Sequence record: PQ416618.1
Direction: 5' to 3' (one strand)
Origin: Escherichia phage vB_VIPECOMC06
DNA: 64,000 nucleotides
Shown in pieces: positions 1 through 64,000 of this stretch (within the stretch, counting starts at the first letter, position 1; every line of letters begins with the position of its first letter). The position numbers and the translations under genes are program-made. The notes beneath the pieces were generated by a model, which was not told the DNA's origin, did not search any database, and worked only from the letters and a program-made list of their open reading frames with translations.

Positions 1-1
1 A

Positions 2-268
2 CGTCAACGTTCTAAACAAGGGTTGGATGCAATTCTTTCTCACATTCGTCAAGGCCGTTCGCAACTAGCCCGTACTATGGGCACTAACAATATTGAATAT
101 GATGTAATCTTTGTTGCAGCTAAGAACATGAAACCCCTGACTACTGGTTACGGTAAAGGACAATTGGCTCTGGCATTCACTCGCAATCATACATCAGAAT
201 ATCAAACACTCACTGAAATGAACCGTCTTCTGGCAGATAATTTCAAATTCATTCTGCAGAGTTACTAA
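2..268 (+). CDS. ndd: Nucleoid disruption protein Ndd, C-terminal part (5' end lies outside the window)
   Basis: Frame is open to the window edge; translation (…[25 protein letters not shown]…[20 protein letters not shown]…NFKFILQSY) matches my recollection of the T4 Ndd C-terminus; located upstream of gene 52 as in T4. Confidence 0.75.
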
Positions 269-320
269 TTTATACAGGCCTATTAAGCTAGGCCTTTAAT
301 TTATTTTTGAGGTAATTAAA

Positions 321-470
321 ATGGTAGCATGGATTATTGCATTGCTGTGTTGGTCGTTTTTATTCGTTAACACTTTAGTTACAGGCGAAACAACAGTATT
401 TCAACAGGCTGTGTCACAAGGTACCTTAGCGGTCTTAGCTCTTCTTAACGTATTAAAAGGCGAGCAATGA
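321..470 (+). CDS. Small hydrophobic membrane protein, 49 aa (below ORF-track cutoff); positional candidate for T4 ac
   Basis: ATG at 321 preceded by GAGGT; translation MVAWIIALLCWSFLFVNTLVTGETTVFQQAVSQGTLAVLALLNVLKGEQ; stop overlaps next start (ATGA). Confidence 0.45.
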   Translation: MVAWIIALLCWSFLFVNTLVTGETTVFQQAVSQGTLAVLALLNVLKGEQ

Positions 471-607
471 TTAAGAAAATCTTAGCAGGAGCCTTCGGGC
501 TCTTGTTGTTGCTTACTGTTCTGTACTACGGTGTGATGTTTGGGCTAATCCAAGTAGTGCTTTTCATTTCGGATGTTATAATGGTTATTCGTTCATTAGT
601 ATGGTGA
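467..607 (+). CDS. Small hydrophobic membrane protein, 46 aa (below ORF-track cutoff)
   Basis: ATG overlapping previous stop; translation MIKKILAGAFGLLLLLTVLYYGVMFGLIQVVLFISDVIMVIRSLVW; ends 4 nt before gene 52. Confidence 0.4.
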   Translation: MIKKILAGAFGLLLLLTVLYYGVMFGLIQVVLFISDVIMVIRSLVW

Positions 608-611
608 AAAT

Positions 612-1937
612 ATGCAATTGAATTCTCGTAATCTAAAAAGTATTATTGATAACGAAGCCTTAGCATATGCGATGTACACCGTTGAAAACCGTGCAATCCC
701 AAACATGATTGATGGATTTAAGCCGGTTCAACGTTTTGTGGTTCATCGTGCGTTAGATTTGGCTCGTGGTAATAAAGAAAAATTTCATAAACTTGCGTCA
801 ATTGCAGGCGGTGTTGCAGATTTAGGTTATCATCATGGCGAATCTTCTGCACAAGATGCAGGTGCATTGATGGCTAACACATGGAACAACAACTATCCAC
901 TGTTAGATGGCCAAGGCAACTTTGGTTCTCGAACAGTCCAAAAAGCTGCAGCATCTCGTTATATTTTTGCTCGTGTAAGTAAAAATTTCTATAACGTATA
1001 TAAAGATACTGAATATGCTCCAGCTCATGAAGATAAAGAACACATTCCACCAAAATTCTATCTTCCTATTATTCCGACAGTTCTTTTGAATGGTGTCTCT
1101 GGTATTGCAACCGGTTACGCAACAAATATTCTGCCTCATAGTTTTAAAACAGTCAAAAAGGCTGTATTACAAGCTCTTCAAGGTAAAAATGTCACTAAGC
1201 CAAAAGTTGAATTCCCGGAATTCCGTGGTGAAGTACATGAAGTTGATGGGCGTTATGAGATTCACGGAACATATAAGTTCACATCTCGCACTCAAATGCA
1301 GATAACTGAAATCCCATATAAATTCGACCGTGAAACGTATGTGAGTAAGGTTCTTGACCCGTTGGAAGACAAAGGTCTAATCTCATGGGAAGATGATTGC
1401 GGTGAACACGGCTTTGGGTTTAAGGTGAAGTTCCGTAAAGAGTACTCGCTTCCTGATGATGAAGAGCTACGTCATGAAAAAATCATGAAAGATTTTAGTC
1501 TCATCGAACGTCGTTCACAAAACATCACAGTGATTAATGAAAAGGGTAAATTAGCGGTCTATGATAACGTAGTGGACTTAATCAAAGATTTTGTTGAAGT
1601 CCGTAAGACTTACGTTCAAAAACGTATTGACAACAAAATCCTTGAATCTGAAAAAGCATTTAAACTGGCTTTTGCTAAGGCACACTTCATCAAAAAAGTT
1701 ATTACAGGTGAAATTGTGATTCAGGGCAAGACTCGTAAAGCTTTGACTGAAGAGCTAGCACAAATCGAAATGTACAAAGAACATGTCGATAAACTGGTAG
1801 GCCTTAACATCTTCCATATCACTTCCGACGAAGCACGTAAACTGGCAGAAGAAGCTAAAGCTAAGAAAGAAGAAAATGAGTATTGGAAGTCTACCGATGT
1901 TGTGACAGAGTACACTAAAGACTTGGAGGCACTTTGA
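612..1937 (+). CDS. 52: DNA topoisomerase II medium subunit (gp52)
   Basis: 441 aa, GyrA-like N-terminus (NRAIPNMIDGFKPVQRF); length and sequence match T4 gp52; followed by motA as in T4. Confidence 0.95.
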   Translation: MQLNSRNLKSIIDNEALAYAMYTVENRAIPNMIDGFKPVQRFVVHRALDLARGNKEKFHKLASIAGGVADLGYHHGESSAQDAGALMANTWNNNYPLLDGQGNFGSRTVQKAAASRYIFARVSKNFYNVYKDTEYAPAHEDKEHIPPKFYLPIIPTVLLNGVSGIATGYATNILPHSFKTVKKAVLQALQGKNVTKPKVEFPEFRGEVHEVDGRYEIHGTYKFTSRTQMQITEIPYKFDRETYVSKVLDPLEDKGLISWEDDCGEHGFGFKVKFRKEYSLPDDEELRHEKIMKDFSLIERRSQNITVINEKGKLAVYDNVVDLIKDFVEVRKTYVQKRIDNKILESEKAFKLAFAKAHFIKKVITGEIVIQGKTRKALTEELAQIEMYKEHVDKLVGLNIFHITSDEARKLAEEAKAKKEENEYWKSTDVVTEYTKDLEAL

Positions 1938-2013
1938 GTGCCCTAGCCTTAGGATTTCTCGGTGCAATAGCTGCACTAGTGATTTGGCTGTATCGGTTGG
2001 ACAAACATGATTA

Positions 2014-2035
2014 GGGAGCTTCGGCTCCCTTTTGT
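2014..2035 (+). terminator. Intrinsic terminator hairpin (UUCG tetraloop) after gene 52
   Basis: GGGAGCTTCGGCTCCC followed by TTTTGTG. Confidence 0.65.
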
Positions 2036-2054
2036 GCATTTTTCTCACAAAACA

Positions 2055-2088
2055 GTTTACATGTGCTTCAAACATGATATTATAGACC
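2055..2088 (+). promoter_or_regulatory. Early (sigma70-type) promoter upstream of motA
   Basis: GTTTAC -35 and GATATTATAGAC extended -10 at T4-early spacing. Confidence 0.65.
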
Positions 2089-2122
2089 TATCAAAACAAA
2101 ACAACCAAATTGGAGAAATAAA

Positions 2123-2755
2123 ATGTCTAAAGTTACTTACATCATCAAAGCTTCTGAAAACGCTCTGAATGAAAAAACTGCTGCAATAATGGTTTATATC
2201 ATTAAGAACAACTTCACCACTGCTGCCAATGTCCGTGAAGCTCTGGAAGCGGAATACAATGCATCAGTTGTTAACTCTAACATTGGTGTATTGATTAAGA
2301 AAGGTTTAGTCGAAAAATCCGGTGATGGACTTATAGCAACAGGCGAAGCAATGGATATTATCCAAAAAGCTGCAGACCTCTTTGCCCAAGAAAATGCTCC
2401 AGAACTTCTTCAGAAACGTAACACTAGAAAAGCACGTGGAGTTACTCCTGAAATGCATGAATTAGCAAACTTTGTTTTTGAAAATATTAAAGATAAAGTT
2501 GAAGTTAAAGAAATTGGTGAAAACCGTAGTAACTTGGAAGTTCGATTTGCAAAACGAGTTCTAGGTATTCGTCAGATCGAAATTCGTCGAGATGGTTGTC
2601 TTAGAATATTTGCATACAACATGTCAGAAACTGAATCAAAACTGTTTACTTCTCTTGAAAATGATGTTAAAATTAAGATCGGTGGTAAATATACTTACAT
2701 TGACTTCCCTAATGTATCCAAAGAAATCATTACCCTTGTAACTAACGTACTGTGA
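2123..2755 (+). CDS. motA: Middle-transcription activator MotA
   Basis: 210 aa; MSKVTYIIKAS…SNIGVLIKKGLVEKSGDGLI… matches T4 MotA; RBS GGAGAAA. Confidence 0.95.
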   Translation: MSKVTYIIKASENALNEKTAAIMVYIIKNNFTTAANVREALEAEYNASVVNSNIGVLIKKGLVEKSGDGLIATGEAMDIIQKAADLFAQENAPELLQKRNTRKARGVTPEMHELANFVFENIKDKVEVKEIGENRSNLEVRFAKRVLGIRQIEIRRDGCLRIFAYNMSETESKLFTSLENDVKIKIGGKYTYIDFPNVSKEIITLVTNVL

Positions 2756-2765
2756 GGAATACATA

Positions 2766-3110
2766 ATGAATAAGCTGAATATTATTAACGAACTTCGTAA
2801 ATGTGCAGAACCTACTCAGGAAGGATGGGATATTTGGTACCACGGGGCTTATTTAGGGACAATTGTAAAGATTAAAGCTGGGTTATATTTAATTATTCGC
2901 GAAAATTCTGAATTCCCTAATGGAGTAGCTCCTGGCGGTATACGTAAAAACTACATGGCAGCGATCAGTTCATTTGTTGATGCAGCTTACGAAATCTATA
3001 AAGAAGATTATAAAGAATATCAGCAGTCACAACCGGTTATTCGTTCGATTGGTGTAAATAAACAAGCACAAAAATCTATTTGGCAACGTATTAAGGAATG
3101 GTTTAAATGA
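2766..3110 (+). CDS. Hypothetical early protein (motA.1 position)
   Basis: 114-aa ORF, tightly packed, overlapping stop/start with next ORF. Confidence 0.6.
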
Positions 3111-3568
3111 AATCATTTAAAGAACGTTTAGAGCTATTAGATTTGGCCTTGTCTCGTGAGACTCCTGAAAGTCTAGCAGAAAAATTCCAGTCCTATGGTT
3201 ATAATTATTCTGCTGATGATATAATGAATGAAGTTCCTGAAATCTGTTGGCAAACGTGTTATTGGAATAATGACCAAAAAGTTCAACGTGTTATAGTATG
3301 TGCAGCTAATAGGTTTAAATTGAAGAGTGGTGGAACTCTGGTTATTCCTGGAGTTCGTCATTACTCTAAAGATATGGCTGAAGTACTTGATATAGTTGGT
3401 CCTCAATTAGTCTCTCAACAAGTTTGTGGTGACGATCAAGGCTTTATCGACCAATACTCTAATTATTGGACTCGTGAAGAAGCAATGATTATTGCAACGT
3501 ATGCTGGACAGGTACGTATTGAACGTGGCGGAAGCGAGAAAGAACTTTATTCAGAGGACCTTTATTAA
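3107..3568 (+). CDS. Hypothetical protein, 153 aa
   Basis: ORF with coupled stop/start; no recognisable family. Confidence 0.6.
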
Positions 3569-3849
3569 TGAATATTAAACAACTCCAGAAAGATGCTATT
3601 GAATCACGTATCCAAGATATCAAACGTCTTAATCATATGATGGAAGAAAACTATGGTATGTATGCTAATCAGCCTGGTTGGGACGCTTTAGACCATCCTT
3701 ATTTGGTCAATTTATGTAAAGGTGATACGTTAGCAATTATTCGTGATGGGCTAAAACCTTTCTTGCGTGATATGTATATTAAAATGAACGAAGAAATTAT
3801 TAGCTCGTTGCAATATCAATTAAGGAAATTAGATGATGAGAATAATTGA
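3568..3849 (+). CDS. Hypothetical protein, 93 aa
   Basis: ORF in operon-like packing. Confidence 0.55.
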   Translation: MNIKQLQKDAIESRIQDIKRLNHMMEENYGMYANQPGWDALDHPYLVNLCKGDTLAIIRDGLKPFLRDMYIKMNEEIISSLQYQLRKLDDENN

Positions 3850-4060
3850 TTCTAAAGCAGATTATTTTAATTCTGTTAATGATAAGAATAAAGCTTTAAT
3901 TCGCCACTTTATTACTGAGATGGGATACACTGACTCTAAAGATTTGAAAGAGCACATTATCGAATGTTCTGTGGCTAAAAAGTTTTCTTTTACCGATAAA
4001 TGTTTAAACGAGGTTATAAAGCATTATGAACAATCTTGTAGCAAAACACGATTTCAATAA
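3833..4060 (+). CDS. Hypothetical protein, 75 aa
   Basis: ORF overlapping previous gene end. Confidence 0.5.
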   Translation: MMRIIDSKADYFNSVNDKNKALIRHFITEMGYTDSKDLKEHIIECSVAKKFSFTDKCLNEVIKHYEQSCSKTRFQ

Positions 4061-4134
4061 GGCTTCTGTTCATAAGGACAAGAAGAAATCAGAACTTCAA
4101 TCTAAACGCAAACAAAAACATAAGGGTAAAGACT

Positions 4135-4434
4135 ATGCTTACTAAAATCAAAGAAAATCCTGCCACTGAACTTGTTATTCGTTGTGAAGAACTTGCAGAG
4201 CTTTATCAGGTTAACCGAGAAGTGTATCGTAGTGTTATCATAGATATGGAAGATGAAGTCTGCTCTCGACTTGAGTTTAGTGTTGATTTCAGTCATTTTA
4301 AACCTGGTGAAATCACTATTGTATTTGGTTCTGACTACACCGAAGAACAGGCTCTTAATGCCCTAGAATATGAAATATCATTCTTCGACATACAGGACTA
4401 CATTGATAGTTATAAGGAACAATATGAGTCATAA
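4135..4434 (+). CDS. Acidic small protein, 99 aa; candidate Arn-like DNA mimic (by position and charge only)
   Basis: About 24 D/E in 99 aa; lies next to asiA where T4 carries arn; sequence identity to T4 Arn not verifiable from memory. Confidence 0.5.
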   Translation: MLTKIKENPATELVIRCEELAELYQVNREVYRSVIIDMEDEVCSRLEFSVDFSHFKPGEITIVFGSDYTEEQALNALEYEISFFDIQDYIDSYKEQYES

Positions 4435-4585
4435 TCTTCAGAACGTAGTAGAGGCCGAACGTGAGCGTGAGGCTTTAGTCTATAATGAACTATTAGCTCA
4501 GTTCTTAGCCTTACACTCGTATGAACAGGAAGACTATACCAATTACGTTAAAAGCGTAGAAAAAGCCGTTTACAATCAACACTGA
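4424..4585 (+). CDS. Hypothetical small protein, 53 aa (ATG start inside track ORF 4370..4585)
   Basis: ATG at 4424 preceded by AAGGAA; overlaps upstream stop by 11 nt. Confidence 0.35.
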   Translation: MSHNLQNVVEAEREREALVYNELLAQFLALHSYEQEDYTNYVKSVEKAVYNQH

Positions 4586-4631
4586 TAATGGTACTATATC
4601 CATATCAACTAAGTGGAATGAATAAAACGTT

Positions 4632-4904
4632 ATGAATAAAGACATTGAAATCGTACGTGAAATTATTACTATTGCTTCTATTTTGATTAAATTCTCTAGG
4701 GAAGATATTGTTGAAGACCGAGCAAGTTTCATCGGATTCTTGAATGAGATTGGAATTAAAAAAGATGGTCGGCAGCTAAATCAGAATTCGTTCAGAAAAC
4801 TAATTACAAATTTAACTGCCGAAGAAAAGAAAACACTGATTAGTGAATTCAACGAAGGTTTTGAAAATATTTATCGTCATTTAGCGATGTATTCTAACAA
4901 CTAA
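4632..4904 (+). CDS. asiA: Anti-sigma70 factor AsiA
   Basis: 90 aa; MNKDIEIVREIITIASILIKFSREDIVE… nearly identical to T4 AsiA. Confidence 0.95.
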   Translation: MNKDIEIVREIITIASILIKFSREDIVEDRASFIGFLNEIGIKKDGRQLNQNSFRKLITNLTAEEKKTLISEFNEGFENIYRHLAMYSNN

Positions 4905-5564
4905 TTATTTGGCCCTTCCTAGTATTCGGATCGCTTGGTTGCATATAGCCGCTAAGCGATCTTCCTCAAGTATATTACTCCCCTTATACCAATACATCGT
5001 CACAGTTCCGGCATAGATGTTATCCAAATTAAAGTATGGACAACTATACATATAAGAAAGTTCAGCAGTCTTAGATTTTGTAGGCAAAAATGCAAATTCT
5101 GATTTAGATGAGAAATGACGGCCACTTAAATGAATTATATATTCATTGGCCGTTTTATCCACCGGGAATCCGCCAAGGGACTTTTCAGAAATTGTGCTAG
5201 GTAGTTTGCCTTCATAAGCTATAAGGTCGACGAAATAATTTAAGTTTTTAGGTCTGAAAGAATACACAGCACTAAAATCTGCACCAGATGAGATATGAAC
5301 TATTTGCAGTTGTTCTAGAGCCGCAGATTCAAAACGTAAAGCTCGTTCTTTTTGGATTATTTCAGTATAAGTATCATACTTAGCTCTTACGTAATAATCC
5401 AGCAAAATACTTCCTTTGTACCATATTAGTGCCATTAGGAACAAAAGAATAATTACCGCTACTCGTGACATTAAAACCTTTCCAGTAGCGTTATCTTTGA
5501 AAATACGATCTAGCAACCCAAATAGAATATCACTAGGCGAAGATGATACTTTTGGTGTTGCCAT
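4905..5564 (-). CDS. t: Holin T
   Basis: 219 aa; N-terminus SPSDILFGLLDRIFKDNATGKVL, single TM, C-terminus …ILGRAK as in T4 gpt. Confidence 0.95.
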   Translation of the reverse strand: MATPKVSSSPSDILFGLLDRIFKDNATGKVLMSRVAVIILLFLMALIWYKGSILLDYYVRAKYDTYTEIIQKERALRFESAALEQLQIVHISSGADFSAVYSFRPKNLNYFVDLIAYEGKLPSTISEKSLGGFPVDKTANEYIIHLSGRHFSSKSEFAFLPTKSKTAELSYMYSCPYFNLDNIYAGTVTMYWYKGSNILEEDRLAAICNQAIRILGRAK

Positions 5565-5573
5565 AATACCTCC

Positions 5574-6125
5574 TTACTTAAAGATATTTATAATCGCTTT
5601 GACAATAGATTTGTTTTCAAGGTCAGGGAATTTGGGGAATTCACCGCCAAGATGTTCATGTTTTTCTAAAAGGGCAAAGAATTTTTTGAGCTCTTTAAAT
5701 TTTCGTTTTTCTTCTCTATTAGCAACCTCTGCGTCAATAAGAGAACTTAAAACACTGAATAATTTATAGAGTTCATGAATTTTCTTATCACGTTGAACTA
5801 CGCGTTTATATGCTTCATCTTCCTTCCACCCGTCGTCGGTCCAAATGTCAAATTCGCCAGGTTCTTCTGTAGTAACATTTTGAAGAGCCCCTGGAGTGTC
5901 AATAACAATTTTTTGCTTATCATAAGTCCATACTGTTTTTCCGCGATGGTCTTCAACATAAACCCATTCTTGCTCGCGTTCGTCAAATATAACAGCATAG
6001 CCTTCTTTATGGTCTAAAGGTTTTTTTGGTGTCGAATGAGCCGGAAATCCTACGCCTTTTAATGGTTTATAATTTTCTTCTTTGTAAAATTCTTTAGTGT
6101 CAAAATAATAGTGATAGAGTTTCAT
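5574..6125 (-). CDS. 38: gp38, T4-type long tail fibre assembly/receptor-recognition protein
   Basis: 183 aa; MKLYHYYFDTKEFYKEENYKP…ALLEKHEHLGGEFP matches T4 gp38. Confidence 0.9.
   Translation of the reverse strand: MKLYHYYFDTKEFYKEENYKPLKGVGFPAHSTPKKPLDHKEGYAVIFDEREQEWVYVEDHRGKTVWTYDKQKIVIDTPGALQNVTTEEPGEFDIWTDDGWKEDEAYKRVVQRDKKIHELYKLFSVLSSLIDAEVANREEKRKFKELKKFFALLEKHEHLGGEFPKFPDLENKSIVKAIINIFK
5586..5593 (-). promoter_or_regulatory. Late promoter (TATAAATA) for holin t
   Basis: TATAAATA on minus strand 22-29 nt upstream of t start, inside gp38 3' end. Confidence 0.6.
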
Positions 6126-6132
6126 ATTATAA

Positions 6133-6150
6133 AAGGGACCGAAGTCCCTT
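6133..6150 (-). terminator. Stable UUCG hairpin between genes 37 and 38
   Basis: AAGGGACCGAAGTCCCTT; on the minus strand the loop reads CUUCGG. Confidence 0.5.
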
Positions 6151-6154
6151 CTCC

Positions 6155-9100
6155 TTATGCTAAACGAACGATATAGTTAAAAGCAACGTTTTTAACTGTG
6201 TTTTCTGTATTTCCTGTGGCATTTACAGTTATTGTATGTCCATGGGAACCAATTGCAACAGTATGAGAATGAGCACCAATACCTACCGTATGGGTATGAG
6301 CACCAATACCAACAGTGTGGGCATGGTTACCCGTAGCGCTAGTAGTACCAGACCAACTATGGGTGTGGGCACCGTCTGAAGAAGTTTTGGCCATATTCGA
6401 CGATGCAGTAGCACCGCTCACGGATCCAGTGATTTTAGCGTTACCGTTTGGACCAGCACTATTGTATCCATCATAGAATATGCTAGCGGGTACGCCGCCT
6501 TGTATCTGAGGGCCTGAACGCGCGTGTTGGTGAGCACCGGCGGAACTAGTATTACCACTCACTGTATGGTTATGGTTGCCAGTGGTATTACTGGTCTTAG
6601 TACCATAATCAAAGCTTGAAGTCGTTTTGCTACCGTAATCAAAACTAGAAGTGGTCTTAGTACCCAAATCTGTGTTTGATGCACTTGCACTATGGCTATG
6701 TGACTTAACACCGTCTGCTTCTGTACTTAATACAGCACGCCCAGATGGTTTACCCTTGATAGTTTGACCACGCATATCAGGCAGAGAACCGGAAGGATAC
6801 ACAGCGGCTAACTTAGGATACAAGCCAGCATCAAATGTTTGACCTTCCATTATGGCATAACCTTCAGGAGGTGTATCAGTAGGCCAAGGAATCGGAGCAC
6901 CAATTGGATAACTTGAGACAATATCCGTCTTAAGGTTATTTATTGTGGTATTCAAGTTAGCAAAGTTACCAGAACCACCAGTAATATTACCATCAGTTCC
7001 TAGTTGGGCATTTCCGACTTTAAAGGGTTTAGTGATTGACACGAAATTATCACTTATAACAAGACCGTGTCCATACGATTGGCTATAAAGTGATAAATCA
7101 TTTCCAGAACCACCAAGACCAACATACCAAGATCTAGTTCCAGCTTTAGAACCCTGCAAATAATTAGCAGAAGAAGATGAAGGAGAATCTAGAGTAAGCG
7201 CTGCATTACGTTCATTAATAGTTACTGGACATATCATTTTAATAGTTTTAAGACTATTACTTACTTGTAATAATCCTGTACCAGATCCAGAATCTCCTAA
7301 ATGAACATCGTGCGACATTTTAACTGTGCCAGTGTTCAGTTCTATTGTCAATGGTCTAAGATTACTTATACCGCCTGATTCTCCAGCATCTTTAGGAGTC
7401 GGGATAATATATAATGATGCTTCTGAACGACGGAAAATTGCCCCGTATTCAGCATTCCAAATTCTTAATGCATCAGCTGTTCCGCCGATTTTAACTTGAC
7501 CAGTAATAGAAGAACCACCAGTTAAATTAAGCCCATTATTCATGGTCACAGCACCTTCATGTGTACTCAATCCTCCCACATAAAGGTTGCCAGTGGCGGT
7601 CAATGTTCCTTTTGCATTTAAAGAACCTGAAACTTGCATTAATACAGGGCCTATAGTTTCGTCACCTGTAGGCGCACCACGTTGAGAATAAAAATGGTAT
7701 CCTTGTCCGTCACTAACTTCAAATACAGTTTCACGATATTTATCACCAGTGGTGTTAAATGCATTACCCCATGCTTTAACAGTTACATAACTCTTATTCT
7801 GACCTGCTCGAGTACCACCTTCCCACATGATTTGCTTAGTGCCATCAATACCTGAAGCTGCTTTAAAAACTAGAGAAGCATTAGTTCCATCACCATTAAA
7901 ATATAATCCATTATTAAGTTTTAATGTTTGAACAGAAGCGATGGTACCATCAGCACGTAAATTTAATGAATTTGAACCAGTTTTAAGATCTAAAATTCCT
8001 GGTTCAACAAGAAGTCCATCGCCCATGCTAACAGACATACGACCCGTGCCGCGGAAATAGTGATACATTTTAGAATTACTGCTATAACCAATATGAGTCT
8101 GCCCATCGCCGTTATTATTACCATCAACATCGGTGCGTGCGGTAAACATTGCTTGGTTGTTATTTGGAAAATCCCAAGTAGAACCGGAATCTCGACTATA
8201 ACCAACCGTCAATTTTTTAGTACTATTAATACCATTATTCAAAATGGTAGCGGTTGAAATACTGTTAGCCATTAAGTCAATAACGCCATCACGGACCCAT
8301 TTAATACCAGTATCGTTATCGCCAATTGCAATACCAATGGAAATGGCAGACTCTAAAGGATAACGCCCATTTGTACCATTATCAGGAAGACCTACTGAAA
8401 TAGATTTACCTGCGGTAATACGCCCGGAAGTATCAAACGCCCATTGGAAATATTGAGCACCAGTCCCTGTCCACCAAGAAATTTCGTGTGGTTTACCTGA
8501 ACGAGCATCAGCAATTTCATGGAAAATAGCAGAAGAAACATGTCCGCGGAATTTACGAAGGTAGTTTATACCATTAGTATCCAAATCCGTTTCGGTTGGA
8601 GTATAGCGCCAAGTCGGTAATGAAACTAAATCATATGCAGTATCAATATTAGTGTCCCAAGATTTAGTGCTCACATTGATATTTTTGGTAATAACTTTAG
8701 GACCAATTAAAGAACCAGCTTTAGTTTCAATATTACTTTGAGTAACTAAATATCCATTAGCTACTAATAAATTTCCGGAATCAACTTGAAAATTACCATT
8801 ACGGTTAAAGGTCCAATATTTCGAAGTGCCTGTTTCATCAATATAATGCATCTTCATTGAGCCTTCATTAACTAAGGTCCCTAATGAGAAAGTACCATCT
8901 TTATAACGTTGCTTAATTAACGGGTTATATTCTGAAGTAGCGGTTGATGCGGAAATATCCATGAAAATAGGGGCTTTTGCCGTGTGTTGACCAGCCCAAG
9001 AACCAACTCCGGTGGCCTTATAAGCAAATTCGATATATCCACCAGATGCAACATTTTGTGAGCCTATTAAATTAAATGTACCTGTCTGAGTATAGTTACC

Positions 9101-9295
9101 TACATGAGTTACATTACCGTTAATATCCCCGCCTTTAGCAAAACCCAGATCAATGATATTTCCTAAATCATCTTTAGTAAAAATTGTTCTATCTTTTAAG
9201 TTTATAGCCAATTCACCTTCGGCTAATACTGAAGCAGCAGGGCGTGCACCTGCGGTTTTGCTTCTTTTAAATTGTATTTGTTTTAAAGTAGCCAT
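6155..9295 (-). CDS. 37: Long tail fibre distal subunit gp37
   Basis: 1046 aa; N-terminus [21 protein letters not shown]…; C-terminal His-x-His-x-Thr repeats typical of the gp37 needle. Confidence 0.95.
6230..6345 (-). repeat. In-frame tandem His-x-His-x-Thr-Val-(Gly/Ala)-Ile-Gly coding repeats at the gp37 C-terminus
   Basis: Protein segment [36 protein letters not shown]; DNA shows repeated ATGAGCACCAATACC-like units. Confidence 0.7.
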
Positions 9296-9303
9296 AAGTC
9301 CTC

Positions 9304-9969
9304 TTAATAATAGCCGAAATCTTGAACAGAATCCTTAATTACGATTTGGTCGAAACGAGGAACATGATTAGCCTCAGACGCCGGATTCTGTGAGAAAAAG
9401 TTTGGTGCTGTTAAAGTACCAGTCATGGTGTCGCCTTTACGCAATACACGGGAATTTGCGTTATCCGTAACAATATTTATTCGTCCATCAACATAGTCCT
9501 TTCTAGTAAGGTCATTCGCTGCTACAGGAGCAGTAGCGTTAGAACGGACAGGACCAGTTGCATAAATACCACCTTTAGTGCTGATATCACCAGTACGAGT
9601 GTTAACAACAACAGTTCTACCTGCAGATCCTTGTGATGATTTAAAACCAATGCCATACCATGAAACAATATCAATATTTGCTGTATCAAAAGTAGCAGCA
9701 TCGCCATTGCCAGGATAAATACCACTTTGATTTGTGTTATTTACGGCATAAGGTACTTGCACACCATTATTAAATGTTACTCGAGCGGCATACGTACCAC
9801 CATTAGCTTTAGAAACAAAATCGTTATCAGCCGCTTGTGGTTTATTATATTCTGAATAGAGTTTAAACGTTTTATACAGGACGTCATCACCTGCTGGCAT
9901 TAAAGGGAAATTACCTTGATGCCATATAACGGCACCGCCAGTTGTACTACCAGCTTTTAAATCGGCCAT
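9304..9969 (-). CDS. 36: Long tail fibre hinge connector gp36
   Basis: 221 aa, same size as T4 gp36; sits between 35 and 37. Confidence 0.9.
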
Positions 9970-9993
9970 AGTTGTCTCCTTATATGTATACCA

Positions 9994-10001
9994 TATTTAT
10001 A
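9994..10001 (-). promoter_or_regulatory. Late promoter for gene 36
   Basis: TATAAATA on minus strand about 25 nt upstream of gp36 start. Confidence 0.65.
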
Positions 10002-10008
10002 CAAAAAT

Positions 10009-10026
10009 GGGAGACCGAAGTCTCCC
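10009..10026 (-). terminator. Stable UUCG hairpin between genes 35 and 36
   Basis: GGGAGACCGAAGTCTCCC with flanking T run on minus strand. Confidence 0.5.
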
Positions 10027-10031
10027 TAAAT

Positions 10032-11159
10032 TTATTCTGATGCTTCTTTAAATTCTTGTCCAAATACCTTACCAGTATCAGTTGAAGATTGAGTAGGTAA
10101 TGTCATTATGTCTGTGGCACTTAAAGATTCTGAAACATAATTTACACGAATACCATTTATACCAAACTCAGCAGGTTTTGAAACGCTTCCATTATATGAT
10201 ACTTCAGTGAATATAACGTTTCTTAATCCACCTTGCCCGACTGGAGCTGTACGATAACAATAAATCGTGAACCCGTCAGCACCAGCAGGAATTTCTATGT
10301 AGTCTTCATATATCTTCCATTCACCTGCAGCCCCATCAAAGTTTATATCCTTAAATGAAATAGGTGAAGTAGAAGGAGATTTAAAGAAACGAATAGAAAG
10401 TCGTGTCGTCCCTTGTGCTAACAAATCAGCATCGGCCATTAGTTGGAATTTCATATAAAGGAAATCTCCAGGCTTCAATTTATACCCAGCGAGAGGTGTA
10501 ATAAGGGACGTTGTAGGCATCCTTTTAATTTCATTATTAGTACCTCCAACAGCAGATAAAAATGTGTCTGTCGATTCGTACGTACGACTAGGGAAGCCGG
10601 TAGCACCAATATCATCGATCGTGTCGTACACAACATCAAGTGGTGTACTATAGTCGGTTGAAGTTTTCTTATTACTATACTTAATATGTTCTAGTGCTAT
10701 AGCATTCTTACCAGAAATATAAAATGCAGAATAAGAAATGTCCACTATATTTAAAACTTGTTGAGCTAATGGAATAACAGAACTCCCAGCTTTAGTAAAC
10801 CATGCAAGAACTTCAGGTGGAAAGTTCGTTTTAGCGTTAGTAACAAGAGCAAATATAAAATTTGAAGCATATGTGTCCATGAAAGTAACAAATGCACTTG
10901 ACGTGGCGTCGTTTTCAGTAGAGAAATTATATGACTTAGATTCAACTACTGCACCTGTTGTAGGATTTATTACACGAACGTTTAATCCAACGGAAAAAAC
11001 CTGGGACCCAAGTGGATTATCTTGGAACTTAATATAAGCAGGAGATGTTGATAGCGGACAAGAGCCCGCTATACTTAATTTAAATCGTACTGAATTGCTT
11101 TCCGATAAAAATGGCGTTTGGACATATCCTTGTCCAAACTTAGCCATAAATTTTTCCAT
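10032..11159 (-). CDS. 35: Long tail fibre hinge protein gp35
   Basis: 375 aa; size and synteny as T4 gp35. Confidence 0.9.
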   Translation of the reverse strand: MEKFMAKFGQGYVQTPFLSESNSVRFKLSIAGSCPLSTSPAYIKFQDNPLGSQVFSVGLNVRVINPTTGAVVESKSYNFSTENDATSSAFVTFMDTYASNFIFALVTNAKTNFPPEVLAWFTKAGSSVIPLAQQVLNIVDISYSAFYISGKNAIALEHIKYSNKKTSTDYSTPLDVVYDTIDDIGATGFPSRTYESTDTFLSAVGGTNNEIKRMPTTSLITPLAGYKLKPGDFLYMKFQLMADADLLAQGTTRLSIRFFKSPSTSPISFKDINFDGAAGEWKIYEDYIEIPAGADGFTIYCYRTAPVGQGGLRNVIFTEVSYNGSVSKPAEFGINGIRVNYVSESLSATDIMTLPTQSSTDTGKVFGQEFKEASE

Positions 11160-11167
11160 AATACCTC

Positions 11168-14100
11168 TTATTCAACCCATTCAAATTTAACAGATTTATT
11201 CACAGGGTCTGGAATAATGCGGACATTACCAATCCTTAAGAAATCACGAATAGTAAGATTCCCCATTGTAGCATTATCAGATGGTAAAGCGCCAATATCA
11301 GAAGGTTGAGGAGGGTTTCCACCATCAAATACCTGAACAAAACTCGACCAAGAATTTTTAGTTTTCTGCCATGTACGTGTCCAACGGGTTGTACGTGCTT
11401 CTGGAGTTGTTGGATAAGTAATCCAATCTTGGTAAAGCGAATCAAGTGTGTTACCAAACTGAGTCAATGTACCAGGAGATTTAACTTCTTCGCCACGTTC
11501 TAAGTATGGAAGTCCAGTCACTTCATTAGTTTTTTCAACCATTTTAAAATAACCTGGGAACTGGTTATAAGTGGCTGAATCGTTAATATCGATTGACCAG
11601 AATCCTACAGTATCAGATGTTGGTGCACGTGTATATAAATCAGATGTTTTAGTACCTTGAGAACGAATTCTCGAGTTAACCGTTAAACCACCTGAATTTA
11701 TAGTAGCACCTTTAGCAATGATTAAGCTTTCACCAATCGTTACTTGACCAGATGTATTGTTAATAGCTAAAGGACGTAATCCATTAAATCCACCAGTCTG
11801 ATCACCTGATGCAGTAAGCATAAAATAGGTATTAACAGCATCATTACGAATAAAGAATCCGTAATTACCACTAATAGCTCTAAAAGCATTCGATGATTTG
11901 CTGATGAATTCACCATTAGCAGTAACTGAACTACCAAATGTTGCAACGCCGTTCGCGTTCAAAGAACCTGAAGCGTTGACATTTATCGGCATCACAGTAC
12001 CATTGATACTAAACGTTATATTCCCAGCTTTATTGCGTTGAGAATAAAAGTGATTAGACGTTTCATCACCAACTTCAAATACAGTAGAACGTGTTGTATC
12101 TGAACCGCCACCAAACTGATTTCCCCATACACGGATGCTCATTGACTGTGCTGGGTTAGTTCCAGTTTGAGGTCCTTTTTCAAAAATCAGACGAGTTGCT
12201 GTTCCAGCGTTAGAAATAGTTAATGTACTATTTGCCGAAACTGAACCACCAAACGTAGCAGTACTAGATGATACAAGAGGGGCACTCAGATTCGTTTGTT
12301 GGGTTAATGTTAGTGAACCATTAACCGTCTGTGCAATGTCCCTACGAATGAACTGAGATGAATCTAGGCCATCCAATAAATTCGTGTCAGCAGCTTTTGC
12401 TTTTAATGGCAAGTAATTTGCTAATACACGGTTTAATTCATATGGTGATACTGCATAGCTATTTTTCTCATATAGCTCTAAGTTCTGTGTAGAACCGACT
12501 GTATCATTACCAACGAATGTAATTGAACCGGATGAAGTTTTAACGAATCCACGAATTGCTGTAGTAGCAGCCCATGTTGGTTCGTTCTGGACAATCCATT
12601 TTAAATTCTTAGGAGATACAGCAGTGTTCGCTGACGTTCCAGTCACAGTTTCAGTCTGGGTTGCAACCTTGATTACACCTTCAGACGTTTCAGTGGACTT
12701 AGTCCCTAAAAGCTTTTTAGGAGTAATAAGAACATCATCTAAAGTTCCTGCATTAGATTCTGCCTGGGTCGCTACGCGAAGTGTACCACGTTGTGTTTCA
12801 TTTGCTTTAGAAATATCAAGAGTATAATGGTTCCACAAGGTTCCTTCTTCAATAAGTCCGGAATCAGAATTAACACTGGTACGGTCAGAAGAATCAAAAT
12901 GAGTTTTAATTTTCAGTGGAGTCGAGATACGAGTATCATCAGTTCCAGTATCAAATTCAACTTGCGTAGCAATTTCGGCTATGCCGGATAATCCTTCCGT
13001 CGCTCTCCTATCATTTAACGTCTTAGGCGTTACTGCACGTGTATAATCAGTCCCAGCATTAGTTTCTGCTTGCGTAGCAATTTCAATTAAACCAATACGT
13101 CCATCAGTAGAAGTTTTCTTATGTAGTGTTTCAGGAGTTACTACAGCATGAGAGTATCCAGACTGAGATTGTCCAGCAATTACTTCACTATCAATAGCTA
13201 AAATTACTGCACCTTGTTGAGCATACGTTGCTTTATATTGGTCAAGGGCTTTAGGAGAAATAGTTAAATTATTTACGGTTTTATTATAAACGTTAGTGCC
13301 TGCGGCCCCACGAGTTTCGGCAGGAGTAGCAGAAGTAGTCGATACATATTTAACTATACCAGACAGCGTTTCAGAGCCCTGACGTGCCTGTAATTTCTTA
13401 GGCGTAATAATCGTTGTGTCATCAAGACCAGCATCGGTTTCAGTCTGAGTAGCAATTTCAGCAAGACCGCGACGAGTTTCAGTTGCTGTACGCTCATTTA
13501 GTTTTTTAGGCGTAACAATAGTATCGTCCACAAATGATGCTGTGGAGTTCTGGTTAACTTGTGCTGTTGTAGCAATTTTAGCGATACCACGTCGAGCTTC
13601 AGTTGCTGTACGATTTGCCAACGTTTCAGGAGTAATAGCAACTTCTTTAGCCGGAGTATTCTCTAAATCAACATTTGCTTGCGCTTGAGTAGCAAGAGCA
13701 ATAACACCTAAACGAGCTCGTGTAGCATCAGATCCAGCATCAACACGTTCTACCGTAGGGACATTCTGTTGCACAACCCAATAATGAGTGTCAGAATCAG
13801 TGTCTTCGATATACGCTAATTCTAATACAGGAACATATGAAGTAGTGCCATTGAATTCTAGTTCAGTAACAGAGACCCATTGAGCATCAGGTGGATATTC
13901 AGAACGTTTAGGGAACTGAAGTAATGCGACAGAAGAAGCAATTGTATCACCTTCGGCAGCTTTAATTTTTACTGTTTGGCCTTTACGCATGTAGTTCATT
14001 GAAATTTTAACAGTGTCACCACTCAAAATTCCAGTAGGCAGCGTAAGATTAATAGTTCCGGTTGTAGCGTTATTTGTGCCAAAAATAAGAACTTCTTCGT

Positions 14101-15043
14101 TTGGACGAATATTTGAATCTGCACGGATAATACGAAGACGCGATTTCTGGTCGCCTTCCCATATACGCCATAAACTATTTGCAGCATCAAAAACAAAAAA
14201 CGCGTCAGAGTCATTTCTGCCTTCGGCAATATGAGTCCCTACTTCACCAATAGACGTTGTATCATCAAATGTTTTAACAATTGTATGATACAGTGGGTTT
14301 AATCTATCTAAATCGACTAGGCTGATTATATCACCATTGTTAGCATTACGTGGAAGTGTAATGTTGATTGGTGCTGCACTAGTAAAACGACGAACTATAA
14401 AATCATTTGCTTGTGCTTGATATGGTGTCGCAGGTGTAACAGTGATTGATTCTTTACCGTAATCAATGATATACATCTGCCACAAACGATTACTAAACAC
14501 AAACACTAGTTGTGAACGTGGTCGCGTCATTAAAACTGAACGAACTTGTTCGCCTCTAAAGTTTAAAATACTCTGCACAGACGCGTTAATCTGTACTTTA
14601 ACTGTCCCGGTTCTTCCACCAATATCAGCCAAAACAACAGTATCACCATCAACCGGCGCATTTGGCAATGTGAAAACCATATCATTGCCGGCACCGGTGT
14701 TAACCGAAATCGAATCACCTGAAGAAAGTTGATAAGTCCCAGAAGCGACAGTTATCCATTGTGCATCTGTACGAACTGCACGCCATTGTAAAAGGTTAAA
14801 TGTCCCGGAAGGAGACACGATATCATTTATTGCTTGATATAAACGGTTGTCATAAAGAACAACAAATCCTTTGTTATATCCACGCGTAGAATCATATACT
14901 TGAACGGTGTTTTCTTGTACCAGGAAGTCAACGTTTACGCCATCAGTACCTACTGTACGGTCGGCTAATGCTACGTTAACAATCTTGTCGCCACCGGCGT
15001 CCAGACCGTCTTCGGCTCTGAACTTACGTTTGATGTCGGCCAT
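11168..15043 (-). CDS. 34: Long tail fibre proximal subunit gp34
   Basis: 1291 aa; MADIKRKFRAEDGLDAGGDKIVNV…; internal TPK(K/T)L…ATE…G…IAT repeats. Confidence 0.95.
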   Translation of the reverse strand: MADIKRKFRAEDGLDAGGDKIVNVALADRTVGTDGVNVDFLVQENTVQVYDSTRGYNKGFVVLYDNRLYQAINDIVSPSGTFNLLQWRAVRTDAQWITVASGTYQLSSGDSISVNTGAGNDMVFTLPNAPVDGDTVVLADIGGRTGTVKVQINASVQSILNFRGEQVRSVLMTRPRSQLVFVFSNRLWQMYIIDYGKESITVTPATPYQAQANDFIVRRFTSAAPINITLPRNANNGDIISLVDLDRLNPLYHTIVKTFDDTTSIGEVGTHIAEGRNDSDAFFVFDAANSLWRIWEGDQKSRLRIIRADSNIRPNEEVLIFGTNNATTGTINLTLPTGILSGDTVKISMNYMRKGQTVKIKAAEGDTIASSVALLQFPKRSEYPPDAQWVSVTELEFNGTTSYVPVLELAYIEDTDSDTHYWVVQQNVPTVERVDAGSDATRARLGVIALATQAQANVDLENTPAKEVAITPETLANRTATEARRGIAKIATTAQVNQNSTASFVDDTIVTPKKLNERTATETRRGLAEIATQTETDAGLDDTTIITPKKLQARQGSETLSGIVKYVSTTSATPAETRGAAGTNVYNKTVNNLTISPKALDQYKATYAQQGAVILAIDSEVIAGQSQSGYSHAVVTPETLHKKTSTDGRIGLIEIATQAETNAGTDYTRAVTPKTLNDRRATEGLSGIAEIATQVEFDTGTDDTRISTPLKIKTHFDSSDRTSVNSDSGLIEEGTLWNHYTLDISKANETQRGTLRVATQAESNAGTLDDVLITPKKLLGTKSTETSEGVIKVATQTETVTGTSANTAVSPKNLKWIVQNEPTWAATTAIRGFVKTSSGSITFVGNDTVGSTQNLELYEKNSYAVSPYELNRVLANYLPLKAKAADTNLLDGLDSSQFIRRDIAQTVNGSLTLTQQTNLSAPLVSSSTATFGGSVSANSTLTISNAGTATRLIFEKGPQTGTNPAQSMSIRVWGNQFGGGSDTTRSTVFEVGDETSNHFYSQRNKAGNITFSINGTVMPINVNASGSLNANGVATFGSSVTANGEFISKSSNAFRAISGNYGFFIRNDAVNTYFMLTASGDQTGGFNGLRPLAINNTSGQVTIGESLIIAKGATINSGGLTVNSRIRSQGTKTSDLYTRAPTSDTVGFWSIDINDSATYNQFPGYFKMVEKTNEVTGLPYLERGEEVKSPGTLTQFGNTLDSLYQDWITYPTTPEARTTRWTRTWQKTKNSWSSFVQVFDGGNPPQPSDIGALPSDNATMGNLTIRDFLRIGNVRIIPDPVNKSVKFEWVE
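12950..13750 (-). repeat. Diverged in-frame repeats in gp34 (about 28-aa units TPK(K/T)L-x-RTATE-x-(R/S)G-IA-(E/K)IAT-Q)
   Basis: At least six copies of the motif visible in the gp34 translation. Confidence 0.6.
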
Positions 15044-15073
15044 TCGTTTTTCCTTTATTGTTTCAATAATACT

Positions 15074-15081
15074 TATTTATA
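15074..15081 (-). promoter_or_regulatory. Late promoter for gene 34
   Basis: TATAAATA on minus strand about 31 nt upstream of gp34 start. Confidence 0.7.
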
Positions 15082-15084
15082 CCA

Positions 15085-15118
15085 GTTTACGCTTTCAAAT
15101 GAGTATGTTACTATAGAC
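15085..15118 (+). promoter_or_regulatory. Early promoter upstream of rnh
   Basis: GTTTAC … GTTACTATAGAC. Confidence 0.65.
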
Positions 15119-15146
15119 AAGTTGACTAACTGAACAAGAGGTTCAT

Positions 15147-16064
15147 ATGGATTTAGAAATGATGTTGGATGAAGATTACAAAGAAGGTATTGCACTTGCC
15201 GACTTTAGTAACATTGCATTGGCAGCTGCATTAAACAACTTTGAAGACGGCGATAAAATTACTGTTCCGATGGTTCGCCATGTAATCTTGAATTCAATTC
15301 GTAAAAACGTAGTGATGTTCCGTAAGCAAGGCTATACAAAATTTGTATTGTGTATGGATAATGCTACTTCAGGTTATTGGCGTCGTGACTTTGCTTACTA
15401 TTACAAGAAAAATCGTAAAACCGATCGTGAAGCTTCAAAGTGGGATTGGGAAGGATATTTTACTGCACTCCGTCAAGTTGTTGATGAGATTAAGAAATAC
15501 ATGCCATACGTTGTAATGGATATTGACAAGTATGAAGCGGATGACCATATCGGTGTATTAACTAAATATTTGTCATTAGCTGGACATAAGGTATGTATTG
15601 TTGCATCAGATGGTGACTTTACACAATTACACAAATATCCTAACGTTAAACAGTGGTCGCCACCACAGAAAAAATGGGTTAAAATTAAGAACGGTTCTGC
15701 TGAAATTGATTGCATGACTAAAATTCTTAAAGGTGACCGTAAAGACGGCGTTGCATCTGTTCGAGTTCGTGGCGACTTCTGGTTTACCAGAGTTGATGGT
15801 GAACGAACTCCGAGCATGAAAACAACGATTATTGAAGCAATTGCCAATGACCGTTCTCAAGCTGAAGTATTATTAAGTGCGGAAGAATATAAACGGTATC
15901 AAGAAAATTTGGTTCTCATTGATTTTGATTATATCCCTGATAATATTGCTTCAACCATTATAGAGTATTATAACTCATATAAACCACAACCTAAAGGCAA
16001 GATTTATTCATACTTTGTAAAATCTGGTCTTTCTAAATTAACAAGTGTAATTAATGAATTCTGA
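15147..16064 (+). CDS. rnh: RNase H (5'-3' exonuclease/flap endonuclease)
   Basis: 305 aa; MDLEMMLDEDYKEGIALADF… matches T4 Rnh. Confidence 0.95.
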   Translation: MDLEMMLDEDYKEGIALADFSNIALAAALNNFEDGDKITVPMVRHVILNSIRKNVVMFRKQGYTKFVLCMDNATSGYWRRDFAYYYKKNRKTDREASKWDWEGYFTALRQVVDEIKKYMPYVVMDIDKYEADDHIGVLTKYLSLAGHKVCIVASDGDFTQLHKYPNVKQWSPPQKKWVKIKNGSAEIDCMTKILKGDRKDGVASVRVRGDFWFTRVDGERTPSMKTTIIEAIANDRSQAEVLLSAEEYKRYQENLVLIDFDYIPDNIASTIIEYYNSYKPQPKGKIYSYFVKSGLSKLTSVINEF

Positions 16065-16071
16065 GGTAAAC

Positions 16072-16341
16072 ATGGCTAAGAAAGAAGCAGTTGAATTTAA
16101 TCAAGATGTGCATGGTGAAGAACTGGCTAAACTAGTCAAGGAAGCTTCCGATAACAAACTTAAAATTTCTGGTTATAATGAACTGATTAAAGACATTCGT
16201 ACTCGTGCTAAAGAAGAGCTTGGCGTCGATGGAAAAATGTTTAATCGTTTGTTAGCTCTTTATCATAAAGATGCTCGTGATCAATTTGAAGCTGAAAACG
16301 AAGAGGTAGTCGAGCTTTATGACACAGTTTTCACTAAGTGA
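16072..16341 (+). CDS. dsbA: dsDNA-binding protein DsbA (late transcription)
   Basis: ATG at 16072 with GAGGT RBS gives 89 aa MAKKEAVEF… matching T4 DsbA; track start 16054 is probably too far upstream. Confidence 0.9.
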   Translation: MAKKEAVEFNQDVHGEELAKLVKEASDNKLKISGYNELIKDIRTRAKEELGVDGKMFNRLLALYHKDARDQFEAENEEVVELYDTVFTK

Positions 16342-16657
16342 TATTAAACCGGTTGATGAGGCCGGTTTATCTGAACAAGAATTAGCGGTAAAACACGATA
16401 AAGATGATATCGCTAAATTGCTTGACCGACAAGAAAACGGATTCATTATCGAATCCATGGTTGAACAATTTGGTATGTCTTATTTAGAAGCAACAACTGC
16501 TTTCTTGGAAGAAAATTCTATTCCAGAAACACAATTTGCTAAATTTATTCCTACAGGAATTGTTGAAAAAATTACAAGCGAAGCAATTGATGAAAACATG
16601 CTTCGCCCATCAGTTGCTCGTGGTGAAAAAACTAATACGTTAGATTTCTTATTATGA
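16319..16657 (+). CDS. 33: Late transcription co-activator gp33
   Basis: 112 aa; MTQFSL…ENSIPETQFAKFIP…KTNTLDFLL matches T4 gp33. Confidence 0.9.
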   Translation: MTQFSLSDIKPVDEAGLSEQELAVKHDKDDIAKLLDRQENGFIIESMVEQFGMSYLEATTAFLEENSIPETQFAKFIPTGIVEKITSEAIDENMLRPSVARGEKTNTLDFLL

Positions 16658-17337
16658 AATACGTTGTGTATAAAACTACCAATAAAATAAATGGTAAAAT
16701 TTATATAGGCGTACACAAAAAACATAAAGAGAAAGATTGGTATATTGGGTCTGGCCGCGCTATATTAGCGGCCAAAGCTAAATACGGACTAAAAAATTTT
16801 TATACTGAAGTTCTTTATGAATATGATAATGACAAGGACGCCTATAAAAAAGAAGCAGAATTGGTTAATGAAGATTTTGTTTTGCGAACTGATACTTATA
16901 ACCTGGTTCCAGGTGGTAAAGGTGGCCCTGGTAAAAAACAAAGTGATGAAGCTAAAAGGGCTATTTCACTTTCTAAAATAGGGAAACCTAGATCTGAAGA
17001 GACTAAGGCTAAAGTATCTAAAACCAGATTAGAAAGAAAAATACCATCACCTAATAAGGGTAAGAAACTATCTGAAGCTCATAAATTAGCTTTGAGTAAA
17101 GTCCGAAAAGGGCGAAAAACGAATAAGCCGATGCCTGATTCAACCAAAGAAGCTCTTAGAATAGCAAATTCAAAGCCGCATTCTAAAGAAAGAACTATTA
17201 AAAAACAAAAACCTATAATTATTGATGGTATAAAATACTCATCATGTACAGAAGTTTCGGATGTTTTTAATATTTCTGCATCTCTAGTTACGTATAGACT
17301 TAAATCTTCAAAATGGCCTGGATGGAACTATGATTAA
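16654..17337 (+). CDS. Free-standing GIY-YIG homing endonuclease (Seg-like)
   Basis: 227 aa; N-terminal GIY-YIG motifs (GKIYIG … WYIGSG), central basic repeats (NUMOD-like), C-terminal HTH-like region; inserted between 33 and 59 with overlapping stop/start at both ends. Confidence 0.85.
   Translation: MKYVVYKTTNKINGKIYIGVHKKHKEKDWYIGSGRAILAAKAKYGLKNFYTEVLYEYDNDKDAYKKEAELVNEDFVLRTDTYNLVPGGKGGPGKKQSDEAKRAISLSKIGKPRSEETKAKVSKTRLERKIPSPNKGKKLSEAHKLALSKVRKGRKTNKPMPDSTKEALRIANSKPHSKERTIKKQKPIIIDGIKYSSCTEVSDVFNISASLVTYRLKSSKWPGWNYD
16654..17337 (+). mobile_element. Putative homing endonuclease gene insertion between genes 33 and 59
   Basis: Seg-type GIY-YIG ORF at a junction that I recall as directly adjacent in T4. 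Confidence 0.5.
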
Positions 17338-17983
17338 AATACGCATGCCTCCTGACGGAGAACGTTATATTAATGGTAAATCAGTATATAAACTATACTT
17401 GATGTGCAAAAACCACTTTGGTGGTCGGTATGACGTAATCAAATATAACTGGTGCATGCGTGTTTCGGATAATGCGTATCAAAAACGCCGAGATAAATAT
17501 TTCTTTGAAAAACTAGCAGAGAAATATAAATTGAAGGAACTCACCTTGATATTTATAAGCAACTTAGTTGCTAACCAAGACGCATGGATTGGTGAGATAT
17601 CAGACGCTGATGCATTAGTTTTCTATAGGGAATATATTGGACGTCTCAAACAAGCCAAGGAGACGTTTGCTGAAGATGTACGTAACATCTACTATTTCAG
17701 TAAGAAAGTGGAAGTTAGTGCGCTTCAAGAGATATTTGATTATAATAACAACGTTCAGTCGAGCTACATATTCAAATTGCTACAAAGCAATATAATTTCA
17801 TTTGAGACTTTCTTATTGTTGGACTCATTTTTGAATATTATAGATAAGCACGACGAACTTACTGACAATTTGGTCTGGCAAAATTATTCTACCAAATTAA
17901 AGGCATATCGAAAAATACTTCAAATCGATGGAAATGCTGCTAAGAAATTGTTCATAGAAACAATCAAATCATGTAGGTATTAA
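17330..17983 (+). CDS. 59: Helicase loader gp59
   Basis: 217 aa; MIKIRMPPDGERYINGKSVYKLYLM… matches T4 gp59. Confidence 0.95.
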   Translation: MIKIRMPPDGERYINGKSVYKLYLMCKNHFGGRYDVIKYNWCMRVSDNAYQKRRDKYFFEKLAEKYKLKELTLIFISNLVANQDAWIGEISDADALVFYREYIGRLKQAKETFAEDVRNIYYFSKKVEVSALQEIFDYNNNVQSSYIFKLLQSNIISFETFLLLDSFLNIIDKHDELTDNLVWQNYSTKLKAYRKILQIDGNAAKKLFIETIKSCRY

Positions 17984-18012
17984 GCTTTATTTCTTGTGTG
18001 TTAAAATTACTT

Positions 18013-18020
18013 TATAAATA
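18013..18020 (+). promoter_or_regulatory. Late promoter upstream of gene 32
   Basis: TATAAATA on plus strand in the gene 32 leader. Confidence 0.55.
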
Positions 18021-18030
18021 AATCATACCA

Positions 18031-18100
18031 GCTACGAGGTATAAGTGTCGTAGCAACCAACTGTAAATAAATTAAATAATCTAAATAAAGGTAATAATCC
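18031..18100 (+). promoter_or_regulatory. Gene 32 mRNA leader: hairpin/pseudoknot-like element plus AU-rich unstructured tract (candidate translational operator)
   Basis: Inverted repeat GCTACGA…TCGTAGC followed by an A/U-rich run (AAATAAATTAAATAATCTAAATAAAGG) reaching the RBS. Confidence 0.5.
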
Positions 18101-19000
18101 ATGTTTAAACGTAAATCTACTGCTGACCTCGCTGCTCAAATGGCTAAACTGAATGGTAACAAAGGTTTCTCTTCAGAAGATAAAGGCGAATGGAAGCTGA
18201 AACTCGATGCATCTGGTAATGGTCAAGCGGTAATTCGTTTCTTGCCAGCAAAAACTGATGATGCACTACCATTTGCAATTCTTGTTAACCACGGTTTCAA
18301 GAAAAACGGTAAATGGTATATTGAAAATTGCTCTTCTACACATGGTGATTATGACTCTTGTCCTGTATGTCAGTACATTAGTAAAAATGACCTGTACAAT
18401 ACTAACAAAACTGAATATTCTCAACTGAAACGTAAAACTTCTTATTGGGCTAATATTCTGGTTGTTAAAGACCCTCAAGCTCCAGATAACGAAGGTAAAG
18501 TATTTAAATATCGTTTCGGTAAAAAGATTTGGGACAAAATTAATGCAATGATTGCAGTTGATACTGAAATGGGTGAAACTCCAGTTGATGTTACTTGCCC
18601 GTTTGAAGGTGCTAACTTCGTTCTTAAAGCTAAGCAGGTTTCTGGTTTTAGCAACTATGACGAATCTAAATTCTTGGGTCAATCTGAAATTCCTCGTATT
18701 AATGACGAAGCATTCCAGAAAGAACTATATGACCAGATGGTAGACCTTACTACTTTGACGGCTAAAGACCAGTTCAAATCCTTTGAAAAATTAAATGAAT
18801 CTTTCGCTAAGGTTCTTGGTACTGCCGCTCTTGGTGGTGCAGCAGCCGCAGCAGCTTCTGTTGCTGATAAAGTTGCTTCTGACCTTGACGATTTTGATAA
18901 AGACATGGAAGCCTTTAGTTCTGCAAAAACTGAAGATGACTTCATGAGTTCCTCGTCTTCTGACGATGGCGACCTCGATGACCTGTTAGCTGGTCTATAA
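18101..19000 (+). CDS. 32: ssDNA-binding protein gp32
   Basis: 299 aa; [23 protein letters not shown]… with acidic C-terminus; matches T4 gp32. Confidence 0.95.
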
Positions 19001-19007
19001 TAAATTG

Positions 19008-19029
19008 GGAGACTTCGGTCTCCCTTTTG
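19008..19029 (+). terminator. Intrinsic terminator after gene 32
   Basis: GGGAGACTTCGGTCTCCC + TTTT. Confidence 0.7.
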
Positions 19030-19055
19030 AGTATCTGTAAATTGCCGAAAAAGTT

Positions 19056-19088
19056 GTTTACTTTTCCTTTAAACATGATACTATAGAC
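19056..19088 (+). promoter_or_regulatory. Early promoter upstream of ORF 19114
   Basis: GTTTAC … GATACTATAGAC. Confidence 0.65.
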
Positions 19089-19113
19089 TTATCAACAACA
19101 TGAGGAAATCAAA

Positions 19114-19500
19114 ATGGAAATCGGAAAATCTTATATCATTAACCCTTTATTTAAAGACGACTTTGCTAACGAGTGCCGTTGCAATGCAATGATGCTAAAT
19201 TTAATAGAGAAGCACGGACCTAGTTTTGTTGTAGATGAAATGGAAAGTGATGATTGTGCTGGTGACTGTGTGGTACGTGTAACTATGGAAGACGGCACTG
19301 AATACATGGCCGGTGGCCCACTTGAGACGTATTTTGAGATTTACTCTGAAGAATTCAAATACTTTACTGAGGTAACTTTAGAAAAGCCTCAACCTACTAA
19401 CGAAGGTATAACTTTAGGTGTAACAAAAATCCATTGTATCGTAGATGAAACCAACGTCGACGAAATCATCAAACTTTTGCAAAAAACTTTTAAAAAGTAG
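19114..19500 (+). CDS. Hypothetical early protein (frd.x position)
   Basis: 128-aa ORF with GAGGAAA RBS and early promoter upstream. Confidence 0.6.
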   Translation: MEIGKSYIINPLFKDDFANECRCNAMMLNLIEKHGPSFVVDEMESDDCAGDCVVRVTMEDGTEYMAGGPLETYFEIYSEEFKYFTEVTLEKPQPTNEGITLGVTKIHCIVDETNVDEIIKLLQKTFKK

Positions 19501-19538
19501 TTTACAACAAGATAGGGCTATGTTATAGTAGCCCTATC
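19500..19538 (+). promoter_or_regulatory. Early promoter with stem-loop (PeSL-like) upstream of ORF 19562
   Basis: GTTTAC -35; -10 TGTTATAGTA flanked by perfect 10-bp inverted repeat GATAGGGCTA / TAGCCCTATC. Confidence 0.65.
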
Positions 19539-19561
19539 AAATAAAAGTGAAGGAGAATAAA

Positions 19562-21257
<1,696 letters not shown>

Positions 21258-21258
21258 A

Positions 21259-21513
21259 ATGATTTTACGTTTTATTAATTCATATGGCACCACAATTTTT
21301 GAAATGAAAAATCCTACCGAACTGGATATCCCTTCACCGAATAGTGAAATCACAGTTAAAGGTGAACGATTCATTTGTTATTCACATGAACGAATTTATG
21401 AATATCGTGAATTTTGTGGTGGCTACGGCATGGAAAAAGAACCGTTGGTTTATTTCGATATCACGGTCTTGACACCTAAAGAATACGAAGAAATTATTGC
21501 TGAGGATAATTAA
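21259..21513 (+). CDS. Hypothetical protein, 84 aa
   Basis: ORF immediately after td. Confidence 0.55.
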   Translation: MILRFINSYGTTIFEMKNPTELDIPSPNSEITVKGERFICYSHERIYEYREFCGGYGMEKEPLVYFDITVLTPKEYEEIIAEDN

Positions 21514-21565
21514 CGCTTCAGTTTAAAAGTGTATAATAAATTAACGGGATAAATACTATCCCGTT
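21514..21565 (+). promoter_or_regulatory. Putative promoter and leader hairpin upstream of nrdA
   Basis: CGCTTCA … GTGTATAAT, then hairpin AACGGGA…TCCCGTT. Confidence 0.4.
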
Positions 21566-21600
21566 TGGAGTAATGTCTATCAACCTATACTGAGGAATAT

Positions 21601-23856
21601 ATGCAAGTAATTAAGAGCAGTGGGGTATCCCAAAATTTTGATGCACAGAAAATTATTCAAGTCTTAACTTGGCAGTGTGAAGGAACACAAATCGACCCGT
21701 ATGAATTGTATGAAGAAATTAAGACCCATCTGGTTGATGGGATGAGCACCAAAGATATCCAGAAGATTTGTATTAAAGTTGCAGCTAACTCGATTTCTGT
21801 CGAAGAACCTGATTATCAGTATGTCGCCGCCAAAGGGCTAATGTTTGCACTCCGTAAAGATGTATACGGACAGTTTGAACCGCCTGCTTTTATCGACCAT
21901 ATTTCTCACTGTGTTAATGAAGGCAAATACGACCCTGAGTTGTTGTCTCAATATTCAGCAGAAGAAATCATTTATCTCGATTCACAGATTAAACATGAAC
22001 GAGACTTTGACCTGACTTATGCTGGTGCTATGCAGCTTAAAGAAAAATATCTAGTTAAAGATAAAACAACTGGGAAGATTTATGAAACTCCACAGTTTGC
22101 TATCATGGCTATTGGCATGGCCTTACACCAAGACGAAACTCATGACCGTTTGAAACATATTATTCGTTTTTATGATGCCGTTTCTACTCATCAAGTTTCA
22201 TTGCCAACCCCAATTATGGCAGGTGCTCGTACTCCGACTCGCCAGTTCTCTAGTTGTGTAGTTATTGAAGCCGGTGATTCGTTAAAATCTATTAACAAAA
22301 CTTCAGCATCAATTATTGAATATATTTCTAAACGAGCTGGTATCGGTATCAACGTTGGTATGCTTCGTGCAGAAGGTTCTAAGATCGGTACGGGTGAAGT
22401 TCGACATACAGGTGTTATTCCATTCTGGAAACATTTCCAAACTGCAGTAAAATCTTGTTCTCAAGGTGGTATTCGTGGTGGTGCTGCTACAGCGTATTAT
22501 CCGATGTGGCACTTAGAAGTAGAGAACCTATTAGTTCTGAAAAATAACAAAGGGGTGGATGAAAACCGTATTCGACATATGGACTACGGAATTCAGATTA
22601 ATGACCTTATGATGGAACGCCTTGGTAAAAATGATTATATTACTTTATTTAGCCCTCACGAAATGTCAGGCGAACTATACTACTCGTTCTTTGAAGATCA
22701 AGATAAATTCCGTGAGCTTTATGAGAAAGCTGAAAAAGACCCGACAATCAGAAAGAAAAGAATCAAAGCACTAGAACTCTTTGAATTGTTCATGACTGAA
22801 CGTTCTGGCACTGCTCGAATTTATCCACAATTCGTTGATAACACGAATAACTACACTCCGTTTATTCGCGAAAAAGCTCCAATTCGTCAGAGTAACTTAT
22901 GTTGTGAAATCGCTATTCCGACTAATGACGTGAATGGTCCTGATGCTGAAATTGGTTTATGCACATTATCTGCTTTTGTATTAGATAAATTTGATTGGCA
23001 AGACCAAGATAAAATTAATGAACTTGCTGAAGTACAAGTACGTGCACTCGATAACCTGTTAGACTATCAAGATTATCCGGTTCCAGAAGCTTTAAAAGCT
23101 AAAAAGCGTCGTAACTTGGGTATTGGTGTGACGAACTATGCTGCATGGTTAGCTTCTAACTTTGCTTCATATGAAGACGCTAACGATTTGACTCATGAAT
23201 TGTTTGAGAGATTGCAATATGGCCTTATCAAAGCTTCAATCAAACTCGCCAAAGAAAAAGGATGTTGCGAGTATTATTCAGACACTAAATGGTCTAGAGG
23301 CGAATTACCTATCGACTGGTACAATAAAAAGATTGACCAAATCGCAGCCCCGAACTACGTCTGTGACTGGGAAGAACTTCGAGCTGAACTCAAAGAACAT
23401 GGAATTCGTAACTCAACGTTGTCTGCACTCATGCCTTGTGAGTCAAGCAGTCAAGTATCGAACTCTACAAACGGGATTGAGCCCCCACGCGGTCCAGTAA
23501 GTATTAAAGAATCTAAAGAAGGCAACTTCCGACAGGTTGTTCCTAATATAGAACATAACATGAGTCTTTACGACTACGCGTGGAAACTTGCTAAGAAAGG
23601 TAATAAACCTTATTTGACCCAAGTTGCTATCATGTTGAAATGGGTGTGCCAATCTGCTTCTGCTAATACTTACTATGACCCTGCAGTATTTGAGAAAGGT
23701 AAAGTGCCAATGTCAGTAATGCTTGACGATCTACTTTACTTCTGGTACTTTGGTGGAAAAAACCTCTACTATCATAACACTCGTGATGGGTCAGGTACAG
23801 ATGACTATGAATTAGAAACACCTAAAGCTGAAGATTGTTCTGCTTGTAAGCTTTAA
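21601..23856 (+). CDS. nrdA: Aerobic ribonucleotide reductase large subunit
   Basis: 751 aa; class Ia RNR alpha motifs; matches T4 NrdA. Confidence 0.95.
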   Translation: MQVIKSSGVSQNFDAQKIIQVLTWQCEGTQIDPYELYEEIKTHLVDGMSTKDIQKICIKVAANSISVEEPDYQYVAAKGLMFALRKDVYGQFEPPAFIDHISHCVNEGKYDPELLSQYSAEEIIYLDSQIKHERDFDLTYAGAMQLKEKYLVKDKTTGKIYETPQFAIMAIGMALHQDETHDRLKHIIRFYDAVSTHQVSLPTPIMAGARTPTRQFSSCVVIEAGDSLKSINKTSASIIEYISKRAGIGINVGMLRAEGSKIGTGEVRHTGVIPFWKHFQTAVKSCSQGGIRGGAATAYYPMWHLEVENLLVLKNNKGVDENRIRHMDYGIQINDLMMERLGKNDYITLFSPHEMSGELYYSFFEDQDKFRELYEKAEKDPTIRKKRIKALELFELFMTERSGTARIYPQFVDNTNNYTPFIREKAPIRQSNLCCEIAIPTNDVNGPDAEIGLCTLSAFVLDKFDWQDQDKINELAEVQVRALDNLLDYQDYPVPEALKAKKRRNLGIGVTNYAAWLASNFASYEDANDLTHELFERLQYGLIKASIKLAKEKGCCEYYSDTKWSRGELPIDWYNKKIDQIAAPNYVCDWEELRAELKEHGIRNSTLSALMPCESSSQVSNSTNGIEPPRGPVSIKESKEGNFRQVVPNIEHNMSLYDYAWKLAKKGNKPYLTQVAIMLKWVCQSASANTYYDPAVFEKGKVPMSVMLDDLLYFWYFGGKNLYYHNTRDGSGTDDYELETPKAEDCSACKL

Positions 23857-23908
23857 GTCTTTTGATTATAATTTACTCATGGATGAGTTAAACTAAGTGA
23901 GAAATATA

Positions 23909-25087
23909 ATGAGTACAGTTTTTAACACACAACAAGTCGATGTTTTGAATGAGCCGATGTTCTTTGGTTCTGGTCTTGGTATTGCGCGTTATGATATTCA
24001 ACGCCATAAAGTTTTTGAAGATTTGACCGAAAAACAATTGTCATTTTTCTGGCGCCCCGAAGAGGTAAACTTGATGTTGGACTCTGCGCAGTTCAATAAG
24101 CTTCCTCAGTTCCAACAGGACATCTTTACAAACAACCTTAAGTATCAATCATTATTAGATTCTATCCAAGGCAGAGCCCCATCTGCGGTACTTATGGCAC
24201 TGATTTCTGACCCTTCATTAGATACATGGGTTGCAACATGGACATTCAGTGAAACTATTCACTCTCGTTCGTATACTCATATTATGCGAAATCTTTATAC
24301 AGACCCATCTAAGGTATTTGATGAAATTGTATTAGACGAAGCAATCATGAAACGAGCTGAATCAATAGGTAAATATTACGATGATGTTCTAGTTAAAACA
24401 CGTGAATGGGAAAATGCTAAAGAAATTTTTAAATGTTTTTCCGAAAATGAATATGATTTGGATGCATATTCAAATAGTCTTATGCATGTGGAAGAATGTA
24501 AACGTGCATTAATGAAGTCTCTTTATCTCTGCTTACACGTTATTAACGCCTTAGAAGCTATTCGTTTTTATGTATCTTTTGCATGTACTTTCAACTTCCA
24601 TAAGAACATGGAAATCATGGAAGGTAATGCAAAGATTATGAAGTTCATCGCTCGTGACGAACAACTCCACCTTAAAGGCACTCAGTACATTATCCGTCAA
24701 CTTCAATCTGGTACTGATGGTGATGAGTGGGTTCAAATTGCTAAAGAATGTGAACAAGACGCAGTTGACATTTTTATGGAAGTAAATAGACAAGAGAAGG
24801 AATGGGCTGCACACCTCTTTAAAGACGGTACATGCCCGGGTATCAATACGCAGAGTATGTGTGCTTTTGTTGATTACTTGACTGTGTCTCGTATGAAACA
24901 GTGCGGTTTGCCATGCCCAATAACTGATGCTCCGACCAAGCATCCGTATCCTTGGATTCGTGAATATCTGAACTCTGATTTAGTTCAATCAGCTCCTCAG
25001 GAAGTTGAAATCAGTTCTTATCTTGTCGCACAAATTGATAATGATGTAGACCAAAATGTAATCAATTCATACAAAAAATATTTCTAA
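23909..25087 (+). CDS. nrdB: Aerobic ribonucleotide reductase small subunit, uninterrupted (no intron)
   Basis: ATG at 23909 gives MSTVFNTQQVDVLNEPMFFG… matching T4 NrdB; track start 23897 is a GTG. Confidence 0.95.
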   Translation: MSTVFNTQQVDVLNEPMFFGSGLGIARYDIQRHKVFEDLTEKQLSFFWRPEEVNLMLDSAQFNKLPQFQQDIFTNNLKYQSLLDSIQGRAPSAVLMALISDPSLDTWVATWTFSETIHSRSYTHIMRNLYTDPSKVFDEIVLDEAIMKRAESIGKYYDDVLVKTREWENAKEIFKCFSENEYDLDAYSNSLMHVEECKRALMKSLYLCLHVINALEAIRFYVSFACTFNFHKNMEIMEGNAKIMKFIARDEQLHLKGTQYIIRQLQSGTDGDEWVQIAKECEQDAVDIFMEVNRQEKEWAAHLFKDGTCPGINTQSMCAFVDYLTVSRMKQCGLPCPITDAPTKHPYPWIREYLNSDLVQSAPQEVEISSYLVAQIDNDVDQNVINSYKKYF

Positions 25088-25091
25088 GGAC

Positions 25092-25109
25092 GGGACTTCG
25101 GTCCCACTT
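25092..25109 (+). terminator. Hairpin/terminator after nrdB
   Basis: GGGACTTCGGTCCC + CTTT. Confidence 0.55.
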
Positions 25110-25113
25110 TATT

Positions 25114-25524
25114 ATGAAAGATATTGCCGCCGAATATTCCTTTATTAAATATACAGAATTGGAGCTATTAGAAGATGCAACAATTAAAACAGTTGATGTC
25201 CCTAATAAGAAAAATGTCATATACGCTATTGCTATAGATGACGAACTTGTGTATATTGGTAAAACCAAGAATTTAAAGAAACGCATTAACTATTATCGAA
25301 CAGCCATAAATCGAAAAGACCAGACTTCAGATTCAAGAAAATCTCTTATGATTTTGGATGCCTTAATGCAAGGCAAAAAGGTTGAATTCTGGGCCCGCCA
25401 ATGTTTTGACCTTTCAGTCACCAACGAACTTGGTTCAATGACCATCGCAACAATGGACCTTGAAGAACCGCTTTTTATCAAAAAGTTCAACCCGCCTTGG
25501 AATATCCAACATAAGAAAAAGTAG
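25114..25524 (+). CDS. denA: Endonuclease II
   Basis: 136 aa; MKDIAAEYSFIKYTELEL…FNPPWNIQHKKK matches T4 DenA. Confidence 0.9.
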   Translation: MKDIAAEYSFIKYTELELLEDATIKTVDVPNKKNVIYAIAIDDELVYIGKTKNLKKRINYYRTAINRKDQTSDSRKSLMILDALMQGKKVEFWARQCFDLSVTNELGSMTIATMDLEEPLFIKKFNPPWNIQHKKK

Positions 25525-25556
25525 TTTACATGCCACAAGGATTGTGGTACAATTTA
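25524..25556 (+). promoter_or_regulatory. Early promoter with stem-loop upstream of rnlA
   Basis: GTTTAC; inverted repeat CCACAA/TTGTGG; -10 TACAAT. Confidence 0.6.
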
Positions 25557-25571
25557 AAAAAAACTAACTGA

Positions 25572-26705
<1,134 letters not shown>

Positions 26706-26707
26706 TG

Positions 26708-26740
26708 GTTTACAAACACCACGGAAGGTGTTACTATGGC
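26708..26740 (+). promoter_or_regulatory. Early promoter with stem-loop upstream of alc
   Basis: GTTTAC; inverted repeat AACACC/GGTGTT; -10 GTTACTAT. Confidence 0.6.
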
Positions 26741-26767
26741 TTTTATCAACAACACGAGGAGAAAATT

Positions 26768-27268
26768 ATGAATATGCAATTGATTACTAACGATATGGTT
26801 GTGGCAGCATTTGGTGATTCTACAGACGGAATCCGAGTCTTTAAGAAAGGACGTCCAGTTGGTTATCTTACTGACCTACGTGTTACACTGGCCAAAAATG
26901 CTAAAAAGAAGTTAAAGCAAAAAGAATATTCAACACGTTACACCGAAGAGAAACGTGAAGCGATGCCAGAAGCAGTTAATGCCATGGTAGAATTTCTTCA
27001 AAACAATTTGACTAAATATGACGCTAATGTGTTCATTAATATTAGTCAACCAAATGTACATATCGCAGGTATAAAATTCTACATTATTTGCGACCCTCTT
27101 ACCGACAAATTCAACCGCCTCGGAATTTCAAGTCCATATCATACAGCAGAAGAGTTGTGTGTATTGTTTGAATCGTACAAAATCCAGTGCGATGGTCCGA
27201 AAACCGTTCTTATCAATGGATTATCCCGAGATGAAATCATTGAGATTATTAAAACATGCTTAAAGTAA
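26768..27268 (+). CDS. alc: Alc (transcription termination on dC-DNA)
   Basis: ATG at 26768 after GAGGAG RBS gives MNMQLITNDMVVAAFG… resembling T4 Alc; track start 26705 lies inside an early promoter. Confidence 0.8.
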   Translation: MNMQLITNDMVVAAFGDSTDGIRVFKKGRPVGYLTDLRVTLAKNAKKKLKQKEYSTRYTEEKREAMPEAVNAMVEFLQNNLTKYDANVFINISQPNVHIAGIKFYIICDPLTDKFNRLGISSPYHTAEELCVLFESYKIQCDGPKTVLINGLSRDEIIEIIKTCLK

Positions 27269-27612
27269 ATCCGATTTATGCTATAGTAGCAGCTTTTGCT
27301 CTAGTTTCTACGGTAACAATAGTTGTCTTAAACAACAAAGTTGATTCGTTGAATACTGAATTAGCTTCTGTCAAAGAGACCGCTAAAAACAATGCTAAAG
27401 TATTAGACGACTTCAAGGTTCAATATCAGTCAATCGAAGAAATGACTTATAAGAACCGTGTTTTAGTTGACCAACTTAAGGCCGAAAATGAAAAGCTCCG
27501 TAAGGATTCGAAGAAGAAGAACGTGGTGGCGAGTAAGCCAGGATTGGTCGAAAAACAAATCAACAAGTCCTTCGATTCCTTTGCAGAAGACCTCAGGAAG
27601 CTCTCAGAATGA
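27256..27612 (+). CDS. i-spanin (inner-membrane spanin subunit; pseT.3 position)
   Basis: 118 aa; N-terminal TM helix then coiled-coil; followed by overlapping lipoprotein ORF. Confidence 0.75.
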   Translation: MLKVNPIYAIVAAFALVSTVTIVVLNNKVDSLNTELASVKETAKNNAKVLDDFKVQYQSIEEMTYKNRVLVDQLKAENEKLRKDSKKKNVVASKPGLVEKQINKSFDSFAEDLRKLSE

Positions 27613-27899
27613 TTAAATTAACCGCAGTTGTATTATCTATTGGCATTTTGGCTGGGTGTGCCCAGGATGTGCCCTTAAGCCCTAAAGAAACTTTACATCC
27701 GCCATGGCCTGAATCTATTGTTGAATATAACCAGAAATGGCAAGTAAAGGTTATTGATGGTAATCCGTGGGTTGGAATGCCGTTTGAAGACTCTCAAGAA
27801 TTTCGTATCTGGTTAAACGACGTAAAAAGATATGTACATGACCAGAAGACTATGATATGTTATTATCGTAGTGGTTTAAAAGAGGAAAAATGCCAATGA
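27609..27899 (+). CDS. o-spanin (outer-membrane lipoprotein spanin subunit; pseT.2 position)
   Basis: 96 aa; signal peptide with lipobox LAGC; ATGA overlap with i-spanin. Confidence 0.8.
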   Translation: MIKLTAVVLSIGILAGCAQDVPLSPKETLHPPWPESIVEYNQKWQVKVIDGNPWVGMPFEDSQEFRIWLNDVKRYVHDQKTMICYYRSGLKEEKCQ

Positions 27900-28114
27900 C
27901 TAAAGAACAGCACGAATACATTAAAGGGCTTATCTATGAATCTGAAATGGCGGCTATGATTTATGGGCGACAGATTCAACGATTAGAATCTTTGCCTCCG
28001 ACTAACGACCGCTTGTTAGTTCAGTCTCGTGCTAATCTGAAAAATGAATATCAGAATAAGTGGGCAGTAGCGACTAAAGCTCTTCACGAGTATATTGAAT
28101 CTTTAGTAAAATAG
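27890..28114 (+). CDS. Hypothetical protein, 74 aa (pseT.1 position)
   Basis: ORF overlapping o-spanin stop. Confidence 0.5.
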   Translation: MPMTKEQHEYIKGLIYESEMAAMIYGRQIQRLESLPPTNDRLLVQSRANLKNEYQNKWAVATKALHEYIESLVK

Positions 28115-28148
28115 TTTACAAACTCTCGGGAGCAGAGTATAATGCTCC
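28114..28148 (+). promoter_or_regulatory. Early promoter with stem-loop upstream of ORF 28150
   Basis: GTTTAC; GGAGCA … TATAAT … TGCTCC inverted repeat around -10. Confidence 0.6.
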
Positions 28149-28149
28149 T

Positions 28150-29383
<1,234 letters not shown>

Positions 29384-29384
<1 letters not shown>

Positions 29385-29575
29385 TGAAACGATTATATGA
29401 AGTGATTGAGGCCATCGAACAGCATAAAGAATATTTGTTTGTAGCCTGGCCTTTAGTAAATGGACAGTTCGGTATTGATGTGCTGGACTATGAGCATGAA
29501 GAACGTTTGGACTGCGGTATATTTGATAACGTCGACCAGGCAATTGAATGGTTAAATGAAAACTATGTACGATAA
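29384..29575 (+). CDS. Hypothetical protein, 63 aa
   Basis: ORF with ATGA overlap to pseT. Confidence 0.5.
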
Positions 29576-29780
29576 ACATCACGAAATCGAAGATGAAGCA
29601 TACAAAATGCTTCGTAAACTAGTGGGACTCAATATGAGTTCTACATTAATCAACAAGCTTACCGAAATTCGTAACGACCTGAATACTCGTTACAAAGGCG
29701 AATATCATGTAGAGTTTGTTCCTGTAGGTGAACCGACCGAGCAATTTGTTGTTCGAGTTAAAGTAAATACTGTACACTGA
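29556..29780 (+). CDS. Hypothetical protein, 74 aa
   Basis: ORF. Confidence 0.5.
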   Translation: MKTMYDKHHEIEDEAYKMLRKLVGLNMSSTLINKLTEIRNDLNTRYKGEYHVEFVPVGEPTEQFVVRVKVNTVH

Positions 29781-29787
29781 GGTAATT

Positions 29788-30063
29788 ATGTTCCCAACTT
29801 ATTCTGAAATTGTAAAGGTAGTCTTCAGTCAGATTATTGCTAATAATATGTTTGAAGTGTTTGATAATGCAGCCGAACTCAGAGTTCATGCTCAACTAAC
29901 TCATGTACTCAATGCTTTGCTCCCAGACCAAGTAGATTCTATTGCTATTACTCTTCTCCCTGGGTCTGCACACGTCATAGTGGTATTTGATCTTGACGGC
30001 GATTTAGTTATCCAATGTGATATCAATTTCGGTACACAAAAAATTGAATGCAAAGCAATTTAA
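29788..30063 (+). CDS. Hypothetical protein, 91 aa
   Basis: ORF. Confidence 0.5.
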   Translation: MFPTYSEIVKVVFSQIIANNMFEVFDNAAELRVHAQLTHVLNALLPDQVDSIAITLLPGSAHVIVVFDLDGDLVIQCDINFGTQKIECKAI

Positions 30064-30065
30064 TG

Positions 30066-30099
30066 GTTTACAACATGGTGGAGTTGTGATACTATAACT
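30066..30099 (+). promoter_or_regulatory. Early promoter upstream of ORF 30124
   Basis: GTTTAC … GATACTATAACT. Confidence 0.6.
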
Positions 30100-30123
30100 C
30101 TACCAACAAATGAGGAAATAGAA

Positions 30124-30360
30124 ATGCTAAGTGAAAACCCAATTACAGTACACGAATTTCAGATTAAAGTAAAAGAATTTGCTCAAGCACTCATCAATAA
30201 AGTGTCTGAACGTTTCCAAGATGCAACATTACGAGTTATTCAAGAATCTCCACGTTCTTTTCTCATAATCGTTAATCCTAAAGATGGTGACCAAATTACT
30301 AATCTTAAATTAGGCAGTGATGGTCTTGTTGAAGCAACTCGAGTATATGGAACACTATAA
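30124..30360 (+). CDS. Hypothetical early protein, 78 aa
   Basis: ORF with GAGGAAA RBS and early promoter upstream. Confidence 0.55.
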   Translation: MLSENPITVHEFQIKVKEFAQALINKVSERFQDATLRVIQESPRSFLIIVNPKDGDQITNLKLGSDGLVEATRVYGTL

Positions 30361-30480
30361 TTAGAGCTATCTCATTACTATCGAGAATGGTCATAAATCT
30401 GAGCACTACCAACTTAGCCTGTCTAATCCGGTTAAAGGTGTTGTTGAATCAGAATCTGTTTATATCTCCTAAGGATTGTT

Positions 30481-31473
30481 ATGTTACCTGTCATCAGAAA
30501 ACTTATTTCTCCAAAAGAACTGGCTGAGATTATTCCTTTGTCGGAAGCTTACGCATCACAAGTGGCTTCTCATCGCGAACAAGTTAATTCGATTATGAAC
30601 GGTGAAGACCCACGCAAACTTATTGTTGTAGGTCCTTGTTCAATTCATGACCCTATTGCTGCTGTTGAATACGGCAAACGTCTGGCTGAACTTCAAACTC
30701 GTCTTCCTAATGTTCTGTTAGTGATGCGCGTTTATTTTGAAAAGCCTCGAACTACCGTAGGTTGGAAAGGTCTTGTAAATGATCCATATCTTGACGGAAG
30801 TTTTGATATGAACCACGGTCTTATAGTTGCACGAACATTGTGTCGTAAACTTCTACGCATGGGACTTCCATTAGCAACTGAAGTATTAGACCCATTCACG
30901 ATTAAGTATCTTTCTGGTATTTTCTCATGGGTTGCTATTGGCGCCCGTACGACTGAAAGTCAGACACATCGTGAAATTGCTTCAGGTCTACCGATGTGCG
31001 TAGGCTTCAAGAACGCAACCAATGGTTCTATTAAAGTAGCTACAGACGCGATGTATAGTGCCGCCTGGCCTCATCGGTATATGGGTATGGACGTCGATGG
31101 TACTGTAGGCATTGTTGAAGCTGAAGGTAATCAGAATACGCATATCGTATTGCGTGGCGGGACTAACGGCCCGAACTATCATTCTTCTGATATTCAAGAA
31201 GCTTCTAACAAAGCAAGTGCATTAGGTCTGAATCATTATGTAATGGTTGACTGTAGCCATGCAAACGCTGATGGGTATTATAGCAATCAAATTGGTATTG
31301 GTAAAAATTTAGCAGCTAATGATTTGGTCAAAGGAATTATGATAGAATCATTCCTACATGAAGGAAATCAAAAAATTTCTGATAATATGTCCTATGGCGT
31401 TTCCGTTACCGATGCGTGCATCAGTTGGGAACAAACTAAAGAGCTGTTAACTTATATTAATAAGGTTCAATAA
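30481..31473 (+). CDS. 3-deoxy-D-arabino-heptulosonate-7-phosphate (DAHP) synthase, class I (AroG/AroF/AroH-like)
   Basis: 330 aa; colinear with E. coli AroG: …VVGPCSIHD…, MRVYFEKPRTTVGWKGLVNDP, GARTTESQTHRE, DCSHAN, MIESFLHEGNQ, SVTDACI; all four metal-ligand positions (Cys, His, Glu, Asp) present; TAATG coupling to cd. Confidence 0.9.
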   Translation: MLPVIRKLISPKELAEIIPLSEAYASQVASHREQVNSIMNGEDPRKLIVVGPCSIHDPIAAVEYGKRLAELQTRLPNVLLVMRVYFEKPRTTVGWKGLVNDPYLDGSFDMNHGLIVARTLCRKLLRMGLPLATEVLDPFTIKYLSGIFSWVAIGARTTESQTHREIASGLPMCVGFKNATNGSIKVATDAMYSAAWPHRYMGMDVDGTVGIVEAEGNQNTHIVLRGGTNGPNYHSSDIQEASNKASALGLNHYVMVDCSHANADGYYSNQIGIGKNLAANDLVKGIMIESFLHEGNQKISDNMSYGVSVTDACISWEQTKELLTYINKVQ

Positions 31474-32054
31474 TGAAAGCTAGCACATATCTTCAAATTG
31501 CTTATTTGATTTCTCAAGAATCAAAATGTTGTTCATGGAAAGTTGGTGCCGTCATTGAAAAAGATGGACGCATTATCTCTACTGGATATAATGGCTCACC
31601 AGCAGGTGGCGTTAACTGTTGTGAACATGCATCCGAAAATGGTTGGTTGAAGAATAAACCAAGCCCGGTCATCGTTGCTGGACATAAAGAAGGCACTACG
31701 GCATTTGGACGGGCAGATAATTTTGTTTTGGCTAAAGAACATCGGGCCGCTCATAGTGCATGGTCTGCTAATAATGAAATCCATGCGGAATTGAACGCAA
31801 TTTTGTTTGCAGCTCGTAAAGGTAATTCTATTGAAGGTGCTACGTTATATACGACGCTTTCTCCGTGTCCTGATTGCACTAAAGCTATTACGCAGTCAGG
31901 TATTAAAAAGGTTGTATACGCAGAATTATATGACAGATCTCCTGAAAATTGGGCAGACATTCTAAAACAAGCCGGTATTGAAGTAATTCAGTACTCTCGT
32001 AATAATCTTCGTTCTCTGAATTGGGAACAAATCCGAAACTTTTGTGGTGAATAA
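31473..32054 (+). CDS. cd: dCMP deaminase
   Basis: 193 aa; MKASTYLQIAYLISQESKCCSWKVGAVIEK…HAE…SPCPDC matches T4 Cd. Confidence 0.95.
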   Translation: MKASTYLQIAYLISQESKCCSWKVGAVIEKDGRIISTGYNGSPAGGVNCCEHASENGWLKNKPSPVIVAGHKEGTTAFGRADNFVLAKEHRAAHSAWSANNEIHAELNAILFAARKGNSIEGATLYTTLSPCPDCTKAITQSGIKKVVYAELYDRSPENWADILKQAGIEVIQYSRNNLRSLNWEQIRNFCGE

Positions 32055-32055
32055 T

Positions 32056-32352
32056 ATGATTTTAACTGAACAAGAAACTATGGTTCTTCGTGAACGTATT
32101 AAAACTATTCTATCTGTAGGCGTTCATTGTGTTGTATTTGAAAAGGCTAACGGCGAGGTACGCACTATGTTTGCTTCGCGCGATGAACTTGAAGTCAAAT
32201 ATGAAAATAACAATCCAGCAACAGAAGTTCGTTATGAACCTCGTGAATCAGTTCGAGCATTCGATACCAAGTTAGGCCAGTGGCGTTCTTTCCGCCTTGA
32301 TAAAGTAATTTCGGTTGATGGTACTCCGGTGGAACGTTTGCTTCTTATGTAA
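32056..32352 (+). CDS. Hypothetical protein, about 98 aa
   Basis: ATG at 32056 (track ORF begins at alternative start 32044). Confidence 0.55.
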   Translation: MILTEQETMVLRERIKTILSVGVHCVVFEKANGEVRTMFASRDELEVKYENNNPATEVRYEPRESVRAFDTKLGQWRSFRLDKVISVDGTPVERLLLM

Positions 32353-32380
32353 TATGCTTTACGAATAGTATGGTATTATT
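32353..32380 (+). promoter_or_regulatory. Middle promoter (MotA box) upstream of gene 31
   Basis: ATATGCTTTA MotA-box-like element followed about 12 bp later by TATTAT -10. Confidence 0.5.
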
Positions 32381-32409
32381 AATCTATCGTCAAACAACAA
32401 GGAAATAAG

Positions 32410-32742
32410 ATGTCTGAAGTACAACTCCCAATTCGTGCTGTTGGTGAATATGTCATTCTGGTTTCTGAACCCGCTCAAGCAGGCGATGAAGAAGTTACAG
32501 AATCAGGACTTGTGATTGGTAAACGTGTTCAAGGTGAAGTTCCTGAACTATGTGTAGTTCATTCTGTAGGTCCTGATGTTCCTGAAGGTTTTGTTGAAGT
32601 CGGTGATTTGACTCCACTACCAGTTGGACAAATTCGAAATGTTCCGCATCCATTTGTGGCTTTAGGTCTTAAACAACCTAAAGAAATTAAACAGAAATTC
32701 GTAACATGTCACTATAAAGCTATTCCATGTCTTTATAAGTGA
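32410..32742 (+). CDS. 31: Co-chaperonin gp31 (GroES functional analogue)
   Basis: 110 aa; essentially identical to T4 gp31 ([33 protein letters not shown]…). Confidence 0.95.
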
Positions 32743-32752
32743 TATAAATAAC

Positions 32753-32760
32753 TATATGAA
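32753..32760 (+). promoter_or_regulatory. Late promoter upstream of rIII
   Basis: TATAAATA on plus strand after gene 31. Confidence 0.5.
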
Positions 32761-32866
32761 GAGAACACTCTTCTAAGCGGTAGCCTACAACTGAGAGACT
32801 TGTCGAAAGAAGGTGAAATTCAGAAGAACGTGGCTACTAAATATTATCTCGAATTGAGAATTTAAA

Positions 32867-33115
32867 ATGATTAAACAATTACAACACGCTCTTGAACTGC
32901 AACGCCATGCATGGAATAATGGCCATGACAATTACGGTGCATCTATTGATGTTGAAGCCGAAGCTCTTGAAATCTTACAGTATTTCAAACATCTGAATCC
33001 AGCACAAGCCGATCTTCGCGATATCCTGGTCCAGAAAGATGAATTGAAATATGCTAAGCCTCTGGCTTCTGCAGCACGTAAAGCAGTTCGTCATTTTGTT
33101 ATTACTTTGAAATAA
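32867..33115 (+). CDS. rIII: Lysis inhibition accessory protein RIII
   Basis: 82 aa; MIKQLQHALELQRHAWNNGHDNYG… matches T4 RIII. Confidence 0.9.
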   Translation: MIKQLQHALELQRHAWNNGHDNYGASIDVEAEALEILQYFKHLNPAQADLRDILVQKDELKYAKPLASAARKAVRHFVITLK

Positions 33116-33278
33116 TTACTACCATGCGTCAGCAAAATGTTAGCTGTGTAAGTCATGGTAGGTATGATGACGGGTTTACGGTTATCCTGTCGTTAAATAT
33201 CCAAAACCTATGTTCCCCTTGAGGGCTTGAGCAGGCAATGTCAATAAGTCCTGCATTTTCATTTAAAGAGAATTTATA

Positions 33279-33458
33279 ATGGCAAAACAAGCTAAAGCAA
33301 AGAAAGCAGTCGAAAAGAAAGTTGATGGTACCTCTAAACGCGCTGGATACAAGCGTGGGTCGAACTATCGTATTAATCAAACCGTTGAGAAGATCATGCG
33401 CAGAGCACGTGCAGTTCTTCGAGATGATGCTTCTCGTTTTGGAAAGGTTGTTGCATAA
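33279..33458 (+). CDS. Small basic protein, 59 aa (below ORF-track cutoff)
   Basis: MAKQAKAKKAVEKKVDGTSKRAGYKRGSNYRINQTVEKIMRRARAVLRDDASRFGKVVA; followed directly by a UUCG terminator hairpin; explains locus better than antisense track ORF 33153..33380. Confidence 0.5.
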   Translation: MAKQAKAKKAVEKKVDGTSKRAGYKRGSNYRINQTVEKIMRRARAVLRDDASRFGKVVA

Positions 33459-33463
33459 TTTTA

Positions 33464-33485
33464 GGGAGACTTCGGTCTCCCTTTT
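33464..33485 (+). terminator. Intrinsic terminator after small ORF 33279
   Basis: GGGAGACTTCGGTCTCCC + TTTTGTG. Confidence 0.7.
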
Positions 33486-33518
33486 GTGCGTTTAGGGCAG
33501 AAAAAGTTTAAAAAAGAT

Positions 33519-33551
33519 GTTTACTCTCCTGTAGGATGTGTTACTATAGAC
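33519..33551 (+). promoter_or_regulatory. Early promoter upstream of ORF 33589
   Basis: GTTTAC … GTTACTATAGAC. Confidence 0.65.
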
Positions 33552-33588
33552 TTGTACCACCTAATCAATAAAACAACCGGAGAATAAA

Positions 33589-33960
33589 ATGAACATTATC
33601 AATTTAAATGCTACAATTAAATGCCGTGACCATGATGGATATAAATCTCAAGTTGTTAACGAGTTACAGTGGATGGTTCGTTCAGTTCAAGGTGATGTGG
33701 TTTATTGTACAACTCCTGATGGCCCTTCAGACGATTTTTGTTATCATATCGAAATCGAAAACTTTTTCACTGGTGAAATTTACCGTCTGAATTCTACAGT
33801 TTATGGTTGTATTCGTTCTAAAACTTACGAAGATGAAGAGACTGGTTACTCTGAAGATGTTGTATGGTACGAAAATGCCAGAAATCGCGCAGAGGCATTA
33901 ATCGAGAAGATTAAAGCAAAAGGTGTTATCGATTCAGCTAAGTGGACAAAAATCAAATAA
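33589..33960 (+). CDS. Hypothetical early protein, 123 aa
   Basis: ORF with own early promoter and RBS GGAGAA. Confidence 0.6.
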   Translation: MNIINLNATIKCRDHDGYKSQVVNELQWMVRSVQGDVVYCTTPDGPSDDFCYHIEIENFFTGEIYRLNSTVYGCIRSKTYEDEETGYSEDVVWYENARNRAEALIEKIKAKGVIDSAKWTKIK

Positions 33961-33964
33961 AAAT

Positions 33965-34004
33965 GTTTACTTTGGTACAGGTTTTGTTATTATAGACCTG
34001 TACC
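33965..34004 (+). promoter_or_regulatory. Early promoter with stem-loop (PeSL-like) upstream of ORF 34035
   Basis: GTTTAC; -10 GTTATTATAGAC flanked by inverted repeat GGTACAGG / CCTGTACC. Confidence 0.65.
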
Positions 34005-34034
34005 AACAAACAACTTAAACATCTGGAGAATAAA

Positions 34035-34400
34035 ATGAACTACATCAACTTCGAACGTAAATATGTTTCTAACGGTATTGCTGGTTCTATTGATACGATT
34101 TGCTTATGGAAACATAATAACGGTTCAGTATGTGAAATTGAGCAGTATATGACTCCTAATTACGTTTATATGCGATTTGAAAATGGCATCACGGTTTCAA
34201 TCACGATGGAAGGTTCTACTTTTAAAATCGCTTTAGATGATGATTTCCGTCAACGTGATTTAGGTACCCATCCTTGCTGGAACGGCGTTAATCGTAAGCT
34301 TCTGGTTAAAACCTGGATTCGTCACATCCTGAGCAACCGAGCTAAACCTGAACATCTCGAAGCAATCTTTGATGTAGTTCTGAATGAATTCGATATCTAA
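34035..34400 (+). CDS. Hypothetical early protein, 121 aa
   Basis: ORF with own early promoter; followed by UUCG hairpin. Confidence 0.6.
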   Translation: MNYINFERKYVSNGIAGSIDTICLWKHNNGSVCEIEQYMTPNYVYMRFENGITVSITMEGSTFKIALDDDFRQRDLGTHPCWNGVNRKLLVKTWIRHILSNRAKPEHLEAIFDVVLNEFDI

Positions 34401-34410
34401 TCTTAAAAAT

Positions 34411-34430
34411 GGAGGCTTCGGCCTCCTTTG
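34411..34430 (+). terminator. Hairpin/terminator after ORF 34035
   Basis: GGAGGCTTCGGCCTCC + TTTG. Confidence 0.55.
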
Positions 34431-34441
34431 AGGAAAATATT

Positions 34442-34729
34442 ATGTTTATGACCACTTATTTCGATACTCGTAAAAATTTCTGTGAAGTTGTTTTCTCTAA
34501 AGCTGGTAAAGACGTTCCTGCCGACAAACAACCTACTCGTGAATCTATTAAGGCTTATGCTGATGTTGTATGCCCGGTAGAATTCCGTACTGTTAATGGA
34601 CGTGATACCCTGGCAATCACTAAGCTCAACCGTGACATCAATATCGACCCAAGTGTCGCCCGTGAAGTCAATACCTCTGACATCTATGGTGGTAATGTTA
34701 AATCACACGGCTTTCAGATGAGGTTCTAA
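34442..34729 (+). CDS. Hypothetical protein, about 95 aa
   Basis: ATG at 34442 after GAGGAAAA; track start 34409 would read through the terminator hairpin. Confidence 0.5.
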   Translation: MFMTTYFDTRKNFCEVVFSKAGKDVPADKQPTRESIKAYADVVCPVEFRTVNGRDTLAITKLNRDINIDPSVAREVNTSDIYGGNVKSHGFQMRF

Positions 34730-34923
34730 TGCAACTATTCTTATCACAAACAGTCCAGTTAAAAGGCATAGGTATTCCTGGAATGATTTCAAAGGTTCTA
34801 CCTGCTTTTAAATTAGGTAATGTTACTATTAAAAAAGCCTACGCCGTCTTATGGGTCGATGGAACTGAAGACGTTCGCATGAGTTCTGAATTAGAAGTTA
34901 TCAAAAACCTTAAAAGACTATGA
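34729..34923 (+). CDS. Hypothetical protein, 64 aa
   Basis: ORF with coupled stops and starts. Confidence 0.4.
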   Translation: MQLFLSQTVQLKGIGIPGMISKVLPAFKLGNVTIKKAYAVLWVDGTEDVRMSSELEVIKNLKRL

Positions 34924-35372
34924 TTGAAATCAGAAGCAATTTTCCATGGCCGTCATGTGCATTAAGTAACTTTGCTAAATGGCCTTTTGTTATGGATGGT
35001 ATTCAATTCGGAGGTCTTGAAGGATTTCTCCAAGGATGTAAGGTGAAAAATATTGAACAACAAAAACGTATATTTGGGTTGTCCGGATTGGCTGCACAGC
35101 AAGCTGGAAGGTCTTATGCAAGAGCTCAGGACCGTGGGACTCTCTTCTGGTTAGGAGTTCCATTTTCAAGATACTCCGAAGCGTGGAAAGAATTATACAC
35201 AAATGCATATTTTGAAGCCGCGATCCAAAACAAGGGGTTTCGTGATGCCTTACAAGCCTCTAAAGGAAAAATTTTGAAGCACAGCATGGCTAGCGGTCTA
35301 ACAAAAGATGATACAATACTAACCGAAGCTGAATTTATTGATGTGTTAAACCTATTAAGAGACTCTTTATGA
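34920..35372 (+). CDS. NADAR-family (YbiA/DUF1768-like) protein
   Basis: 150 aa; …LSNFAKWPFVMDGIQFGGLEGFLQGCKV… and C-terminal helical region align in pattern with E. coli YbiA (FSNFAAWPIKVDGKTWPTSEHYFQAQKF…). Confidence 0.6.
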   Translation: MIEIRSNFPWPSCALSNFAKWPFVMDGIQFGGLEGFLQGCKVKNIEQQKRIFGLSGLAAQQAGRSYARAQDRGTLFWLGVPFSRYSEAWKELYTNAYFEAAIQNKGFRDALQASKGKILKHSMASGLTKDDTILTEAEFIDVLNLLRDSL

Positions 35373-36193
35373 AACCTACTATTTTGACCGATATTGATGG
35401 TGTATGTTTAAGCTGGCAATCCGGACTTCCTTATTTTGCCCAAAAATATAATCTTCCATTAGAACATATTTTAAAAATGATTCAGGACGAAAAATTTATT
35501 TCTCCTGGTAAACTATTCAATACCGACGATAACCTTGGTAAACAATTAATAGAAAAATATAATAGCTCTGATTTTATTCGTTACTTAGCGCCTTATTCAG
35601 ATGCTCTTCGAGTTATCAATAAACTAAAAGAAGACTATAATTTTGTAGCCGTGACGGCGCTAGGTGATTCAATTGATGCTCGATTGAATAGACAATTTAA
35701 TTTGAATGCTTTGTTCCCAGGCGCTTTCTCTGAAGTAATGATGTGTGGTCATGATTCTTCAAAGGAACAATTATTCGAACTAGCTAAAACAAAATATAAC
35801 GTGATTTGTTACGTTGACGATTTAGCTCATCACTGTGACCATGCAGCAGAAATTCTTAATGTACCGATTTATTGGTTGGCTCGAGGTGAACGTGATGCCA
35901 TTCCTCGTACTGCACAACGTGTACACACGTGGGATGATATTGAATCTCGTTTGGTTCCACCTGAGCATAAGTCAGGTTCAGATCGTGAAGACCTTTTAAA
36001 ACGATTGGCCGATTTGCTTAAAGAATCTGGTGCAACAAGTCCAGGTGCATGGCCTAATCAAATCGGCGGCCCCTCGACAACACGTACTCCATATACCTGG
36101 CGAACTCCAGGACCAACTGATATGCAGCCGTGGTGGACGATTCAAAACTTTCCTTTAGATTCGTCTAAATGGACTTGGTCTATAAATTGTTAA
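35369..36193 (+). CDS. HAD-superfamily phosphatase-like protein (5'(3')-nucleotidase-like N-terminal domain) with unusual Trp/Pro/Thr-rich C-terminal tail
   Basis: 274 aa; motif I DIDGV near N-terminus, later VDD motif; C-terminal 60 aa compositionally odd. Confidence 0.5.
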   Translation: MKPTILTDIDGVCLSWQSGLPYFAQKYNLPLEHILKMIQDEKFISPGKLFNTDDNLGKQLIEKYNSSDFIRYLAPYSDALRVINKLKEDYNFVAVTALGDSIDARLNRQFNLNALFPGAFSEVMMCGHDSSKEQLFELAKTKYNVICYVDDLAHHCDHAAEILNVPIYWLARGERDAIPRTAQRVHTWDDIESRLVPPEHKSGSDREDLLKRLADLLKESGATSPGAWPNQIGGPSTTRTPYTWRTPGPTDMQPWWTIQNFPLDSSKWTWSINC

Positions 36194-36202
36194 GGGTTAA
36201 TT

Positions 36203-36472
36203 ATGTTTGTAGTTCATGATATTACAGATGGCAAAAACACAACGCGTGACTACGGTCACGTTAACATGTTCTTTCGAGACTGGCCATTGTTTCGTTCAGT
36301 AAAAGACGCAGAAATATTTAAAGAGTGTGTTGAACAAGGGTTCATCTACATTTCAGAATACTATGTTGAAGGACTCGGTAAATGGATTACCACTTATCAG
36401 AAAACGCTGAAATCGCTTCTAGATGAAGTGGCTTATAATAGAACCGTAACCAAAATCGAGGACATCAAATGA
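36203..36472 (+). CDS. Hypothetical protein, 89 aa
   Basis: ORF directly upstream of ligase. Confidence 0.5.
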   Translation: MFVVHDITDGKNTTRDYGHVNMFFRDWPLFRSVKDAEIFKECVEQGFIYISEYYVEGLGKWITTYQKTLKSLLDEVAYNRTVTKIEDIK

Positions 36473-37962
36473 TTTTAGATATTTTAAACCAAATAGCTGC
36501 GATCGGTTCTACTAAAACAAAACAAGAAATCCTTAAGAAAAATAAGGACAACAAATTACTTGAACGTGTGTATCGTTTAACATATGCACGTGGTATCCAG
36601 TATTATATTAAGAAATGGCCGGGGCCAGGTGAAAGGTCTCAAGCATATGGTCTTCTTGAATTAGATGACATGTTGGATTTTATTGAGTTCACATTAGCCA
36701 CTCGTAAACTCACTGGTAATGCTGCAATTAAAGAGCTCATGGGTTATATCGCTGATGGTAAACCTGATGATGTAGAAGTCCTTCGACGTGTAATGATGCG
36801 CGACCTTGAAGTAGGTGCTTCAGTGTCTATCGCGAATAAGGTGTGGCCTGGACTTATTCAATTGCAACCACAGATGTTAGCATCTGCATATGATGAGAAA
36901 TTGATTACTAAAAATATTAAATGGCCTGCATTTGCCCAATTAAAAGCAGATGGTGCTCGTTGTTTCGCTGAAGTTCGCGATGATGGTGTTCAATTCTTTT
37001 CTCGTGCCGGTAACGAATATCACGGTCTTACTCTATTAGCGGATGAACTAATGGAAATGACTAAAGAAGCTCGTGAAAGACACCCTAATGGGGTTTTAAT
37101 CGACGGTGAATTAGTTTATCATTCATTTGATATTAAAAAGGCTGTGAGCTCAGGAAATGACCTGTCGTTCTTATTTGGTGATAATGAAGAATCTGAAGAA
37201 GTACAAGTTGCAGACCGTAGCACTTCAAATGGTTTAGCAAATAAATCTCTTCAAGGGACTATTTCTCCTAAAGAAGCGGAAGGTATGGTTCTTCAAGCCT
37301 GGGACTATGTTCCTTTAGATGAAGTCTATTCTGATGGCAAAATTAAAGGTCAGAAATACGATGTTCGTTTTGCTGCTCTTGAAAATATGGCTGAAGGCTT
37401 TAAGCGAATTGAGCCAATTGAAAATCAGTTAGTTCGTAATCTTGATGAAGCTAAAGTGGTTTATAAAAAATATGTTGACCAAGGTCTTGAAGGTATTATC
37501 CTTAAAAACCGTGATTCATATTGGGAAAACAAACGCTCTAAGAACCTAATTAAATTTAAAGAAGTTATTGATATCGCTTTAGAAGTTGTAGGATACTATG
37601 AACACTCTAAAGACCCTAACAAATTAGGTGGTGTCGAACTCGTATCACGTTGTCGTCGTATTACAACCGATTGTGGTTCAGGGTTTAAAGATACAACTCA
37701 TAAAACAGTTGACGGTGTAAAGGTTCTTATTCCTTTAGACGAGCGTCATGATTTAGACCGTGAACGATTAATGACCGAAGCTCGTGAAGGTAAATTAATT
37801 GGACGTATCGCTGATTGTGAATGTAATGGTTGGGTTCATTCTAAAGGCCGTGAAGGTACTGTAGGTATTTTCCTTCCAATTATTAAAGGGTTCCGTTTTG
37901 ATAAAACAGAAGCGGATTCGTTTGAAGACGTATTTGGACCGTGGTCCCAGACAGGTTTATAA
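36469..37962 (+). CDS. 30: ATP-dependent DNA ligase gp30
   Basis: 497 aa; MILDILNQIAAIGSTKTKQEIL…, adenylation motif KADGAR; matches T4 DNA ligase. Confidence 0.95.
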   Translation: MILDILNQIAAIGSTKTKQEILKKNKDNKLLERVYRLTYARGIQYYIKKWPGPGERSQAYGLLELDDMLDFIEFTLATRKLTGNAAIKELMGYIADGKPDDVEVLRRVMMRDLEVGASVSIANKVWPGLIQLQPQMLASAYDEKLITKNIKWPAFAQLKADGARCFAEVRDDGVQFFSRAGNEYHGLTLLADELMEMTKEARERHPNGVLIDGELVYHSFDIKKAVSSGNDLSFLFGDNEESEEVQVADRSTSNGLANKSLQGTISPKEAEGMVLQAWDYVPLDEVYSDGKIKGQKYDVRFAALENMAEGFKRIEPIENQLVRNLDEAKVVYKKYVDQGLEGIILKNRDSYWENKRSKNLIKFKEVIDIALEVVGYYEHSKDPNKLGGVELVSRCRRITTDCGSGFKDTTHKTVDGVKVLIPLDERHDLDRERLMTEAREGKLIGRIADCECNGWVHSKGREGTVGIFLPIIKGFRFDKTEADSFEDVFGPWSQTGL

Positions 37963-38150
37963 TGAAAGCTTATTTAGAAACAGTTGTTGTAGCTAAGAAG
38001 GATGGTGGAGATGTTTCCACCTCTTGCTCTCAGATTATATTAGATTTTCCTAATGAAAATTCGTATCGGGTTTTCGTAGATAACGTTAATGGGTACGAAA
38101 AAGGCCCCAATTTTGAAGTTTATCGCACTTTGCTCCCGATTGTAGATTAA
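37962..38150 (+). CDS. Hypothetical protein, about 62 aa
   Basis: ATG at 37962 overlapping ligase stop (TAATG); followed by UUCG hairpin. Confidence 0.45.
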   Translation: MKAYLETVVVAKKDGGDVSTSCSQIILDFPNENSYRVFVDNVNGYEKGPNFEVYRTLLPIVD

Positions 38151-38169
38151 GAGCCTTCGGGCTCTTTTT
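38150..38169 (+). terminator. Intrinsic terminator after ORF 37962
   Basis: AGAGCCTTCGGGCTCT + TTTTG. Confidence 0.65.
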
Positions 38170-38205
38170 GGCATAAATATAAATTATTACTAAAAGGAAA
38201 ACACT

Positions 38206-40293
38206 ATGTCTGAACAATTAAATGAAGTGTTTGAATCTGAAGGCAGTCTTCCTGTCGTCAATTTGAACCCTAAAGCTAAAGTTCCACAAGTCTGGAAAAT
38301 TGGTGATGTTGATACAAACATTGTAGTTCGCTTATTCTCTTACCTTTCTGAAGGCGATGCTGTAAAACAAGTTAAACTTGGCGACAAATACGCTCATGTT
38401 GTTATTATGAGTCTGTCTGAAAAGGGTAATCTCGCTGAATTGAAAAACGGCCTTGGTCCTGCTCCTATTGATGCAATCAACACCATTTTCAATACAGTAT
38501 ATGAACAAGTTAAAGCTCTTCGTATGGATGCAGTTCTGTTCCGATTCCCTACAAAGAAATTGAAAGGACGCGGACAACAACTTCAAACTCTTCTTGCTCG
38601 TTTAGTTTCTACTAAAACCGGTGGTCGTTTTAAAGTATTGTCGGCAATGTATCAATTCACAGGTAAACACACCTATGTGATGATGGTTCGTAAAAATGCT
38701 AACATTGAAGATATTAAAGGCATCCCTAACATTAACACAGAGTTGTACACGAAAGTTGATTCTGACGTTGGAGAAGTTTATGTGAGTAAAAAGACTGGTG
38801 AAATGGTCACCAAAGAAACGGCTATCGCTGGTTCTATTGCTGCTGTAGAAGAAAAACGTAAAGATAAGCCTGTTATTGCTCGTACTAAAATTTCTCGTCG
38901 TGCTATTGCAGCAAGTCAATCTTTAGAAGCTGACCGCCAAGAAGGTGAGTTATTCCAGAAATACGAAAATTCTGCTAAAGAAGTTAGTGGCCCAGCTACA
39001 GCCGAATTACTTCCTGAAGCATATGAAATCGTACTAGCCCAAGCATCGTCCACAGCAAAAGGCACTTTAGTTGCTGATATCGAAAATAAGATTTATAATC
39101 GTATTGATGAATCCTTTAGATTTGCTGATGAAGTTTCTTATGGTAGTGTTATTAAACCAACTTTAGAAAAGTTTGCTAAGAAAATTAAAACTGAAAAAAC
39201 AACATCTGTTAAAGCATTAGCTGCTTTTGTTGAAGCTGCAAATGAAATTGCAGACTCTATTAAAGACGAATGGTTTGAAGATTTTAGACGTGATAATTTC
39301 CAACTGGCTGACGACGTTTTAGCTGAAGTATCTGAAAAAACTTGGAAACAACGTAAATCAGCGTTCTTGTCTAATGTGATGTATACTTATGCACGAGAAT
39401 CGGCTAGAGGCACCTTTAATATAACAATGAATCGGGTCCCTAATCAATACTCTGTTGCTGAAAAACGAGCTATTCGTGAATATGCCTCTTCTGCGTATAC
39501 TGATATCAATAATATGTTGTTAGGTCGTTATAAACCAGATTTTTACGATGTTGCAGATGAAGATGAAGTTAAACGCGCTATTGATGGTCTTGATTCAGCG
39601 TTTTTAAATGGAGACCGTTTACCTGAAGGACTAACGTTATATAGAGCTCAGTCTATCAGAATGCCTATTTACGAAGCAATGGTTAAAAATAAGGTATTCT
39701 ACTTCAGAAACTATGTTTCCACTTCACTAGCTCCTATTATTTTCGGTGGGTTTAAAGAGAACGTTGCCCTTGGACTTGCTCCTGAAGAAGTTCGCAAAGA
39801 GCTTAACATTGACAATAATGACGAAGGTGTTACTATTTCTCCTAGTCTGGTGCGTACCGCTATGCATGCACCAGACCAAATCCGTGTTAACGTTGGATGG
39901 GCTATTGATGGCGCCCATAAAGTTAACGTGATTTATCCTGGACAGTTGAGTAATCACCCTAATGAGCAAGAAATTATTTTGCCTAGAGGTATTCTCTTGC
40001 AGATAAATAAAATTACAGATGCGTCATCTGACACCGGTGCAGGTTTAGAATCCAACCTTAAATTTATTCAAGCTGAAGTCATGTCCTCAGACCAGTTGGA
40101 CGAAGCTGTCATTTACGATGGTGATGTTCTCATGGAAACAGGCGAGGTGGTTGCTATGACTGGTGAAATCGAATCGGATGAGCCGGTATCGTTCTCTTCA
40201 TTTGTAGAAAAAACTAGTGCTCCTAAAGGATTGAAATTGTTAGCATCTTTAATGGATTTAGAATCAGTTCCGTTTAAATTTGTCCAAGGATAG
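38206..40293 (+). CDS. alt: Alt-like ADP-ribosyltransferase (packaged, modifies host RNA polymerase in T4)
   Basis: 695 aa; position next to gene 54 as in T4; R-S-E-type ART signature elements (…LYRAQS…, …YVSTSL…, …EQEIILPRG…); conserved …ISRRAIAASQSLEA…. Confidence 0.8.
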   Translation: MSEQLNEVFESEGSLPVVNLNPKAKVPQVWKIGDVDTNIVVRLFSYLSEGDAVKQVKLGDKYAHVVIMSLSEKGNLAELKNGLGPAPIDAINTIFNTVYEQVKALRMDAVLFRFPTKKLKGRGQQLQTLLARLVSTKTGGRFKVLSAMYQFTGKHTYVMMVRKNANIEDIKGIPNINTELYTKVDSDVGEVYVSKKTGEMVTKETAIAGSIAAVEEKRKDKPVIARTKISRRAIAASQSLEADRQEGELFQKYENSAKEVSGPATAELLPEAYEIVLAQASSTAKGTLVADIENKIYNRIDESFRFADEVSYGSVIKPTLEKFAKKIKTEKTTSVKALAAFVEAANEIADSIKDEWFEDFRRDNFQLADDVLAEVSEKTWKQRKSAFLSNVMYTYARESARGTFNITMNRVPNQYSVAEKRAIREYASSAYTDINNMLLGRYKPDFYDVADEDEVKRAIDGLDSAFLNGDRLPEGLTLYRAQSIRMPIYEAMVKNKVFYFRNYVSTSLAPIIFGGFKENVALGLAPEEVRKELNIDNNDEGVTISPSLVRTAMHAPDQIRVNVGWAIDGAHKVNVIYPGQLSNHPNEQEIILPRGILLQINKITDASSDTGAGLESNLKFIQAEVMSSDQLDEAVIYDGDVLMETGEVVAMTGEIESDEPVSFSSFVEKTSAPKGLKLLASLMDLESVPFKFVQG

Positions 40294-40326
40294 TTTACAA
40301 ACACATGGATGTGTGATACTATCATC
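40294..40326 (+). promoter_or_regulatory. Early promoter upstream of ORF 40352
   Basis: GTTTAC; near-palindromic ACACATGGATGTGT; -10 GATACTAT. Confidence 0.6.
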
Positions 40327-40351
40327 CCATCAACAACATGAGGAAAACGTT

Positions 40352-40645
40352 ATGAAATCTATGCTTCGCTTTAATGGTCAAGAACTAGTAGTTGAAGATG
40401 TTATCCCAGCGGATGATGCTTTTAACGAAGCTGTGATTGACGAATTGAATCGAGTATTCCCAGGTGCATTCCATATTGCTATGGAACCTCTTAAAAACTT
40501 TCGTGACCCTGAGCACACTGATCAAATTTTTGTCGGTGTAGTGACAGGTCATTTAGAAACAGAGGTACCAATGGTTGTATTAGTTAAATACTCTAAAGAT
40601 GATACTCCATTCCGAGCACCAGCATTCCTTTCATTCCGTAAATAA
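40352..40645 (+). CDS. Hypothetical early protein, about 97 aa
   Basis: ATG at 40352 after GAGGAAAA with early promoter upstream; track ORF 40280 starts inside the promoter. Confidence 0.5.
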   Translation: MKSMLRFNGQELVVEDVIPADDAFNEAVIDELNRVFPGAFHIAMEPLKNFRDPEHTDQIFVGVVTGHLETEVPMVVLVKYSKDDTPFRAPAFLSFRK

Positions 40646-40652
40646 ACCCCTA

Positions 40653-40676
40653 AAGGGAGACGTTGTCTCCCTTTTT
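40653..40676. terminator. Bidirectional terminator between ORF 40352 (+) and gene 54 (-)
   Basis: AAGGGAGACGTTGTCTCCCTT flanked by A run and T run. Confidence 0.65.
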
Positions 40677-40678
40677 CC

Positions 40679-41641
40679 TTATAGTCCTAAAACTCTTGAC
40701 GCAGAATTCACAACACCTGTCAATGTGTTTATATTAGACACACCTCCAGCAGTCCCACCTAATCTAGAAAGTCTTGATACTGCACTTCCTAGACCAGAAT
40801 CATTCTGATTATTTCCAAACATTCCTGAAACACTACTAATAAGTCCTGATTCCAGCCATTCTAAAGCAGCCTGTCTATTTACAGCACCTGATTGCATAAC
40901 GCGATAAGCAAATGTTACATCAAAAACTGTTATCTGATTATCACCATCATACGTTAACTCAGGAGAAGAGACACTAACAGGAATACATCCAGTGAACATG
41001 ACAGCGGTATGTGGTAAACCATTTCGTGCATGTAAATTAACCTGAATATCTGCTTCGACGTCTTGTGGTAAAGCACGAAGACCTGTTACAGGGTCTTGGA
41101 CTGAGTTTACCCAGTCTTGCATTGCTCTAAAGTTAGATGCTTCTGAATCCATTCTAAAGCTTATTACTAACGGGTCCATTTCACGGCCGGTAATTCGGAT
41201 GTTCGGTGAGTTATGGTTGAAATCTGTTTCATAAGATAATCGGTTCTCAGGCATTTTTACAGAATAAATCATTAAACCTGTATTATTATATGCCATATTG
41301 AAGAAGTCTATCAGATAAGATCCTACTGTGAACTCGCCTAACAAGCTTTGTACCGTACGTTGACTCATTGCTCCAATCAGATATTTACTTACACCCGATT
41401 TTCGAATTAATTTCTGTGTTCCTGCTGTAATCAGGGTTGTTACGCCCTGATTGATATCACCTTGAGTTAATCCTAACCAATCGGAATCCAACCCTAAGTT
41501 ATTATAAGCAAAACTACCAATTGACGAAATTAGTGAAGACGATTTGGTTGATGGTGTAGTAGCAAATACACAACTAAACATATTGTTTCGTTGGAAATCT
41601 GCATTTATAGCTTGGTTATTAAATTCTTCTAAAGAGTACAT
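40679..41641 (-). CDS. 54: Baseplate tail-tube initiator gp54
   Basis: 320 aa; MYSLEEFNNQAINADFQRNNMFSCVF… matches T4 gp54. Confidence 0.85.
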   Translation of the reverse strand: MYSLEEFNNQAINADFQRNNMFSCVFATTPSTKSSSLISSIGSFAYNNLGLDSDWLGLTQGDINQGVTTLITAGTQKLIRKSGVSKYLIGAMSQRTVQSLLGEFTVGSYLIDFFNMAYNNTGLMIYSVKMPENRLSYETDFNHNSPNIRITGREMDPLVISFRMDSEASNFRAMQDWVNSVQDPVTGLRALPQDVEADIQVNLHARNGLPHTAVMFTGCIPVSVSSPELTYDGDNQITVFDVTFAYRVMQSGAVNRQAALEWLESGLISSVSGMFGNNQNDSGLGSAVSRLSRLGGTAGGVSNINTLTGVVNSASRVLGL

Positions 41642-42750
41642 TAGAAAGTCCCCGCATAAAGTGAAGAACGGTTTAATGTAATAATTTCTCGCATTGTTAT
41701 CTCTAACGTAAATGTTGATGGTAAGTTAGGAGCAACAGCGAGACCATTAAATTGTCCATTTGGAGTTTTATCAAAACGTACGCTTTGAATTTGGCATGGG
41801 CCAAATACGTCAGTTAATCCATCAAATTTAGACGTATAACCAAAGTTTTTAACCATCCAAATTGTAGGGTTGCTTACAACTAATACATTTGTTAATGACG
41901 CAGTAATCTTTTCAAACAATGTCTTATTTTTTACTGCATCATCAGGCGTCATAGGCTCAATAAACGTTGAACGGTACCATTCGTCTAAATAACTTTTAAT
42001 CTCTTGGGCGTACTGTGATTTACCGGTCTCACCATATGAGAAATAGTTAAAATACTGGTAAATGTTTATAATAGCCATAAGGTCTTCAGTTGAACGTGGA
42101 GTTAAATCCCATGTAAAGACTTTAGTACGGTTCTCAGCACCGCCATACATACTACGAGAAGTCGTATAAATCTGTTCGTTATTATCAGCCATAAGCCCTT
42201 GAGTAATAGAATCTAATGCACCAAAAACTGCAGTAGAAGCAATGTTACTTAAAACACCCGTAGCAGTACCTCCACCTTTAGTAATAAGGCTATCACCGAT
42301 ATCGTTAAAACGATGTGAAGTTGTATCAACGTCAGATTTGGAACGTGGCAAAAGTATATTAGCAACAGGAGTTTTATTTATAGTAGGTTTATTAGCTCCG
42401 GCAGGAAGCAACCCATTAGAGAATTTAGTCACTGCATCTTTCACATTATCAGTTAAATCTGATATGATACCATTAGATGAAGTGCCGGCGTATGCCGGAC
42501 GTAAATTCCTGAGGGATCCTGAATCTCGTGCAGACATATTGTACGCGGTAAATAATAACCCATTCTTATAAAGGTCTGTTACCTGGAAGTCTCCTGTGGA
42601 GTCATTTCCGGCTGCTCTTCCTGTAGGAAATTGAGCAACATAAGTTTTAGTAGTTGTTTCGGTTTTAGTGCTTTGCCCAGCACTTTCTGAGACTGGGATT
42701 GCTTTATTTAAATCCTTTGCATCTACTACTATTTCTTTTACACTAATCAT
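41641..42750 (-). CDS. 48: Baseplate tail-tube junction protein gp48
   Basis: 369 aa; size and synteny as T4 gp48. Confidence 0.85.
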   Translation of the reverse strand: MISVKEIVVDAKDLNKAIPVSESAGQSTKTETTTKTYVAQFPTGRAAGNDSTGDFQVTDLYKNGLLFTAYNMSARDSGSLRNLRPAYAGTSSNGIISDLTDNVKDAVTKFSNGLLPAGANKPTINKTPVANILLPRSKSDVDTTSHRFNDIGDSLITKGGGTATGVLSNIASTAVFGALDSITQGLMADNNEQIYTTSRSMYGGAENRTKVFTWDLTPRSTEDLMAIINIYQYFNYFSYGETGKSQYAQEIKSYLDEWYRSTFIEPMTPDDAVKNKTLFEKITASLTNVLVVSNPTIWMVKNFGYTSKFDGLTDVFGPCQIQSVRFDKTPNGQFNGLAVAPNLPSTFTLEITMREIITLNRSSLYAGTF

Positions 42751-42758
42751 AATAATCC

Positions 42759-44531
42759 TTAATTAACACCGGTGGCATGGAAAATTCCAGGAGCCGTTGT
42801 ACTTGTTACAGGGGTCATATTCTGGACTACGGTATTCTTTTTGACGACATTATTTGTGTTACTAATCGCCGCTACCGGTTGCTGTTGTTTAGATTCAGAA
42901 GCACGTCCTTTCTCTATTGACTGAACTTGTTTTGCTTCAGGAGATTTAGTCGAAGATTCAGGCTTAACTGTCGTCTGAGCCTTTTTGGCTTCAGCCATTT
43001 TATTATTTAGCTTTTCAAATCTAGCATCTAATTCCTTTTTAACAACAGGAGTTTTATTAAGTTCAGGGTCTTTAATAAGTTTACTTAAATCAGCATAAGA
43101 CTTCTCGACGTTTTTAGCATTTTCTGGATTAGTCATATCGATTTTATCGATATAATCCTCAAATCTAACCAGCGCCGCACGAGTTTCATTAGCTTTTATA
43201 TACGCCTCTTTACGCTCCTCTTCAGGTAACTCTTTTAATTTTGCTGATTCCGCAGCACGCTCATCGCTTGTACTAAACTCTTCTTTATTGTCATTACCAC
43301 GAACCCAGTTAGTAACGAATGTTTTGCCGCGTTGTAACATATCAAGACCTTTAGAAACGGTTCCTAATTCCCCATCGTCACGCTTCATTTGATATTTAGC
43401 GACTTTCTCTTGGTCTTCTTTCTTTAATGTGTTCCCAGTAGTTTCTTGGAATCCTTCCAAAGCACGTCCTTCTATTTCGTCCGCAGTATCACCAAAACCT
43501 ATAGCACGCAATATAGACGCGGAGAGTTTGGCCATTCCTAATTGAATTAGTTCACCTAAGTTCATTAATGCTGTTCCTACACCTTTGACAATAGCAACGG
43601 TTAAACCACCCCAGTCTCCAGCTTCCCACAATTGTTTTATAGAGTCGATAGAAGTGAATATATCACTTAAGAATTTACCCCACTCTTTAGCTTCATCGGA
43701 GAATTTAGTAAAGTTTTCATCAAATAAATCCCAGGCAGAAGTGAACTTGTCTGTCCAATATTTGAAATGGACTATCAATAAATCAATACCGATAACAATA
43801 CCAAGAATAAGTGCGGCCATTTTTGCTGCTTCAATAGCCGCCGTTATAGTGTATTTGAAAAGCATTCCAGCAATTCTGTCTGAAATTGATATTGATTTAT
43901 TAAACCCGGCTTGAACTGTTTTGGTGAGCATTGCGATTTTATCGCTCAATTTAAAGCTAATTCCGCCTTTAGAATCGGAAGTAGAATTAGCACTTTCTTG
44001 AACCGGGGCCGGGAAGAAATCTTCGTCTGGCTTATTATCAATCTTTTCAGGTGTAGGTAATGCTTTAAACAGCTCATCATAAGTTTCATTCTCAACCACT
44101 TTAACAGGTATTGCGTTCTCAATTACTTCAAGAGAGGTGCCTCCTGTATTTTGAATAGCGGTAGATGTTTGTAATTTTTGCTCTAATAATGTAGCTAATC
44201 GGTCTAACTTAGAGCTTATTGCACTAGAAACTTCGTTTATACTTTTAGTGACTTCAGTTTGTTTTTCAATAACTTCTGCGATAAGCTCTGTGCCTTCAGC
44301 AGTATTATCTGTCGAATTCTTTAAGTCTCCAATTGATTCAATAATTCCATTGCCTTTATCTTCTACACTTTGTGATGTGAGTTCAGACGCGGCTTGGACA
44401 TCGTCTAGTTTTGATGAAATGTCATTCAATGCTTCTAATGAATCGGTAGCTGCTGTTGCAGCTACTTTTTGTGGTTTATTATCGGCAATGACCTTATTTC
44501 TACGCATGGATTTCATTTCTTCAGGTTTCAT
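42759..44531 (-). CDS. 29: Baseplate hub / tail length tape-measure protein gp29
   Basis: 590 aa, same length as T4 gp29; synteny. Confidence 0.85.
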   Translation of the reverse strand: MKPEEMKSMRRNKVIADNKPQKVAATAATDSLEALNDISSKLDDVQAASELTSQSVEDKGNGIIESIGDLKNSTDNTAEGTELIAEVIEKQTEVTKSINEVSSAISSKLDRLATLLEQKLQTSTAIQNTGGTSLEVIENAIPVKVVENETYDELFKALPTPEKIDNKPDEDFFPAPVQESANSTSDSKGGISFKLSDKIAMLTKTVQAGFNKSISISDRIAGMLFKYTITAAIEAAKMAALILGIVIGIDLLIVHFKYWTDKFTSAWDLFDENFTKFSDEAKEWGKFLSDIFTSIDSIKQLWEAGDWGGLTVAIVKGVGTALMNLGELIQLGMAKLSASILRAIGFGDTADEIEGRALEGFQETTGNTLKKEDQEKVAKYQMKRDDGELGTVSKGLDMLQRGKTFVTNWVRGNDNKEEFSTSDERAAESAKLKELPEEERKEAYIKANETRAALVRFEDYIDKIDMTNPENAKNVEKSYADLSKLIKDPELNKTPVVKKELDARFEKLNNKMAEAKKAQTTVKPESSTKSPEAKQVQSIEKGRASESKQQQPVAAISNTNNVVKKNTVVQNMTPVTSTTAPGIFHATGVN

Positions 44532-45061
44532 TCAAGCAATCCAATAATTTCTGCTATACCCTTAATAGGGCCATTAGGGCCTGGAATAGCAATAGTTGTC
44601 GAAAGGTCTTCTGCCCATTTGATTACAAAAGCAGGCATCTCAAGGAAAGAAATTTCTTTCTCTTCGTCATTAACTTTTATTAAGCAATTTGATAGCATTT
44701 CACTGATTGTAGCGAATTGTTCAAATTTGCCTGGAGGTCTAAAATAAAAAGTATTACCTTGAAATTGGAATTCTGTTCGTTGGCATACATAGACGTCATC
44801 TAGTTTATAAGTGAATCCATCTTTTTCAACTTCAGACTTAAGTTTGTTATTAAATTCCAATATGTGTAGACATGCAAAATCAAAATCTGCGGGACTCATA
44901 TTTTTACAAATAGAATCAGCTAAGATTTTCATGTTTTCGTCAGGACCTTTAACGTCCTTTAAAAGATTATAATGTTTGAGCCCTAATTTAGGAATCATTA
45001 CCTTTTTATTAGACTGTGGTAGAATTATTTTCTTTAGAGGTAGAATCAGATTTAAGTTCAT
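44528..45061 (-). CDS. 28: Baseplate hub distal subunit gp28
   Basis: 177 aa; synteny; overlaps gp27 end as in T4. Confidence 0.8.
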
Positions 45062-46181
45062 TTTTAACCTTAACCGGGTTAACAGGTTCTAACACCATTG
45101 AGTTGGTAAACATATACAGATGAGTTTGTGAGTTGTTATTTGATAACTCATGAATAACTTCATCCACGTAAAATTCGGATTTGAATTGGTTCTTTTGGTC
45201 AACAAATATAATTTTAGTAGCAGGCGTTATGTTAAAATTACCTGTAGTAGTGCATTTAGCATATCCGTCATATTGAGCCATTGTCTGAAGACGACTTGCT
45301 TCTTCAAATCCATTACGATAGGTCATTTCAGAATATCCACCAGATCTTGACACAAGAATAGCGTTATCACCGTCGCCTGTAACAATAACCGGAATAGATG
45401 TATCTAAAAATGAATGAGCGAATATCGTGGCGTTTTTAATAGGGTCTCTTGTAAATTGGTTAGCTTTAGTCATCCAGGTGAAATCCCATACTAATGGATA
45501 CTCAAGCTCTTGAATATACTGACCTACAGTATTTGGCTCGCCTACAATCATCTTAATGCCTTCCTGACCAATAAGAGTATCATAGTCAATCATGTTTACG
45601 CCTAAAATATCTTGCCATACGAATACGAACTTATCACTCGCTGTAGCAAGTCCTAATTCTCTGACATATGCCAAATAATCATCAAATGTGCTTGTCCAAG
45701 GAATATCAGGAACATAAGCATTAATAGTGTTTATTGGCGGAGTAATTAACGTACGGTCTTTATATATGACACCTAACATTTCACGTATAGATTCTCCTGC
45801 ATCTGAGAAGAATGGACGCCCAAATTTAAGGTTCTCTATAGAATGTATTGTTCCAAGCTCAATTGCAATAATATTGTCACCTTTTGAGTCCACAGACACA
45901 GAATAATGTCTACATCCATAAATTCGAGTTCTAACTTGGAGAGGTGTGTTTGAATTTGAAACAGAGATTTGGACTATCTGTCTACCATCCATTTTAGTGT
46001 GGATGTTTTTAGTGTCATAAAATTGAAGAATCCCTTCATTTCTTCCATATAGCGAATCTCGCATTGTTAAAGTTGTTATTGTTGCTGCGAGTTCAACGTA
46101 TCTATTTTCTTGCCAAGCCGAATAATCTTGATATAATTTAACGCTTAAGTTAGGATATCCTGGACGTTGGAATACTGTCAT
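45009..46181 (-). CDS. 27: Baseplate hub subunit gp27
   Basis: 390 aa; …[12 protein letters not shown]…[22 protein letters not shown]… matches T4 gp27. Confidence 0.9.
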
Positions 46182-46930
46182 TTTTTATGGTCCTTTTCTA
46201 CTAATGTTAAAGCAATACCACGTTCAACAGGAATCATTTGCATAATAGAATCCAATGTGTATTGACTCTTTACTAGTGAATGGTTTATCTGATAGAATGT
46301 AAAAATCTCATCAGGGTTAACTAACAATTTAAAAACCTCTAAGATATCAGTATATGTTTTAACATGACGTTCACAACAACCTAATCTAAGGGTCAAATTA
46401 ATAGGGTTCATAGAAGCAATAACCTTCTCGAGCGAGTCAATGTCTATTGCTTCTATTACTTGGATTTGGTTCTCTTCAGTCAAATCATTCCATGGGTACC
46501 ATTCATCATTATAATATATTTCCTTTATGTTTTCACTTATCATTAATGCTTTATTGTCATAAAACTTTTCAGGGAAAGAAAAACGTATTTTTATACCAGC
46601 AACATCAAGTTCAGGTTCGACTAGTTCTTTTTGATATATCTCAAATGGTGCAGTTTTTTCTTTAGAGCATTTAGGGCAAGTGAAAATAACGGGAACTTTT
46701 GTTTTGCCTATAGAGCCTGCAAAAACTTGCAGGAATATAAATGGTTGCCATGTTTTAGGGTACTCGCCAAAATAATCATCAATCAGATCGGCAATTATTT
46801 CTTTTTGTTCTTGCGGCGAACGATGTTCGATATCATTTCTAACTAGTAAAAAGTCTCTATAATCCGCCACAGTGAACGGCTTAAAACGATGAACACCATC
46901 CGGTAATTTACAACGAATTATATTAGCCAT
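46178..46930 (-). CDS. 51: Baseplate hub assembly catalyst gp51
   Basis: 250 aa; synteny with 27 and 26. Confidence 0.8.
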
Positions 46931-46947
46931 AATTACTCCTTTTCTAT

Positions 46948-46959
46948 TATTTATAAATA
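46948..46959. promoter_or_regulatory. Overlapping divergent late promoters for gene 51 (minus) and gene 26 (plus)
   Basis: Quasi-palindrome TATTTATAAATA reads TATAAATA on both strands in the 47-nt divergent intergenic region. Confidence 0.6.
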
Positions 46960-46977
46960 CACAATAAAGGAGTTAAC

Positions 46978-47604
46978 ATGTACAAATATACGTTTACCGT
47001 ACGTTTAGGCGATAAAGAAGTGAATTGTAGAGCCTTTACTTTAAAAGAATATTTAGGACTCATTGGTGCGCGGGCTACCGGTACTATTGAATCAGCAGTG
47101 AACAATATTATCACTAATTGCTCTAACGCTAAAAACTTGACTAAACAAGAAGCCGAGTTATTGTTGGTAAATCTGTGGGCACATTCATTAGGTGAAGTGA
47201 ATCAAGAACACACCTGGAATTGTTCCTGTGGGCATTCATTTCAAGTCTATATGAATTTATTGCACACTCAATTAGATGAACAGGCCGATCCCTGGTATTC
47301 GTTCAGTGGTATTAAAATTAAGTTCCGTCAACCTAAATTATTTGACGATAAAAATATCGCATTAATGATTGCTTCATGTATTGAGGCCGTTTTTGTCAAT
47401 GGAGAGTCCATCCCTGTTGAAGATTTAACTGAAGCAGAAATAAACGACCTTTACGGCCTTATAACAGAAGATGACATGATCAATATTAAAAATCTTTTAG
47501 TATCGCCATCAATTTATCTGGCAACCCCTATTAAATGTCCCAAATGTGGGGCGTCACACGTTCACACAATACGAGGCCTCAAAGAATTCTTTGAGTTACT
47601 ATAA
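46978..47604 (+). CDS. 26: Baseplate hub subunit gp26
   Basis: 208 aa; synteny; C-terminal Cys pairs. Confidence 0.8.
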   Translation: MYKYTFTVRLGDKEVNCRAFTLKEYLGLIGARATGTIESAVNNIITNCSNAKNLTKQEAELLLVNLWAHSLGEVNQEHTWNCSCGHSFQVYMNLLHTQLDEQADPWYSFSGIKIKFRQPKLFDDKNIALMIASCIEAVFVNGESIPVEDLTEAEINDLYGLITEDDMINIKNLLVSPSIYLATPIKCPKCGASHVHTIRGLKEFFELL

Positions 47605-48002
47605 TGTCTAATATCAATAAACTTTATTCAGATATCGACCCAGAAATGCGTATGGATTGGAACAAGGACGTTGCTCGTTCTGTAGGACTTCGTTCTATTA
47701 AAAATAGTCTTCTTGGCATAGTGACAACTAGAAAAGGCTCACGCCCCTTCGACCCTGAATTTGGATGCGATTTGGTCGACGAACTTTTCGAGAACATGAC
47801 ACCACTTACAGCCGATACGATTGAGCGTAATATCCAGGCAGCTGTTCGTAACTATGAGCCGCGCATCGACAAACTTTCTGTAAGTGTAACGCCAGTATAT
47901 GATGACTATACAGTTATAGTAGAGATTAGATTTTCGGTCGTAGACAACCCTGACGATATTGAACAAATTAAACTTCAGTTAGCGTCAAGCAATAGAGTGT
48001 AA
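47604..48002 (+). CDS. 25: Baseplate wedge subunit gp25 (LysM-like fold)
   Basis: 132 aa; MSNINKLYSDIDPEMRMDWNKDV… nearly identical to T4 gp25. Confidence 0.95.
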   Translation: MSNINKLYSDIDPEMRMDWNKDVARSVGLRSIKNSLLGIVTTRKGSRPFDPEFGCDLVDELFENMTPLTADTIERNIQAAVRNYEPRIDKLSVSVTPVYDDYTVIVEIRFSVVDNPDDIEQIKLQLASSNRV

Positions 48003-48082
48003 TGCTTCAAGGCAACCTATGTATAATGGTTTTAGGTCCTTCCGATACAGCCGGGAGATTATTAGTTAAAAGAGAGAACATT

Positions 48083-48496
48083 ATGAAGCTGGAAGATTTA
48101 CAGGAAGAGTTGGACGCAGACTTAGCTATTGATATGTCAAAGTTGCAATATGAGACGGCGAATAATGTTAAGTTATACAGCAAATGGCTACGTAAGCACT
48201 CATTTATTCGTAAAGAAATGTTGCGTATAGAGACTCAGAAGAAAACTGCTTTAAAAGCAAGATTAGACTACTACTCGGGACGAGGTGACGGTGATGAATT
48301 CAGTATGGACCGATACGAGAAATCTGAAATGAAAACTGTCCTGGCTGCAGATAAAGATGTGCTTAAAATAGAGACTACTTTACAATACTGGGGAATTTTA
48401 CTTGAGTTCTGTAGTGGTGCACTTGACGCAGTTAAGTCTCGTAGTTTTGCACTTAAACATATCCAGGATATGCGAGAATTTGAAGCGGGGCAATAA
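48083..48496 (+). CDS. uvsY: Recombination mediator UvsY
   Basis: ATG at 48083 gives 137 aa MKLEDLQEELDADLAIDMSKLQYE… matching T4 UvsY; track start 48002 is an upstream extension. Confidence 0.95.
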   Translation: MKLEDLQEELDADLAIDMSKLQYETANNVKLYSKWLRKHSFIRKEMLRIETQKKTALKARLDYYSGRGDGDEFSMDRYEKSEMKTVLAADKDVLKIETTLQYWGILLEFCSGALDAVKSRSFALKHIQDMREFEAGQ

Positions 48497-48720
48497 TGCG
48501 TTATTCAATTGAAGATGCCTTTAATAATGATGAAGAATTTGAAACTGAAATTAAATTCTTAATGGGAAAGTATCGTCTACGTCGTCAGGATATTCGTATT
48601 CTGGCAGACCACCCTTGTGGCGAAGACGTCCTTTATATTAAAGGAAAGTTTGCTGGGTACATCGACGAGTATTTTTATACAAAAGATATGGGTATCGATA
48701 TGTGTATGCGAGTGATATAA
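48496..48720 (+). CDS. Hypothetical protein, 74 aa (uvsY.-1 position)
   Basis: ORF coupled to uvsY stop. Confidence 0.55.
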   Translation: MRYSIEDAFNNDEEFETEIKFLMGKYRLRRQDIRILADHPCGEDVLYIKGKFAGYIDEYFYTKDMGIDMCMRVI

Positions 48721-48723
48721 ATA
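48716..48723 (+). promoter_or_regulatory. Late promoter for small ORF 48753
   Basis: TATAAATA about 30 nt upstream of ATG. Confidence 0.55.
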
Positions 48724-48752
48724 GATATGTAATTTCAACTTAGGAGGCAATC

Positions 48753-48920
48753 ATGTCAGATAAGATTTGTGTTGTCTGTAAAACTCCAATCGATTCTGCA
48801 TTGGTTGTTGAAACAGACAAAGGACCAGCACATCCTGGACCTTGTTATAATTATGTCCAACAAATGCCGGTTTCAGAAAGTTCAGAAGAGCAATTGAACG
48901 AAACCCAACTTTTACTATAG
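48753..48920 (+). CDS. Small Cys-containing protein, 55 aa (below ORF-track cutoff)
   Basis: ATG at 48753 after strong RBS TAGGAGG; TATAAATA about 30 nt upstream; MSDKICVVCKTPIDSALVVETDKGPAHPGPCYNYVQQ…; terminator hairpin downstream. Confidence 0.55.
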   Translation: MSDKICVVCKTPIDSALVVETDKGPAHPGPCYNYVQQMPVSESSEEQLNETQLLL

Positions 48921-48930
48921 TGTTACCTTT

Positions 48931-48972
48931 TTTGCCTATGGTTTTGGCCCTTCCAAAAAGGTCGGGCCTTTT
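48931..48972. terminator. Bidirectional terminator between small ORF 48753 (+) and uvsW.1 (-)
   Basis: GGCCC…GGGCC hairpin flanked by T runs on both sides. Confidence 0.55.
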
Positions 48973-48976
48973 TTAA

Positions 48977-49210
48977 TTAGAAGTCTTCTTCCTCATCCTC
49001 ATCATCATCGCCTTCAAGTTCGGCACGCTTACCTGCTAAGGCATCCCTGACAGAAATATCATCTGTATCTTTTAATTCCGTTTCTTTTATACGTTTCTTA
49101 TAATAAGCTTCCAATTCTTCAAGCCCTTCTAGGGTATGACAACTAGCAATTTTACCCATGAATTCGTCAATAGATGCTTCGTATAAAAATTGTTTAAATT
49201 CAAGTACCAT
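48977..49210 (-). CDS. UvsW.1-like small acidic protein
   Basis: 77 aa with acidic C-terminus; immediately downstream of uvsW, separated by a stop codon, a hairpin and its own RBS. Confidence 0.7.
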   Translation of the reverse strand: MVLEFKQFLYEASIDEFMGKIASCHTLEGLEELEAYYKKRIKETELKDTDDISVRDALAGKRAELEGDDDEDEEEDF

Positions 49211-49221
49211 TTTTATCTCCT

Positions 49222-49237
49222 AAGGGCCGAAGCCCTT
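49222..49237 (-). terminator. Hairpin between uvsW and uvsW.1
   Basis: AAGGGCCGAAGCCCTT immediately after uvsW stop, followed on minus strand by RBS and ATG of uvsW.1. Confidence 0.45.
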
Positions 49238-50750
49238 ATAAATTAATTGTTTTCATTACATAGTTAAATTTCTCATCAGCGTAACGTTGGATACGATCAA
49301 TACCGTGTTTTAACAAGTAATTAAGATGAGTATACTTCTTTTTAGTATTTAATGATTTAGGTTTTACACCTGCGTCATCGATGAGATCCCAAACTGTAGC
49401 AACAGCTTTAGAACCATGCTTACGAAGCACACGACCTACGGTTTGAAGTACGATAATTTTTGATTTAACACCATGGGCAAAAATAACATGATGAAGATTC
49501 TTGACTGAAATACCAGTAGAGAATACTCCATATGATGCGACAATAATAATGCCTTTACCATTTTCTGCCATGACTTTAAGCGCGTTACGTGTTTCAGTAT
49601 CAACTTCACCTGATACGTAATAAACTTTTTCGTATCCAAGCTCTTTAATAGCTTCAAATATTTCTTTACCGTGTGTAACGTGTTTAAACATTACAAAGGC
49701 GTTCTCGTCTTTCTTAGCCAATTTGACTGAAAGTTGAGCAATCCACTTTGTACGACGTTTTAGCCCGGTAATAATTTTAACTTCTTCTTGGTATGTTTTA
49801 CCTTTTAATTTAACAGTGAATTCGTCCGGATAACGAAGGAAAATACTATTAATCTTAAGCTCAGTTACTTGTCCGTCTTCCATTAATTTAGACGTGCTAA
49901 CAGGACGGAAGATTTCGCCGAACATACCTACATACTGCATTACATTGGCTTTTCCGTCTCTTAATGAGCCAGATAAACCGAATTTAAACATGCAATTATT
50001 TAATCCTGAGATGATTGAAGAAATACTTTTGCCTGTTGCTAAGTGGCATTCATCGTTCATCATCATACCGAATTGAGAGAACCATTCTTTAGGCTGCTTA
50101 ACTACCGTTTGCCATGTGCCAACAATAATTGGAGCGTCGTTTTTAGATTTGTCTGCTTTATCAGCACCACCGCCAATTTTCTTAATCATCGAATGACTAA
50201 ACAAGCGGTAATCAACAAAATCATTAGCCATCTGGGTTGTCAATGCTGTTGTAGGGACGATAATGAGAATTTTACCTTCATAGTTCTCTAGATAATATCG
50301 AGCTAAAAGTGCTTGGATTAGTGATTTACCTGCTGATGTCGGAAGGTTTAAAATTCGACGACGATTAACTAGTCCTTCGTATACTGCATCTTTTTGATAC
50401 CAATGTGGTTCGATTTTAGAGTTGCCCGAATAAATTTCTTGTTTAGAAAGCCATTCGTCAAAATCTTCCCTGGTAAGGTCTTCGGTTTCAAAGATTTTAG
50501 GGTCAATCCATACAGAATAACTCATATTGTTACAGAACTTTTTTATTTGTCCTACAAGTCCATATGGTAACAAACGGTTGTAATCTAAAAGTCGAATTCT
50601 ACCATCCCATTGCCCATAGCGATATTTTGGGTTAAATTTATACCCGTCAGCTTCAAAGCTAAAAAAGTCACGAAGTTCGTAAAACGTACTTTCGTCGCAT
50701 TCAATGCGCACGTGACTAAAATCATAAAAATGTACTTTAATGTCAGTCAT
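49236..50750 (-). CDS. uvsW: UvsW RNA-DNA and DNA-DNA helicase (SF2)
   Basis: 504 aa; MTDIKVHFYDFSHVRIECDESTFYELRDFFSFEADGYKF…, Walker A PTSAGKS, DECH box; matches T4 UvsW. Confidence 0.95.
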   Translation of the reverse strand: MTDIKVHFYDFSHVRIECDESTFYELRDFFSFEADGYKFNPKYRYGQWDGRIRLLDYNRLLPYGLVGQIKKFCNNMSYSVWIDPKIFETEDLTREDFDEWLSKQEIYSGNSKIEPHWYQKDAVYEGLVNRRRILNLPTSAGKSLIQALLARYYLENYEGKILIIVPTTALTTQMANDFVDYRLFSHSMIKKIGGGADKADKSKNDAPIIVGTWQTVVKQPKEWFSQFGMMMNDECHLATGKSISSIISGLNNCMFKFGLSGSLRDGKANVMQYVGMFGEIFRPVSTSKLMEDGQVTELKINSIFLRYPDEFTVKLKGKTYQEEVKIITGLKRRTKWIAQLSVKLAKKDENAFVMFKHVTHGKEIFEAIKELGYEKVYYVSGEVDTETRNALKVMAENGKGIIIVASYGVFSTGISVKNLHHVIFAHGVKSKIIVLQTVGRVLRKHGSKAVATVWDLIDDAGVKPKSLNTKKKYTHLNYLLKHGIDRIQRYADEKFNYVMKTINL

Positions 50751-50779
50751 GTCAAATTACCATGTAATAAATATAGTTA

Positions 50780-50787
50780 TATTTATA
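50780..50787 (-). promoter_or_regulatory. Late promoter for uvsW
   Basis: TATAAATA on minus strand about 30 nt upstream of uvsW start. Confidence 0.55.
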
Positions 50788-50800
50788 ATGAGGAAATACC

Positions 50801-51469
50801 ATGATCGATAAAGACTATATTGAAGAGTTACGTGCTCTTTCTGATAAAAAGGAAGCCAAAGCTAAACTGTTTGAATATGCGGAACAATTTGGCATTAGTG
50901 TTAAGAAAACAAAATCATTTGATAATATTGTTATTGATATCGAAGAAGCTCTTAACGCACTGGCTGATGAACCATTACCTGAAACTGATGGATTATCTAT
51001 CACCGATTTAATTACTGCCGCAGATGATGTGGACGGTGTTAATTTCACCAACGAAGAAGTTAAAGAAGAAGCTATTCTGTTGTTTGATTCTCCAACAGAA
51101 CAAGTTGAAGTATTAGAAGTTGTCGAACAAGAAAAAGAATTCGACCATGATAAATTCAAAGAAGCAATTACTCAGGTTGTTGAATCTGAAAAAGAGCCTG
51201 AGGCAGAGGTAAATAAAGAAGTAAAATTTGTTCTGCCTGAAAATTTTAGTCCTACACTCATTAAATTAGGCAAAAGCCCAGGATATGTTACTGTTCCTTG
51301 GTGGATTTATCAATGGATAGCCGAAACCCCAGATTGGAAATCTCGCCCAACTAGTTTTGTGCATGCTTCTGCTCACCAAACATTATTTAGCTTAATTTAT
51401 TATATTAATCGCGATGGATCAGTTCTAATTCGTGAATCTCGTAATTCTTCTTTCGTAACATTAAAATAA
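50801..51469 (+). CDS. Hypothetical acidic protein at the position of T4 inh (prohead protease inhibitor)
   Basis: 222 aa; assignment by synteny (upstream of hoc) and similar length only. Confidence 0.5.
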   Translation: MIDKDYIEELRALSDKKEAKAKLFEYAEQFGISVKKTKSFDNIVIDIEEALNALADEPLPETDGLSITDLITAADDVDGVNFTNEEVKEEAILLFDSPTEQVEVLEVVEQEKEFDHDKFKEAITQVVESEKEPEAEVNKEVKFVLPENFSPTLIKLGKSPGYVTVPWWIYQWIAETPDWKSRPTSFVHASAHQTLFSLIYYINRDGSVLIRESRNSSFVTLK

Positions 51470-51478
51470 GGATAACTT

Positions 51479-52609
51479 ATGGCTTTTACAGTTGATATAA
51501 CTCCTAAAACACCTACTGGAGTTATAGATGAGACTAAGCAGTTTACTGCTACTCCCAGTGGTGAAACTGGAGGTGGAACTATTACCTATGCATGGAGTGT
51601 AGACGATGCTCCTCAAGTAGGATCGGCAGAAACTTTTGATTATGTGTTAAAAGGACCTGCTGGAACAAAAACAATTAAAGTTGTTGCAACAAATACTATT
51701 CCTGACTCTGAAGCTGAAACAGCTGAAATTAGTACAACTATTACAGTTCAAAACAAAACACAGACAACTACGTTGGCAGTAACTCCTAATAGTCCTCCAG
51801 CAGGAGTAATTGGAACCCCAGTTCAATTTACTGCTGCCTTAGCTTCTCAACCGGCTGGAGCGTCTGCTACGTATCAGTGGTATGTAGATGATTCACAGGT
51901 TGGTGGAGAAACTAACTCTACATTTAGCTATACTCCAACTACAAGTGGAGTTAAAAAAATCAAGTGTGTAGCTCAAGTAACCGCAACAGATTATGATGCA
52001 CTGAGCGTTACTTCTAATGAAGTATCATTGACAGTTAATAAGAAGACAATGAATCCACAGGTTACATTGACTCCTCCTTCTATTAACGTTCAGCAAGATG
52101 CTTCGGCTACATTTACTGCTAATGTAACTGATGCTCCTGAAGAAGCGCAAATTGCGTATTCATGGAAGAAAGATTCTTCTCCTGTAGAAGGGTCAACTAA
52201 CGTATACACCGTTGATACATCATCTATTGGAAGTCAAACTATTGAAGTTACTGCAACTATTACTGCAACTGATTACGATAGCAAAACTATTACAGCAGAA
52301 GGTCAAGTTCAAGTGACTGATAAAGTTGCTCCAGAACCAGAAGGTGAATTACCTTATGTTCATCCTCTTCCACATCGTACTTCAGCTTATATCTGGTGCG
52401 GTTGGTGGGTTATGGATGAAATCCAAAAAATGACTGAAGAAGGTAAAGATTGGAAAACTGACGACCCGGATAGTAAATACTACCTGCATCGTTACACTCT
52501 TCAGAAGATGTTGAAAGACTATCCGGAAGTTGATGTTCAAGAATCACGTAATGGATACATCATTCATAAAACTGCTTTGGAAACTGGTATCATCTATACA
52601 TATCCATAA
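51479..52609 (+). CDS. hoc: Head outer capsid protein Hoc (tandem Ig-like domains)
   Basis: 376 aa, same length as T4 Hoc; repeated Ig-like segments (…TPKTPTGVIDETKQFTATPSG…, …TPNSPPAGVIGTPVQFTAAL…). Confidence 0.85.
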   Translation: MAFTVDITPKTPTGVIDETKQFTATPSGETGGGTITYAWSVDDAPQVGSAETFDYVLKGPAGTKTIKVVATNTIPDSEAETAEISTTITVQNKTQTTTLAVTPNSPPAGVIGTPVQFTAALASQPAGASATYQWYVDDSQVGGETNSTFSYTPTTSGVKKIKCVAQVTATDYDALSVTSNEVSLTVNKKTMNPQVTLTPPSINVQQDASATFTANVTDAPEEAQIAYSWKKDSSPVEGSTNVYTVDTSSIGSQTIEVTATITATDYDSKTITAEGQVQVTDKVAPEPEGELPYVHPLPHRTSAYIWCGWWVMDEIQKMTEEGKDWKTDDPDSKYYLHRYTLQKMLKDYPEVDVQESRNGYIIHKTALETGIIYTYP

Positions 52610-52614
52610 TCGTA

Positions 52615-52640
52615 AGGGGCTTCGGCCCCTTTCTTCGTTT
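52615..52640 (+). terminator. Intrinsic terminator after hoc
   Basis: AGGGGCTTCGGCCCCT + TTCTTCGTTTTT. Confidence 0.65.
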
Positions 52641-52702
52641 TTAAAGCATACAAAACACATCTTGAGATTGATGTATAATGGCACAAACCAAATGATACGG
52701 GA

Positions 52703-52903
52703 TTGATTATGAGAGTTGAAGTTGAAGTTTATACATTACATGAGGCGGGATTTTCATTCGTAGAAATTGCTCAAAAAATCGGTTTACAACCTAAAGAAGT
52801 TGGATTACTATGGACTAAAGCCGAGACAGCTCGGTCAAAGTTTAAAGCAAAAGAAAAAGTTGTATACCGTAAACGTTTGATTAACAAAAAGGTGAAGAAA
52901 TGA
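52703..52903 (+). CDS. Hypothetical small protein with HTH-like segment
   Basis: 66 aa; …EAGFSFVEIAQKIGLQPKEV… resembles a helix-turn-helix. Confidence 0.5.
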   Translation: MIMRVEVEVYTLHEAGFSFVEIAQKIGLQPKEVGLLWTKAETARSKFKAKEKVVYRKRLINKKVKK

Positions 52904-53151
52904 GTTTTGCACAGGAATTAAGAGAAAGGGCGCTGGCCACTAAAGCCAATTTGTTGAAAGATTTTATTACTAACTTCTCTGTGATGGCAGAGAAAGCCGC
53001 TGACAAAGGCCAGACACAATTTACATACTATCCGTCAAAGAATGATTTAACTATCACCGAGCAAATCGGGGAATGGTTCCGTGATAATGGCTTTCAGTAC
53101 AAAATTAATCATGACCAGCGTGATGGGCACTGGATAGAAATCAAGTTCTAG
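52900..53151 (+). CDS. Hypothetical protein, 83 aa
   Basis: ORF coupled to previous gene. Confidence 0.5.
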   Translation: MSFAQELRERALATKANLLKDFITNFSVMAEKAADKGQTQFTYYPSKNDLTITEQIGEWFRDNGFQYKINHDQRDGHWIEIKF

Positions 53152-53152
53152 T

Positions 53153-53180
53153 ATGCTTTACATTTTTTGATGGTATAATG
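53153..53180 (+). promoter_or_regulatory. Middle promoter (MotA box) upstream of rnlB
   Basis: ATGCTTTA followed by TGGTATAAT -10. Confidence 0.5.
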
Positions 53181-53270
53181 AATCTAGGTTCTATCCATTC
53201 AAATTAAACATTGGGCCAGAGATAGAGTCTCTGCTAATTATTTTGATATTATTATTTATAATGGTGATTT

Positions 53271-54269
53271 ATGTTTAAGAAATACAGCAGTCTTGAAAAC
53301 CACTACAACTCTAAGTTTATTGAAAAACTCTACACTAATGGTTTGACTACTGGTGTTTGGGTAGCACGTGAGAAAATCCATGGGACCAACTTCTCGTTAA
53401 TAATTGAACGTGACAACGTCACATGCGCCAAGCGCACAGGCCCTATTCTTCCAGCAGAAGATTTTTACGGCTATGAAATCGTACTCAAGAAGTATGATAA
53501 AGCTATTAAAGCCGTTCAGGAATTAATGCACGCAGATCGAGCAGTATCATATCAAGTATTCGGTGAATTCGCTGGTGGTGGAATCCAGAAAGGTGTTGAC
53601 TACGGTGAAAAAGATTTTTATGTGTTCGATATCATTATCAATACAGAAAGTGGTGATAATACGTATTTGACCGATTACGAAATGCAAGATTTCTGTAATG
53701 AATTCGGTTTTAAAATGGCACCAATGCTTGGTCGTGGCACATTTGATTCTCTTATCATGATTCCAAACGACCTTGATTCCGTCTTAGCCGCTTATAATGC
53801 TACTGCGTCAGAAGACCTTGTAGAAGCAAATAATTGTGTATTTGATGCTAATGTTATTGGCGATAATACAGCAGAAGGTTATGTTCTGAAGCCTTGTTTC
53901 CCTAAATGGCTGCCAAACGGTACTCGTGTAGCTATTAAGTGCAAGAACTCTAAATTCAGTGAAAAGAAAAAGTCTGATAAGCCTATTAAAACTCAGGTTC
54001 CATTAACCGAAATTGACAAAAACTTGCTTGATGTTCTAGCTTGTTATGTTACATTAAACCGTGTTAATAATGTGATTTCTAAGATTGGGACTGTAACGCC
54101 AAAAGATTTTGGCAAAGTGATGGGATTAACTGTTCAAGATATTCTGGAAGAAACTTCTCGTGAAGGTATTGTATTAACATCATCTGATAATCCGAATCTT
54201 GTTAAGAAAGAATTAGTCCGAATGGTGCAAGATGTTCTGCGTCCTGCATGGATTGAATTAGTATCATAA
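53271..54269 (+). CDS. rnlB: RNA ligase 2
   Basis: 332 aa; [21 protein letters not shown]…[16 protein letters not shown]… matches T4 Rnl2. Confidence 0.9.
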
Positions 54270-54277
54270 CGAAAAAG

Positions 54278-54298
54278 GGACCTTACGGTCCCTTTTTA
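54278..54298. terminator. Bidirectional terminator between rnlB (+) and gene 24 (-)
   Basis: GGGACCTTACGGTCCC flanked by A run and T run. Confidence 0.7.
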
Positions 54299-55579
54299 TT
54301 AATCAATAATAATTTTAGGCAATTTAACACCGAGTAAAACAGACAAGTCTGAACGTCCTGCCATTTTATCCATGTCCCCACCATCAATTATTCTCGCTTC
54401 TTTTTCATCTTTTGCTACTGTGTAAGGATTTGCTGATAAAGCATATCTAACCAATAATCCGATAGATGGTTGCAAGCTTTCTGGATCAACTACGACTTTA
54501 AATGCACCGACATGTTCCGGGTCATCTAAATCTACTCCTTCAGTGTATGGAGCATAAAAGACGGACCCTACAATTTCTTTTTCGCCGATATTTTCTACAA
54601 CACCCACAATAACATAATCTAACGGACTGTTGGTATCGCAGTAAAGAGGTAATCCATTTGCCAAGAATCCATAAGCATTTTGTGAAAGATACTTGTCATC
54701 TTCTGGCTTATGTTTTAACCAACCGGAAGCAGCAAGAATAGCAGCTGCACGAGCTGAGGCTACACAAAACGTTGCAGTATAAGTTGTCTCTTTTTGAATG
54801 TGTGATACCATTTCACACACCATTCGATATAACGAACGACCTGCTTCTGGAGCGGATGCATAGCTCAAGTCAATAAATCCGGTGTCAGTAATTCCAGTAA
54901 CTTTATAACGTTTCGATACAGTAATTAAAGACTGAAGAATATCTTTATTAATTTCATCAGCCATTTCAGTGGCAAGCAAATCTTCTAAGAAGTTAGGGGC
55001 ATCAAATCCATTCGCTTCCAAATCTTGCGCTAATTCAACCGTGAGGCCAGTTTTAAGTTTACGAGATTTGACTGAAGTTTGCCATTTATTAATCTGGAAT
55101 CTTGCATCAGCAATTTCGCTACCAGAACTTTCAAATTTGCTTGTTACCGCTGCATCTGAAAATAACCGTACCTTTAAATGAACGACTGCAATCTGAAGAG
55201 CTAATTCTAGATCACTTTCTTGAATATCTGCAAATGGTGTATCTTCTAACACTTTATAGACGATATTATTATATTTGAAAAAATCGCCTTTATTTAGTGT
55301 GTCTTTTGATTCTTCTGTGAGCTCAGTAATTTTTTCTCGGTCTACATATCCAACTTCGCCTGCATAAGTAGCACCAGTTTTAAATGTGAATTCGTTATCT
55401 GGGTTAAGATATTTGATACCATAAAAAGCAGCAACAGGTTGATTAGTTCTTTGTGTTGCTACAATGTCAGAATATATTAATTTAGTCGTAGCGCGAGTCA
55501 AAGCAACGAGATTTGGGCGACCGATTGAGTTGCTAGTAGACGTTGTAGATTCACGCAATAATTTTTGGATTTTACTCAT
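54299..55579 (-). CDS. 24: Capsid vertex protein gp24
   Basis: 426 aa; …LLRESTTSTSNSIGRPNLVALTRATTKLIYSDIVATQRTNQPVAAFYG… matches T4 gp24. Confidence 0.95.
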   Translation of the reverse strand: MSKIQKLLRESTTSTSNSIGRPNLVALTRATTKLIYSDIVATQRTNQPVAAFYGIKYLNPDNEFTFKTGATYAGEVGYVDREKITELTEESKDTLNKGDFFKYNNIVYKVLEDTPFADIQESDLELALQIAVVHLKVRLFSDAAVTSKFESSGSEIADARFQINKWQTSVKSRKLKTGLTVELAQDLEANGFDAPNFLEDLLATEMADEINKDILQSLITVSKRYKVTGITDTGFIDLSYASAPEAGRSLYRMVCEMVSHIQKETTYTATFCVASARAAAILAASGWLKHKPEDDKYLSQNAYGFLANGLPLYCDTNSPLDYVIVGVVENIGEKEIVGSVFYAPYTEGVDLDDPEHVGAFKVVVDPESLQPSIGLLVRYALSANPYTVAKDEKEARIIDGGDMDKMAGRSDLSVLLGVKLPKIIID

Positions 55580-55606
55580 TGCATTTTTTCCTTATGTGAT
55601 ATAGAT

Positions 55607-55614
55607 TATTTATA
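55607..55614 (-). promoter_or_regulatory. Late promoter for gene 24
   Basis: TATAAATA on minus strand about 28 nt upstream of gp24 start. Confidence 0.7.
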
Positions 55615-55620
55615 AAGATT

Positions 55621-55654
55621 GTTTACAACGTATTTGGTATGTGATACTATAGAC
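55621..55654 (+). promoter_or_regulatory. Early promoter upstream of ORF 55681 (inside late head module)
   Basis: GTTTAC … GATACTATAGAC. Confidence 0.65.
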
Positions 55655-55680
55655 TTATCAACTACAGAGGAGTAAACAAA

Positions 55681-55950
55681 ATGACTAAAGCACGTTTCTT
55701 ACGAGATACTTTAAAAGTTCTGGAAGCTGAAGCAGTTAAGTTAGTAGAAAAATATGGTGCAAAAGTTAATGGTAATGCCTTCAACAAAGTATGGATGAAA
55801 GTTGATTCTGAAGCTCGAGCTAAAGGTTATTGGGCCACTGATAAACTTGCATCATTCAAAAACAAAGATGGTTCTCCAGCATATGTCCAAGAAGGTATGC
55901 CTAATTGGCAAAATATTTTGAAAACTTACATCGAAATTGCACAGAAATAA
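55681..55950 (+). CDS. Hypothetical early protein, 89 aa, embedded between late genes 24 and 23
   Basis: ORF with GAGGAG RBS and own early promoter; opposite strand to flanking head genes. Confidence 0.55.
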   Translation: MTKARFLRDTLKVLEAEAVKLVEKYGAKVNGNAFNKVWMKVDSEARAKGYWATDKLASFKNKDGSPAYVQEGMPNWQNILKTYIEIAQK

Positions 55951-55960
55951 AACCAAAAAT

Positions 55961-55978
55961 GGGAGACCGAAGTCTCCC
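55961..55978. terminator. Bidirectional terminator between ORF 55681 (+) and gene 23 (-)
   Basis: GGGAGACCGAAGTCTCCC flanked by A runs. Confidence 0.7.
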
Positions 55979-56002
55979 AAAATAAGATTTAATCAATTAA
56001 GA

Positions 56003-57571
56003 TTAGATGCCTTTTACATATACACGGCGGAAGTAAGCGTTCTTACCAAGGCTGTTCAGGATAGACGGCATACCGGACTGGATGCGAGCACCTGGAGCCT
56101 GCAGGGAACTTTCAGCAAACGGGTTAACACCGATACCGTAACGAGTTTTAAAGCCCATTACCGGCTGGAAGTTCTTAGGATCGGAACCACGCAGTGGGGT
56201 AAGTGCAACGTAAGGAGCATAGTAAATACCTGCATCCATTTCGTTAGCGCCTTTGTAACCAACGGTAAAGTAATCCTGTTTAGCATACTGGTCGATGTAT
56301 ACGCGGTACTTACCACCAAGTACACCGGCAAATACAGACTTAGTAGTGTCGGTATTAAAACCAGAAGCCAGACCCTGTGCAGCGTAAGAAATACCAGTAT
56401 CAACTGAAGCCAGTACGTTAACTACGTTACGGGAAGCGATAATGAAGTTACCTTCACCACGACCGGTTTGACGAGCAATTTCAACTGCTTCTTTATCAAT
56501 CTGGAACAACAGAGCTTTAAAGCTTTCACCGGCCCAACGAGCACCACGGATATCAATCGGGTCCTGGAAGTCAAATACACCAGCTTTAGAACCAACGATA
56601 TTAGTCATACCAGATTTACCAACCTGAGCGGAGTAGTTAATCCAGTCAACAACTTCACGGTTGATTTCCAGCATAATTTCAGTAGCAAGAATACCACTCA
56701 GTTCAGCATCAGCATCCATACCGTGTACTGCACGGAGGTCTTGTGCCAATTCGATGGAGTAAGCTGCTTTCAGCTGACGAGATTTAGCTTCAATAACTTG
56801 TTTGTCGATACGGAAGCCCATTTCGTTCCATGGGTTATCGGTAGAACCGTTGAAACCTTCCTGAAGCTCGGCGATAGAAGTAGCCATACCTTCAGCGATT
56901 TCTACCAGTACACCAGCTTCCATTTGTTTCTTAATTTCAGCATCCAGTTTAGTTGCATCGGTAGCACTAGCATCGATTGTTACTACAGCAGAAGCTTGTA
57001 GATACACAGTACCAGTGTCCTGGAAGAAGTGAGTATAGATATCACCTACAACGGTTTGTGTGCTAGCAGCCAGAGCTGGGAATTTCTTAGCAGCACCCTG
57101 ACCAGAGAACATCGCGTCTGGAGCATACATCGGATGGAAAGCTTCTTTAGCGTCAGCAGCGATAGGGTCTTTACCATATACTGCACGGAGAGCAAATACC
57201 TGACCGGTAGGGCTGTTCATAGGCTGAACACCACAAATATCGAAAGCGATCAGATTAGGAATAGCACGACGAACCATACCCATAACTGCCGGCCCAATCT
57301 GGGTTACTGCACCGGAGGTTTGACCTGCTGCGATGTTCTGAGCATTATAACCGTGGTCACCACCAATTTCAGCTTCGGTCAAGAAAGAACCAAATGCCTG
57401 AGCGATTTTCTCGTCTTTATATTCAGGGGATACTTCGAAATCTTTTTCCTGGTTTTCGAAGATTTTAGCGATAATAGCCTGCTTGCTATTAGCGATTTCC
57501 GGCAGGCCTTCACCTTCCAGCAGTTCTTTCCATTTGTCTACGAGCTGAGCTTTAGTTTTGATAGTAGTCAT
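56003..57571 (-). CDS. 23: Major capsid protein gp23
   Basis: 522 aa; MTTIKTKAQLVDKWKELLEGEGLPEIANSKQAIIAKIFENQEKDF… nearly identical to T4 gp23. Confidence 0.97.
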   Translation of the reverse strand: MTTIKTKAQLVDKWKELLEGEGLPEIANSKQAIIAKIFENQEKDFEVSPEYKDEKIAQAFGSFLTEAEIGGDHGYNAQNIAAGQTSGAVTQIGPAVMGMVRRAIPNLIAFDICGVQPMNSPTGQVFALRAVYGKDPIAADAKEAFHPMYAPDAMFSGQGAAKKFPALAASTQTVVGDIYTHFFQDTGTVYLQASAVVTIDASATDATKLDAEIKKQMEAGVLVEIAEGMATSIAELQEGFNGSTDNPWNEMGFRIDKQVIEAKSRQLKAAYSIELAQDLRAVHGMDADAELSGILATEIMLEINREVVDWINYSAQVGKSGMTNIVGSKAGVFDFQDPIDIRGARWAGESFKALLFQIDKEAVEIARQTGRGEGNFIIASRNVVNVLASVDTGISYAAQGLASGFNTDTTKSVFAGVLGGKYRVYIDQYAKQDYFTVGYKGANEMDAGIYYAPYVALTPLRGSDPKNFQPVMGFKTRYGIGVNPFAESSLQAPGARIQSGMPSILNSLGKNAYFRRVYVKGI

Positions 57572-57588
57572 TTGTGTTAACCTTTAAA

Positions 57589-58401
57589 TTAGAAACGAGA
57601 TGCGACTTTCGCATATAAACTTACATTAGAATTCTGTTCTACCTGAGTTGTGGTAGTGTCAACTGCTTCGGCAACAAAATTAAGACCGGCAGCGTCATTG
57701 TCAACTGTATTTATATTTTCGGTAATAGCGGCTTCTTCTTTAGTAGAACCTTTAACCATTTCTACAATAGCAGTTAACTTAGTACCAAATGCGTCAGAAT
57801 AATCCATACCTTCAACCAGGCCAATAACTTTTTCTTTCTGAGATTCAGTCAGGTCTTTTACGCTTTCAATAATAGCGGTTTCACGCTGAACGTAATTGAT
57901 ATATGCATCACGTTTGGTAACTTCTTCGAACAAACGAGCGGTTTCTTCTTTATGTTCGGCCAGCTCTTCTTCCATTTCTGCTACAACATCTACAGATTCT
58001 TCTGGAACAACAACGTTATGTTCAACAAACAGTTCTTTCAGACCACCAAGCATGGATTCGAACAAATCAGCTTTAATGCCTTTATCAACTGCGATTTGGT
58101 TTTCTGCGAGCCATTCTTTTGCAAGATGGTCTAGGAATTTAGAAGCTTGTTCAGCCAATTTTTTATCAGCTTTCTCTTCAGCATCTTCTTTAGCCTTTTC
58201 AACTTCTTCTTCGGCCTTTTCGGCGATGGCTTTGATATGAGATTCAGCCAGTTTGACTGCTTCCTGCTTAACGGTGGCTTCGAATACAGTGCTGAAATTA
58301 GCTTTAACGTCCGGAGACAGTTCTACTGATTCGAAAACACTATTAAGAGCAACTGAAGTCTCGATGTTTTGAGCTTCTTTCAAAAGTTGTTCTTTGATCA
58401 T
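57589..58401 (-). CDS. 22: Prohead core scaffold protein gp22
   Basis: 270 aa, acidic coiled-coil; matches T4 gp22. Confidence 0.9.
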   Translation of the reverse strand: MIKEQLLKEAQNIETSVALNSVFESVELSPDVKANFSTVFEATVKQEAVKLAESHIKAIAEKAEEEVEKAKEDAEEKADKKLAEQASKFLDHLAKEWLAENQIAVDKGIKADLFESMLGGLKELFVEHNVVVPEESVDVVAEMEEELAEHKEETARLFEEVTKRDAYINYVQRETAIIESVKDLTESQKEKVIGLVEGMDYSDAFGTKLTAIVEMVKGSTKEEAAITENINTVDNDAAGLNFVAEAVDTTTTQVEQNSNVSLYAKVASRF

Positions 58402-58431
58402 TTTAGTGTCCTGTGGTTTAGATTACATTAT

Positions 58432-58439
58432 TATTTATA
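58432..58439 (-). promoter_or_regulatory. Late promoter for gene 22
   Basis: TATAAATA on minus strand about 31 nt upstream of gp22 start, overlapping gp21 stop. Confidence 0.7.
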
Positions 58440-59076
58440 ATGCTTTTAAACTCTCTGCGAGAGCTTTAAATGCTTCGTCAGCACTGTTTTTGGTGATTTC
58501 CACCGAATTTTCTGATTCTGATATTTGTTTAGGAGTAACCCAAGCATCTGGAGCAGAAGGTCCCCATACGGCATCTACGCCGACGGTTAATTTAAATCCT
58601 TCGTTCACGATACGGTACCCTTTATTGGTGTCGGTTAAAGAACCAAGACCACGAGAGGAAACACCTGGAATCCAACCAGCTCGTATATTAGCAGCTAATT
58701 TATCGCCGGGACCATGGTCGCCTTCAATAATTCTAGCACGTCCATATACATCGTTTCCTTTCCACCACATATCTTCAATAATGATAGCGGCTTGCATAGG
58801 GTCAACATTTGCACGAGGTGGATGGTTTAATTCTCCAAGGGCTTGTTTGGTTGCAACTTGTTCTTTAATATAGTCACTTACTGCTTTTTCCAAAACACGT
58901 TTAGGATATAAACGTTTATTTCGGTTAACAACCTCTGCCTGAAGAAAAATACCTTCTATATAAAGCCCTGGTTTTAAGCCAGAATCTTTTCCATCATGAG
59001 ATTCCAACATTGGAACGCCATCAATAATCTCACCGGGTTGACCCCAAGTTTCAATAAGTAACTCGGGTTTATTCAT
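58435..59076 (-). CDS. 21: Prohead core protease gp21
   Basis: 213 aa; …LIETWGQPGEIIDGVPMLESHDGKD… matches T4 gp21. Confidence 0.95.
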   Translation of the reverse strand: MNKPELLIETWGQPGEIIDGVPMLESHDGKDSGLKPGLYIEGIFLQAEVVNRNKRLYPKRVLEKAVSDYIKEQVATKQALGELNHPPRANVDPMQAAIIIEDMWWKGNDVYGRARIIEGDHGPGDKLAANIRAGWIPGVSSRGLGSLTDTNKGYRIVNEGFKLTVGVDAVWGPSAPDAWVTPKQISESENSVEITKNSADEAFKALAESLKAL

Positions 59077-59501
59077 TAGCTTAATCCTAATGCTTTACGA
59101 CGTTTAAGAGCTTTTTTACGCTTACGTAAGCCTTTAACTTGGCCTGAAGGGTTAGCTTTTTTAGCTTTAACGACCTTACGAGCGATTTGTCTACGTTTTG
59201 CTTTAGAAAGACCAGTTGTTTGGAACGCGTTACGTTCACGAGTTTTACGGTCTTTAGTGCGAGTGACTTCACCACGAGAAGAAACATGTTTAACGATAAA
59301 CTCATTTAACTGTTCTTCATTAATAATGGAAGCCATTGCAACAGCTAAATCCGTTTCAGTTTCAAGCATGTTCTCGATAATAGTATTTATATCGTCAATA
59401 TCGAGAGCAGAAGACAATGCATCGATTAGGCCCTGTGCTTCAGGAATAAGTGCTTCGACATTTTCGAGTACTAATTCATAAGATTCAGGGATAAGATACA
59501 T
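59076..59501 (-). CDS. 68: Prohead core protein gp68
   Basis: 141 aa; synteny between 21 and 67. Confidence 0.8.
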
Positions 59502-59728
59502 TATTCATCGTCCTCATCATCTTCGTCTTCGTCGTCATCATCTTCGTCTTCGTCGTCTTCCGAAGCTTTCTCTTCTTCAGGTTCTTCGCCTTCAATCAAA
59601 AATTGAGAAGCGATTTCTGCTTTGCGTGCTTCAATCAAACGAACCGTTTTTTCTGCCATTGCACTTTCAAAAAACTTTCGAGTAGCAACGAGGTCGTTTG
59701 ATTTAATAGCTTGAATTAAATCGTCCAT
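59501..59728 (-). CDS. 67: Prohead core protein gp67 (acidic)
   Basis: 75 aa with poly-D/E C-terminus. Confidence 0.8.
59510..59575 (-). repeat. Poly-acidic codon repeat (GAAGACGA-like) encoding the gp67 D/E tail
   Basis: Protein C-terminus [19 protein letters not shown]. Confidence 0.6.
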
Positions 59729-61299
59729 TAAAAATCCTCTTGTTCTTGGTCGGGGTCTTGGAAACGAGCCTCTTTCGACTCTTCTTCAATTTGCTTAGCC
59801 TCTTGTTCAATTTCCTCGTCAGACATCTGAAGAATATCTTTCATAGCTGTTCTGTGAGAAATATATTTACCAATAAATGGTTCGGCCATCTGAAGCATAT
59901 TAATGCGACGCTCCAGAATCTCAGCATCCTTTAATTCCGAGAAATAACTATCCCGATGAAATTTTATCTTAATATTATTTATTTCATCATTCCACTCATC
60001 TTCTGTAATAATTCCTTTAAGAATTAAATTAGTTTTAAGCGGGTCTAGGAATATCTCTTCAAATTTATGTTGCAGCTCACGAATAAATTTACCAAATGAC
60101 AATTCATCTCGTGTAATAGAAGTACCAGCATCAAACTGTATACCACCTTGGTCACTTGGAATACGGGTAATAGGAATACGTAAAGCCATATAAAGCGCAT
60201 TACGGAACCAACGTACATCTTCCATATTTCCGGTATTATCTGCACCTGGTAATGTGTCAACTTCTGTTACTGCTTTACCATCACGTCGTTGTAACCAATA
60301 ATCTTCGGTCATCGACATAATATGCTGCTGGTTTTTAATCTTGCCTGTAGTAGCATCATATGCAATACGGTTTTTCATCGTATTCATAACATGTTGCATA
60401 TGTTCTGCTGCTTTTCTTGAAGGCATATTACCTGTATCAACGTACCATACACGACGATCAGGAGCACGAGTAATACGATAAATTACTACGGCATCCTCAA
60501 GAAGTTTTAATTGGTTCGCTGGCTTAATAGCCCGATGCAAATAACCGATGATATTTTTACCACAACAATCAACTAAACCAGAATGGGCATAAACAATAGC
60601 GGCTTTAGGGATTTTTATTTTTGTGCCAGCTTCATATATGCGACCATCACAAGCATAAGATTCTTGTGATGTGTCATAAATGAAATATTCTTTATAACCC
60701 TTGACTATTTTAACACCAGCTTCAGTGGTTGTAATAACTTCACGGACATATTGAACTTGACGTGGGTCTAAACGACGAAGCTCTTTAATACCTTCTTTAG
60801 GGCGTTTAGGGTCAATAATTTTATGGAAGAAAATTCGAGAATCCACATACCAACGTCTAAAATGATCTGAACCTTTACGTTGGAAAGATAAATGATTTAA
60901 CACTTCGTTAAATTCATCCAACATCATTGATTTGATATTTGGACTAAATTTTGTGTTGTCTAAATTTATAGAAACGACTTCTGTATCATCTTCATACACG
61001 ATAGCATCGGAAACTATTTCAGAGACCGCGTTATCCACTTCATAGTTCGTCATCAAATTTCGATACGTATCGATTAATTCACGGGTTGATTTGAGCCCTG
61101 GTTCTTGACTACCGAACATTCTCTGAAACATAGCATTATATGTTTGCTGTGCTTCATTTTCAGATACTTCGTATTCTTTAGCGCCGTCGTCTAATTTTGG
61201 TGCGGTGATAGATTCTAAATTTTCTTTTTCTTGGTCTTTGTAATCACGTTCGTCCATTTTTGCCCATGGAGCAAACAAACTTAAGATATTAAATTTCAT
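59728..61299 (-). CDS. 20: Portal vertex protein gp20
   Basis: 523 aa; [26 protein letters not shown]… matches T4 gp20. Confidence 0.95.
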
Positions 61300-61327
61300 T
61301 GTATTCTCCGAATGGGAATTATAGTTA

Positions 61328-61335
61328 TATTTATA
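61328..61335 (-). promoter_or_regulatory. Late promoter for gene 20
   Basis: TATAAATA on minus strand about 29 nt upstream of gp20 start. Confidence 0.7.
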
Positions 61336-61383
61336 TGGACTTCTCCGTCATCACGGGAAGCTGGGGATTTCTCCCCAACCAGA

Positions 61384-61875
61384 TTATTCCCACCAATCAA
61401 GAGCAAGAGTTACTTCGAACGTTTCAATCTCGTTATTGCTGTCCCAGTCAAGAGATACTTCACCAACGTTAGTAGGCCACAAGCCAACAATTTCAACTTC
61501 TTTAGTGACCGTTTTAGCATCACGAGCAAATTGACGAACGATAGCAGTCTTTTTATATTCAGCAGGTTTACCACCGGTAATTTCGTTACCTTGTCCTGCT
61601 GCAATACCTTGCCAATCAACAAATTTCTGACGAATGCTATGAGCATCATCGTTCATTACTGTAATAGTCCAATCATCGAATGTACGATCACCGGCCACGT
61701 TAATTTTACGGTTCATATAAGAAACAGGAACCTTTTCAACGATCGCAGCAGGAAGAGCCGTAGCACGACACTGGAAGCTAAAGTTTTGCCCAAGATAAGA
61801 GATTTCTACTTCGAACAGGTTAGGGCGAGCGAAATCACCTGATTCGAAGGCACGAGTTACGTCATCTACAAACAT
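61384..61875 (-). CDS. 19: Tail tube protein gp19
   Basis: 163 aa; MFVDDVTRAFESGDFARPNLFEVEISYLGQNF… matches T4 gp19. Confidence 0.95.
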   Translation of the reverse strand: MFVDDVTRAFESGDFARPNLFEVEISYLGQNFSFQCRATALPAAIVEKVPVSYMNRKINVAGDRTFDDWTITVMNDDAHSIRQKFVDWQGIAAGQGNEITGGKPAEYKKTAIVRQFARDAKTVTKEVEIVGLWPTNVGEVSLDWDSNNEIETFEVTLALDWWE

Positions 61876-61947
61876 ATTAGCCTCTGTAGTAATATGGGCT
61901 TAGGATTAACCGGAGGCCCATAGAATTAATTTTTAAACGATATAGTA

Positions 61948-61955
61948 TATTTATA
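61948..61955 (-). promoter_or_regulatory. Late promoter for gene 19
   Basis: TATAAATA on minus strand in the 18-19 intergenic region. Confidence 0.6.
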
Positions 61956-61987
61956 TGGGCTACCGAAATAGCCCATCAGGCGTCTTA

Positions 61988-63970
61988 TTAGCCACTTACA
62001 GTACCAATTAGTTCGTCGAAATCGGCACCGGTTGCTGTTGCTACAAAGTTCAACGTAATATAATTTATCGAGCGGGCAGGTTGTAAGTAGAAAGTAGCTA
62101 CAAATTCATTACGGTCGATAACTGCTGGGGTGTTATTGGTAGTATCACAAACAACTTTAAAGTTATATACACCACCAAGAGCTTTAATACCCTGTAGATA
62201 TTGAGAAGTCTCTGTACGGAAAGAAGAACGGGTAAATGCGTTGTTCAATTCAAACAGGCGATATTTAGATGCTGAACCAATGTTCGTTTTAACCATATTG
62301 AACAAACGACGAACGTTAATACGGTCAAATGGTGAAGGAACAGAAGTGGCAGTTTTATCACCATACAGAACATACCCATCACCACCGGTACCAGTAACAG
62401 GGTTAATAGCTTCCTGATACAAACGATCGCGCTGTGGTTGGCGAGTTTCAATTGCAAGCTTAATAACGTTAAGAATTTGTCCACGGTTATAACCGGCAGG
62501 AGACATCCAAGGCTGAGAAATATTGTCTGTGCGAGCACAAAGACCAGCAATATCAGCAGCTAATGGAACCCAACGATTCACGTCGTTATATTTGTCATAT
62601 TGATATTTATAGTTACCGTCAATAGCAGCATAAGTAGAACTTATATTAAAGTTATTATCGGTGTAAGTTCCTGACGCAGTACGCCAATCAACCAGATTAT
62701 CAACTGCACGATTAACAGGAATACCGACTATGGTTGCACGTGGCGGTGAGCAAAGAACCAAACAATCTTGGCGAGAATCACCAATTGCTACAACATGTTT
62801 CTGAACTGTAGAAGCAACTTCTAAAGATTCACCTGCACAAGAACCGGCAATAAACAACTGCGCATTAACAGATTCACGGTCAGCAAACAAATCCCAAGCT
62901 TCCATTAAATCACCAGCGTCAACCGTTTCATTAGATGATAAGCCACCACTCAGTTTGATTACACCAGAGAAACCTTTTGGCCAACCTTGTGCAGTAGCGA
63001 AAATATAATTGCTTGCGCCTTTAGCAAAGAAATCATCAATAAAGATATTACTACCATAAATATCGCGTTCACCGCGCTTAGTAGAAAGAATTACGCTCTG
63101 AACTACAGCATCGTTACGACGAACGATAATTGCATATTGGTCATCAGTTTGCGGGCCATATCCAAACACTGCTTTAGCAGTAGATGCACGAGTACCACCA
63201 TCAGGATAAATTTTTAACTGGGCTGAAGCACCTTTGTCATAGTCTGCTTTAGATACGATTTCAATTTCAAGCTGGTCACCAAGTTCACCAGGATAAAGAG
63301 CAACTACGCCTGGGACACCATATTTTTTAATAGATTCTTGGAAAGTTAGAGAAGTAATAGCTTCTTCAGAAGTTTCAACTTCAGTTAACAGAATACCCGA
63401 ATCGGTTACGATAGAACCAATTGTAATAACGCCGGAAAGTCCAGAAGAAGAACTGGCAACTTCGGCCGTCCAATTAGAACCCAATGTCGGATATTCATTA
63501 ATTTCTTTTGCACGAGCAATAATTTTACCGGTTGGGATATAAATGTTAAGAATTTTACCATCGACATCAACTGAAGTGACATAACCATCTGCTTCAACAG
63601 TTTCAGTCAAATACTTAACGATAATTTTATCACCAACTGCATAGTTACTACCAGTAGCAGAGATTGTGAATTCAATATTGCCTGCTACAGGAGATGAGTT
63701 CTTAGCAGTATCACGATCAACTGCGCGTACAACACGAAGGTCATTACCATATTGAAGGAAGTTCATAGCAGACATGAAATAATCTGCTGTATCCGTATTA
63801 GGAGTACCAAACATATCAACTAATGAAACTTCATCAGTGATTTGTTTAATCTGGAATGCCGGTCCCCATTGGAATTTTCCAGCCAGGGCAGCAGTACCAG
63901 TGGAGTTATTAACTACAGTACTCTGTACGGTAGTTTCTTTGAGCTCAACGCCCGGAGAGAGAAGTGCCAT
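61988..63970 (-). CDS. 18: Tail sheath protein gp18
   Basis: 660 aa; MALLSPGVELKETTVQSTVVNNSTGTAALAGKFQWGPAFQ… matches T4 gp18. Confidence 0.95.
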   Translation of the reverse strand: MALLSPGVELKETTVQSTVVNNSTGTAALAGKFQWGPAFQIKQITDEVSLVDMFGTPNTDTADYFMSAMNFLQYGNDLRVVRAVDRDTAKNSSPVAGNIEFTISATGSNYAVGDKIIVKYLTETVEADGYVTSVDVDGKILNIYIPTGKIIARAKEINEYPTLGSNWTAEVASSSSGLSGVITIGSIVTDSGILLTEVETSEEAITSLTFQESIKKYGVPGVVALYPGELGDQLEIEIVSKADYDKGASAQLKIYPDGGTRASTAKAVFGYGPQTDDQYAIIVRRNDAVVQSVILSTKRGERDIYGSNIFIDDFFAKGASNYIFATAQGWPKGFSGVIKLSGGLSSNETVDAGDLMEAWDLFADRESVNAQLFIAGSCAGESLEVASTVQKHVVAIGDSRQDCLVLCSPPRATIVGIPVNRAVDNLVDWRTASGTYTDNNFNISSTYAAIDGNYKYQYDKYNDVNRWVPLAADIAGLCARTDNISQPWMSPAGYNRGQILNVIKLAIETRQPQRDRLYQEAINPVTGTGGDGYVLYGDKTATSVPSPFDRINVRRLFNMVKTNIGSASKYRLFELNNAFTRSSFRTETSQYLQGIKALGGVYNFKVVCDTTNNTPAVIDRNEFVATFYLQPARSINYITLNFVATATGADFDELIGTVSG

Positions 63971-64000
63971 TTTAATTCCTCTTAATTTGCTTTATTTTAT

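What the first reader, a model, noticed from the sequence alone, without database searches (positions are those of the whole stretch)
33116..36472. Hypervariable rIII-ligase interval: promoter-driven unknown ORFs plus a NADAR / HAD-phosphatase pair
Between two conserved genes (rIII and ligase 30) lie nine small ORFs, several with their own early promoter and UUCG terminator (33279, 33589, 34035, 34442, 34729), followed by a NADAR-family (YbiA-like) ORF at 34920..35372 and an overlapping HAD-type phosphatase-like ORF at 35369..36193. NADAR proteins are linked in the literature to NAD/ADP-ribose metabolism and to reversal of ADP-ribosylation of guanine in DNA, so this pair is a plausible counter-defence or nucleotide-salvage module. 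The cassette-like promoter-ORF-terminator units resemble the mobile early-gene cassettes described in T4-type phages. Functions of all ORFs here are unverified.
Basis: inference. Interest (0 to 1): 0.55.

Follow-up and report, generated by a model that had tools for sequence, protein, structure and literature searches.

The report
Known T-even AdfN gene block
This stretch is the ordinary rIII-to-ligase block of small early genes of an RB69-like T-even phage; its NADAR gene is an intact copy of the already characterised anti-DarTG1 enzyme AdfN, and the neighbouring HAD gene is a nucleotidase-like phosphatase of unknown role.

Summary
The window comes from an RB69-like (Mosigvirus) T-even phage. 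Positions 33116-36472 hold the conserved genes 30.9, 30.8, 30.7, 30.6, a T4-30.5 homologue, 30.3, 30.2 and 30.1, which is eight genes rather than nine.

The ORF at 34920-35372 is gp30.3, 95% identical to T4 gp30.3. That protein was published in 2024-2025 as AdfN, a NADAR enzyme that removes ADP-ribose from guanine in phage DNA and defeats DarTG1. The copy here is full length and lacks RB69's inactivating T insertion.

The ORF at 35369-36193 (gp30.2) has a HAD fold with all four catalytic motifs. Its closest relatives by profile are 5'(3')-deoxyribonucleotidases.

The idea that the two genes form one functional pair is not supported:
- In published T4 transposon data, insertions in 30.3 are lost on DarTG1 (log2FC -7.25), while insertions in 30.2 are neutral (-0.12).
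- In distant T4-like phages, 30.3 lies far from 30.2.

Promoter and hairpin cassettes (PeSL type) flank only 30.9, 30.8 and 30.7. The remaining genes form a tightly overlapping operon. The block is therefore already known, and the only open question is what gp30.2 acts on.

The parts
32867..33115 (+). rIII, the left conserved flank.
   Evidence: It is 90% identical at protein level to RB69 rIII and 87% to T4 rIII.
33279..33458 (+). Gene 30.9, a 59-aa Lys/Arg-rich protein of unknown function.
   Evidence: It is 98% identical to RB69 gp30.9 and matches phrog_1427 at 1.5e-30. The T4 orthologue is non-essential.
33463..33482 (+). UUCG-loop hairpin AGGGAGAC-UUCG-GUCUCCCU followed by UUUUG. It is terminator-like and forms the stem-loop half of a PeSL element.
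   Evidence: The hairpin was found and folds at -14.1 kcal/mol, z = -3.9. The same composite element occurs at 2013 and 19007.
33519..33547 (+). T4-type early promoter GTTTAC-N17-TACTAT upstream of 30.8. It forms the promoter half of the PeSL element.
   Evidence: The window has 4 matches against 0.22 expected. The aligned copies are shown.
33589..33960 (+). Gene 30.8 (Pfam Phage_30_8), the most allele-variable gene of the block.
   Evidence: It matches PF06019 at 2.4e-73. It is 98% identical to RB69 but only 38% to T4 and about 57% to other phages. There is no nucleotide match to T4 across 33447-33897.
33965..33993 (+). T4-type early promoter GTTTAC-N17-TATTAT upstream of 30.7. Its -10 box lies inside a palindrome.
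   Evidence: The promoter match is. The palindrome folds at -18.3 kcal/mol, z = -4.3.
34035..34400 (+). Gene 30.7 (Pfam Phage_T4_Gp30_7), function unknown.
   Evidence: It matches PF06919 at 1.8e-52 and is 97% identical to T4.
34411..34426 (+). UUCG-loop hairpin GGAGGC-UUCG-GCCUCC between 30.7 and 30.6. Its short U tract runs straight into the 30.6 ribosome-binding site (GAGG).
   Evidence: (-14.8 kcal/mol, z = -3.0).
34442..34729 (+). Gene 30.6, the first gene of the overlapping operon. RB69's annotation corresponds to a start at 34448.
   Evidence: It matches phrog_2153 at 8e-49 and is 80-100% identical to relatives. GAGG lies 8 nt upstream of the 34442 start.
34729..34923 (+). Homologue of T4 gene 30.5. 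T4 and RB69 gene 30.4 is absent here, and RB69 carries 30.4 in place of 30.5.
   Evidence: tblastn gives 62.5% identity to T4 gp30.5 and no hit to T4 or RB69 gp30.4. The nucleotide alignment to RB69 breaks at 34731-34925.
34920..35372 (+). adfN (gene 30.3), a full-length NADAR DNA ADP-ribosylglycohydrolase of 150 aa. The key residues are E34, K41 and H121.
   Evidence: It matches PF08010 at 5e-68 and is 95% identical to T4 gp30.3. It lacks the RB69 T insertion. A family profile hits YbiA at 6e-4, and the three top fold matches are all NADARs. Function is taken from PMC11825919 and PMC11125620 and from the transposon data.
35369..36193 (+). Gene 30.2, a HAD-superfamily phosphatase. The core is roughly residues 1-200 with a C1 helical cap, followed by one more confidently modelled helix at 203-219. 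The motif residues are D8, D10, T96, K132, D150 and D151. A disordered Trp/Pro-rich C-terminal tail begins at about residue 227.
36203..36472 (+). Gene 30.1 (DUF3045), function unknown.
   Evidence: It matches PF11243 at 1.4e-26 and is 98% identical to RB69.
36469..37962 (+). Gene 30, the ATP-dependent DNA ligase and right conserved flank.
   Evidence: It matches PF01068 at 1.9e-26 and is 99% identical to RB69.

Best explanation
The interval is the standard '30.x' early-gene block of a T-even phage.

The first three small genes (30.9, 30.8, 30.7) sit between repeated hairpin-plus-early-promoter elements (PeSLs). These elements drive early transcription, and because they are repeated they also allow cassettes to be exchanged between phages.

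The remaining genes (30.6, the 30.5 homologue, adfN/30.3, 30.2, 30.1 and the ligase) overlap stop-to-start and are read as one operon.

AdfN is a NADAR N-glycohydrolase. It uses Glu34, Lys41 and the phage-specific His121 to cleave ADP-ribose from the N2 of guanine that the host toxin DarT1 places on phage DNA. That removes the replication block and lets the phage grow on DarTG1 hosts. This mechanism was shown for the 95%-identical T4 protein and is inferred for this allele. This allele is full length, unlike the frameshifted one in RB69.

gp30.2 is a separate Mg-dependent HAD phosphatase in which Asp8 is the nucleophile and Asp10 the acid/base. It has a helical cap, and its nearest relatives are 5'(3')-deoxyribonucleotidases. 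It most likely dephosphorylates a nucleoside monophosphate or another small phosphorylated molecule; this is an inference. It is not required for the anti-DarTG1 function.
For: Identity of the region: megablast and annotation, and synteny.

AdfN:
- It matches Pfam Phage_30_3 at 5e-68.
- It is 95% identical to T4 gp30.3, with E36/K43 conserved as E34/K41.
- It lacks RB69's T insertion.
- A family profile hits YbiA across the catalytic segment at E = 6e-4.
- The AF2 model (pLDDT 82) has only NADARs (2b3w, 8bau, 8bat) as its top fold matches.
- His121 lies in the last strand, which matches the phage NADAR subtype described in PMC11125620.
- Function comes from PMC11825919.
- In T4 transposon data on DarTG1, 30.3 has log2FC -7.25, q = 0.

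gp30.2:
- The AF2 model has pLDDT 84.
- D8, D10, K132, D150 and D151 are invariant and T96 is nearly invariant in 40 homologues, and each sits at the canonical strand end.
- A broad family profile hits the putative 5'(3')-deoxyribonucleotidase 3bwv at 5e-5 and Sdt1-type nucleotidases at 1e-4.
- Family member P0200 passes the Pfam NT5C threshold.

Operon and PeSL anatomy. Insertions in T4 30.4, upstream of adfN, are also depleted on DarTG1 (log2FC -1.79, q = 0.014), which fits co-expression with adfN.
Against: - No experiment has been done on this particular allele. Its N-terminus is two residues shorter than in T4 and RB69, because the 30.4 slot is missing and the junction falls at the start codon.
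- AdfN from T4 worked fully only during T-even infection, and the reason is unknown (PMC11825919).
- The window's gp30.2 itself scores below the Pfam thresholds: HAD_2 gives 16 bits against a cut-off of 23.8.
- Fold searches do not discriminate between HAD subfamilies, so the substrate remains a guess.
- The promoter and terminator calls rest on consensus matches only.
Confidence: 0.82

Rival explanations
1. AdfN and gp30.2 work together as one counter-defence module. For example, gp30.2 could be the unidentified T-even factor that potentiates AdfN, or it could process the released ADP-ribose.
For: The two genes overlap by ATGA. They are adjacent in all E. coli T-even loci and in the Acinetobacter-type loci L017-L019. 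Both are about equally widespread in phage records, 1510 and 1441. PMC11825919 proposes an unknown T-even-specific helper for AdfN.
Against: T4 insertions in 30.2 are neutral on DarTG1 (log2FC -0.12, p = 0.61), while insertions in 30.3 are lost. The 30.3 homologue has no 30.2 within the DNA held (up to about 6 kb each side, less on short contigs) in 7 of 25 loci, and it is separated from 30.2 by inserted ORFs in L022. In Aeromonas phage 60AhydR15PP the two genes lie about 104 kb apart. NADAR hydrolysis leaves no phosphate for a phosphatase to remove (mechanism in PMC11543638).
Confidence: 0.07
2. gp30.2 is a DNA-end 3'-phosphatase that prepares nicks for the adjacent DNA ligase, like the HAD domain of T4 polynucleotide kinase/phosphatase.
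Against: gp30.2 carries an all-helical cap of about 80 residues between motifs I and II. By established HAD classification, such caps go with small-molecule substrates, and enzymes that act on polymers have little or no cap. The profile matches favour nucleotidases. T4-like genomes are collinear, so adjacency to the ligase carries little weight. T4 30.2 is dispensable while the ligase is essential.
Confidence: 0.1
3. The NADAR protein serves NAD or riboflavin-intermediate metabolism, as E. coli YbiA does, rather than DNA de-ADP-ribosylation.
For: YbiA is the best sequence and fold match.
Against: T4 gp30.3 removes ADP-ribose from guanine in DNA in vitro. It is necessary and sufficient for T-even growth on DarTG1 (PMC11825919 and PMC11125620; transposon data). 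The window protein is 95% identical to it.
Confidence: 0.03

Closest known systems
AdfN (anti-DarT factor NADAR; T4 gp30.3; Pfam PF08010 Phage_30_3)
   Same: The window protein is 95% identical to it and occupies the same position between the 30.4/30.5 slot and 30.2. It has the same catalytic Glu, Lys and phage-specific His, and it keeps the complete C-terminal helix that the T4 protein needs for full activity.
   Different: The N-terminus is two residues shorter. The gene directly follows a 30.5 homologue because 30.4 is absent. It sits in an RB69-like genome, whereas the reference RB69 strain carries a frameshifted, inactive allele.
DarG1 / BC4488-type NADAR antitoxins and E. coli YbiA
   Same: They share the NADAR fold and the conserved Glu and Lys of the active site.
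   Different: The window protein lacks the N-terminal extension of DarT1-linked NADARs. Its third catalytic residue is His rather than Asp (DarG1 type) or Glu (YbiA type). It is not encoded next to a DarT toxin.
HAD-superfamily 5'(3')-deoxyribonucleotidases (Pfam NT5C; PDB 3bwv, 2jao, 2i7d, 4mum)
   Same: gp30.2 has the Rossmann-like HAD core with a DxDGV motif I, a Thr, a Lys and a DD motif IV, plus a helical C1 cap. An aromatic residue (W16) aligns with the Phe eight residues after the nucleophile in the nucleotidases; a base-stacking role for that Phe is recalled from the literature and was not checked here.
   Different: Identity is only 16-19%. The window protein does not reach the Pfam NT5C or HAD thresholds. 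It carries an extra disordered Trp/Pro-rich tail starting at about residue 227. Its substrate is unknown.
PeSL elements (promoter-early stem-loop cassettes of T4-type phages; Arbiol 2010, Comeau 2014)
   Same: A GC-rich hairpin is followed about 35 nt later by a T4 early promoter. The composite is repeated in near-identical copies at 2013, 19007 and 33463. It lies at the left edge of the swapped 30.8 allele.
   Different: Only one complete PeSL lies inside the interval. The second promoter has no upstream hairpin, and its -10 box sits inside a palindrome. The 30.5/30.4 swap has no PeSL at its edges.

Membership tests
NADAR superfamily, phage gp30.3/AdfN subtype | The protein has the NADAR (YbiA-like) fold. 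| tested here: met
   The AF2 model has pLDDT 82. The only fold matches with probability of at least 0.9 are YbiA 2b3w, PnNADAR 8bau and GlNADAR 8bat.
NADAR superfamily, phage gp30.3/AdfN subtype | The catalytic Glu and Lys are conserved (E88/K95 in E. coli C7 NADAR; E36/K43 in T4 AdfN). | tested here: met
   E34 and K41 align with T4 E36 and K43 and with the YbiA segment. Across 10 family members E34 is invariant and K41 is nearly invariant, present in at least 90%.
NADAR superfamily, phage gp30.3/AdfN subtype | The third charged catalytic residue, in the last strand, is His in phage NADARs. | tested here: met
   H121 is invariant and lies in the last predicted strand, residues 119-121. The criterion is taken from PMC11125620.
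NADAR superfamily, phage gp30.3/AdfN subtype | The C-terminal helix is intact; it is lost in the inactive RB69 allele. | tested here: met
   The protein is 150 aa and ends ...EAEFIDVLNLLRDSL as in T4. The RB69 T insertion is absent.
NADAR superfamily, phage gp30.3/AdfN subtype | The protein removes ADP-ribose from guanine in DNA and rescues growth on DarTG1. | not testable with these tools
   This has been shown only for the T4 orthologue (PMC11825919, PMC11125620; T4 transposon data).
HAD (haloacid dehalogenase-like) phosphatase superfamily | The protein has the Rossmann-like HAD core fold. | tested here: met
HAD (haloacid dehalogenase-like) phosphatase superfamily | Motifs I-IV are present: DxD, then Thr/Ser, then Lys, then DD. 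| tested here: met
   D8, D10 and G11 are invariant, T96 is nearly invariant, and K132, D150 and D151 are invariant in 40 homologues. D8, T96 and D150 sit at the ends of strands 1, 2 and 4, and K132 sits just before the helix that precedes strand 4.
HAD (haloacid dehalogenase-like) phosphatase superfamily | The protein reaches the Pfam gathering score for a HAD family. | tested here: not met
   HAD_2 scores 16.0 bits against a cut-off of 23.8. Family members give only sub-threshold hits to Hydrolase, HAD_2 and NT5C.
NT5C-type 5'(3')-deoxyribonucleotidases | There is significant sequence similarity to NT5C or to solved deoxyribonucleotidases. | tested here: inconclusive
NT5C-type 5'(3')-deoxyribonucleotidases | The protein dephosphorylates dNMPs. 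| not testable with these tools
   No biochemical data for gp30.2 were found in the paper library.
PeSL regulatory cassette | A stem-loop lies immediately upstream of a T4-type early promoter, and the composite is repeated in the genome. | tested here: met
   The hairpin at 33463-33482 and the promoter at 33519-33547 form the composite. It aligns with copies at 2013/2055 and 19007/19056. The published consensus is quoted.
PeSL regulatory cassette | The element lies at the borders of gene replacements between related phages. | tested here: inconclusive
   The segment with no nucleotide similarity to T4 (33447-33897) starts at the PeSL and ends 67 nt before the next promoter. The 30.5/30.4 swap has no PeSL at its borders.

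The most novel reading that the evidence does not exclude
gp30.2 could be a phage nucleotidase with an immune-evasion or nucleotide-pool role that nobody has yet described. It belongs to a family with more than 1,000 sequence clusters and is conserved next to the ligase gene across T4-like phages. One possibility is that it destroys a nucleotide monophosphate that host defences sense or use as a signal precursor. Its variable C-terminal tail might dock it to a phage or host partner.
Probability: 0.12. Interest if true: 0.6.

Novelty: already known. Interest (0 to 1): 0.22.

Why it matters
The practical result is an annotation. This RB69-like phage carries an intact adfN, so it should resist DarTG1 where the RB69 type strain does not. 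That bears on host-range prediction and on the choice of phages for therapy.

The analysis also separates AdfN from its neighbour. gp30.2 is a well-conserved, nucleotidase-like HAD enzyme for which published T4 data show no phenotype in LB, in minimal medium, or against DarTG1. It remains an open but ordinary piece of T-even 'dark matter'.

Tried and rejected
- Single-sequence searches of gp30.3 against PDB sequences found nothing; a family profile was needed.
- NCBIfam gave no useful hits for any of the eight proteins. PHROGs returned only 'unknown function' families.
- The generic sigma-70 and terminator scan was no better than shuffled sequence: 19 promoter-like sites against 16.5 expected, and 3 terminator-like sites against 3.6. 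I used the T4-specific promoter pattern and a UUCG-hairpin search instead.
- A paper search on the gene numbers returned only unrelated papers, and 'gp30.2' returned none.
- I checked whether the NARP3 NAD-salvage paper and the PUA-Cal-HAD defence paper involve gp30.2. Neither does.
- I considered recent horizontal transfer of adfN between T4-like and RB69-like lineages, because the protein is 95% identical to T4 while the ligase is only 64% identical. I did not adopt it: nucleotide identity is only about 84%, which fits purifying selection equally well.


Full report
**What the region is**

The window is from an RB69-like T-even phage. Positions 33000-36600 match 760 phage records by megablast. 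The best matches are 96-97% identical Escherichia Mosigvirus-type phages, and RB69 itself matches at 94%. The RB69 and T4 annotations place the interval between rIII and gene 30, the DNA ligase.

tblastn of each window ORF against RB69, T4 and 25 related loci gives the gene list:

| Gene | Coordinates |
|---|---|
| 30.9 | 33279-33458 |
| 30.8 | 33589-33960 |
| 30.7 | 34035-34400 |
| 30.6 | 34442-34729 |
| T4 30.5 homologue | 34729-34923 |
| 30.3 | 34920-35372 |
| 30.2 | 35369-36193 |
| 30.1 | 36203-36472 |

That makes eight conserved genes, not nine.
- The two short intergenic ORFs have no phage family.
- T4's internal ORF 30.3' is interrupted by a stop codon here.
- Pfam recognises 30.8, 30.7, 30.3 and 30.1 as their own phage families.

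**The NADAR call**

The 34920 ORF matches Pfam Phage_30_3 at 5e-68.
- A profile built from ten family members hits E. coli YbiA (PDB 2b3w) at E = 6e-4, across the segment that holds the catalytic Glu and Lys.
- An AlphaFold model (pLDDT 82) finds only NADAR structures as credible fold matches: YbiA, the Phytophthora NADAR and the Geobacter DarG1-type NADAR.

The literature has already settled the function of this gene.
- T4 gp30.3 hydrolyses ADP-ribose from guanine in DNA in vitro (PMC11125620).
- It was named AdfN after it was shown to be necessary and sufficient for T-even growth on DarTG1 hosts (PMC11825919).
- A T4 transposon screen confirms this. Insertions in 30.3 drop from a mean of 261 to 0.7 reads on DarTG1, log2FC -7.25.

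The window protein is 95% identical to T4 AdfN.
- It keeps E34 and K41 (T4 E36 and K43) and the His of the last strand that marks the phage NADAR subtype.
- RB69's allele carries a T insertion that removes the last helix and inactivates the protein. The window lacks that insertion and encodes the full 150 residues.
- The expected phenotype is therefore DarTG1 resistance. This is an inference for this allele.

**The HAD call**

The 35369 ORF scores below Pfam thresholds on its own: HAD_2 gives 16 bits against a cut-off of 23.8. The fold evidence is nevertheless clear.
- The model has pLDDT 84, with values above 90 over most of the core, roughly residues 1-190.
- The top 50 Foldseek matches are all HAD proteins.

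Across 40 homologues down to 37% identity, D8, D10, G11, K132, D150 and D151 are invariant and T96 is nearly invariant. D8, T96 and D150 sit at the ends of strands 1, 2 and 4, and K132 sits just before the helix that precedes strand 4, which are the canonical positions of HAD motifs I-IV. An all-helical insertion of about 80 residues between motifs I and II forms a C1 cap.

On the question of subfamily, the evidence points to nucleotidases but is not decisive.
- The only sequence hint for the single protein is mouse 5'(3')-deoxyribonucleotidase at E = 0.11, with W16 aligned to the enzyme's Phe eight residues after the nucleophile.
- An exhaustive profile search found 1,117 clusters in the family.
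- One member passes the Pfam NT5C threshold.
- A 63-sequence family profile hits the putative deoxyribonucleotidase 3bwv at 5e-5, Sdt1-type pyrimidine nucleotidases at 1e-4, and the mitochondrial and cytosolic dNT enzymes at 0.02-0.1.

I therefore read gp30.2 as a nucleotidase-like HAD phosphatase whose substrate is unproven. From about residue 227 the chain becomes a disordered, Trp/Pro-rich tail. It diverges from T4 soon after the catalytic core, from about residue 200, and is absent from many homologues.

**Whether the two genes are a pair**

They overlap by ATGA. They are adjacent in all E. coli T-even loci and in three Acinetobacter-type loci. Three lines of evidence argue against a functional pair.
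- In 7 of 25 loci the 30.3 homologue has no 30.2 in the flanking DNA held (up to about 6 kb on each side), and its neighbours there are unrelated genes.
- In one locus (L022), a ~170-aa ORF that I read by eye as a homing-endonuclease-like protein and two small ORFs separate them.
- In Aeromonas phage 60AhydR15PP the two genes are about 104 kb apart.

gp30.2 instead stays beside the ligase gene. The published T4 transposon data are the strongest evidence.
- On DarTG1, 30.2 insertions are neutral (271.5 to 249.8, log2FC -0.12, p = 0.61) in the same experiment in which 30.3 insertions vanish.
- 30.2 is also neutral in minimal medium and non-essential on K-12.

The module idea is therefore not supported. 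The adjacency most likely reflects conserved T-even gene order.

**Regulatory anatomy**

A T4-type early promoter pattern (GTTTAC N17 TANNAT) occurs four times in the window against 0.22 expected. Two of the four lie here, upstream of 30.8 and of 30.7.

UUCG-loop hairpins with stems of at least 5 bp occur nine times on the + strand, against 0.23 in shuffled sequence.
- Two of them follow 30.9 and 30.7.
- A third, AT-rich one lies inside the 3' end of the 30.2 coding sequence (36154-36169) and looks like chance.

The hairpin at 33463 and the promoter at 33519 form a composite that recurs nearly identically at 2013/2055 and at 19007/19056. This composite matches the published PeSL elements (PMC2839356 and PMC4122927).

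From 30.6 onwards there are no such signals, and the genes overlap stop-to-start. In T4, insertions in 30.4 just upstream of adfN are also depleted on DarTG1 (log2FC -1.79, q = 0.014), which fits co-expression of the operon.

**Variability**

The block is mosaic rather than hypervariable.
- gp30.8 is 98% identical to RB69, 38% to T4 and about 57% to other phages, while the flanking gp30.9 and gp30.7 stay at 90-97%. The segment with no nucleotide similarity to T4 (33447-33897) begins at the PeSL.
- The slot before adfN differs between phages. T4 has both 30.5 and 30.4, RB69 has only 30.4, and this window has only 30.5.
- Some loci lack 30.8 and 30.7 or carry extra DNA.
- The protein databases hold many truncated or fused 30.3 products.

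**Verdict**

However, the main element, the NADAR gene, is the already characterised AdfN, and the proposed NADAR/HAD partnership is contradicted by existing data. The one open item is the substrate and role of gp30.2.

Noticed in passing
window 2013-2083 and 19007-19084: Two further copies of the same hairpin-plus-early-promoter composite (GGGAG(A)C-UUCG-G(U)CUCCC, an A-rich spacer, then GTTTAC N17 TAYTAT AGAC) occur elsewhere in the window. These dispersed repeats could mediate cassette exchange.
   Followed up: partly
window 36047-36190 (gp30.2 residues 227-274): The C-terminal tail of gp30.2 is predicted to be disordered, is rich in Trp and Pro, and is encoded by locally GC-rich DNA (0.44-0.47 against about 0.36). 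It diverges from T4 soon after the HAD core. Many homologues end in a conserved ...IEYLxxQPT-like motif that the window and RB69 lack, and other homologues have no tail at all.
   Followed up: partly
window 35050-35274: The frame that corresponds to T4's annotated internal gene 30.3' is interrupted by a stop codon here. This suggests that 30.3' is not a conserved protein-coding ORF.
   Followed up: partly
window 33117 (rIII-30.9 spacer): The rIII-30.9 intergenic spacer is about 100 nt shorter than in RB69 (163 nt against 263 nt). No clear early-promoter match was found upstream of 30.9.
   Followed up: no
L026:6004-6447 and L022:6441-7454: In one distant locus (L026) the 30.3 homologue appears to be broken by an in-frame stop, and the ORFs downstream look like homing endonucleases by eye (not tested with any profile search). 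In another locus (L022), a ~170-aa ORF that also looks endonuclease-like by eye and two small ORFs sit between 30.3 and 30.2.
   Followed up: no
protein clusters P0103-P0122: Many database versions of gp30.3 are truncated (83-126 aa) or fused to fragments of 30.7, 30.8 or other families. adfN is therefore often damaged or rearranged in natural and laboratory phages, not only in RB69.
   Followed up: no
window 38149-38166: Another UUCG hairpin (AAGAGCC-UUCG-GGCUCUU followed by UUUUG) lies after the small ORF that follows the ligase gene and just before the alt gene.
   Followed up: no
GenBank records OR352942, OR352943, MK524178, OR525701: Several deposited genomes label a gene under this interval as '1,4-alpha-glucan branching enzyme, GH-13-type'. 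No ORF in the interval supports that name, so it looks like an automatic mis-annotation.
   Followed up: no

What the first reader, a model, noticed from the sequence alone, without database searches (positions are those of the whole stretch)
33279..33458. Unannotated 59-aa highly basic protein gene overlapping a spurious antisense track ORF
The plus-strand ORF MAKQAKAKKAVEKKVDGTSKRAGYKRGSNYRINQ… ends 5 nt before a strong UUCG terminator hairpin, which supports it as the real gene rather than the 75-aa minus-strand ORF 33153..33380. The Lys/Arg-rich composition suggests a nucleic-acid-binding or internal-head-type protein. The 163-nt region upstream (33116..33278) is non-coding, with a GTTTAC-like element and GC-rich inverted repeats, and could hold a regulatory RNA or promoter.
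Basis: seen in the sequence. Interest (0 to 1): 0.35.

Follow-up and report, generated by a model that had tools for sequence, protein, structure and literature searches.

The report
T4 gene 30.9 behind pseudoknot RNA
The 59-codon reading frame is a real but already catalogued phage gene (T4 gene 30.9, function unknown); the more interesting result is that the non-coding stretch in front of it holds a small conserved RNA pseudoknot, absent from Rfam, that also turns up inside the tRNA gene clusters of unrelated phages.

Summary
The window comes from an RB69-like T4-type phage. ORF 33279-33458 (+) is the ortholog of T4 gene 30.9. It matches PHROG 1427 (E 1.5e-30), is annotated in T4, RB69 and most relatives, has homologs in 1003 phage records, and shows excess synonymous change. 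The antisense 75-aa ORF is a shadow whose open length varies from 20 to 115 codons among relatives.

The UUCG hairpin plus T-run is a conserved terminator with compensatory stem changes. An early promoter for 30.8 follows it.

gp30.9 is a 6.6-kDa protein with pI 11.1: a disordered Lys/Ala tail, an invariant SKRAGYKRxSNxRI motif and one confident helix. It has no known fold or function. Nothing supports an internal-head role.

The 163-nt spacer is non-coding and carries no promoter; the GTTTAC lies in a hairpin loop. It is more conserved (88-95%) than synonymous sites (49-76%).

Its core (33164-33215) is an H-type pseudoknot. Across 39 distinct sequences 82.7% of cells pair versus 68.7% when shuffled, and both helices show compensatory changes. 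No Rfam family matches.

The same motif lies between tRNA genes in unrelated phage contigs, so it is probably an autonomous RNA module. Its function is unknown.

The parts
32867..33115 (+). rIII (lysis-inhibition accessory protein), the cistron upstream of the spacer
   Evidence: 82-aa ORF. Annotated rIII at the same place in RB69, T4 and NHEP10. rIII precedes 30.9 in 39 of 40 IMG/VR loci.
33119..33161 (+). P0 hairpin: CTACCATG/CATGGTAG with inner stem CAGC/GCTG; the loop ends in TAAGT
   Evidence: Present in the MFE and centroid folds. Compensatory variants occur in relatives: CAGA/TCTG, TCACG/CGTGG, and GCTCTA/TTAGAGC in L028. The module is absent from T4.
33164..33215 (+). P1 H-type pseudoknot motif. 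S1 is 33169-33174 with 33186-33191. The loop holds GTTTAC (33174-79). S2 is GGTT 33180-33183 with AACC 33205-33208. The A-rich linker is GTTAAATATCCAA, 33192-33204.
   Evidence: CM R1 gives a single hit, 66.8 bits, E 3.5e-17. Covariation was tested on A3 and A7. G.U pairs on the + strand number 30 against 11 A.C. The same motif occurs in tRNA arrays of unrelated phages. In this window S2 is only 4 bp.
33215..33226 (+). P2 short hairpin CCCC-TTGA-GGG(C), followed by CTTG
   Evidence: Conserved across clades with variants CCCTTCGAGGG, CCTCTTAGAGGG, GCCTTCGAGGC and TCCCTTCGAGGA. Its position relative to P1 is permuted in L028, L034 and L038.
33231..33254 (+). P3 hairpin GCAGG/CCTGC with conserved loop CAATGTCAATAAGT
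   Evidence: L030 and L035 keep the loop with a different stem, GAACTGG/CCAGTTC. Other clades replace it with larger hairpins.
33255..33273 (+). P4 weak hairpin ATTTTC/GAGAAT covering the Shine-Dalgarno-like GAGA (33268-33271)
   Evidence: Predicted. Occlusion of the SD is not statistically supported across relatives: mean pairing probability 0.69 versus 0.55 in controls, and only 2 of 31 sequences reach <=0.1.
33279..33458 (+). Gene 30.9: 59-aa basic protein (6.6 kDa, pI 11.1)
   Evidence: PHROG 1427, E 1.5e-30. Annotated gp30.9 in RB69 and T4. 64 homologous clusters. Invariant S19 K20 A22 K25 R26 S28 N29 R42 A43 R44 V46 F54. Synonymous changes exceed nonsynonymous. AlphaFold helix 30-54.
33463..33487 (+). 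Intrinsic terminator: A-GGGAGAC TTCG GTCTCCC-T, then TTTGTG
   Evidence: Sequence. Conserved directly after the stop codon in all relatives but one, with compensatory stems GGACTCC/GGAGTCC, GGGAACC/GGTTCCC and GGGGCTCC/GGAGCCCC.
33519..33547 (+). T4-type early promoter for gene 30.8: GTTTAC, 17 nt, TACTAT, with an A-rich upstream stretch
   Evidence: Sequence. The same arrangement follows the terminator in most relatives. Downstream ORF 33589-33960 is Pfam Phage_30_8.
33153..33380 (-). Spurious antisense ORF (75 aa, TTG start), codon-in-phase shadow of gene 30.9 running into the spacer
   Evidence: In 43 relatives the equivalent open stretch varies from 20 to 115 codons and ends at different places, sometimes inside the CDS. 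Indels in the spacer break the frame. No PHROG match.

Best explanation
The locus is the end of the rIII-30.9 transcription unit of an RB69-like T4-type phage.

Shown:
- 33279-33458 encodes gp30.9, a small and very basic protein conserved in enterobacterial T4-like phages.
- It is the last cistron of its unit. A conserved intrinsic terminator follows 5 nt after the stop codon, and an early promoter for 30.8 lies 33 nt beyond the terminator's T-run.
- No promoter lies in the 163-nt spacer, so 30.9 is read through from rIII. The late promoter TATAAATA lies upstream of rIII at 32743-32750.
- The spacer is a chain of conserved RNA hairpins. Its core is a roughly 50-nt H-type pseudoknot: a 6-7-bp stem, a loop that pairs with the sequence following a 13-16-nt A-rich linker, and an invariant CGU(U/A)AA junction.
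- The same pseudoknot occurs, on the tRNA strand, between tRNA genes of unrelated phages.

Inferred:
- The pseudoknot is an autonomous RNA module rather than a device specific to gene 30.9. The likeliest roles are a factor-binding site or an end-defining, nuclease-blocking structure that is released or retained when the polycistronic RNA is processed.
- gp30.9 binds nucleic acid, probably RNA, through its SKRAGYKRxSNxRI motif and Arg-rich helix.

Neither inferred function has been demonstrated.
For: Gene identity:
- PHROG 1427, E 1.5e-30.
- RB69, T4 and NHEP10 annotate the same ORF.
- tblastn finds homologs in 1003 phage records, all enterobacterial T4-likes.
- Synonymous versus nonsynonymous changes are 20:8 against L010 and 14:7 against L006.
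- The MAK/MSK start is shared by all relatives. T4's longer 97-aa frame is closed in the window by a stop at 33264-66.

Terminator and promoter.

No promoter in the spacer.

Spacer under selection:
- 88-95% identity where synonymous codons are 49-76% identical.
- Indels exclude coding.

Pseudoknot:
- On A7, 39 distinct sequences give 82.7% paired cells versus 68.7% shuffled, and covariation 0.386 versus 0.166 (0 of 500 shuffles reach it). Slid controls reach at most 47%.
- S1 pair 8-30 is UA24/AU12/CG2/GC1. S2 pair 19-48 is GC26/AU12.
- Cognate loop-tail helices are longer than non-cognate ones (6.4 versus 5.3 bp; no permutation reached it, p<5e-5).
- G.U exceeds A.C, 30 to 11.

Autonomy of the module:
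- R1 hits lie between tRNA-Ala and tRNA-Pro (L123, two copies), between tRNA-Asp and tRNA-Pro (L133), right after tRNA-Met (L140), and between tRNA-Gly and tRNA-Thr (L209). Other hits lie in long non-coding stretches (L113, L120, L137, L144, L146).
- L104 and L105 have rIII and a 44-aa 30.9 with no spacer. L094 keeps the spacer although the 30.9 core is replaced.

Protein: pI 11.1 and one confident helix.
Against: - No experiment was seen for either function. The only paper on 30.9 expression (Driukas and Nivinskas 2003, cited in PMC9409239) is not in the library.
- In this window the second helix of the pseudoknot is only 4 bp (GGTT/AACC). A competing 6-bp pairing, GGGTTT/AAACCT, exists.
- The whole spacer is not significantly more stable than shuffles (z -1.5).
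- The CM alignment is fitted to S1, and the sequences are related, so shuffle statistics overstate significance. The slid controls and multiple pair types are the stronger evidence.
- I did not check whether gp30.9 homologs exist elsewhere in the phages that carry the motif in tRNA arrays.
- 'Early' for T4 30.9 rests on my reading of a supplementary-table column.
Confidence: 0.8

Rival explanations
1. The pseudoknotted spacer is a translational operator. gp30.9 binds its own leader and represses its own translation, as T4 gp32 does at the pseudoknot of its leader.
For: A basic, probably RNA-binding protein sits directly behind a conserved pseudoknot in nearly all T4-likes that have both. A small hairpin can cover the SD in several clades using different sequences: ATTTTC/GAGAAT, CTCC/GGAAG and CCTC/GAGG. 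T4 uses autogenous translational control for gp32, gp43 and RegA (established knowledge).
Against: - The motif stands between tRNA genes in unrelated phages with no ORF to control.
- L104 and L105 have 30.9 abutting rIII without any leader. L094 keeps the leader without the 30.9 core.
- P1 lies 60 to more than 300 nt from the RBS.
- SD occlusion is not significant.
Confidence: 0.15
2. The pseudoknot is a small-molecule riboswitch aptamer, a distant relative of preQ1-I: an H-type pseudoknot with an A-rich tail.
For: The topology is the same: stem, loop pairing with the 3' tail, A-rich linker. Junction nucleotides are strongly conserved. The association with tRNA genes could fit a tRNA-modification metabolite.
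Against: - No Rfam riboswitch model matches, even at E<=1.
- The linker is twice as long as in preQ1-I.
- No expression platform is present. The SD is not part of the second helix, there is no terminator next to the motif, and no ORF follows it in tRNA arrays.
Confidence: 0.07
3. The spacer has no RNA function. Its inverted repeats are DNA-level debris or recombination substrates of the modular shuffling typical of T4 early regions.
For: Modules are gained, lost and permuted between genomes. 'Module K' sits upstream of rIII in some genomes and upstream of 30.9 in others. One hairpin is inverted between L034 and L037.
Against: - Non-coding identity exceeds synonymous-site identity.
- A pseudoknot (non-nested pairing) is maintained by compensatory changes.
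- G.U pairs favour the transcribed strand, 30 to 11.
- The motif always lies on the tRNA strand in tRNA arrays.
Confidence: 0.08
4. gp30.9 is a packaged internal head protein.
For: It is small and very basic. The late promoter upstream of rIII (32743-50) could also give late transcripts.
Against: - There is no LxE/IxE prohead-protease site.
- The T4 ortholog is classed early.
- It lies in the early 'hyperplastic' 30.x region with early promoters on both sides.
- It is not among the known T4 head contents (own knowledge).
Confidence: 0.03
5. The minus-strand 75-aa ORF 33153-33380 is the real gene.
For: It is longer than the plus-strand ORF.
Against: Its open length varies from 20 to 115 codons in relatives and is cut inside the CDS in several. 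It has a TTG start, no family match, runs against the direction of all neighbouring genes, and spacer indels break its frame.
Confidence: 0.01

Closest known systems
Bacteriophage T4 gene 30.9 (GenBank AAD42450, 58 aa; Swiss-Prot P17310 'uncharacterized 11.1 kDa protein in Gp30-rIII intergenic region'); RB69 gp30.9 AAP76119; PHROG 1427
   Same: Same position (rIII, spacer, 30.9, terminator, 30.8), same start, and 91-97% identity over the core. The window protein differs from RB69 by one residue.
   Different: Nothing essential; this is the ortholog. The 97-aa Swiss-Prot model of T4 extends into the spacer. That extension is closed by a stop in this window and is not conserved.
Promoter-early stem-loop (PeSL) cassettes of T4-type genomes (Arbiol et al. 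2010; from memory, not read here)
   Same: A terminator-like stem-loop directly followed by an early promoter between small early genes (33463-33547), with the same layout in relatives.
   Different: This describes only the 3' flank of 30.9. The upstream spacer has no promoter and is a different kind of element.
T4/T2 gene 32 mRNA leader pseudoknot (autoregulatory nucleation site)
   Same: An H-type pseudoknot in the untranslated leader of a T4 early/middle gene that encodes a nucleic-acid-binding protein.
   Different: There is no sequence relation. The motif here lies far from the RBS, also occurs outside mRNAs (in tRNA arrays), and binding by gp30.9 is untested.
preQ1-I riboswitch aptamer (Rfam RF00522)
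   Same: A compact H-type pseudoknot with a short first loop and an A-rich strand that crosses the first stem.
   Different: No CM match. The stem is longer (6-7 bp with a bulge), the linker is 13-16 nt, the conserved nucleotides differ, and there is no SD in helix 2.
T4 stable RNAs rnaC and rnaD (species 1 and 2) in the tRNA gene cluster
   Same: Small non-tRNA RNAs embedded in a phage tRNA array and of unknown function. This is the kind of setting in which the motif is found in other phages.
   Different: The covariance model does not match the T4 rnaC/rnaD region: best 11 bits, E 0.21.

Membership tests
T4 gp30.9 family (PHROG 1427) | Significant match to the family profile over the whole protein | tested here: met
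   E 1.5e-30, residues 1-57 on profile 11-66 of 75. 64 homologous clusters at E<=1e-3.
T4 gp30.9 family (PHROG 1427) | Synteny: downstream of rIII, upstream of 30.8, same strand | tested here: met
   30.8, 30.7 and 30.3 are confirmed by Pfam.
T4 gp30.9 family (PHROG 1427) | Invariant SKRAGYKRxSNxRI motif followed by the RARxV helix | tested here: met
   Alignments A1 and A4. The window has S19 K20 R21 A22 G23 Y24 K25 R26.
Intrinsic (Rho-independent) terminator | G+C-rich stem, short loop, T-run immediately 3', conserved by compensatory change | tested here: met
   7-8 bp stem, UUCG loop and TTTTGTG tail. Four different stem sequences occur in relatives. The simple scanner missed it.
T4 early / sigma-70 promoter at the GTTTAC of 33174-33179 | -10 hexamer 16-18 nt downstream and conservation of the -35 element | tested here: not met
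   No site was reported there. 17 nt downstream reads ATATCC. Relatives have GTTTAT, GTTGTT, GTTGTA or GTTGGT. The hexamer lies in the loop of stem S1.
T4 internal head proteins (IPI-III type) | N-terminal targeting peptide ending in an LxE/IxE prohead-protease site | tested here: not met
   No LxE or IxE anywhere in the 59 residues.
T4 internal head proteins (IPI-III type) | Presence in virions | not testable with these tools
   Needs virion proteomics.
preQ1-I riboswitch (RF00522) and every other Rfam 15 family | Covariance-model match | tested here: not met
   No family overlaps the motif at E<=1 in the window or in T4-like loci, nor at E<=0.01 in L113, L120 and L123 or E<=1 in L133, L137 and L140.
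H-type pseudoknot (structural class) | Two helices in which the loop of helix 1 pairs with sequence 3' of helix 1, each supported by covariation | tested here: met
   Helix 1 is 91.3% paired, with 4 of 6 pairs changed on both sides. Helix 2 is 76.8% paired, with 5 of 9 pairs changed on both sides. Slid controls reach at most 47%.
Autoregulatory leader of the T4 gene 32 type | The gene's own product binds the leader and represses translation | not testable with these tools
   Needs binding and reporter assays. Natural variants argue against a strict dependence.
tRNA, tmRNA, and T4 rnaC/rnaD | Detection by ARAGORN; match of the motif model to rnaC/rnaD | tested here: not met
   No tRNA in 31000-36000. 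R1 finds nothing in the T4 tRNA region.

The most novel reading that the evidence does not exclude
The roughly 50-nt pseudoknot at 33164-33215 is the founding example of an undescribed class of phage small structured RNAs. In this reading it is an autonomous module that phages place either in the rIII-30.9 spacer (T4-like phages) or as an extra 'slot' in tRNA arrays, often abutting tRNA-Pro. There it would be cut out with the tRNAs and act in trans, for example as a decoy or binding partner for a host or phage factor that deals with tRNA-like RNA. Its invariant CGU(U/A)AA junction resembles GUU and GUA anticodon loops. gp30.9 might be its protein partner in T4-like phages.
Probability: 0.35. 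Interest if true: 0.75.

Novelty: new member of a known kind. Interest (0 to 1): 0.45.

Why it matters
The gene call itself only corrects an annotation track: gene 30.9 has been listed in T4 since the 1990s, with no function.

What could matter is the spacer. T4 is the best-studied phage, yet the rIII-30.9 intergenic region holds a covarying pseudoknot that is under stronger constraint than synonymous sites and is not in Rfam. The same motif recurs between tRNA genes of unrelated phages, including a 381-kb contig.

That points to a portable RNA element with a function of its own: factor binding, processing or decoy. T4 genetics can test this directly. It also gives the orphan protein gp30.9 a concrete candidate partner.

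Tried and rejected
Protein searches that found nothing:
- Pfam and NCBIfam gave no hit for gp30.9.
- A PDB sequence profile gave only a chance SlmA helix match, E 0.5.
- Foldseek of the AlphaFold model against the PDB found nothing.
- An exhaustive profile search of 1.84 billion cluster representatives found only 13 proteins, all of the same family.
- Distant homologs P0071 and P0072 lie in phage-like contexts that add no functional clue.

RNA searches that found nothing:
- Rfam had no family for the spacer or for any motif instance.
- ARAGORN found no tRNA.
- T4 rnaC and rnaD are unrelated to the motif.

Ideas tested and dropped:
- A promoter in the spacer: rejected (plus non-conservation of the GTTTAC).
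- SD occlusion by hairpin P4: not significant.
- That the recurrent loop motif TAAG(T/A)C pairs with the GGCTTG that follows P2. RNAalifold proposes this, but the variable position does not covary (G-A and A-A mismatches in L030, L035 and L028), so it was dropped.
- Small ORFs 33124-33222 and 33486-33587, annotated in NHEP10. They have no family match, and the start region of the first is missing in T4.
- Two 24-bit CM hits in bacterial MAGs (L157, L196) lie in coding sequence and were discarded.

Literature: nothing on gp30.9 function or on RNA structure in this spacer.
Full report
WHERE WE ARE. The window is from an RB69-like (Mosigvirus) T4-type phage. Megablast of 32800-33700 finds 701 phage records; the best are 98.8% identical (Escherichia phages NHEP10, NHEP11 and NHEP36) and RB69 is 94% identical. 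On the + strand the genes run in the T4 early direction:
- cd, 31473-32054
- 31.1, 32044-32352
- 31, 32410-32742
- rIII, 32867-33115
- a 163-nt gap
- the ORF in question, 33279-33458
- 30.8, 33589-33960
- 30.7, 30.6 and onward to 30.3

THE OBSERVATION. All stated features are present.
- The 59-aa ORF has the quoted translation.
- Its TAA (33456-58) is followed after 5 nt by GGGAGAC-TTCG-GTCTCCC and then TTTTGTG.
- A 75-aa TTG-started ORF lies on the minus strand at 33153-33380.
- GTTTAC is at 33174-79, and there are several inverted repeats.
- The protein has 10 Lys and 8 Arg, net charge +13, pI 11.1, 6.6 kDa.

THE GENE IS REAL AND ALREADY KNOWN.
- The ORF matches PHROG 1427 at E 1.5e-30.
- It is annotated as gp30.9 in RB69 (AAP76119) and T4 (AAD42450), and as a hypothetical protein in NHEP10 and most relatives.
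- A search of 5.8 billion proteins returns 64 clusters, all from T4-like phages of Escherichia, Klebsiella, Shigella, Enterobacter, Yersinia, Serratia, Cronobacter and Pectobacterium.
- tblastn finds it in 1003 phage records.
- An exhaustive profile search of 1.84 billion representatives finds only 13 proteins, so the family is narrow.
- Codon-level comparison shows purifying selection on the plus frame. Synonymous versus nonsynonymous differences are 20:8 against L010, 14:7 against L006 and 18:13 against L014.
- All relatives start at the same MAK/MSK. T4's longer 97-aa Swiss-Prot model (P0005) runs into the spacer. It is closed in this window by a TAA at 33264-66 and is not conserved.

THE ANTISENSE ORF IS A SHADOW. 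It is codon-in-phase with 30.9. In 43 relatives the equivalent open stretch ranges from 20 to 115 codons, ends at unrelated places and is interrupted inside the CDS in several.

WHAT THE PROTEIN LOOKS LIKE.
- Invariant residues cluster in SKRAGYKRxSNxRI (19-32) and RARxV (42-46). The Lys/Ala-rich N-terminus varies in length.
- AlphaFold2 with 39 sequences gives mean pLDDT 68.9, with one confident helix (residues 30-54, pLDDT about 88) and a low-confidence N-terminal third.
- There is no Pfam or NCBIfam family, no PDB sequence match beyond a chance helix and no Foldseek match.
- This is the profile of a small protein that orders on a nucleic acid, but that is inference.
- The internal-head idea finds no support. 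There is no LxE/IxE protease site. The gene lies in the early 30.x region. The T4 ortholog is listed as 'early' in the supplementary table of PMC9697503, although I inferred what that column means.
- The only paper on its expression (Driukas and Nivinskas 2003, Biologija) is cited in PMC9409239 but not held in the library. No paper in the library assigns a function.

THE 3' FLANK.
- In every relative but one the stop codon is followed within a few bases by a G+C-rich hairpin and a T-run.
- The stems differ by compensatory changes: GGGAGAC/GTCTCCC, GGACTCC/GGAGTCC, GGGAACC/GGTTCCC and GGGGCTCC/GGAGCCCC.
- In most relatives a T4 early promoter follows (GTTTAC, 17 nt, TAnnnT). In the window it is 33519-33524 and 33542-33547.
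- Gene 30.9 is therefore the terminal cistron of its unit. This flank has the layout I recall for the 'promoter-early stem-loop' cassettes of T4-type genomes.

THE 5' SPACER IS NON-CODING, HAS NO PROMOTER, AND IS UNDER SELECTION.
- Between T4, RB69 and the window, the 120 nt before the ATG are almost identical but differ by single-base indels. No frame on either strand is kept.
- Upstream of that, whole modules come and go. T4 and RB69 have about 100 nt that the window lacks, and the window and RB69 have a 45-nt hairpin that T4 lacks.
- Across 40 IMG/VR loci, rIII precedes 30.9 in 39. The gap is 120-416 nt, which is very long for these genomes.
- The spacer core is 88-95% identical between the window and relatives whose synonymous codons in rIII and 30.9 are only 49-76% identical.
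- The GTTTAC is not a promoter. The scanner reports no site there, 17 nt downstream reads ATATCC, and relatives have GTTTAT, GTTGTT, GTTGTA or GTTGGT.
- Transcription must therefore come from upstream of rIII, where TATAAATA (32743-50) marks a late promoter.

A PSEUDOKNOT.
- The conserved core (33164-33215) folds into stem S1 (GAC-G-GG / CC-T-GTC).
- Part of its 11-nt loop pairs with the bases that follow an A-rich linker (CGTTAAATATCCAAAA).
- In the window this second helix is only GGTT/AACC. In relatives it is longer and changes in a compensatory way:
  - CGTTGTTGGTT/AACCAACGGTG
  - TGTTCAAGGTT/AATCTTGGGTG
  - TTGTGAG/CTCACAA
  - TTGGTAG/CTACTAA
  - GATGG/CCATC
- On a MAFFT alignment of 27 distinct sequences the two helices give 81.5% paired cells against 68.6% in shuffles, and a covariation score of 0.339 against 0.149 (0 of 500). 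With partners slid by 1-3 columns only 31-50% of cells pair.
- On a covariance-model alignment of 39 distinct sequences the values are 82.7% against 68.7%, and 0.386 against 0.166. S1 pair 8-30 occurs as UA, AU, CG and GC. S2 pair 19-48 occurs as GC and AU.
- G.U pairs outnumber A.C 30 to 11, as expected for RNA of the + strand.
- The model (R1) hits the 64-kb window once, at 66.8 bits and E 3.5e-17, with the next best at 14 bits.
- No Rfam 15 family matches the spacer at E<=1.

THE REST OF THE SPACER.
- P0 (33119-61), P2 (33215-26) and P3 (33231-54) are hairpins with some compensatory variants in other clades.
- P3 is the most variable and is replaced by larger structures in Klebsiella-type phages.
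- A weak hairpin (33255-73) can cover the SD-like GAGA, and other clades have analogous CTCC/GGAAG or CCTC/GAGG pairings.
- Measured against shuffled upstream sequence, the SD is not significantly more paired: 0.69 versus 0.55, and 2 of 31 sequences at <=0.1. I do not rely on it.
- The spacer as a whole is not unusually stable (z -1.5).

THE MOTIF IS NOT TIED TO GENE 30.9. Two kinds of evidence bear on this.

Natural variants among T4-likes:
- L104 and L105 have rIII abutting a 44-aa 30.9 homolog (9-nt gap, no motif).
- L099, L100, L103 and L106 have rIII followed by another gene, with no 30.9 and no motif.
- L102 has rIII followed by a terminator.
- L094 keeps the spacer and motif (57.6 bits), but the 30.9 core is replaced by a 208-aa ORF fused to about 14 residual codons.

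Instances in unrelated phage contigs, found by pattern scans and confirmed with R1:
- Two tandem copies fill the gap between tRNA-Ala and tRNA-Pro in a 381-kb contig (L123, 40.5 and 26 bits).
- One copy lies between tRNA-Asp and tRNA-Pro in a 12-tRNA array (L133, 55 bits).
- One copy lies directly after tRNA-Arg and tRNA-Met (L140, 36 bits).
- One copy lies between tRNA-Gly and tRNA-Thr in a 10-tRNA array (L209, 42.5 bits).
- Others lie in long non-coding stretches. L113 and L120 score 61 bits; in L113 the motif is 78 nt upstream of tRNA-Pro. The rest are L137, L144 and L146.

All of these copies lie on the tRNA strand. They carry further compensatory variants: S1 as GCT/AGC, GAG/CTC and GTC/GAC, and S2 as ACAGTT/AACTGT, ACGTT/AACGT and TAAGTT/AACTTA. 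No Rfam family overlaps them.

A scan of 185,579 bacterial and archaeal genomes gave 56 pattern matches. Only three were confirmed, and all three look like phage tRNA arrays in MAG bins. The T4 stable RNAs rnaC and rnaD do not match.

HOW IT MOST LIKELY WORKS.

Shown: a real early gene for a small basic protein is read through from rIII, ended by a terminator, and preceded by a constrained RNA region whose core is a covarying pseudoknot that also exists as a free-standing unit in tRNA arrays.

Inferred:
- Because the motif keeps its structure with no ORF behind it, and because 30.9 can do without it, the pseudoknot is probably an autonomous module. The likeliest roles are a binding site for a host or phage factor, or a structure that defines or protects RNA ends during processing.
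- It is less likely to be an operator specific to 30.9. Autoregulation by gp30.9 remains possible in T4-likes (about 0.15).
- A riboswitch reading is weakened by the lack of any expression platform (about 0.07).
- A purely DNA-level origin is contradicted by the pseudoknot covariation, the strand bias of G.U pairs and the excess conservation (about 0.08).

VERDICT.
- The finding as written is an ordinary, already catalogued gene correctly preferred over an antisense artefact. Taken alone it is of low interest.
- The suggestion that the upstream region 'could hold a regulatory RNA' proved the valuable part. It holds a well-supported pseudoknot motif that is absent from Rfam, that I could not find in the held literature, and that is shared with tRNA arrays of unrelated phages.
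- Its function is unknown, and my distribution survey is limited to exact-pattern scans.

Noticed in passing
window 32743-32866 (gene 31 to rIII spacer): This spacer is structured as well. It holds the late promoter TATAAATA (32743-50), the hairpin GAAGAG/CTCTTC, and a 60-nt 'module K' (32779-32838) that reads GGTAGCC-TACAAC-[hairpin]-GAAGAACGTG-GCTACT. T4 has the compensatory closing stem GGTAGTC/GACTACC. A TCTC/GAGA hairpin lies over the rIII SD. Module K occurs once per genome, upstream of rIII in T4-, RB69- and window-type phages but upstream of 30.9 in Klebsiella-type phages (L006-9, L012, L021, L036, L039-41).
   Followed up: partly
window 30481-31473 (+): A 330-aa class I DAHP synthase (Pfam PF00793, E 2e-74) lies directly upstream of dCMP deaminase. 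This auxiliary metabolic gene is also annotated in NHEP10 but is absent at this position in RB69 and T4.
   Followed up: partly
window 32044-32352 (+), gene 31.1: gp31.1 matches Pfam WYL_2, an Sm-like SH3 beta-barrel (E 2e-9). This may be an RNA- or ligand-binding fold, in the same transcription unit as the structured spacers.
   Followed up: no
window 33124-33222 (+) and 33486-33587 (+): NHEP10 annotates 32- and 33-aa 'hypothetical proteins' here, inside the structured spacer and across the 30.8 early promoter. They have no family match, and the first loses its start region in T4. They are probably over-calls.
   Followed up: partly
public records matched: gp30.9 is mislabelled in several GenBank and UniRef records. 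It appears as '1,4-alpha-glucan (glycogen) branching enzyme, GH-13-type' in AV112, AV113, PHB12, pEK20, ZN18 and Klebsiella phage PMBT63, and as 'putative head morphogenesis protein' in a T2 record.
   Followed up: no
L094:1743-2533; L104:1735-1869; L105:1734-1868: These are natural variants of the locus. In L094 the 30.9 core is replaced by a 208-aa ORF that keeps the spacer and about 14 codons of 30.9. In L104 and L105 a 44-aa mini-30.9 (MSARKGYKRKTNKRINQ...) abuts rIII with no spacer but keeps the terminator and promoter.
   Followed up: partly
L034 and L037, last 60 nt before the 30.9 start: The hairpin before the SD is the exact inverse in the two genomes: GAGAGGT-CTTAC-ACCTCTC versus GAGAGGT-GTAAG-ACCTCTC. 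It looks as if the palindrome flipped at the DNA level.
   Followed up: no
L003 (T4) 130,541-130,784; L006, L021 and others; L144: A second conserved element containing AAATCG(A/G)G accompanies the pseudoknot in T4, in Klebsiella-type phages (within a module of about 135 nt) and in the unrelated contig L144. In L144 a promoter-like site, about 330 nt of non-coding sequence and a terminator look like a stand-alone ncRNA gene. The window lacks this element.
   Followed up: no
L123:4922-5119, L133:6720-6848, L113:8983-9189: In three unrelated contigs the pseudoknot motif lies immediately or closely 5' of a tRNA-Pro(UGG) gene. The invariant junction CGU(U/A)AA resembles GUU and GUA anticodon loops. 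The significance is unknown.
   Followed up: no
window 33463-33487: The consensus terminator scanner reported no terminator in 32300-34200, although the first 50 nt from the 30.9 stop codon, containing the UUCG hairpin and T-run, fold at -19 kcal/mol. This is a caution about that scan's criteria.
   Followed up: yes

Follow-up and report, generated by a model that had tools for sequence, protein, structure and literature searches.

Between uvsY.-1 and the convergent gene uvsW.1 in the genome of Escherichia phage vB_VIPECOMC06 (PQ416618.1) lies a short interval for which a first list of open reading frames gave no gene. The question is whether this interval encodes a protein and, if so, what kind of protein it is. 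A preliminary description placed in it a late promoter, a ribosome-binding site (RBS), a 55-codon open reading frame (ORF) with a cysteine motif and a terminator. In the window that we analyzed, a stretch of 64,000 nucleotides, all four elements are found, and the gene order agrees with a location between uvsY.-1 and uvsW.1 (Table 1). The ORF encodes 55 amino acids followed by a stop codon, with the product MSDKICVVCKTPIDSALVVETDKGPAHPGPCYNYVQQMPVSESSEEQLNETQLLL. This protein matches the Pfam family PF10886 (DUF2685) over profile positions 1-55 of 55 with a score of 110.4 bits against a cutoff of 25 (E = 4.6e-32), as well as the PHROGs family phrog_1043 (E = 4.9e-30), and it contains the entire family residue pattern, C-x2-C-K ... 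G-x2-H-x-G-x-C, E42 and the C-terminus E-[TV]-[QE]-L-L-[LMI].

Table 1. Features of the uvsY.-2 locus, with positions in the 64,000-nucleotide window
Feature	Position	Strand	Basis
uvsY middle promoter, MotA box aaTGCTTca ... TATAAT (48022-48027)	48002..48027	+	sequence
uvsY.-1, 74 aa, upstream neighbor	48496..48720	+	phrog_1541 E = 7e-45; T4, RB51 annotation
Late promoter box TATAAATA, gp55-type	48716..48723	+	sequence; conserved in relatives
RBS TAGGAGG, 5 nt ahead of the ATG at 48753	48741..48747	+	sequence
uvsY.-2 ortholog CDS	48753..48920	+	Pfam PF10886 DUF2685, phrog_1043, T4 identity, dN/dS
Putative CCHC core: C6 48768-48770, C9 48777-48779, H27 48831-48833, C31 48843-48845	48768..48845	+	conservation; AlphaFold2
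Acidic low-confidence tail, residues about 40-55	48870..48917	+	column counts; pLDDT 57-66
Predicted intrinsic terminator: hairpin 48946-48968 and T6 48969-48974	48946..48974	+	folding; relatives; SA79RD annotation
uvsW.1, 77 aa, convergent neighbor	48977..49210	-	Pfam UvsW-1 E = 9.4e-27; synteny

A comparison with uvsY.-2 of phage T4 (NP_049797, UniProt Q00778) had been proposed, and it identifies the gene as an ortholog: the T4 protein is also 55 residues long, is 91% identical and has the same neighbors, uvsY.-1 upstream and the convergent uvsW.1 downstream. The two proteins are separated by five conservative substitutions (A26V, V35I, Q36K, Q37E, M38L), while the tail, SESSEEQLNETQLLL, is identical in both. 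The T4 locus shares the TATAAATA box and has a similar terminator hairpin, whose loop is AAAAA here and, inverted, TTTTT in T4; nothing functional sets the two orthologs apart. The products of phages ST0 and SF are 100% identical to the protein studied here, and the DNA around the ORF is 98.9% identical to that of Mosigvirus genomes (RB69-like relatives of T4). The identity of the ORF as the Mosigvirus ortholog of T4 uvsY.-2 is nearly certain, and so is the anatomy of its transcription unit.

The gene had been called unannotated, which is true only of the first list of ORFs. The coding sequence is annotated in nearly every related GenBank record, including those of T4 and RB51, in which the gene at the matching map position is named uvsY.-2, and the SA79RD record annotates the promoter and terminators as well. 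uvsY.-2 is therefore already known from GenBank, from Pfam and PHROGs, and from the T4 literature. Since the late promoter and the terminator are likewise in these records and that literature, the discovery value of the locus is small. What is added here, as predictions from sequence, is a CCHC treble-clef-like finger, an acidic tail that bears the invariant motif [VLIM]-x-E and a conserved E-T-Q-L-L-L end, and a U-tract that is confined to the plus strand.

With only 55 codons, and missing from the first ORF list, the frame could have been a chance opening in a spacer that contains only a promoter and a terminator. The probability of this is close to nil, as it is ruled out by conservation, by dN/dS and by published T4 proteomics, in addition to the DUF2685 match. 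Lack of conservation in related phages had been named as a possible refutation of the gene; the frame is in fact conserved in 1251 phage records. Of the 19 nucleotide differences from T4 uvsY.-2, 14 fall at third codon positions, and dN is 0.044 and dS 0.516. The resulting ratio of 0.085 (about 0.09) points to strong purifying selection on uvsY.-2, and the earlier view of a genuine gene for a small cysteine-motif protein holds. Among 36 family representatives used for column counts, which reach down to 36% identity, residues C6, C9, H27, G29, C31 and E42 are invariant. The T4 protein has been detected by mass-spectrometric proteomics and assigned to the late class (PMC9697503). Knock-down of the T4 gene was scored "Semi-Fit", with complementation (PMC11879866); this phenotype is mild, so uvsY.-2 would have an accessory role on laboratory hosts. 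Few T4 genes that lack any assigned function show, as uvsY.-2 does, a measurable, complemented fitness effect, and the gene is conserved in the sampled T4-like (Straboviridae) phages of several gammaproteobacterial genera at a length of only 55 residues. An Rfam scan of the whole window detected no RNA family.

An exhaustive HMMER search returned 34 representatives of the family, and a search with the family profile returned 71 homologs. These are stand-alone proteins of about 55 residues, apart from over-extended gene calls and one subfamily of 126 residues (P0031, phrog_26998), which carries an N-terminal extension of 72 residues that resembles neither uvsY.-1 nor any annotated sequence. An RBS-like AGGA lies internally in the genes of this subfamily, before the ATG of the DUF2685 portion, and for this reason the subfamily is uninformative with respect to function.

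The order uvsY, uvsY.-1, uvsY.-2 and convergent uvsW.1/uvsW is the same in T4, RB51 and SA79RD; in the window, uvsW.1 is followed by uvsW (49236-50750, minus strand). A scan of IMG/VR with a degenerate DNA pattern picked up 46 genuine loci besides 2 false ones. In about 40 of these genuine loci, uvsY.-2 comes after uvsY or gp25, with convergent uvsW.1 and/or uvsW next, and the same placement is found in Tevenvirinae, Twarogvirinae, Biquartavirus, Krischvirus and KVP40-like phages. An exception is Citrobacter phage Ci1, which has its uvsY.-2 homolog between dda and gene 32. The gene uvsY.-1 is missing from most T4-like loci that retain uvsY.-2. The fixed place of uvsY.-2 beside uvsW.1 and uvsW may be due to nothing more than the collinear layout that T4-like core genomes share in general.

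Expression of uvsY.-2 from its own late promoter, as suggested earlier, agrees with the distribution of the TATAAATA box, which overlaps the stop codon of uvsY.-1 (TAA, 48718-48720). The window contains 19 copies of the box, compared with 6.7 +/- 2.4 expected, and 0 of 100 shuffles reached 19. Of 41 distinct related upstream regions, 36 have a late-promoter-like box 15-60 nt ahead of uvsY.-2 (background 1.7%), and the box lies at an equal offset in T4, RB51, SA79RD (where it is annotated) and Acinetobacter phage KARL-1. Late boxes are placed at -13 to -6 relative to the start site (Nolan et al. 2006, PMC1524935), from which a transcription start near 48729 is predicted. The strong RBS proposed for the gene is confirmed, and T4 uvsY.-2 has GAGGAG at the equivalent place.

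The description of the locus as a self-contained unit expressed only late needs to be corrected. No terminator separates uvsY.-2 from the upstream genes uvsY and uvsY.-1, and in T4 the mRNA of uvsY.-2 is classed as "middle" and its protein as "late" (PMC9697503 supplements). A MotA-box site, which the SA79RD record lists as a middle promoter of the T4 type, precedes uvsY and is the likely source of a read-through mRNA across uvsY.-1 and uvsY.-2. Accordingly worded, the model of expression is that uvsY.-2 would be transcribed from its own gp55/gp33/gp45-dependent late promoter and probably also by read-through from the uvsY middle promoter, that the mRNA would be translated from the strong RBS, and that transcripts of the plus strand would end at the hairpin and U-tract in the gap shared with the convergent uvsW.1.

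This gap is 56 nt long, ends at the uvsW.1 stop codon (48977-48979) and houses the terminator. The GC-rich hairpin (GGCCC-TT-CC-AAAAA-GG-TC-GGGCC) followed by T6 is a predicted intrinsic (rho-independent) terminator for the plus strand. For both strands, the minimum-free-energy structure is this hairpin, at -13.2 kcal/mol (z -1.6) on the plus and -14.7 kcal/mol (z -2.9) on the minus strand. It went undetected in a simple scan for terminators, probably since its stem is split by a 2x2 internal mismatch into runs too short for the threshold of the scan. Among 39 distinct downstream regions, 30 have a hairpin and a T-run 3' of the gene, with stems that differ in sequence and stay complementary, i.e., covary. 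The locus had been credited with a bidirectional terminator, and such a terminator was also predicted by TransTerm (Nolan et al. 2006, PMC1524935). In the minus-strand RNA, however, the hairpin is followed by AAAACC, so that the U-tract is found on the plus strand only, and an A-rich stretch 5' of the stem is present in 0 of 39 related loci. The hairpin is therefore not a canonical bidirectional terminator.

The cysteine motif noticed earlier, a C-x2-C pair with a further downstream cysteine, is present, but the invariant His27 had been overlooked and the ligand set is C-x2-C ... H-x3-C. Its four residues, C6, C9, H27 and C31, are conserved in 36 of 36 family representatives. In the AlphaFold2 model (mean pLDDT 78.6; 81-89 for residues 1-40), a beta-hairpin spans residues 19-26 and a helix residues 30-37, and the second ligand pair, H27-x3-C31, is positioned at the N-terminus of the helix. 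On the basis of ligand conservation and this model, residues from about 4 to 38 constitute a single putative CCHC zinc finger of treble-clef-like type. The term "zinc-ribbon-like" does not fit this arrangement: a zinc ribbon needs two C-x2-C knuckles and a three-stranded sheet, whereas uvsY.-2 has only one knuckle, and H27 and C31 are at the start of the modeled helix.

In Foldseek comparisons with the PDB, the best matches were LIM half-domains and other treble-clef fingers, with probabilities up to 0.90 and non-significant E-values (at least 0.5); comparison with BFVD retrieved just uncharacterized T4-like homologs. When solved structures were searched by sequence, the single protein returned only noise, and the family profile gave one weak match, to the C-terminal zinc finger of Vps39 (E = 0.004, 26 residues). 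The weak Pfam matches of the family are to zinc-finger families throughout. Treble-clef fingers that serve in protein binding, such as LIM half-domains, MYM-type fingers and the Vps39 finger, have the N-terminal C-x2-C knuckle, the beta-hairpin and the last two ligands at the start of a helix that are modeled for uvsY.-2. In contrast to these, uvsY.-2 has a single putative finger with C-C-H-C ligands spaced x2/x17/x3, and the matches are weak; we do not claim kinship by descent.

An acidic tail extends from the putative finger to the C-terminus. Its net charge ranges from -2 to -7 in all 36 representatives, and its low model confidence (pLDDT 57-66) is consistent with disorder, that is, with a flexible tail. 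The motif [VLIM]40-x-E42-[SN], with a small or polar residue next, is found in 36/36 representatives. The C-terminus is conserved as L48-x-E50-[TV]-[QE]-L-L-[LMI]; in the [LVI]48-x-E50 portion the hydrophobic residue is present in 35/36 and the glutamate in 30/36 representatives, and 33/36 end in three hydrophobic residues, [LM]-[LI]-[LMI]. The CCHC ligands, the E42 motif and the hydrophobic tip are concrete and cheap targets for assigning a function to uvsY.-2. A similar Ser-rich, acidic and Leu-containing composition led us to consider mimicry of the gp32 C-terminal tail; this idea was dropped because the segment of gp32 mapped as binding Dda is a different, more internal helix (PMC11551737).

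As a net acidic protein, uvsY.-2 is unlikely to bind nucleic acid. Of the functions considered, we tentatively favor that of a small protein-protein adaptor or competitor acting late in infection, a role that we regard as possible but less probable than not. In such a role one partner would be held by the zinc finger. The hydrophobic tip and the acidic tail that carries it would fit into a pocket on some highly conserved protein of the phage or the host, in a manner likened to that of the C-terminal tails of T4 replication and late-transcription proteins. The proposal rests on the charge of the tail, its hydrophobic ends in 33 of 36 representatives, its low model confidence and the stand-alone nature of the 71 homologs. 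Taken as a whole, the explanation of the locus by a uvsY.-2 ortholog with its own late promoter and a finger with a tail is very probably right, the adaptor role being its least certain part. A search of the literature for T4 interactome data gave nothing relevant.

A more specific proposal, which seems rather unlikely, makes the DUF2685 tail a docking or cleavage module, in which [VLIM]-x-E42 would be a site for the prohead protease gp21 and/or a hub protein such as the sliding clamp gp45 would receive the E-T-Q-L-L-L-COOH tip. This would make uvsY.-2 a regulator of the late phase that had so far gone unrecognized in T4-like phages, and one that couples head maturation to DNA replication, recombination or late transcription. 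Considered separately, docking of the C-terminal tail in the hydrophobic pocket of the gp45 clamp, in the manner of the gp43, gp33 and gp55 C-termini, is improbable. The architecture is that of the T4 clamp ligands, a flexible acidic linker that runs out, at the C-terminus or close to it, in a row of hydrophobic residues, of which uvsY.-2 has three at the extreme end. The gp45 pocket is filled by three consecutive hydrophobic residues (PMC6212786), and clamp-binding tails are interchangeable and are carried on divergent flexible linkers (PMC2988020). The gp33 of this phage ends in TLDFLL, T4 gp43 ends in SLDFLFG and T4 gp55 carries SLDFLYEAND; the tail motif of uvsY.-2 is kept across phages that infect Escherichia, Acinetobacter, Aeromonas and Vibrio, which would be expected of a motif whose target is a conserved phage-encoded protein. 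However, the uvsY.-2 tail (NETQLLL) lacks the strict motif of the gp43, gp55 and gp33 tails, [ST]-L-D-F-L-[FYL]. Its family consensus reads [TV]-[QE]-L-L-[LMI], in which an aromatic residue and an L-D pair are both missing; only the general acidic-plus-hydrophobic character is shared. In addition, the gp45 gene lies outside the window, and the literature examined contains no report of an interaction between uvsY.-2 and gp45. As a clamp ligand, uvsY.-2 would compete with gp43, gp33 or gp55 or recruit a new partner to DNA-loaded clamps, and the late balance of replication, late transcription and recombination could be tuned in this way. In another reading, the tail would be cleaved by gp21. It is modeled as disordered and has two conserved [LIVM]-x-E motifs (E42 and E50), and gp21 cleaves behind the Glu of L/I-x-E and, with weaker activity, of x-x-E (PMC9026906; PMC12991175). 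uvsY.-2 would enter the prohead core or otherwise meet gp21 and be cut after E42 and/or E50. This would free the finger from the tail, in the way known for internal proteins and scaffold components, and make uvsY.-2 a minor head-maturation component or a decoy. The late promoter resembles that of head genes, late expression being common to gp21 substrates and uvsY.-2, and the gp21 gene lies within the window (58435-59076). Nevertheless, the motif is just three residues long, the first site in T4 and in this phage has Val instead of the canonical Leu or Ile, and 6/36 representatives lack Glu at the second. Unlike gp21 substrates, uvsY.-2 has no N-terminus resembling a capsid-targeting sequence; gp21 is normally active only inside proheads, and uvsY.-2 is not among the head or core components in reviews of the T4 head (PMC9026906). 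Such cleavage is very unlikely.

A role in counter-defense or host takeover appears quite unlikely as well. In this case uvsY.-2 would inhibit a host protein, for instance a late-triggered defense or a conserved machine like the beta clamp or RNA polymerase. Inhibitors and mimics are frequent among the small acidic proteins of phages, and the Q-L-L-L end is loosely similar to bacterial beta-clamp motifs, for example, Q-L-x-L-F. The conservation of the tail in phages of several gammaproteobacterial genera is in line with such a role, and Adler et al. listed uvsY.-2 among the genes that possibly point to inhibition of host defense (PMC11879866 supplement). Against it, uvsY.-2 is fixed in the conserved core and not in the variable, early-expressed accessory clusters that are usual for T4 anti-defense genes, and structure, profile and Pfam searches revealed no homology to any known inhibitor. 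E. coli YacG is a protein of about 60 residues with one four-Cys zinc finger and an acidic C-terminal tail that inserts into its partner, and it inhibits DNA gyrase. There is no detectable sequence or fold match between YacG and uvsY.-2, and by analogy only, the two are alike in overall plan.

The 55-codon ORF downstream of uvsY and uvsY.-1 is a real gene, the ortholog of T4 uvsY.-2, and is a member of the DUF2685 (uvsY.-2) family by all tests run, namely its score against the profile, the residues invariant in the family, and its orthologous map position. It matches the full Pfam DUF2685 profile with 110.4 bits (cutoff 25, E = 4.6e-32) and also matches PHROG 1043. The surrounding 901 bases share 98-99% identity with Escherichia phages ST0, JS09, F2, SF, and others; a near-identical relative, vB_EcoM_SA79RD, is classed in the Straboviridae, Tevenvirinae, Mosigvirus (RB69-like group). 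ST0 and SF encode exactly this protein; those of T4 and RB51, where the CDS is named uvsY.-2 and has the same neighbours, share 91% identity with it. By tblastn, the frame is conserved in 1251 phage records. Of the 19 nucleotides at which the ORF differs from that of T4, 14 occupy third codon positions (dN = 0.044, dS = 0.516, ratio 0.085). In T4, uvsY.-2 has a mild fitness role, being scored 'Semi-Fit' in a dCas13d knock-down screen, with a defect that could be complemented (PMC11879866).

When 1.84 billion cluster representatives were searched exhaustively with HMMER, 34 family representatives were recovered, and a profile search returned 71 homologs, of which the source-named ones come from T4-like phages, with one exception. 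This record, 'DUF2685 domain-containing protein, partial [Enterococcus faecalis]' (NCBI, P0003), is nearly identical to T4 uvsY.-2 and is probably T4-type phage DNA contaminating an assembly. Scanning IMG/VR with a degenerate DNA pattern that represents the spacing of the zinc ligands gave 46 true loci, encoding 30 distinct proteins on contigs that are nearly all 90-235 kb long.

Features of the uvsY.-2 locus and other genes in the window
Feature	Position	Strand	Remarks
Late-promoter box TATAAATA	48716-48723	+	overlaps TAA stop of upstream 74-codon ORF (uvsY.-1)
Ribosome-binding site TAGGAGG	48741-48747	+	read from sequence
uvsY.-2 ortholog ORF, 55 codons	48753-48920	+	ATG at 48753; MSDKICVVCKTPIDSALVVETDKGPAHPGPCYNYVQQMPVSESSEEQLNETQLLL
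Hairpin GGCCC-TT-CC-AAAAA-GG-TC-GGGCC	48946-48968	+	followed by T6 at 48969-48974
Stop codon of convergent 77-codon ORF (UvsW.1)	48977-48979	-	
MotA-box middle promoter aaTGCTTca ... TATAAT	48002-48027	+	5' of uvsY; TGCTT 48003-48007, TATAAT 48022-48027
UvsY	48002/48083-48496	+	Pfam
UvsW.1	48977-49210	-	Pfam
UvsW helicase ORF	49236-50750	-	Pfam
gp33	16319-16657	+	
Homing-endonuclease ORF, 227 aa	16654-17337	+	GIY-YIG, I-TevI-like (Seg-type)
gp59	17330-17983		
gp32	18101-19000	+	

The late box, strong ribosome-binding site, ORF, and hairpin all lie where the preliminary description placed them. Its term 'unannotated' applies only to the ORF track then used, since T4, RB51, and SA79RD carry the annotation and the terminator was described by Nolan et al. 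2006; an annotated CDS covers almost all tblastn matches, and the ortholog, its late promoter, and its terminator are already known. In the SA79RD record, the TATAAATA box is marked as a late promoter of the T4 type, and terminators are placed on both strands 3' of uvsY.-2. This box occurs 19 times in the window versus 6.7 +/- 2.4 expected (0/100 shuffles reached 19). A strict late box is found 30-37 nt 5' of the uvsY.-2 ATG in the window, T4, RB51, SA79RD, and Acinetobacter phage KARL-1, and a late-type box ([TA]ATAAATA or CTAAATA) lies 15-60 nt upstream in 36 of 41 distinct IMG/VR upstream regions, against a background of 1.7% among 45-nt windows drawn at random from these loci. Given the published placement of the T4-type late box at -13 to -6 relative to the start (PMC1524935), late transcription of uvsY.-2 is predicted to begin near 48729.

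The unit that the preliminary description called complete and compact does have its own promoter, ribosome-binding site, and terminator, and is predicted to work as T4 late genes do, with an intrinsic terminator at its end. However, no terminator is present between uvsY/uvsY.-1 and uvsY.-2, a middle promoter precedes uvsY, and the unit is not isolated from these upstream genes. Read-through from the MotA-box promoter would account for the 'middle' mRNA class of T4 uvsY.-2, whose product (Q00778) appears in a time-resolved proteome, where the protein is classed as late and its mRNA as middle (PMC9697503 supplements). Some Tequatrovirus-type genomes carry ~100-125 additional bases between uvsY.-1 and uvsY.-2 (RB51, L001 ~1880-2000; IMG/VR loci L020, L021, L049); in RB51 these include a 30-codon micro-ORF, MTNYKEVFRLLAEMEACLKRVQEMRFKMGL, ending within the late-promoter box.

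The hairpin is the minimum-free-energy fold on both strands (+, -13.2 kcal/mol, z -1.6; -, -14.7 kcal/mol, z -2.9). It escaped a simple terminator scan, probably since the stem, split by a 2x2 internal mismatch, falls into runs below the scan threshold. A GC-rich hairpin with a T-run follows uvsY.-2 in 30 of 39 distinct loci, and its stems vary yet remain complementary (GCCCCTC/GAGGGGC, GGCTCTCC/GGAGAGCC, GGCCAGC/GCTGGCC, GCCCCATCA/TGATGGGGC), which provides covariation evidence for the structure. For T4 and five relatives, RB69 among them, a terminator conserved between uvsW.1 and the gene converging on it has been described, and its bidirectionality is a published prediction (Nolan et al. 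2006, PMC1524935). For uvsY.-2, the hairpin and T6 are a canonical terminator. An A-rich 5' flank is found in 0/39 distinct loci. This flank is rich in T, and RNA from the minus strand therefore lacks a U-tract behind the hairpin, which is at best a non-canonical terminator for uvsW.1. Among close relatives the loop flips to its reverse complement while the stem is unchanged (CC-AAAAA-GG in the window versus CC-TTTTT-GG in T4; RB51 is also cited), with further cases in the IMG/VR pairs L013/L018, L015/L019, and L022/L042 (GAAA versus TTTC, ATTC versus GAAT, and ATT versus AAT). The pattern suggests that small inversions of the hairpin recur, which template switching at a palindrome would be expected to produce.

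T4 and RB51 share the gene order of the window: 26, 25, uvsY, uvsY.-1, uvsY.-2, then convergent uvsW.1 and uvsW. The order around uvsY.-2 is kept across five Straboviridae lineages, and in ~40 of the 46 IMG/VR loci (L010-L057) the gene follows uvsY or gp25 and faces uvsW.1 and/or uvsW. Because uvsY.-1 was detected in only ~10 of these 46, uvsY.-2 is the more conserved of the two. In Citrobacter phage Ci1, uvsY.-2 lies between dda and gene 32. The neighbourhood hints at DNA metabolism, but the fixed position may be mere core-genome collinearity. In Acinetobacter phages (KARL-1; avDM2 and Skers are also cited), uvsY is not at the locus and uvsY.-2 directly follows gp25.

The mechanically called uvsY ORF of 164 aa, annotated likewise in some GenBank relatives, starts at an ATG (48002) that lies 5' of the MotA-box promoter, and the Pfam match begins at its residue 36; the T4-equivalent start is ATG 48083 (137 aa). 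In T4, the uvsY promoter region also serves as the origin oriF. Elsewhere in the window, a homing-endonuclease ORF lies between gp33 and gp59, overlapping both; genes 33 and 59 are presumably adjacent in T4, in which case it would be a mobile-element insertion.

In an alignment of 36 representatives (identity down to 36%), C6, C9, H27, G29, C31, and E42 are invariant and K10, G24, and L53 nearly so. The three cysteines noted previously were correct, but the invariant His27 was missed; the putative zinc-ligand set is C-x2-C-x17-H-x3-C. An AlphaFold2 model on this alignment (mean pLDDT 78.6; 81-89 over residues 1-40) predicts an N-terminal knuckle, a beta-hairpin (19-26), and a helix (30-37), with H27 and C31 on the helix first turn, so that the putative CCHC finger is modelled as a treble clef and not as the zinc ribbon suggested earlier. 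Foldseek gave weak PDB matches only (E >= 0.5), consistently to treble-clef fingers: LIM half-domains (probability up to 0.90), GATA, RING, PHD, and small ribosomal zinc proteins. The family profile matches the Vps39 C-terminal zinc finger (E = 0.004) and a MYM finger (E = 0.7), sub-threshold Pfam matches of family members are mostly to zinc-finger families, and a BFVD search with the model returned only uncharacterised T4-like homologs. The finger resembles protein-binding treble-clef fingers but fits no named family. With 8 acidic and 3 basic residues in the whole protein, nucleic-acid binding is unlikely.

The model is of low confidence over residues 39-55 (pLDDT 57-66), a stretch that is acidic in all members (net charge -2 to -7). 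This stretch contains [VLIM]40-x-E42-[SNGDT], with the hydrophobic residue and Glu in 36/36, and [LVI]48-x-E50-[TVI]-[QE]-[LM]-[LI]-[LMI], nearly always at the extreme C-terminus. No informative DUF2685 fusions were found among HMMER representatives, profile homologs, or the extended subfamily. In the phrog_26998 subfamily (Logan SRR24752792 contig, L009 487-867), a 126-aa ORF directly after uvsY joins a 72-residue N-terminal extension in frame to DUF2685; an AGGA located 6 nt 5' of the internal ATG hints that the 55-aa protein may still be produced on its own.

The most likely role that we infer for uvsY.-2, though at low confidence, is that of an adaptor between proteins, or a competitor for such contacts, late in infection; its conserved acidic tail with its hydrophobic tip would dock end-on into a pocket on a partner that is itself highly conserved. 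Ligands of the gp45 clamp have this architecture: their linker is acidic, and the clamp pocket is filled by three consecutive hydrophobic residues (PMC6212786; PMC2988020). However, uvsY.-2 lacks the [ST]-L-D-F-L-[FYL] consensus, as compared with gp43 (...EEKASLDFLFG), gp55 (...SPSLDFLYEAND), and gp33 of this phage (...TNTLDFLL), and so falls outside the gp45 ligands; that it binds the clamp is unlikely. A host-directed inhibitor or counter-defence factor is possible but unsupported, and we regard it as quite improbable. Processing by gp21, which cleaves after Glu in L/I-x-E (PMC9026906; PMC12991175), would fit the two conserved motifs of this type in the tail, but the motif is tiny, the first site carries Val in T4-type phages, the second lacks Glu in 6/36, and there is no sign of uvsY.-2 entering the prohead, which makes a gp21 substrate very improbable. 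For uvsY.-2, one of the conserved 'known unknowns' of T4 and one that affects fitness, the invariant CCHC ligands, E42 motif, and C-terminal LLL tip offer a direct way to test function.

Acidic tails with hydrophobic tips are also found in the DNA-metabolism proteins UvsW.1, gp33, and gp32; that of UvsW.1 (...GDDDEDEEEDF) is an acidic run ending in Phe, like those of the SSB and T7 gp2.5 type.
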